The notes beneath the pieces were generated by a model, which saw only the letters and a program-made list of their open reading frames with translations, made no database searches and was not told the origin of the DNA. From Octopus bimaculoides (taxonomy: Eukaryota), in assembly GCF_001194135.2 (NCBI RefSeq), contig NC_069003.1, forward strand, positions 21,025,477-21,087,264: a DNA stretch of 61,788 bases, read 5' to 3'. The position numbers and the translations under genes are program-made. Shown here one piece after another: positions 1 through 61,788 of the stretch (the stretch's first letter is position 1; each line of letters starts with the position of its first letter).

Positions 1-38300: not shown

Positions 38301-40277
38301 CCTTTACATCTTTTTTTCGTCTGGTAATAGCTTATCAAAAGTGGATCTTATTCTTCTTGTGAAGATCAATTCTATGGGAGACTTCCCTGAGTTTGTACTT
38401 GGATTAGGGGTCACTCTGTATGGGCAAGAAACATGTGAGACTGAACCCAGAAGCATGTGGTTGGGAAGCAAGCTTTTTACCAACAGCCATGCCTGCACCT
38501 GTTTTATGCTATGTTTTATTTTTAAAAACCTTTAAAGATAATATCAGTTTGATTAGGGGTTACGGTATGGTTCTATGTGGGAGTTATACAAATAAACTAC
38601 TAATCAAACTACTAATCAAGCTCCCTCCCCTCAAAAGTGTTAGCTTTGTACCAAAATTATTATCATTAGTTTTATTATTATGAGTTTTCTGTCTTCTTTC
38701 AATTTTGCTTCCATTTCTTGCCAAGTCTCTTCCTGACACCTAGGGCAAAGAAACAGACAGTGTACATTGGATAGGCCTTTAAAGTAAACACACCAGGTTG
38801 TTCATTTACAAAATCATATAAAGTTATGTAAAAAATAAAATAATAATTCACATGGAAGGTTATCATTCTCACAGCGACAATGCTCTTCTCATTTACGTGT
38901 GATGTTCCAGTTAAAACAAGTGTTACTATCATGCAATCAGTGTTGTTTGTTTCCAATCTCCTCTGTAAACATGTCCAGCCATGAAGAAATATACCTTATG
39001 ACAATGTGTACTGTATTTTCTCATAAATAGTACCTAGGATTACATCATCCATCATGTTTTTTTACAAGATGATAGATGTAATTTAAGGGAGATTTGACTG
39101 CTCTGTCTAGCTGGTTGAGTAACCATGTAGATGCTCCCTCATTAGTGCAGAGTGTAGGAGTTGCTTTTGATAGTGCTACTTGTGGTGATGATGGTGGTGG
39201 GGATGTTAGTGGTGTTGTTGATGCTGGTGATATTAATGATGCTAGTGATGTTGGTAGTTGCAATAGTGATGCTGGTTGTAGTGGTGTTGGTGTTGGTGAT
39301 ATTAATGATGTTAGTGATTGTGGTGATGTTGTTGGTGGTGGTGGGACTTTGGTAATGGTGGGTAGGTTACCTTGGTACTATTGAAAGAGACTCTGTAACT
39401 CCTGCAATTATTCTCAAATGACCCTAACATCTCGGGCCCCTGCCTTGCTGCCAGAACCTAAAACCCTGATCCTTTAACCCCTGTGTGTTTTTATACTGTT
39501 ATATTTGATATGGAAAGAGTTCTATTTTCGTCTTTTTTTCTTGACAGCAACCATTATTTTTTAGTGTCTGTGTGTCCTGTTGGCAAGTTGGTTACTCAAG
39601 GGCATCAAATTCCAAAGGAGATTATATGGTACCGGTTTTTTTTCCTAGATCCTTCCCCTCATGGCCATCGTTCTGTGTTTCAATTTCTCTCATAGACTGT
39701 TACTATTTTATATATATGTATGTCTGTCTGTCTGTTTGTCTGCTAGCCAGTCCAGTCCTGTCCACACCACACCATTCCATTCCACTGCACTACACTACTG
39801 TCTTGCACTACCAGTAACATGTACCTCAGTACAACCTGTTGCATAGTTGGCTCATTGGTGACTAAACCACCGACTCCACCAAGCTTGCTTGGTGAGGAAA
39901 GTGATTTTTGGACACCCTGCAGGATGATAAACACAACCTGTCAAAGGGCAGAGGAACTCAGGAGAGTCAATGGCCATCCAGTATAGTCAAAGGCAGATGG
40001 TACTAACCAGTCATAATGAAGACAATCCATCTAGGGGAAGGAAATCTCTGAAATATGAACTGTTGCAAACATTGTGATCATTTGTAGCATATAAATTAAG
40101 CTGTTGCAAACAATTGATATCATTTTGTGCAGAAAGAATTATGATAAGATGTTCTCGTTTCATCTAGAGGTGACTGGTGCTGTTTATATATGTGTGTGTG
40201 CATATAATATATATATATATATACATATATACACACACAAATATAAACAAGAGTTAAGGAATGGGGTAAATAAGATC

Positions 40278-40365
40278 TGGGCTACATATGTTTCATAGCG
40301 AGCGGTGTCTCAGAAGTGGTAAATATCCAAGTGAGGTGTATACCGCAGGCTACTCTTCAGGCTGA
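40278..40365 (-). ncRNA. Hammerhead motif with extended stem II at the end of a purine-skewed PLE-like remnant
   Basis: CTGAAGA-GTAGC...GCTAT-GAAAC-atat-GTA; stem III palindrome ACATATGT; stem I weak. Confidence 0.5.
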
Positions 40366-41869
40366 AGAAATCTTGATTTAATGAAAGTTTACATTGTTGC
40401 AAGGAGGTAAATGCTAACACATGGAAGATTCAATCAGAATGTGTAGAAAGCATAGTAGGAAGGGAGAATATAAATGTAGAGAAATTAGAATTAATAGGAG
40501 GAAAAAGAATAGTGAGAAGAAAGAAAAATTTAACCAAGGTCAATTGACGGGTAGTATTCAATAGGGCTATTTTGGCTGAATCACAGAAATCAGCAAGGGG
40601 AGTGGTATTTGAAAGAAAGATAATATGGAGTGGAGAGGGTGGGGAGAAAAAAATTATGCATGAAGAAAGCAATATAGAATGGACAAGAATCATGATAGCT
40701 AATACTGGCAATCAATTAAGGAATGTATACTAAGGAATGTATACTGTGTGTGATGAGCTTGTTTACAGTATGAATAGATGTGTGTGTTGGCGTAGATAAA
40801 AATTTTTTTTATAAATGATAAGGAAAGATACAGAGAGAAGTATGTAAATGACAATAAGGAATTAAAGGGAAGATATATTGTTGGTTTAGTATATAATGTT
40901 AGTGAAAGTTGATAAGAATGGAAAATTTATGAAGATTAGTGGGGAAAAAGCAGGGTGGGGTTGTTATTATTTGTATTTTGAGAATAGATTTAGTGATTGG
41001 TGTTGGCAGGTAAAAATTATGAATGTAGTAGGCTTTTTTATGTACCACTGGCACGGGTGCCATTGACTTGACACTGACATTGGCCATGTCTATGGTCTCA
41101 CTTGGCTTGACAGGCCTACACAGCATGGTATATTGCCAAAGGTCTCGGTCAACTGTCACTGCCTCCATGAGGCCCAATACTTGAATGGTGCTTTTTACAT
41201 GCCCTCACTTAGCTTGATGGATTTTTTTCAAGCACAGCATATCACCAAAGATCTTGGTTGCTTGTCATTGCCTCTGTGAGGCCCAGCATTTGAAGATCAT
41301 GCTTCGCCACGTCATTCCATGTCTTCCTGGGTCTACCCCTTCCACATATATATACAGGGTGCAATGGGTAAATTGTTGCCATTTTATATTTTTTATTTCA
41401 CTACTATAGCCTTCGGCCGACCGAGGCCTTGTGATTGGATTTGGTGGATGGAGACTGAAAGAAGCCCATCGAATATATATATATATGCATATATATGTTC
41501 GAAGTGGTCAGAAAAGAATACCATATCAAGACAGTAAACTCATAAGACTAATATGATTTTTAAGAATAATTTTTGTCTTTAACACCATTCGAGTGTAGTT
41601 GATGCCAGGGCTGCCTGACTGGCTCCCATGCTGATGGCATGTAAAAAGCACCCACTACACTCTCGGAGTGGTTGGCGTTAGGAAGGGCATCCAACTGAAG
41701 AAAACCTTGCCAGATCAGATTGGAGCCTAGTGCAGCCTCCTGGCTTGCCAGTCCTCAGTCAAACTGTCCAACCCATGCCAGCATGGAAAGCGAATGTTAA
41801 ACGATGATGATGACATGCACATTGTTTGTTTTTTTGTCTTGTCGACTACACAGTATAGTAGGGTCAGTT

Positions 41870-42164
41870 GGATACCATCTGTGACAAAAACAACACCATG
41901 ACATAATTCACTCTGCCAAAAATTTGGAAACGTCATGCTGTATTGCTTGGCATTCATGCTGGAAGCTCCAATATGAACAGTTCAGAGTGTTTGAGTGTCA
42001 ATCTGAAGACAGTGCAGTCTGAGGACATGTACTGAGAGTGATAAAAATCAAACATCCAGTCAACATCATGGTGTTTGGAGTGATTACTAGCGATGGTGGC
42101 ATTATGCCTCCATTCATCTTCTCATACAGCCTCATACTCAACATGGAGGCCTACATCAAGTACC
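41870..42164 (+). mobile_element. Internally deleted Tc1/mariner (maT/DD37D-like) transposase fragment
   Basis: KIKHPVNIMVFGVITSDGGIMPPFIFSYSLILNMEAYIKYL. Confidence 0.7.
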
Positions 42165-43460
42165 TGCTTGATCTGTAGAAAAGGTGTAGATAGAAACTCC
42201 ATAAGATGTACCCAGTGTAAGCTATGGACGCATAAGAAGTGCAGCAACATCAAAGGAAGGTTAACCGGGAAGATAGCTTTCGTGTGCGGCAGATGCTCAG
42301 GAGTAATAAACACTGCAGATGCTCAGAAAACTGACTCCATCACATGCCAAGGGAAGAAACTAGAAGTAGTTGATTGCTTTCACTAGCTAGGTGACCAAGT
42401 CTGTAGTGGGGGTGAATGCTCAGAGATTGTTGCCACTAGAATAAGAATAGCCTGGGCAAAGTTCAGAAAGCTCCTACCTCTACTGGTGACAAAGGGCCTC
42501 TCGTTCAGAGTGAAAGGTAGATTGTACAATGCATATGTGCAAACTGCCATGCTACACAGTAGTGAAACATGGGCCATGAATGCTGAAGACATGCATAGTC
42601 TTGAAAGAAATGAAGCTAGTATGCTCTGCTGGATGTGTAATGTCAGTGTGCACACACAACAAAGTGTAAGTGCCCTGAGAGAAATGTTGGACACAAGAAG
42701 CATTAGATGTGATGTGCAAGAGAGACAACTGTGCTGGTATGGTCATTTAGCGAGAATGGATGAGGAGAGCTGTGTGAAGAAGTGTCACTCCCTAACAGTG
42801 GAAGAAACCCATGGAAGAGGGAAACCCAGGAAGACGTGGGATGGAGTGGTGAAGCATGACCTTCGAACGTTGGGCCTCACAGAGGCAATGATGAAATGCT
42901 GAAACCTCAGGAGATATGCTGTGATTGAGAAAACCCGGCAAGTAAAGTGAGATCACAACTGTAGCCTACACCAGTGTCGCATACCCAGCCCATTTAAAAA
43001 GTACCTGTGAATTGTCGGGTGACACGCTGTGCTTGAGGAGACTATTGAGTAAAATCAAAATCAAAAATTAAATCCTAATCAAATGGAAATTGTAGTTGTG
43101 GCTGAAGCCAATTCTGCCTGACTGGCTCCCATGCCATGTAAAAAGCACTATCCAAATGTGGTCAATGCCAGCCCCACCGCCCCGACTAGCTCCTGTGCTG
43201 GTAATACATAAAAAGCACCATCTGAACATGGCTGATACCAGTTCTGCCTGACTGGCTCTCGTGCCAGTGGCATGCAAAAAGCACTCACTACCCTCTTGGA
43301 GTGGTTGGCGTTAGGAAGGGCATCCAGCTGTAGAAACATTGCCAGATCAGATTAGAGCCTGGTGCAGCCTCCTGGCTTGCCAGTCCTCAGTCAAATCGTC
43401 CAACCCATGCCAGCATGGAAAACAGACGTTAAATGATGGTGATGATGATGATCATGATGA
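42161..43460 (+). mobile_element. 5'-truncated RTE-clade LINE with PHD-like finger, C-terminal RT region and 3' UTR ending in (GAT)n
   Basis: CLICRKGVDRNSIRCTQCKLWTHKKC...CGRC; LEVVD.F..LGD; RIAWAKFRKLLPLL; KGRLY...V..AMLHSSETW; GKPRKTWDGVVKHDL. The UTR is shared with short copies at ~41600-41815, 30880-31100, 46745-46860 and 55720-55870. Confidence 0.85.
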
Positions 43461-43954
43461 TGACCTGTATATAAGGTCATAAATGACAGAAATATAGTTT
43501 GATGAAATTTTATTTAACAATATCAAAATTCTAATATCATGACAAATTGTTTCATAACTTAAAAACATGTAAATAATTTATATTTTTATATTTAATAATA
43601 AATAAATTTCTTCTATGTCTGCATTAATGCAAAATAATGCAAAATTTAAGTTATGTCCTCAGGTGAAAGAAAGTTTTTGTTAAATAGTTGGTTCTCAATG
43701 TAACTTTATAGAAATGCATATTAATATTGTTTTTCCATATACTTACCTTGTATGCTTTAATCTATCCTAATCTACTATACTAGATTATATTAATCTTGTC
43801 CTACATTATAACCTATTCACTATTTACTTGCATATTTGAACCTTTAATCTTTAATTTAGTATTTTTCTTGTTGATATCAAACTCTTTATTTTGCAAATTC
43901 TGTCTCTATAAATATATGAATTTCCTGTCTTTATACCAAAATTATCTAATAATT

Positions 43955-44476
43955 GTGATGGTTTGTTGCCAACTTAATATGACATTCCCAGGAAAGGGAA
44001 GAATGCTACTGCTATTTATCCCCAGGTAACACCGTTTCCAGTTGACTATGTGACACAATCGTTCTGTGTCGTTATGTTTTCAAACAGGGGAGATAAGCAC
44101 CTCCACCCAGCAAAGCCAGCATCCAGAGACTAGTTTCAGAGTCATTGCTCTTCATCAGTCTGGAATATCTTGATTTGCTAGCTATTGATGCTTATTCACC
44201 TTTGAAAACTTATAGAATTTCAAGTGAAATAAATTCACTGATCTACAAAATTAGAAATATTGCATTTCTAAATCTCTCAGAAAGACTTATACAGTAGCAG
44301 CACGATAAAGTGATGTTTGTTGCCAACTTAATATGGCAGTACCAGGAAAGGGAAGAATGCTTCTGCTATTTAGCCCCAGAAAACATCGTTTCCAGTTAGC
44401 TATGTGACACAAGCATTGTGTGTCCTTATGTTTTAAACCAGAGGAGATAAGCACCTCTACCCAGCAAAGCCAGCAT
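43955..44476 (-). ncRNA. Retrozyme-like 1.5-mer with intact type I hammerhead (locus 2)
   Basis: ~165-bp direct repeats with period 354. Minus strand 44164-44122: TCCAGA-CTGATGA-AGAG-caatga-CTCT-GAAAC-ta-GTC-TCTGGA, with all core nucleotides and stems I, II and III paired. Confidence 0.85.
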
Positions 44477-44559
44477 TTAATATTGTTCATATTTTCTTGT
44501 TGATATCAATCCCTATATTTCATAAATATTGTCTCTAAATACTTTTTAGTTTCAGTTTG

Positions 44560-44885
44560 TTATTATTATTATTATTTTGGTTTTCATCCTTTCGGGGTTG
44601 ATAAATTAAATACCAGTGAAACACTGGGGTCGATGTAATTGACTTGTCTCCTCTCCCAAAATGTCAGGCCTTGTGCCTTTTGTAGAAAGGATTCTTCTTC
44701 TTCTTCTTATTATTATTATTATTAAGGTGGTGAGCTGGCAGAATTGTTAGCAGGTCGACTTTGCCTTTCATTCTTTCAGGGTCGATAAATTAAGCACCAG
44801 TAATACACTGGGGTCGATGTAATCCACTAGTCCCCTCCCACCAAATTTCAGACCTTGTGCCTATAGTAGAAAGGATTATTATTAT
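44560..44885 (+). mobile_element. Two family-A-related SINE copies in (TTA)n context
   Basis: CATCCTTTCGGGGTTGATAAATTAA and CTGGGGTCGATGTAAT blocks, GTAGAAAGGATT tails. Confidence 0.7.
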
Positions 44886-45481
44886 TATTATATTTTTTCT
44901 CTATGTTTATGATCTTTTATTTTCTGAATTTTTAGTAATAAATATAACTCTTTCCTTTTATTGTACAAATGATATCTATTTGTTACTTTTTAATTATATT
45001 ACTAAAATTCCCTTCCAGCTATTAGAAAACCCTCTTAGTAATTTATATCAAATTTATTATTATTGTCTTCCATAATCTTTTGAAATTTTAACTTTGTATT
45101 CCTCTAATGTTTTTGTCGAGAATTTAGTATTCAACAAAGACTTTGTTTCACCTGAGGACATAACTTAAATTCTGCATTATTTGAAGAATTTTTTGCATTT
45201 TGCATTATTCAGACATGTAAGTAATTTATTTATTCTCAGATTTAATAATATAAACTATCTACATGTTCTCAAGTTACAAAACAATTTGTCGTGATATTAG
45301 AATTTTCTTATTGTTCAATAAAATGTCATCAAATTATTTCTCAGTCATTTATGACTTTATACACTCCTCATCATTTTCTCTTGTATCGTACCATATACTC
45401 TATATGTTTTGTACAACGAAACATTAAGGAGCTTTTTTTATGAGTACTGCCGGATTACTTGAATCCATTGTGACTCATATA

Positions 45482-45780
45482 CAGGGGTTGGACAAAATAA
45501 TGGAAACACCTAGCATCATAGCATCATAATTTTGAAATATCTATAAAACCATCAAAAGCTTGTTTATTTTTATGTTTTTTTATTTATTATTAGTTTTGAC
45601 TGCTATTTCTAATTTTCGGTGTGTGGTGGAGCAATTCTTGCTGAACCCTAATTTTAAATTATGTTTGTATAAGTTTACCGATAATGGTTTTTTAACACAC
45701 CAAACTACTTGGTAAAATTACTAATTATTAATTGATTTTTAATTTTAAATTTTTACCCTATATCTGTATGTGTGTAACAT
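45482..45780 (+). mobile_element. Left end of a Tc1-like element
   Basis: TA-CAGGGGTTGGACAAAATAATGGAAACAC, a typical Tc1 TIR; no matching right end seen. Confidence 0.55.
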
Positions 45781-45793
45781 ATATATACATATC

Positions 45794-46128
45794 GGAGATC
45801 CCCTTCAGTCACGAATGATCATGGGATTGCACCTAGAAAGTTACCTTTCGAGGCACAAGTCCGGGCAAGGTTGTTTATGGAAGAACAGCAGTCACCCATG
45901 CATACCACCCTCCCCTCTCCATACCACTAATGTCATCCAAGGGAAAGGCAAAGGGGCCGATACAGCTTGGCACCAGTGACGTCGCAACCCATTTCTACAG
46001 CTGAGTGAACTGGAGCAATGTGAAATAAAGTGTCTTGCTCAAGAACACAACACGCAGCCCGGTCCGGGATTTGAACTCACAACCTCACTGTCATAAGTTC
46101 AACGCTCTAACCACTGAGCCATGCGCCT
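45794..46128 (-). mobile_element. tRNA-derived SINE, family D
   Basis: Close match to 37625-37950; A and B boxes intact on the minus strand. Confidence 0.85.
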
Positions 46129-48134
46129 TTTTACTATATATATATATATATATATNNNNNNNNNNNNNNNNNNNNNNNNNNNNNNNNNNNNNNNNNNNNN
46201 NNNNNNNNNNNNNNNNNNNNNNNNNNNNNNNNNNNNNNNNNNNNNNNNNNNNNNNNNNNNNNNNNNNNNNNNNNNNNNNNNNNNNNNNNNNNNNNNNNNN
46301 NNNNNNNNNNNNNNNNNNNNNNNNNNNNNNNNNNNNNNNNNNNNNNNNNNNNNNNNNNNNNNNNNNNNNNNNNNNNNNNNNNNNNNNNNNNNNNNNNNNN
46401 NNNNNNNNNNNNNNNNNNNNNNNNNNNNNNNNNNNNNNNNNNNNNNNNNNNNNNNNNNNNNNNNNNNNNNNNNNNNNNNNNNNNNNNNNNNNNATATATA
46501 TATATATATATATATACTCACATATTCACACACACACATATTAATGTTTGTTTTTATGTCAAGTTATATATAAAAGGTATTTTACTTTAAACTGAAGGAT
46601 TACTCAATACATTTTGTAGAGTGCATACTTATTATTGTTTTACACAAAGGGTGACAGTGACTTCAATGTTTCGGTCTATCTCCAGACAATGAAGGCTAAC
46701 AGGCTGAAACTACTTCAAAGACACTCTCACCACTATAAAAGTATAATGTATACAATCATCATCATCATCATCATCATCACCATCATCATTTAATACCTGT
46801 TTTCTATGCTGGCATGGTTTTAATGGTTTGACAGGATCTGGTGAGGCACAAGGCTGCATTGTGTTGTGTGTGTGTGTGTGTGTGTGTTTATAATGTTCAG
46901 TGACATTTTCCCCTAACTCCGAGGGATTCCATTAGACTGTTTTACCTTCTACCTTAGATACAAACTAAATAACCTGTTTCTGCTCCCTTCTCAATATGTC
47001 CCCTCTCATCTTGTCTCTCATTGACCTATATCTATTTCCACCCTCCACCCCATATCCCACATATTTATATTTTTTATCTATTATCATTTTGGATTTACAC
47101 CCTTACCCCCACGTACCTCCACCCTACCCCAACCCCTACCCCCACTGGCTCTTTATTCTATTTGTTAATTTCTTTATGGAAGACTCTTCAAACGTGATCA
47201 TAATGCTCTCATTTTTTTAATGATTTCACTTCCAAGTCCTGCCAGGGTTAACTTGCCCTTCTGAAGTGAATAAAATCCAGCACCCATCAATCAGTAGGAT
47301 TAACTTTAACCCTAAACCTAACCCAACATATTCTTTTCTACTCTAGGCACAAGGCCCGAAATATGCAACTGGTACTTAATTATCAACCTTAATTTATCGA
47401 CCCCATGAAAGGCAAAGTCAACCTCAGTGGAATTTGAACTCAGAACGTAAAGACAGACAAAATTCTGCTAAGCATTTCACCCAGCATGCTAATGTTTCCT
47501 ATTTCTTTATTGCCCACAAGGGGCTAAACATAGAGGGAACAAACAAGGACAGACAAAGGGATTAAGTCGATTACATCGACCCCAGTGCATAACTGGTACT
47601 TAATTTATCGATCCCGAAAGGATGAAAGGCAAAGTTGACCTCAGCGGAATTTGAACTCAGAACATAACAGCAGACAAAATACCGCTAAGTATTTCGCCCG
47701 GCGTGCTAATGTTTCTGCCAGCTCGCTGCCTTCCTAACCCAACCTATTAGGGTATATACAGTCAGTTAGTTCTTCGCATCTCCCACCTTCCCAACATTAA
47801 CCATTTTGATACCAACCTACCTGAGACCACCCTGCTGATTCTATGATACAAGTTTCCTGTTCTAAAGTGATCTAAATTAAAATATGTGGGTATTTGACTG
47901 GAACCTATTGCTGTTGCTGCTTATAGTTGTTTACAGAGTAAGAGGAGAAGGAGGTGGCAAGAGAGATTACTGAAAGATTAGAAGGAGGGTGAATTTTCTC
48001 CTTAAGAGGAGAGAACTGCTTCACAGTTTACTAATTTTTTTTATCATAAGAAGTTCTTTTTTCTGTGAGTGAAAGAGCATATGTAATAATATTTCCACAT
48101 GATCCATTTGTTTTTAGGTGTCCTAATAAATGTA

Positions 48135-48362
48135 TTGGGTTGTCTGGAAAGTTTGTACCGATTTATAGTAGCTTACCTTTCGACTTATTTGCCATGAAAC
48201 CACCTCAATTCTGGGAAGAGGGTATTTTTAAGTTAAAGGAAAGATGGAGACGCATTTTGCAACAAAATGGTTCATATTTGGTTGATTAAAAATGTAATGG
48301 CAAGTATTTATTGACCTTTTTCTTTCCTTTAAAAATCGACACAAACTTTCCGGACAACCCAA
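48135..48362 (+). mobile_element. 228-bp internally deleted mariner element
   Basis: TA-flanked TIRs TTGGGTTGTCTGGAAAGTTTGT / ACAAACTTTCCGGACAACCCAA; mariner C-terminus FWEEGIFKLKERWRRILQQNGSYLVD*. Confidence 0.9.
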
Positions 48363-49502
48363 TAGATAGTGCCACCCACCTTTGTTATGGGCTCCTCGGT
48401 AAATTAAAACCTATCGAAATTTCATATTAATTTATGATCCAAATATCAGCTAAATAATGACAAAATCATTTGACTAATTTCTTCATTATCTTTTAAATTA
48501 ATTGAAATAAAGATAGTGTATTTCTACAGAAATACAGTTACAAAAGGGTTAATTTCATTTTATTAACACCATATAATTTCCATTTCTTTATTTATTCCTT
48601 TATTCTCTTAATCCAAACCCCTTTTCTTTCATTACCAGAATTATTTGCTTCTTATTTACTTTTATTCCCTACTTTTATTTATTAACCCTTTTGATACCAA
48701 TCCACCTGAGACCAGCCTTAAGATCTCATGCTTAAACCCTTTAGCATTTAATCCACCGTATCCGGCCCAAATACTCTACCTGTTTTATGTTGTAACTGAC
48801 CAGGTCCAACCTCTCACGTTTGTCCTACAATGTCATTCTAAATGTAAACAATCACATCATCAAAATCTTGAAGCTACAAGATTAATTTAAATCAGTGCAA
48901 ATAAATAAGCAATACATTTAACAAAGTAATCTAATTTTTGTTCCTTTTTAAAATTAATTGGAACAAAGACAGAGTATTTCAACAGAAATATCTTCTTTTA
49001 TCTCTTACTTGTTTCAGTCATTTGACTGCAGCCATGCTGGAGCATCGCCTTGAAATTTTAATTGAATAAATTAACCCCAGTACTTATTGTTTTTTTTTTT
49101 AAGCCTGGTACTTATTCTATTGGTTTCTTTTGCCAAACTGCTAAGTTATGGGGATGCAAGTACACCAATACTGGGGTGGGGGACAAACATAGACACAAGG
49201 ACACACACAACGGGCTCCTTTAAGTTTCCATCTGCTAAATCCACTCATATGGCTTCAATCAACCCAAAGCTATAATAGAAGACACTTAGCCAAGGTGCCA
49301 CGCAGTGGGACTGAACTTGGAACCATGTGGTTGGGAAGCAAGCTTTTTACCACACAGCTACACCTGGTAACAAAGGGGTTGAATATTGTATGTCTGTCTG
49401 TTTATGTGTTCTGTAACTCAGCTGACATCACTCCCTGATTCTTATAAACTTCTGTTTTAAAGTGATCTGAATTAAAGTTTTTTCCTTGAAATTTCATACA
49501 CG

Positions 49503-49566
<64 letters not shown>

Positions 49567-50959
49567 NNNNNNNNNNNNNNNNNNNNNNNNNNNNNNNNNN
49601 NNNNNNNNNNNNNNNNNNNNNNNNNNNNNNNNNNNNNNNNNNNNNNNNNNNNNNNNNNNNNNNNNNNNNNNNNNNNNNNNNNNNNNNNNNNNNNNNNNNN
49701 NNNNNNNNNNNNNNNNNNNNNNNNNNNNNNNNNNNNNNNNNNNNNNNNNNNNNNNNNNNNNNNNNNNNNNNNNNNNNNNNNNNNNNNNNNNNNNNNNNNN
49801 NNNNNNNNNNNNNNNNNNNNNNNNNNNNNNNNNNNNNNNNNNNNNNNNNNNNNNNNNNNNNNNNNNNNNNNNNNNNNNNNNNNNNNNNNNNNNNNNNNNN
49901 NNNNNNNNNNNNNNNNNNNNNNNNNNNNNNNNNNNNNNNNNNNNNNNNNNNNNNNNNNNNNNNNNNNNNNNNNNNNNNNNNNNNNNNNNNNNNNNNNNNN
50001 NNNNNNNNNNNNNNNNNNNNNNNNNNNNNNNNNNNNNNNNNNNNNNNNNNNNNNNNNNNNNNNNNNNNNNNNNNNNNNNNNNNNNNNNNNNNNNNNNNNN
50101 NNNNNNNNNNNNNNNNNNNNNNNNNNNNNNNNNNNNNNNNNNNNNNNNNNNNNNNNNNNNNNNNNNNNNNNNNNNNNNNNNNNNNNNNNNNNNNNNNNNN
50201 NNNNNNNNNNNNNNNNNNNNNNNNNNNNNNNNNNNNNNNNNNNNNNNNNNNNNNNNNNNNNNNNNNNNNNNNNNNNNNNNNNNNGTTTGTGTGTCTGTGT
50301 TTGTCCCCCCAACATCGCTCGACAACCGATGCTGGCGTATTTATGTCCCCGTAACTTAGCGGTTCAGCAAAAGAGACCGATAGAATAAGTACTAGGCTTC
50401 CAAAGAATAAGTCCTGGGGTCGAGTTGCTCGACTAAAAGGCGGTGCTCCAGCATGGCCACATTCAAAAGACTGAAACAAGTAAAAGACTAAAGAGTAATT
50501 TACTTAAATAATAATCATTTTTAAGCTGGTATTTGGAGCATAAATTAAGATGAAATTGTTTTGGAAGGTTTTAATTTAGATCTTGCAAAAGCAGGAGGTT
50601 TGTATCATAGAACCAGAGAGAAACCTCAGACAGATTGATATTAAAAGGTTAGGGTCTTTGAATTTTAGATTTTGCTTTCACATCTGGAATTTCTTCTCTA
50701 AATCTCTTCTAGATTCTGCTATAAAACCTGCATCATCAACACAGATTTAAGTCACAGGGTCAGCCAGTCTTAAACTACTCTATTATGGCTTGGAGGAGTA
50801 TAATAAACTGAATGAACACTAAGTGCTAACCTTAAAGGACAACTGCTACCTGCACAATGAATCCATCACTAAACCCCTTGCTAGCTCTTACCTTGTTGGC
50901 TGTACACCTATACATGGCCTGCTCAGCCGTTACAAGCCATTTCTCTACTCATGATGTTG

Positions 50960-51830
50960 GTTCTTCACTGACCTTTGACTGTTGGATATCTTGTGTGTTT
51001 CTTGAATTCATGCAGGTCTCTCAAGTTTTTTGGCAAAGTATTGAAAAACTGCTGGCATCTTCTTATGTTCGTCCTTTAAATCTTCCAAATGTCTTGCAGA
51101 CTTTTATTCTCCCAGATATTGCAATCATTTGTAGCATATGAATTAAGGAGCTGCATTCTCTCTTCAAGAACCCAAGTTCAGCCATACTTTGCTCCAGGTG
51201 GGTTGGCACATATCCTATTGCTCCAATAATAATGAGTATGAAAATGAAAGTATATTTTGGGTACTGGGCTTGCAAACTCCTTATCGGTGGTCCATAGGCG
51301 TTTTCTTTGCCCTGTATTTTTGACCACATTGGTATCCAGAGAGCAGCTGATTTCCAGATCAGAGCATATCTTTTGTCTTGCAGCCCAACATAACAATATT
51401 TGGCACGTTGTGTTTTAACTTGGTGGTTGTTTTAATTTTTTTAGTTCCACCAATATTCCTTTGGTATCAATTTTATCAACTTTGTTGCTATTTTCTCTTT
51501 ACTTATTCTATTCCAGACTGTTAACCATTTCATGCCTCATGGGAAGGTAATATATGGAAGACATTTTCTTGCTGTTGGCAATGATGCAGTTGATTTCTTT
51601 AGATTTAGTTTTGCACAGCCTACATTGGTTGTCTTTCAGTGTTTTCTGCCTTTTATTCCGCAGGTATTTGATGGGGATCTCTTGTTCTTAAATTGCATGG
51701 TGGTAGCCTTCAAAATAGGTTATCATAAATTTGTTGGTACTCCACAGCAAGCTTTTGATATGATTTGTTCCCACTATGGCTTGCATCATTCATTCATGCC
51801 TAGTACCCATACACTACTTTCTCAGTGAAC
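50960..51830 (-). mobile_element. R4/Dong-type LINE 3' end (REL domain)
   Basis: LEISCSLDTNVV.KIQGKENAYGPPIRSLQAQYPKYTFIFILIIIGAIGYVP...LGF...LQMIAISG..KVCKTF resembles the terminal REL region. Confidence 0.7.
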
Positions 51831-52884
51831 TGGTCTTCTTTTTTTTATAATTTATTGTTCTGATAAATAGAATTTACCTCTGTGTGTATGTGTGCATGTG
51901 CATGCATGCATGTGCGCATGTATTCATGTGGAGGCACAAGCATATATGGGTTCAGAAGTGGACAGCATCGCACATATGGATGTTACTGCATGCTAAGCTT
52001 GATGAATGTTTTAAATATTATGACAGTACCTATGACAACTTGTAACTGTAATCTTCTGATTAGGTGTCTTCTTTCTGGTTTTGTAAATGCCTGCTTCTCA
52101 CCATAGCTGCTGGGATAGTGAGTCACACAGTCAAGTACTCGATAATTATTGGTATCAATCTAAAACTATTCCCAAGATGGAGTACCTGCTGATTTCCCAT
52201 CAGGTCAATGAAGATGTGCTCTTTTATCACTAACATTTAACCTTATCTTTTATCCTTTACTTGTTTCAGTCATTTGATTATGGCCATGCTGGAGCACTGC
52301 CTTGAAGGGCTCTTAGTAGAATGAATCTACCCTAGGATTTATTATTATTTTGTAAAGCCTGGTACTTATTCTGTCAGTCACTTTCACCAAACCATCAAGT
52401 TATGGGGAAGTAAAGACAACAACATTGGTTGCCAAGTGGTGGTGGAACACACACACACACACACGCACGTGCAGATGATGGGCTTCTTTCACAAGGCTTT
52501 GGTCAGTCTGAGGCTATCGTTGAAGACACTTGCCCAAGGTGCCACACTGTGGGACTGAACCTGGAACCACGTGGTTCAGAAACAAACTTCTTATCACACA
52601 ACCATACCTGCACCTGTTGGGCAACTGACTGCATAGTTTCTTTTCTCTGTCCTAAATCATTGTCTGGTCTGTTGTGCTTGCATAATATCAGAGTCTTAAC
52701 AGTGACATTTCACCAGTATAGGCACAGGAGTGGCTGTGTGGTAAGTAGCTTGCTTACCAACCACATGGTTCTGGTTCAGTCCCACTGCGTGGCACCTTGG
52801 GCGAGTGTCTTCTACTATAGCCTCGGGCCGACCAAAGCCTTGTGAGTGGATTTGATAGACGGAAACTGAAAGAAGCCTGTCATA

Positions 52885-52915
<31 letters not shown>

Positions 52916-53687
52916 NNNNNNNNNNNNNNNNNNNNNNNNNNNNNNNNNNNNNNNNNNNNNNNNNNNNNNNNNNNNNNNNNNNNNNNNNNNNNNNNNNNNN
53001 NNNNNNNNNNNNNNNNNNNNNNNNNNNNNNNNNNNNNNNNNNNNNNNNNNNNNNNNNNNNNNNNNNNNNNNNNNNNNNNNNNNNNNNNNNNNNNNNNNNN
53101 NNNNNNNNNNNNNNNNNNNNNNNNNNNNNNNNNNNNNNNNNNNNNNNNNNNNNNNNNNNNNNNNNNNNNNNNNNNNNNNNNNNNNNNNNNNNNNNNNNNN
53201 NNNNNNNNNNNNNNNNNNNNNNNNNNNNNNNNNNNNNNNNNNNNNNNNNNNNNNNNNNNNNNNNNNNNNNNNNNNNNNNNNNNNNNNNNNNNNNNNNNNN
53301 NNNNNNNNNNNNNNNNNNNNNNNNNNNNNNNNNNNNNNNNNNNNNNNNNNNNNNNNNNNNNNNNNNNNNNNNNNNNNNNNNNNNNNNNNNNNNNNNNNNN
53401 NNNNNNNNNNNNNNNNNNNNNNNNNNNNNNNNNNNNNNNNNNNNNNNNNNNNNNNNNNNNNNNNNNNNNNNNNNNNNNNNNNNNNNNNNNNNNNNNNNNN
53501 NNNNNNNNNNNNNNNNNNNNNNNNNNNNNNNNNNNNNNNNNNNNNNNNNNNNNNNNNNNNNNNNNNNNNNNNNNNNNNNNNNNNNNNNNNNNNNNNNNNN
53601 NNNNNNNNNNNNNNNNNNNNNNNNNNNNNTATATATATAGTTGAAAAGTGGTTAAGAGTTCATACAAATCAAAAATGATAGTTAAAA

Positions 53688-54037
53688 AAGTGAATAAAGT
53701 TAGAAAGGGCACAAAAGTATATTTTAAAGAATGTTTAATATTTTTGTTAAAGTGAGTGATTTAAGATATAACAAGTTTTGATGTAGCCATCTTATCAAAT
53801 ATAAGAAATAATTTTTTTGGTATTCTGAGAGAAAAAGAAAATAAAACTTTGGGGTTTAACAATTTGTACCAAGAACTCAAACATGGGTACAAAATGTTAA
53901 CCCCCACAAAAAATTCTTTCTAATATTTGATAAGCTGGATACATCGAAACCAGTTATATTTTAAATCACTCACTTCAACAAAACTATTAAACATTCTCTA
54001 AAATAAACTTTTGTGCCTTTTCCAACTTTATTTACTT
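53688..54037. mobile_element. AT-rich foldback MITE
   Basis: Arms 53688-53870 and 53886-54037 are imperfect reverse complements around a 15-nt spacer. Confidence 0.75.
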
Positions 54038-54039
54038 AG

Positions 54040-54765
54040 GACGCCACACTTAGTTGGCAAATATATGTTACAGTTCCGTACTGCGACTGTTTATATCACA
54101 CTTAGAGATTTAATATAACATTCTCTTCTATGAGATCAGTGACAGTGAGTCGCTAGAAAAACATATAGTAATTTGTGAGTAGAATGATCTTCTATCACTA
54201 GCTGGTGATTAACACACACTGAGGACAGGTAACCACTCAGAAACTTGAGTCTGTGTATATCACGTAAGGCTAGAGATGGGAGTAATGACCTCCCCTCACA
54301 AATACTAATCGGACACAGAATGTGTGTCGTTAGCCAGCTGGCGGAGATGTCTTCCTGGGGCTACAAGCATCAGCAGCACTGTCCTGTATAGAATGCCACA
54401 CTTGGTTGGCAAATATATGTTACAGATCCATACTGCTACTGTTTATATCTCACTCAGAGATTTAATATAACATTCTCTCTCTTCTATGAGACCAGCGACA
54501 GTGAGTCGCTAGAAAAATATATAGTAATTTGCGAGTGGAATGGGCTTCCATCACTAGCTGGTGATTAACACACACTGAGGACAGGTGACCACCCAGCAAC
54601 TTGAGTCTGTGTATATCATGTAAGGCTAGAGATGGGAGTAATGACCTCCCCTCACAAATACTAATCGGACACAGAATGTGTATTGTTAGCCAGCTGGTGG
54701 AGATGTCTTCCTGGGGCTATAAGCATCAGTAACACTGTCCTGCATAGGATGCCACACTTGGTTGG

Positions 54766-54770
<5 letters not shown>
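54040..54770 (+). ncRNA. Retrozyme-like tandem array (two full ~355-bp monomers plus a ~30-bp partial), each with a hammerhead motif (locus 3)
   Basis: GCCACACTT.GTTGGCAAATA at 54043, 54395 and 54751 (periods 352 and 356). ACACA-CTGAGGA-caggtaaccactca-GAAAC-ttga-GTC-TGTGT at 54214-54256; the second copy at 54570-54612 has GAAAC changed to GCAAC. Confidence 0.8.
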
Positions 54771-54840
<70 letters not shown>

Positions 54841-54842
<2 letters not shown>

Positions 54843-55700
54843 GGAACAAAAATGCAATAGAGGACAATAAAACATTCAGACAGATAGATGATACACAGGC
54901 AGATAAAAGAAACAAGAAAAAGAAAAGGACAGGCAAAAAAGACAAGTCATTCGTGGCTTTCTTTCCTCAGTCAAGTATCAGAAGTCACAACTGTTTTTGG
55001 CAGTTACACTTGAGATTGTTTGATCTGGTTGCCCCCAAAAAGGTCTAAGCTAAAAGCATTAGACCCCTTTGTAAGAACGCTAGCGAATGTGTACAGCAAT
55101 AAAGACAAAAACAGAGAACATGGTACACAAACAGACAAAAAACGGAAAACATGGTACACAATTACGAATAAAAATAACAATAGGTGTCTTTCGACTGAGA
55201 ATGAATCCAGTTGAGCTGGCGTGTATGAAGGAACATAAGAGATGGGCATAAGAGGGGTTGGCGGTTGGCAGTCAGGCCAAGAAAGAAAGATCATGGCTGG
55301 CCAGACACTGATCACGTGGAAGGAGAGATGGGTAGGGGGCAGCGGGATGAAAGGATTAGAAAAAAATCAGAGACAAAGAGAAAGGTACAGGGGAGATAAA
55401 CGAGTGGGAAATAGCGGGAGTTAAAGAAAGAGAGGGCCAAGAAATGTGAGAGAGAGGGGAACGAGAAAAAGAAAAAAGGAAGAAAGTAAGAGGGGGGACT
55501 AAAAGATAGAGTGAGAGTCGTACAAAATTTAGATACATACCTACTATAGGGTGAGCACAAGTGTGTACGTATGCCGCTATATGTATATATAAATATAAAA
55601 ATGGAACAAAAATGCAATAGAGGACAATAAAATATTCAAACAGATAGATGATACACAGGCAGATAAGAAAAACAATTAGAAGGGCAGGCAAAAAAAGATG
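54841..55700. repeat. PLE-like remnant bounded by ~70-bp direct repeats (period 760)
   Basis: ATGGAACAAAAATGCAATAGAGGACAATAAAA.ATTCA.ACAGATAGATGATACACAGGCAGATAA at 54841 and 55601; degenerate hammerhead-like motif (CTGAGGA...GAAT-GAC-tt-GTC) on the minus strand near 54945-54975. Confidence 0.55.
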
Positions 55701-57260
55701 GTTCATTCATGGCCGCACCAATTACACTCTCATAGTGATTGGCGTTAGAAGCTGTAGAAACCATGCCAAATCAGATTGGACTCTGGTACAGCTTTCCACA
55801 TTGTCAGCTCTGGTCAAACTGTCCAACCCATACCAGCATGGACAGGACATTAAATGATGATGATGATGAATGTATATATGTATATGTATATATTTTCATA
55901 TATGTATGTGCATATATGATGGAACTAATAGACAAGCTTTATCTCCACAAGGTAGAGGGTGGCAATAAGGAAGTGAGGGATAGGGAAGGGAGGAGATGGA
56001 GAAAAAAGAAAGAAAGCTGACTCAACCATTACTGATTACCATAATATTAATAGAGAACGACTTTGAAGGATAATGGAATAAGGGTTATGGGGGCAAAGCT
56101 CTAAACTATGATTGAGAATCATTGCATAGGAATAAAAAGAAATTACTACAACTTAGCAGAGTTATAAGGGAAATTAAAAATTAAATGTAAGTAAATAATT
56201 AAAAGGTACTTAAAATTATAAGAAAAAGGGATGCATTAAGATATATCATCCCTCCCTATCCTTATTACTGCCCTCTGCTTTGTTGACTTGTGAAGATAAA
56301 GCTTGTGTATTGAGTCCATCACAAATGACGTTGATAATTTAGTAGGTTGACCTGACCTCAAATCATTTTCTTACCGATGAAAGTAAACAAACAAAGTTTG
56401 TTCTTTTTTAGAAGCGTTGAGATGTATTGTAAGATACAGAAATAAATTTATTTCTCAAACGCGTGATAATGCTATAAATAGCATGATCAGGATAAATTAT
56501 CCATTTATTGCAGAAAAATACGTTACTGGCCAGCCATTTTCTTACCACTGGCCAGTAGACATTAAACAACTTCTTAATAGATAAACTTAAGACTAATGGA
56601 GCCACACCCTCCTCTCTTGTTAGAAGTAGAGATAATTGGGTCACTGAAGTTAATTATTCCTTCCCCCTCCTAAAAACCCTACTAACCTCTAAATCTCGCT
56701 GTTCTGATCAAATATACACTACTCTGGTAAATCTATTCTGTCAACTGAAATATTAGCAGAATCACTGTAAATGTTTTGCTTTGTTGATTTTAAACTGTTA
56801 AATCATTTTTAATGCCCTTTATTTGAAATTCATTAATTCAGCTGATGAAAACAGTTTCTTTACAATGATGTAATGTTTTCATTAATCAATTAAAGGAGTC
56901 ATTAGAAATGGCCATAATGGATTGACACCTGTATCTCTATTGTTATTCATTTATATATATATCAGAAAAAGAGATGATAAAAGAATAAATGATTACCTTA
57001 TGAACTTCATTAGACTGTTTCCACTATAAGATGTGGTGGACTCATAGTTAAGTGCCTAAGTAACACCTTACTGTCTTCTCAGTCTCAAATATATATATAT
57101 ATATATATATATANNNNNNNNNNNNNNNNNNNNNNNNNNNNNNNNNNTATATAGTCAATTTAAACATGAACAAACAAGCAAAAACACGAAGAAACAACGC
57201 GAGGACGTGGAATAAGTACAGTGTTATTGGACGCTCAGGAAAGGAAAGAAAAGAAAGAGG

Positions 57261-57295
57261 ATTTAACGTTTCGATTGGAGATCTTCATCAGAAAT
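57261..57295 (-). ncRNA. Minimal type I hammerhead motif in a PLE-like terminus
   Basis: ATTT-CTGATGA-A-GAT-ctcca-ATC-GAAAC-GTT-AAAT. Confidence 0.55.
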
Positions 57296-60275
57296 ATAGG
57301 AAAAGTCCAAAGAAGGGAAGACAGAGAAAGAAAATCGCCAACGATGCACACATGGTCACACATATATGTATATATGTATGTATGTACATGTACATATATA
57401 CATACATATATACATACATATATACATACATGCATACATATGTCTGTTATTACCAAGTAATTTTCACAATAGAATGCTTTGGCAGACTTTCAGAATAGCA
57501 CACCAATGTAAGGTGGATCTTCTCCGTTTTAATTGGGATCTTTCAAATTTTTTTTTTTTTACTACACCCTTTTTTTGAAAATTTATGAATCTACCCCTCT
57601 ACCTACCTTCCAGACTGATTTTGTCCACTTTTCCTTTTTGCACTATGCACTTAAAAATAATAGGAAACACCTTTTTGTTTCAAGAAAAGAAATAAAAATT
57701 GTTTTATGAACTTACGATGAAAGTAAACAAACAAATAATTTATTCTCAAACACATGATAATGCTAATACAATAGCATGACCAGAATAAACTATCCATATA
57801 CTGCAGATAAAAATTGTTACTGGCCAGCCATGAGATTAGAACTCACATCTCTCTGATTACATGTCAAGTGCTTTAACCTTTAAGCTAAACTGCCCAGCAA
57901 CGAATTGTTCTGCAATTTTAGGATTTATGAGAGTTAGAGGTTGGGAAGCCAACCAACTAAGGGATAGTATCTATCCAATTATTCATACCCAAATGCTGGT
58001 TATTGTGTGGCAATCTCGCAATTGAGAGTCATATATGGGCGGGGGGTAAAAAGTGGTTTACCCTTAATTTATACAGCAAATAAGAGAAAATGGAGAGGAC
58101 ATACATCAGCTGATAGACATTCCAGTGTGCCTATTTATTCAAAAGTATTAGAAAGTATTAGAAGAGTACATACACATGTATTAACTATGTGTTACACACA
58201 CATCTATCAATTAATATTACAGGAAAGAGTATAAGATCAGTTCCTTACAGCCGTTTCTGCGAAGAGGCAACAAAATCATCCATGCTATCTCCATCTCTTC
58301 GGTGTTCTGTAAGGATGGGCAGATAAAGTTTGGATGATGAGTGTGCCTCTAGTCTTCTTCAGAGGGTCTAACTGGTTATGAGGGTTAATACATATAATAA
58401 ACGGTTAACAATAGGTACAGTGTATTTGTCATTATTGAAAAGGGCAGAAAAAGAATAGGAGCAAATATGAGGCTGTGAGAGAAGTGCAGCTTATTAAAAT
58501 GAATTAGGTATAAGAAGGGGAAATAAGCTACAAACTTCCTATGGTGTATTCCAAGATTCATGTTACCTTGTCCAATGGTGGATAGGTGAGGGTAGTCGTT
58601 CTTGGGAGGAGTTTATAGGAAGGGTGTATTTAGGCAGTAGTTCACATTATGTTTACATAGAAATGCAGTGGTGAATTTGAAGGTATTGTCCGAGTTACGG
58701 AGGTGAAAGTTCATATATAAAGTGCCAGCTAGTAGGTGCAACATTGTGGATGGTATGACATAAGTAGCTTATGATGGTAAACCCATCATGGGAAGATTTG
58801 GTATATAAGTGTACTAATGGGAGTAAGGAACCAGTTGATGACTAAAGTGTGGTGTTAGTGTTCATTATTTTTTTGCCGATCCACTAGTCTCTGAATCCCT
58901 TTGTGTAGTGAGGTGGGGTCATGGTCAGTCCTACAACCTAATTGGTCAGCTATTTTTTTGAAAACCATGATGTGGTTCCGGTTCGTTGATGGTTAACAGA
59001 TAAGACAAAAACAAATCAAATGAATATATAAACCATGGCCAGTAAGGGCAAATAAAAGAGCAAAGTAGGATTAAAAACAGGTAAATAAGTGAGTAGGTGC
59101 AATAACTAAAATAATGGGACTTAGGGAGGAGGATCCTAATGAACAGCATACGAAAAGTAAAAGAGTATAAACCGTATAAAAATATAGAAATATAAAATAT
59201 ATATCTATCTGTTGGGGGAATCTACTGTATATGGTTCAACATAATAGAGGAGCTGGATAGGGGATTGATTATTGCTGGAAGGCAGAAGAAGGAGGATTTT
59301 GTAAATAGGGACAAAAATGGACATGTTTGTTTTGCTAACTTATAGTTATTCAGTGATAAAACTTATACAAGTAAGATATTAGATATAAAGTATTAAAGGA
59401 ATGGCACTGTGTTATAGTATTAGATTATTAAGTTAAGTGTTTTATTTAAAAGGGGTCATTTGAAGAAAATGTTTACATGGATATATATTAACTGCTATCT
59501 GTAATTCTGTGTATAGCTAAAGGGGCGGGGTAACCTGAGTATTTCTAGCTACTTAATTGATTGATTAATTAATTAATTAATTCTGTATTGGAATAGTACT
59601 CAATTTAGGTCAAAGGGAAGAGGTAGTATCAGTTGCAGTTGCAAATTGGAGTCAACTATGGGGTGTATTATGTTGTAGTTTAGCTATATTTATAATTTAA
59701 GCTAGTGGCCAGTGTGCTATATTATTATTACTACTATTAATTATTATTCTGCTCATTTCTAGGGTGCATTTTAATGACTAGGTGCTAGTATGTATGATGA
59801 ACTATTCCTGCGTATATTTTCTAAAAGTTCATAAGAGCATGGTTCTTAGCCACAGTGTATAAGTTACATTTATGTAGAGTACTCCTAGTAGGGGTATGGA
59901 GTAACATACTATTGGTGGACAAAGACGATGGGGTATTTCTATCAGTACTTGTCTATACTCATTCTCCAGCAATCATACATACAAATATATCTATAGGCCC
60001 ACACATGCTCCTATACTAATACTAATCAGGTATATATTCACATCCATATCCATGTGTGTGCACCATTATATACATGCAAATCCATACTGGCCCTTACCCA
60101 CACCCTTACCTCAACACATATGCACACATATATATACATCCATTTCTACAACTATGGATGCATATGTGTGTAAGCATCCAAGAACCTATGGCTTTTTACA
60201 TAGTCTCTCATATATACCTATGCAAATACAAATATATGCATACATACACATGTCCATACCTATATCTATATAAGC

Positions 60276-60314
<39 letters not shown>

Positions 60315-60646
60315 ACAGTCTGTCAGATACCGGCCATGATGAATACCACAAGGTATTGAAAATACGTATTCGCCATTATATATTTAATCCTTTATATTGA
60401 ACACTCAATATTTCATATATTCAATAAGACATATTCCATATATTCAATAAGACATTCAATACTTCATTTCATTGTACCATCCATTTTTATATTATATATT
60501 ATATATTCCATATTCTATATCCCACATTAATTTTACAAGAATATAAATAAAACATAAAAAACAGAGTTGGAACTCTTTTAAATAAAATAATATATTCCTC
60601 TATACACGATCATACAAAACCCCCTTTTTTTGTATTTATTTTTACT

Positions 60647-60712
<66 letters not shown>

Positions 60713-60784
60713 TATGTGTATATATACATACACATACATATCTACCCATATATGCATATATATATATATACATGCACACATACT

Positions 60785-60857
<73 letters not shown>

Positions 60858-60919
60858 NNNNNNNNNNNNNNNNNNNNNNNNNNNNNNNNNNNNNNNNNNN
60901 NNNNNNNNNNNNNNNNNNN

Positions 60920-60952
<33 letters not shown>

Positions 60953-61429
60953 ATATATATATGTGTGTGTGTAAATATGTGTATATATATATACATATAT
61001 GTGTGTGTGTATGTATATATATTTCTTTATTGCCCATGGGGGACTAAACATAGAGGACAAACAAGGACAGACAAAGGTATTAAGTCGATTACATCAACCC
61101 CAGTACACAACTGGTACTTAATTTATCAACCCCGGAAGGAAGACAGGCTAAGTCGACCTCAGCGGAATTTGAACTCAGAATGTAGCGGCAGACGAAATAC
61201 CGCTAAGCACGTCGCCCGGCATGCTAACGTTTCTATATATATGTTTTCGCGTGTGTGTATGTATATACAGCAGATAAGAAAACGGAGAGGATATAAAATC
61301 GACAGACATCAGCCGGTAAACATTCCAGTATGTCTATTTATTGAAATGTATTGGATGAATACACACCCATGTATGAGTGGTACAGATTAGCAAGTGGAAA
61401 AAGCCGGTAACTGCATAAACAAGGGTGTG

Positions 61430-61680
61430 AAAACATAGAAACAAATGAGCAATTGAACTGAATGGTGTGCAGGTGCTAGTTCCTGCACCGGCACACACTA
61501 ATACTGCCTGACTAACACCGCCAAATTCCACTCAGTGGCCACATAGACTCTTGCGCCAGAAACAAAAACCCTAAATTCCTTATATTCCCTTTCTATCAAT
61601 GTAAAGACAGAATCTCCACACAAGAAAGAATCAACAAGGAGAATCTTTTTATAGAGAAATTCCAACCACTTCTTAACACA
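61430..61680 (+). mobile_element. Penelope-like element GIY-YIG endonuclease C-terminal remnant
   Basis: HRQIPLSGHIDSCARNKNPKFLIFPFYQCKDRISTQERINKENLFIEKFQPLLN resembles the H...C...F.IFPF...R..KE..FI.KF.P.LN ending of PLE ORFs. Confidence 0.65.
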
Positions 61681-61788
61681 CAGACCCCTCGGTGACCATA
61701 TTTCTCTAAGAACAGACATAAACTTCCTGTTGACAAAGAGTCCAGAACTCCAACTAAAGAGTATAAAACCCACAGAATTGTCTTCCCT

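What the first reader, a model, noticed from the sequence alone, without database searches (positions are those of the whole stretch)
43955..44476. Intact minimal hammerhead ribozyme in a 354-bp tandem unit: candidate cephalopod retrozyme
Seen: minus strand 44164-44122 folds as a complete type I hammerhead (stem I UCCAGA/UCUGGA, CUGAUGA, stem II AGAG/CUCU, GAAAC, palindromic stem III ACUAGU, GUC cleavage triplet). It lies between two ~165-bp direct repeats 354 bp apart, and homology of the upstream repeat (44476) begins 5 nt after the position equivalent to the cleavage site. There is no ORF. Established: minimal hammerheads with palindromic stem III occur in PLE termini and in metazoan retrozymes, which are tandem monomers of a few hundred nt that yield circular RNAs. 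Inference: this is an insertion copied from a ribozyme-processed RNA. I do not know whether this family has been described in cephalopods.
Basis: partly seen in the sequence, partly recalled or inferred. Interest (0 to 1): 0.9.

Follow-up and report, generated by a model that had tools for sequence, protein, structure and literature searches.

The report
Hammerhead ribozyme retroelement copy in octopus
An octopus genome window holds an old, 1.5-unit copy of a small non-coding mobile element with one self-cleaving "hammerhead" RNA motif; such elements are already known in many animals (animal retrozymes, relatives of Penelope-like elements), so this is an ordinary new example, though its ends hint at how it was copied.

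Summary
Minus strand 44164-44122 carries every invariant hammerhead core base. Helix I has 6 bp, helix II has 4 bp, and helix III is the palindrome ACUAGU, which can only pair between two ribozyme copies. This architecture appeared in 0 of 3000 shuffled windows. The motif sits between two 167-nt direct repeats (89% identical, period 354). The upstream repeat starts 5 nt after the equivalent of the cleavage site. The host is an octopod.

The retrozyme reading is only partly supported. The locus holds 1.47 units and one hammerhead, so it cannot release a unit-length RNA. The 10.1-11.1 pair is A-U rather than the usual G-C. Rfam reports no hammerhead. I found no second copy of the unit, because the collections hold almost no cephalopod DNA.

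My best reading is a decayed insertion of a non-autonomous, Penelope-like-element-type retroelement (animal non-LTR retrozyme). Its 5' end lies at a hammerhead-cut RNA end. Its 3' end lies in the most AC-rich 14-mer of the insert, next to an ATT-rich target, which resembles the internal initiation described for a Penelope-like element.

It is a new member of a known kind. Interest is modest.

The parts
44122..44164 (-). Type-I hammerhead ribozyme motif. Helix I is 44164-44159 paired with 44127-44122. The core CUGAUGA is 44158-44152. Helix II is 44151-44148 paired with 44141-44138, with loop CAAUGA. GAAA is 44137-44134. The palindrome ACUAGU is 44134-44129. C17 is 44128, and the predicted cut is 44128|44127.
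   Evidence: A monomeric helix III (2 bp with a 2-nt loop) is sterically impossible. The two-copy 'double hammerhead' evaluates at -22.8 kcal/mol.
44310..44476 (-). Repeat A, the first 167 nt of unit 1 (unit positions 6-172). It is 5'-truncated by 5 nt relative to the hammerhead cut position.
44165..44309 (-). Single-copy part of the unit, between repeat A and the hammerhead. It is AT-rich and has several stop codons in every frame.
   Evidence: It shows no similarity to the flanks.
43955..44122 (-). Repeat B, the start of unit 2. It is 89% identical to A (8 transitions, 10 transversions, 1 indel).
43955..43968 (-). 3' end of the insert, CAACAAACCAUCAC (13 of 14 bases are A or C). It is the single most AC-rich 14-mer of the 522-nt insert. 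It lies just 3' of a small predicted hairpin, about 168 nt 3' of the cut. It is the candidate start site of reverse transcription.
   Evidence: The parallel with the Penelope-like element PAc is from PMC11167929.
44477..44541 (-). Flank copy X. It ends exactly at the 5' junction (..AUAUUAA|AUGCUGG). It is preceded by an (AAT)n microsatellite at 44560-44576.
43851..43914 (-). Flank copy X', about 76% identical to X. It is a candidate long target-site duplication or an older local duplication. A 40-nt AT-rich spacer (43915-43954, starting AATTATT) separates it from the end of B.
   Evidence: (Smith-Waterman score 55 against a shuffle maximum of 31).

Best explanation
This is an old, non-coding, 522-bp insertion (44476 to 43955, minus strand) holding 1.47 units of a 354-nt hammerhead-bearing retroelement. 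The element belongs to the animal 'non-LTR retrozyme' type, now regarded as a non-autonomous derivative of Penelope-like elements (PLEs).

Shown: the hammerhead core and helices, the unit structure, and both junctions.

Inferred: a source array was transcribed into an RNA of more than one unit. Hammerheads of this type have a helix III too short to fold alone, so two copies pair through ACUAGU and cut after GUC. One such cut made the 5' end of the template (UCUGG|AUGCUGG...). The next hammerhead stayed uncut. A PLE-type reverse transcriptase/endonuclease nicked AT-rich, ATT-containing DNA beside an (AAT)n microsatellite. It began cDNA synthesis inside the RNA at the AC-rich site about 168 nt past the second hammerhead and ran to the processed 5' end, losing 5 nt at the junction.

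The resulting copy has only one ribozyme, so it cannot release a unit-length or circular RNA. It has since drifted (A and B differ by 11%). The intact core needs no selection to explain it.
For: - Hammerhead: all core bases are present, helix I has 6 bp and helix II 4 bp, and helix III is palindromic. There were 0 comparable hits in 3000 shuffles, and the estimate is about 0.006 per genome by composition.
- Dimer requirement: a monomeric helix III is impossible, while the double hammerhead evaluates at -22.8 kcal/mol.
- Unit properties match those published for animal retrozymes: 354 bp, 37% GC, no ORF with relatives, no LTR, primer-binding site (PBS) or polypurine tract (PPT). The predicted fold is more stable than shuffles (z = -2.96, 64% paired) with helices I and II present in the minimum-energy fold. 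Published ranges are units of 150-450 bp, GC below 50%, and 350-390 bp in the mussel (PMC7229834).
- 5' junction: it lies 5 nt from the cut. The prior for falling within 5 nt is about 11/354. The flank homology X/X' ends at the same base.
- 3' junction: it lies at the end of the most AC-rich 14-mer of the insert, and the flank begins AATTATT. For the PLE PAc, nicking at 5'-ATT-3' and initiation in an AC-rich stem-loop about 85-92 nt past the hammerhead cut were shown in vitro and in genomic copies (PMC11167929).
- Insertions longer than one unit are the rule for PLEs and retrozymes (PMC8557442; PMC7761336).
- A second dimer-type hammerhead turned up in the only 20 kb of Octopus vulgaris DNA I could fetch. 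Octopus genomes therefore do carry such elements.
Against: - Only this one locus is available, with no other copy of the unit to show a family, conserved ends or covariation.
- Rfam gives no hammerhead hit even at E<=10 on 81 nt.
- A10.1-U11.1 replaces the highly conserved G-C pair, and loop-loop contacts are not recognisable, so activity may be low or absent.
- The AC-rich/ATT match was noticed after reading the PAc paper, and its distance from the cut differs (168 against about 90 nt).
- The putative target-site duplication is more diverged (about 76%) than the internal repeats (89%; Fisher p = 0.024). A 40-nt unexplained spacer separates it from the 3' junction.
- In PAc, hammerhead cleavage was not needed for insertion, and no RNA ends at the cut site were seen.
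- The window holds no PLE reading frame. The only PLEs the literature I read reports for cephalopods are old Naiad remnants, a clade without canonical hammerheads (PMC8557442).
Confidence: 0.6

Rival explanations
1. Classical retrozyme route. A unit-length RNA was cut at both ends and ligated into a 354-nt circle. A reverse transcriptase then copied it by going round about 1.5 times, and the cDNA was integrated.
For: [quoted passage not shown] The insert is 1.47 units and the unit is predicted to be well paired.
Against: A circle has no end, so a 5' junction 5 nt from the cut site would be coincidence unless the circle re-cleaved during copying. No circular RNA data are available. A and B differ by 11%, which does not distinguish one copied unit from two source units.
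Confidence: 0.2
2. DNA-level remnant. The locus was once a longer tandem array (satellite) of the 354-bp unit and shrank by unequal crossing-over or deletion. The present ends would then have nothing to do with RNA processing.
For: Hammerhead repeats occur as arrays from dimers to hundreds of units (PMC7229834; bioRxiv 10.64898/2026.07.22.740005). Concerted evolution could explain why A/B (89%) are more alike than X/X' (76%).
Against: Both ends would have to fall by chance at two meaningful positions: within 5 nt of the cut, and at the end of the most AC-rich 14-mer. The joint chance is of order 1e-3 to 1e-4, and the second coincidence is post hoc. The flank duplication ends exactly at the 5' junction.
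Confidence: 0.12
3. Fragment of an autonomous Penelope-like element. A and B would be pseudo-LTR pieces left after loss of the coding part.
For: PLE hammerheads lie in pseudo-LTRs formed by partial tandems (PMC4209133; PMC8557442). The junction features resemble PAc.
Against: Only 187 nt lie between A and B (145 nt of single-copy sequence plus the hammerhead), and they hold no trace of reverse transcriptase or GIY-YIG endonuclease. The window has no YxDD or GIY-YIG pattern in a matching context. Helix I of 6 bp and helix II of 4 bp with a 6-nt loop follow the 'canonical' animal type-I pattern, not the PLE minimal type (helix II of 6-8 bp, helix I of 2-5 bp).
Confidence: 0.08
4. Chance look-alike. 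The region would be an ordinary segmental duplication that happens to spell a hammerhead, or a C/D-box-like UGAUGA...CUGA pair with a terminal stem.
For: Rfam lists only sub-threshold C/D snoRNA matches over the motif (8-14 bits against cut-offs of 36-54). The isolated 53-nt fold is no more stable than shuffles (z = -0.93). The bare pattern CUGAUGA..GAAA..GUC is expected 0.49 times per window.
Against: With the helices required, no shuffle reaches this quality (0 of 3000), and the estimate is about 1e-7 per window. The motif also sits exactly at the unit boundary. Only 12 nt separate the 'C' and 'D' boxes, which leaves no room for a guide.
Confidence: 0.03

Closest known systems
Animal non-LTR retrozymes (Cervera & de la Pena 2020, PMC7229834), for example the 350-390-bp repeats of the mussel Mytilus galloprovincialis
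   Same: Both have a type-I hammerhead in a short (150-450 bp), low-GC, non-coding unit without LTR, primer-binding site or polypurine tract. Both have helix I of 6 bp, helix II of 4 bp and a weak palindromic helix III. Both insert as more than one unit. Both occur in the phylum Mollusca, and the unit sizes are almost the same.
   Different: Here there are only 1.47 units and one ribozyme. The 10.1-11.1 pair is A-U. No family, expression or circle has been shown. The cephalopod host was not found in the papers I could search.
Newt satellite 2 and axolotl HHR_Amex1/2 repeats (330-350 bp)
   Same: In both, the hammerhead has a helix III too weak to work alone, and it cleaves well only as a dimer of two tandem copies (PMC7229834; PMC6155905). 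The unit size is similar.
   Different: The amphibian motifs keep G10.1-C11.1 and the known loop 1-loop 2 contacts. They occur as up to about 120,000 copies in long arrays.
Penelope-like elements and their minimal hammerheads; the PAc element of Anolis (PMC4209133, PMC11167929)
   Same: Both show partial-tandem insertions and dimer-type hammerheads. Both have an AT-rich (ATT) target and a 3' end at an AC-rich site downstream of the hammerhead.
   Different: This locus has no reverse transcriptase/GIY-YIG reading frame. Its hammerhead has canonical rather than minimal proportions. The distance from the cut to the 3' end is about 168 nt rather than about 90 nt. In PAc no RNA or DNA ends at the cut site were seen, whereas here the 5' end is at the cut site.
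Schistosoma Sm-alpha SINE-like elements with hammerheads
   Same: Both are short non-autonomous retroelements carrying a type-I hammerhead (PMC6155905).
   Different: I did not compare the sequences. The Sm-alpha hammerhead is highly active. I found no recognisable polymerase III promoter boxes here by eye; this was not tested with a tool.
Plant LTR retrozymes
   Same: Both are non-autonomous retroelements in which hammerheads delimit a transcript.
   Different: The plant elements have type III hammerheads inside about 350-bp LTRs, a primer-binding site and polypurine tract, 4-bp target duplications, high GC, and Gypsy mobilisation (PMC7761336).

Membership tests
Hammerhead ribozyme, type I | Invariant core: C3 U4 G5 A6 N7 G8 A9, G12 A13 A14, the A15.1-U16.1 pair, and a non-G base at position 17 | tested here: met
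   CUGAUGA, GAAA, the A44134-U44129 partners and C44128 are all present.
Hammerhead ribozyme, type I | Three helices around the core, with helix I open-ended | tested here: met
   Helix I has 6 Watson-Crick bp and is open. Helix II has 4 Watson-Crick bp with a 6-nt loop. Helix III forms only between two copies: the monomer hairpin is impossible, and the dimer evaluates at -22.8 kcal/mol.
Hammerhead ribozyme, type I | G10.1-C11.1 pair at the base of helix II (highly conserved, PMC4209133) | tested here: not met
   The pair is A44151-U44138.
Hammerhead ribozyme, type I | Match to the Rfam covariance model for type-I hammerheads | tested here: not met
   No hammerhead family was reported at the gathering score or at E<=10 on 1.3 kb or on 81 nt. 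The Octopus vulgaris candidate hammerhead is missed as well, so the model seems blind to this short-helix-III form.
Hammerhead ribozyme, type I | Self-cleavage at the predicted bond; loop 1-loop 2 tertiary contacts | not testable with these tools
   This needs transcription assays. Past helix I there is an internal loop (9 + 7 nt) and then a 7-bp helix, but no known contact motif could be assigned.
Animal non-LTR retrozyme | Type-I hammerhead inside a short (150-450 bp) non-coding repeat of low GC, without LTR, primer-binding site or polypurine tract | tested here: met
   The unit is 354 bp with 37% GC. The longest frame is 67 aa and has no relatives.
Animal non-LTR retrozyme | At least two consecutive units, each with a complete hammerhead (criterion for an active element, bioRxiv 10.64898/2026.07.22.740005) | tested here: not met
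   There is one hammerhead in 1.47 units. Tandem Repeats Finder calls no array.
Animal non-LTR retrozyme | Many dispersed or tandem copies in the genome | not testable with these tools
   There is no second copy in the window. The protein, metagenome, viral and prokaryote collections gave nothing related and hold almost no cephalopod DNA.
Animal non-LTR retrozyme | Expression as linear and circular unit-length RNA | not testable with these tools
   No RNA data were available.
Animal non-LTR retrozyme | Stable, highly self-paired RNA | tested here: inconclusive
   The circular fold is -92 kcal/mol, z = -2.96 against shuffles, with 64% of bases paired. This rests on a single sequence.
Penelope-like element (autonomous) | Reading frame with telomerase-like reverse transcriptase and GIY-YIG endonuclease | tested here: not met
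   No such frame lies in or near the element, and no plausible YxDD or GIY-YIG pattern occurs in the window. The neighbouring frames are a PHD finger and LINE-type fragments.
Penelope-like element (mobilisation signature) | AT-rich (ATT) target and a 3' end at an AC-rich internal initiation site downstream of the hammerhead | tested here: inconclusive
The 3' end is CAACAAACCAUCAC and the flank starts AATTATT.

The most novel reading that the evidence does not exclude
This copy may preserve in DNA both ends of a retrotransposition intermediate. The 5' end would have been made in vivo by hammerhead self-cleavage. The 3' end would have been set by Penelope-type internal initiation at an AC-rich site. 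If octopus copies of this family pile up with 5' ends at +1 to +6 of the cut site, that would be direct genomic evidence that the hammerheads of PLE-type elements define the 5' end of the template RNA. In vitro work on PAc could not demonstrate this role, and the reviews I read call it unknown.
Probability: 0.3. Interest if true: 0.6.

Novelty: new member of a known kind. Interest (0 to 1): 0.33.

Why it matters
Hammerhead-bearing repeats and their link to Penelope-like elements are well described in cnidarians, a mussel, insects, amphibians and other vertebrates. An octopus example extends the host list and is not a surprise in itself.

Its value is as a lead. Octopus genomes appear to hold several families of dimer-type hammerheads: I found two in about 82 kb of sequence. 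This copy's ends coincide with the ribozyme cut site and with an AC-rich site like the one where a PLE reverse transcriptase starts. A genome-wide census of copy ends could test what these ribozymes are for.

Tried and rejected
1. Rfam/Infernal was run at the gathering score and at permissive thresholds on the window, on 1.3 kb and on 81 nt. No ribozyme family appeared, only weak C/D snoRNA look-alikes. I rejected the snoRNA reading because only 12 nt lie between the boxes.
2. I searched for further copies in three ways, without success. Self-BLAST of the window found none. A protein-word search with the 67-aa frame over repeat A found no candidate. Exact-pattern scans of viral, prokaryote-genome and metagenome collections found none or only unrelated hits. 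Most of the 19 metagenome hits are coding-sequence coincidences.
3. I tried to reach an orthologous or empty site. The window's LINE frame is not on record. Its relatives are paralogues, one on an Octopus vulgaris chromosome and one on an ENA contig. The ChaC exon search returned only short exon-like fragments from other organisms at no more than 91% identity.
4. I tested whether the flank repeat X is a degenerate copy of the unit's single-copy part, which would indicate a longer old array. The similarity is not significant.
5. I looked for a PLE reading frame nearby and found none.
6. A second hammerhead-like hit at 29615-29548 has an AT-only helix I and a G-U-containing helix II with a 21-nt loop. 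I judged it to be chance.
7. MAFFT misplaces helix I when aligning the two octopus hammerheads, so I made no pair count on that alignment.

Full report
**Observation.** On the minus strand the sequence reads UCCAGA-CUGAUGA-AGAG-CAAUGA-CUCU-GAAA-C-UA-G-U-C^UCUGGA (44164-44122).
- All invariant hammerhead positions are present: C3-A9, G12-A14, A15.1/U16.1 and C17.
- Helix I has 6 Watson-Crick pairs and is open-ended, which makes the motif type I. Helix II has 4 pairs closed by a 6-nt loop.
- Helix III would be 2 bp closed by a 2-nt loop. This cannot form as a hairpin; ViennaRNA returns a forbidden-structure energy. The six bases ACUAGU are a palindrome, so two copies can build the 'double hammerhead' known from newt and viroid RNAs. 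That structure evaluates at -22.8 kcal/mol, against -27.2 for the best dimer fold.
- The bare pattern CUGAUGA..GAAA..GUC is expected 0.49 times per window. The isolated 53-nt fold is unremarkable (z = -0.93).
- Once the helices are required, the picture changes. My descriptor finds this as the only strict hit on either strand. None of 3000 dinucleotide-shuffled windows gives one; looser grades occur 0.005-0.025 times per window. A composition-based estimate for the compact palindromic form is about 1e-7 per window, or about 0.006 per 2.7-Gb genome.
- I conclude that the motif is not a chance product.

**Repeat structure.**
- 43955-44122 and 44310-44476 are direct repeats, 88.7-89% identical and 354 bp apart. 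They differ by 8 transitions, 10 transversions and 1 indel.
- The locus is therefore A (167 nt), then 145 nt of single-copy sequence, then the hammerhead, then B (168 nt). That is 1.47 units of a 354-nt unit with a single ribozyme.
- Tandem Repeats Finder does not call it. The unit has no other copy in the window.
- Homology between the copies starts at AUGCUGG, 5 nt after the cut position. The 14 bases further upstream match at only 2 positions.
- The unit has 37% GC. As a circle it folds to -92 kcal/mol (z = -2.96, 64% paired). Helices I and II appear in the minimum-energy fold of the linear monomer.
- The longest reading frame is 67 aa and has no relatives among 5.8 billion clustered proteins.

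**Host and surroundings.**
- The window is gap-rich, AT-rich eukaryotic DNA.
- A LINE-type frame next to the element has its closest named relative in Octopus vulgaris. The 20 kb fetched around that gene come from chromosome OX597824.1 of assembly GCA_951406725.2. They share several dispersed repeat families with the window at 80-93% identity. The host is an octopod.
- The element lies between two + strand SINE copies with an (AAT)n tract on one side and a LINE 3' fragment with a PHD-finger frame on the other.
- The whole 1.4-kb stretch is bracketed by inverted repeats of about 250 bp.
- A ChaC-family first exon lies at 12404-12538 on the + strand, and no further exons occur in the window. The element probably sits antisense in that gene's first intron; this is an inference.
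- No reverse transcriptase/GIY-YIG frame of a Penelope-like element is present.

**Junctions.** At the 5' junction the flank reads ..AUAUUAA and is followed directly by AUGCUGG. At the 3' junction the insert ends CAACAAACCAUCAC. Thirteen of these 14 bases are A or C, and it is the single most AC-rich 14-mer in the 522-nt insert. It lies just after a small predicted hairpin. The flank then continues AATTATTAGATAAT.

Frangieh et al. (PMC11167929) showed for the Anolis PLE PAc that the endonuclease prefers AT-rich DNA with 5'-ATT-3'. They also showed that reverse transcription starts inside the RNA, in an AC-rich stem-loop 111-118 nt into the reading frame, with the hammerhead cut 26 nt after the start codon. 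Genomic copies end at those sites. The architecture here is the one expected if a PLE enzyme copied a more-than-unit-length transcript of a non-autonomous relative, starting at the AC-rich site past one hammerhead and running off at a 5' end made by the previous hammerhead.

The 5' coincidence has a prior of about 3%. The 3' coincidence is rarer, but I noticed it after reading that paper, so it carries less weight.

**Flanking duplication.**
- A 65-nt stretch, X (44541-44477), ends exactly at the 5' junction. It recurs as X' (43914-43851) downstream of the insert. The Smith-Waterman score is 55 against a shuffle maximum of 31. The geometry resembles a long target-site duplication.
- Two things do not fit. 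X and X' are only about 76% identical while A and B are 89% (Fisher p = 0.024). A 40-nt AT-rich spacer unrelated to the unit separates the end of B from X'.
- Three explanations remain open: faster decay of AT-rich DNA or homogenisation of A and B; an older local duplication; or a transduced flank from the source copy. Only an empty orthologous site could settle this.

**Negative checks.**
- Rfam reports no hammerhead or other ribozyme, whether at the gathering score on the whole window or at E<=10 on 1.3 kb or 81 nt. Only sub-threshold C/D-box snoRNA models align to UGAUGA...CUGA.
- A second, independent octopus hammerhead candidate is also missed. I therefore read the Rfam result as insensitivity to hammerheads with a vestigial helix III, not as evidence against the motif. 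I could not run a validated positive control.
- The 10.1-11.1 pair is A-U. Cervera & de la Pena list G10.1-C11.1 as highly conserved (PMC4209133). Activity may therefore be reduced, and 'intact' is not established.

**Comparison with what is known.**
- Animal type-I hammerheads typically have helix I of 6 bp, helix II of 4 bp, and a helix III of 1-2 bp capped by a small palindromic loop, and they work as dimers.
[quoted passage not shown] The mussel units are 350-390 bp (PMC7229834).
- A 2026 preprint argues that these are non-autonomous derivatives of PLE terminal repeats. It counts as active only arrays with at least two complete hammerheads, treating monomers as non-mobile offspring (10.64898/2026.07.22.740005).
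- This locus matches the class in unit size, composition, ribozyme architecture and more-than-unit insertion. It fails the two-ribozyme criterion, so it is best called a dead derivative copy.
- I found no paper describing hammerhead elements in cephalopods. Craig et al. report only ancient Naiad PLE remnants there, a clade lacking canonical hammerheads (PMC8557442). The autonomous partner is therefore unknown.

**A second octopus hammerhead.** The 20 kb of O. vulgaris fetched for host identification contain, on the minus strand at L020 19530-19488, the sequence ACCU-CUGAUGA-GAACC-AAAUAA-GGUUU-GAAA-AUCGAU-UA^AGGU. Its helix III is the palindrome AAUCGAUU, and its helix I can be extended. It lies in a stretch of about 240 bp bounded by (TA)n on both sides. 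Its helices differ in sequence from the window's motif but keep the same architecture. This suggests that octopus genomes carry several families of dimer-type hammerheads at appreciable density.

**Verdict.** The interpretation as a retrozyme-type insertion copied from ribozyme-processed RNA is the best available one (about 0.6). The copy is an inactive 1.47-mer, the family is unverified, and a circular intermediate is neither needed nor favoured by the 5' end. The class is already known, so the finding is a new member of a known kind. Its modest interest could rise if a genome-wide census confirms that copy ends pile up at the cut site.

Noticed in passing
L020:19488-19530 (minus strand; Octopus vulgaris OX597824.1): A second type-I hammerhead candidate, with palindromic helix III AAUCGAUU. 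It lies in a stretch of about 240 bp bounded by (TA)n on both sides and is unrelated in sequence to the window's unit. Rfam does not report it either.
   Followed up: partly
window 43457-43715 and 45100-45375: Inverted repeats of about 250 bp (about 86% complementary) bracket the 1.4 kb that holds the hammerhead element and two SINE copies. They could be the ends of a foldback or terminal-inverted-repeat (TIR) element, or an inverted duplication. They have no other copies in the window.
   Followed up: partly
window 12404-12538 (+): First coding exon of a ChaC-family (gamma-glutamylcyclotransferase) gene (Pfam PF04752, E = 1e-20). No further exons lie in the window, so the following 49 kb or more are probably intron.
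   Followed up: partly
window 44080-44145 and 44287-44490 (minus strand): The AUG in hammerhead loop 2 opens a frame that runs on into the repeat: 21 aa through B, and the same frame stays open for 67 aa through A. In PAc the reading frame also starts inside the hammerhead. This frame has no relatives and is probably meaningless.
   Followed up: partly
window 29548-29615 (minus strand): A weak hammerhead-like match with an AT-only 5-bp helix I and a G-U-containing helix II with a 21-nt loop, next to a SINE copy. I judged it to be chance.
   Followed up: partly
L004:1709-1734, L018:185-210, L019:150-175 (JGI metagenome Ga0081606): Three contigs of one sample share a repeated CUGAUGA-AGAG-CCAUAG/A-CUCU-GAAAC motif with similar flanks. 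It may be a hammerhead family of an unknown organism; I could not find its helix I.
   Followed up: partly
L020:16581-18103: In O. vulgaris a tRNA-derived SINE sequence is amplified into a tandem array of 7-8 units with a 184-bp period. The same SINE occurs dispersed in the window (for example 29360-29542, 47388-47683, 61020-61201).
   Followed up: no
window 167-1050 (+), 34747-35229 (+), 42084-42899 (+): Remnants of mobile elements: Tc1/mariner-type transposase pieces (HTH and DDE_3), a reverse-transcriptase fragment, and a PHD-finger frame followed by a LINE-type C-terminal frame.
   Followed up: partly
window 57822-57894 (minus strand): The only Rfam hit at the gathering score is a tRNA-like sequence (35.8 bits). 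It could be a tRNA gene or the head of a tRNA-derived SINE.
   Followed up: no
L021 (ENA metagenome assembly ERZ22665968, contig k127_13032110): A 1.6-kb 'metagenome' contig is 78% identical to the window's LINE and SINE sequence at 42163-43443. Cephalopod-like host DNA is therefore present in that metagenome.
   Followed up: no
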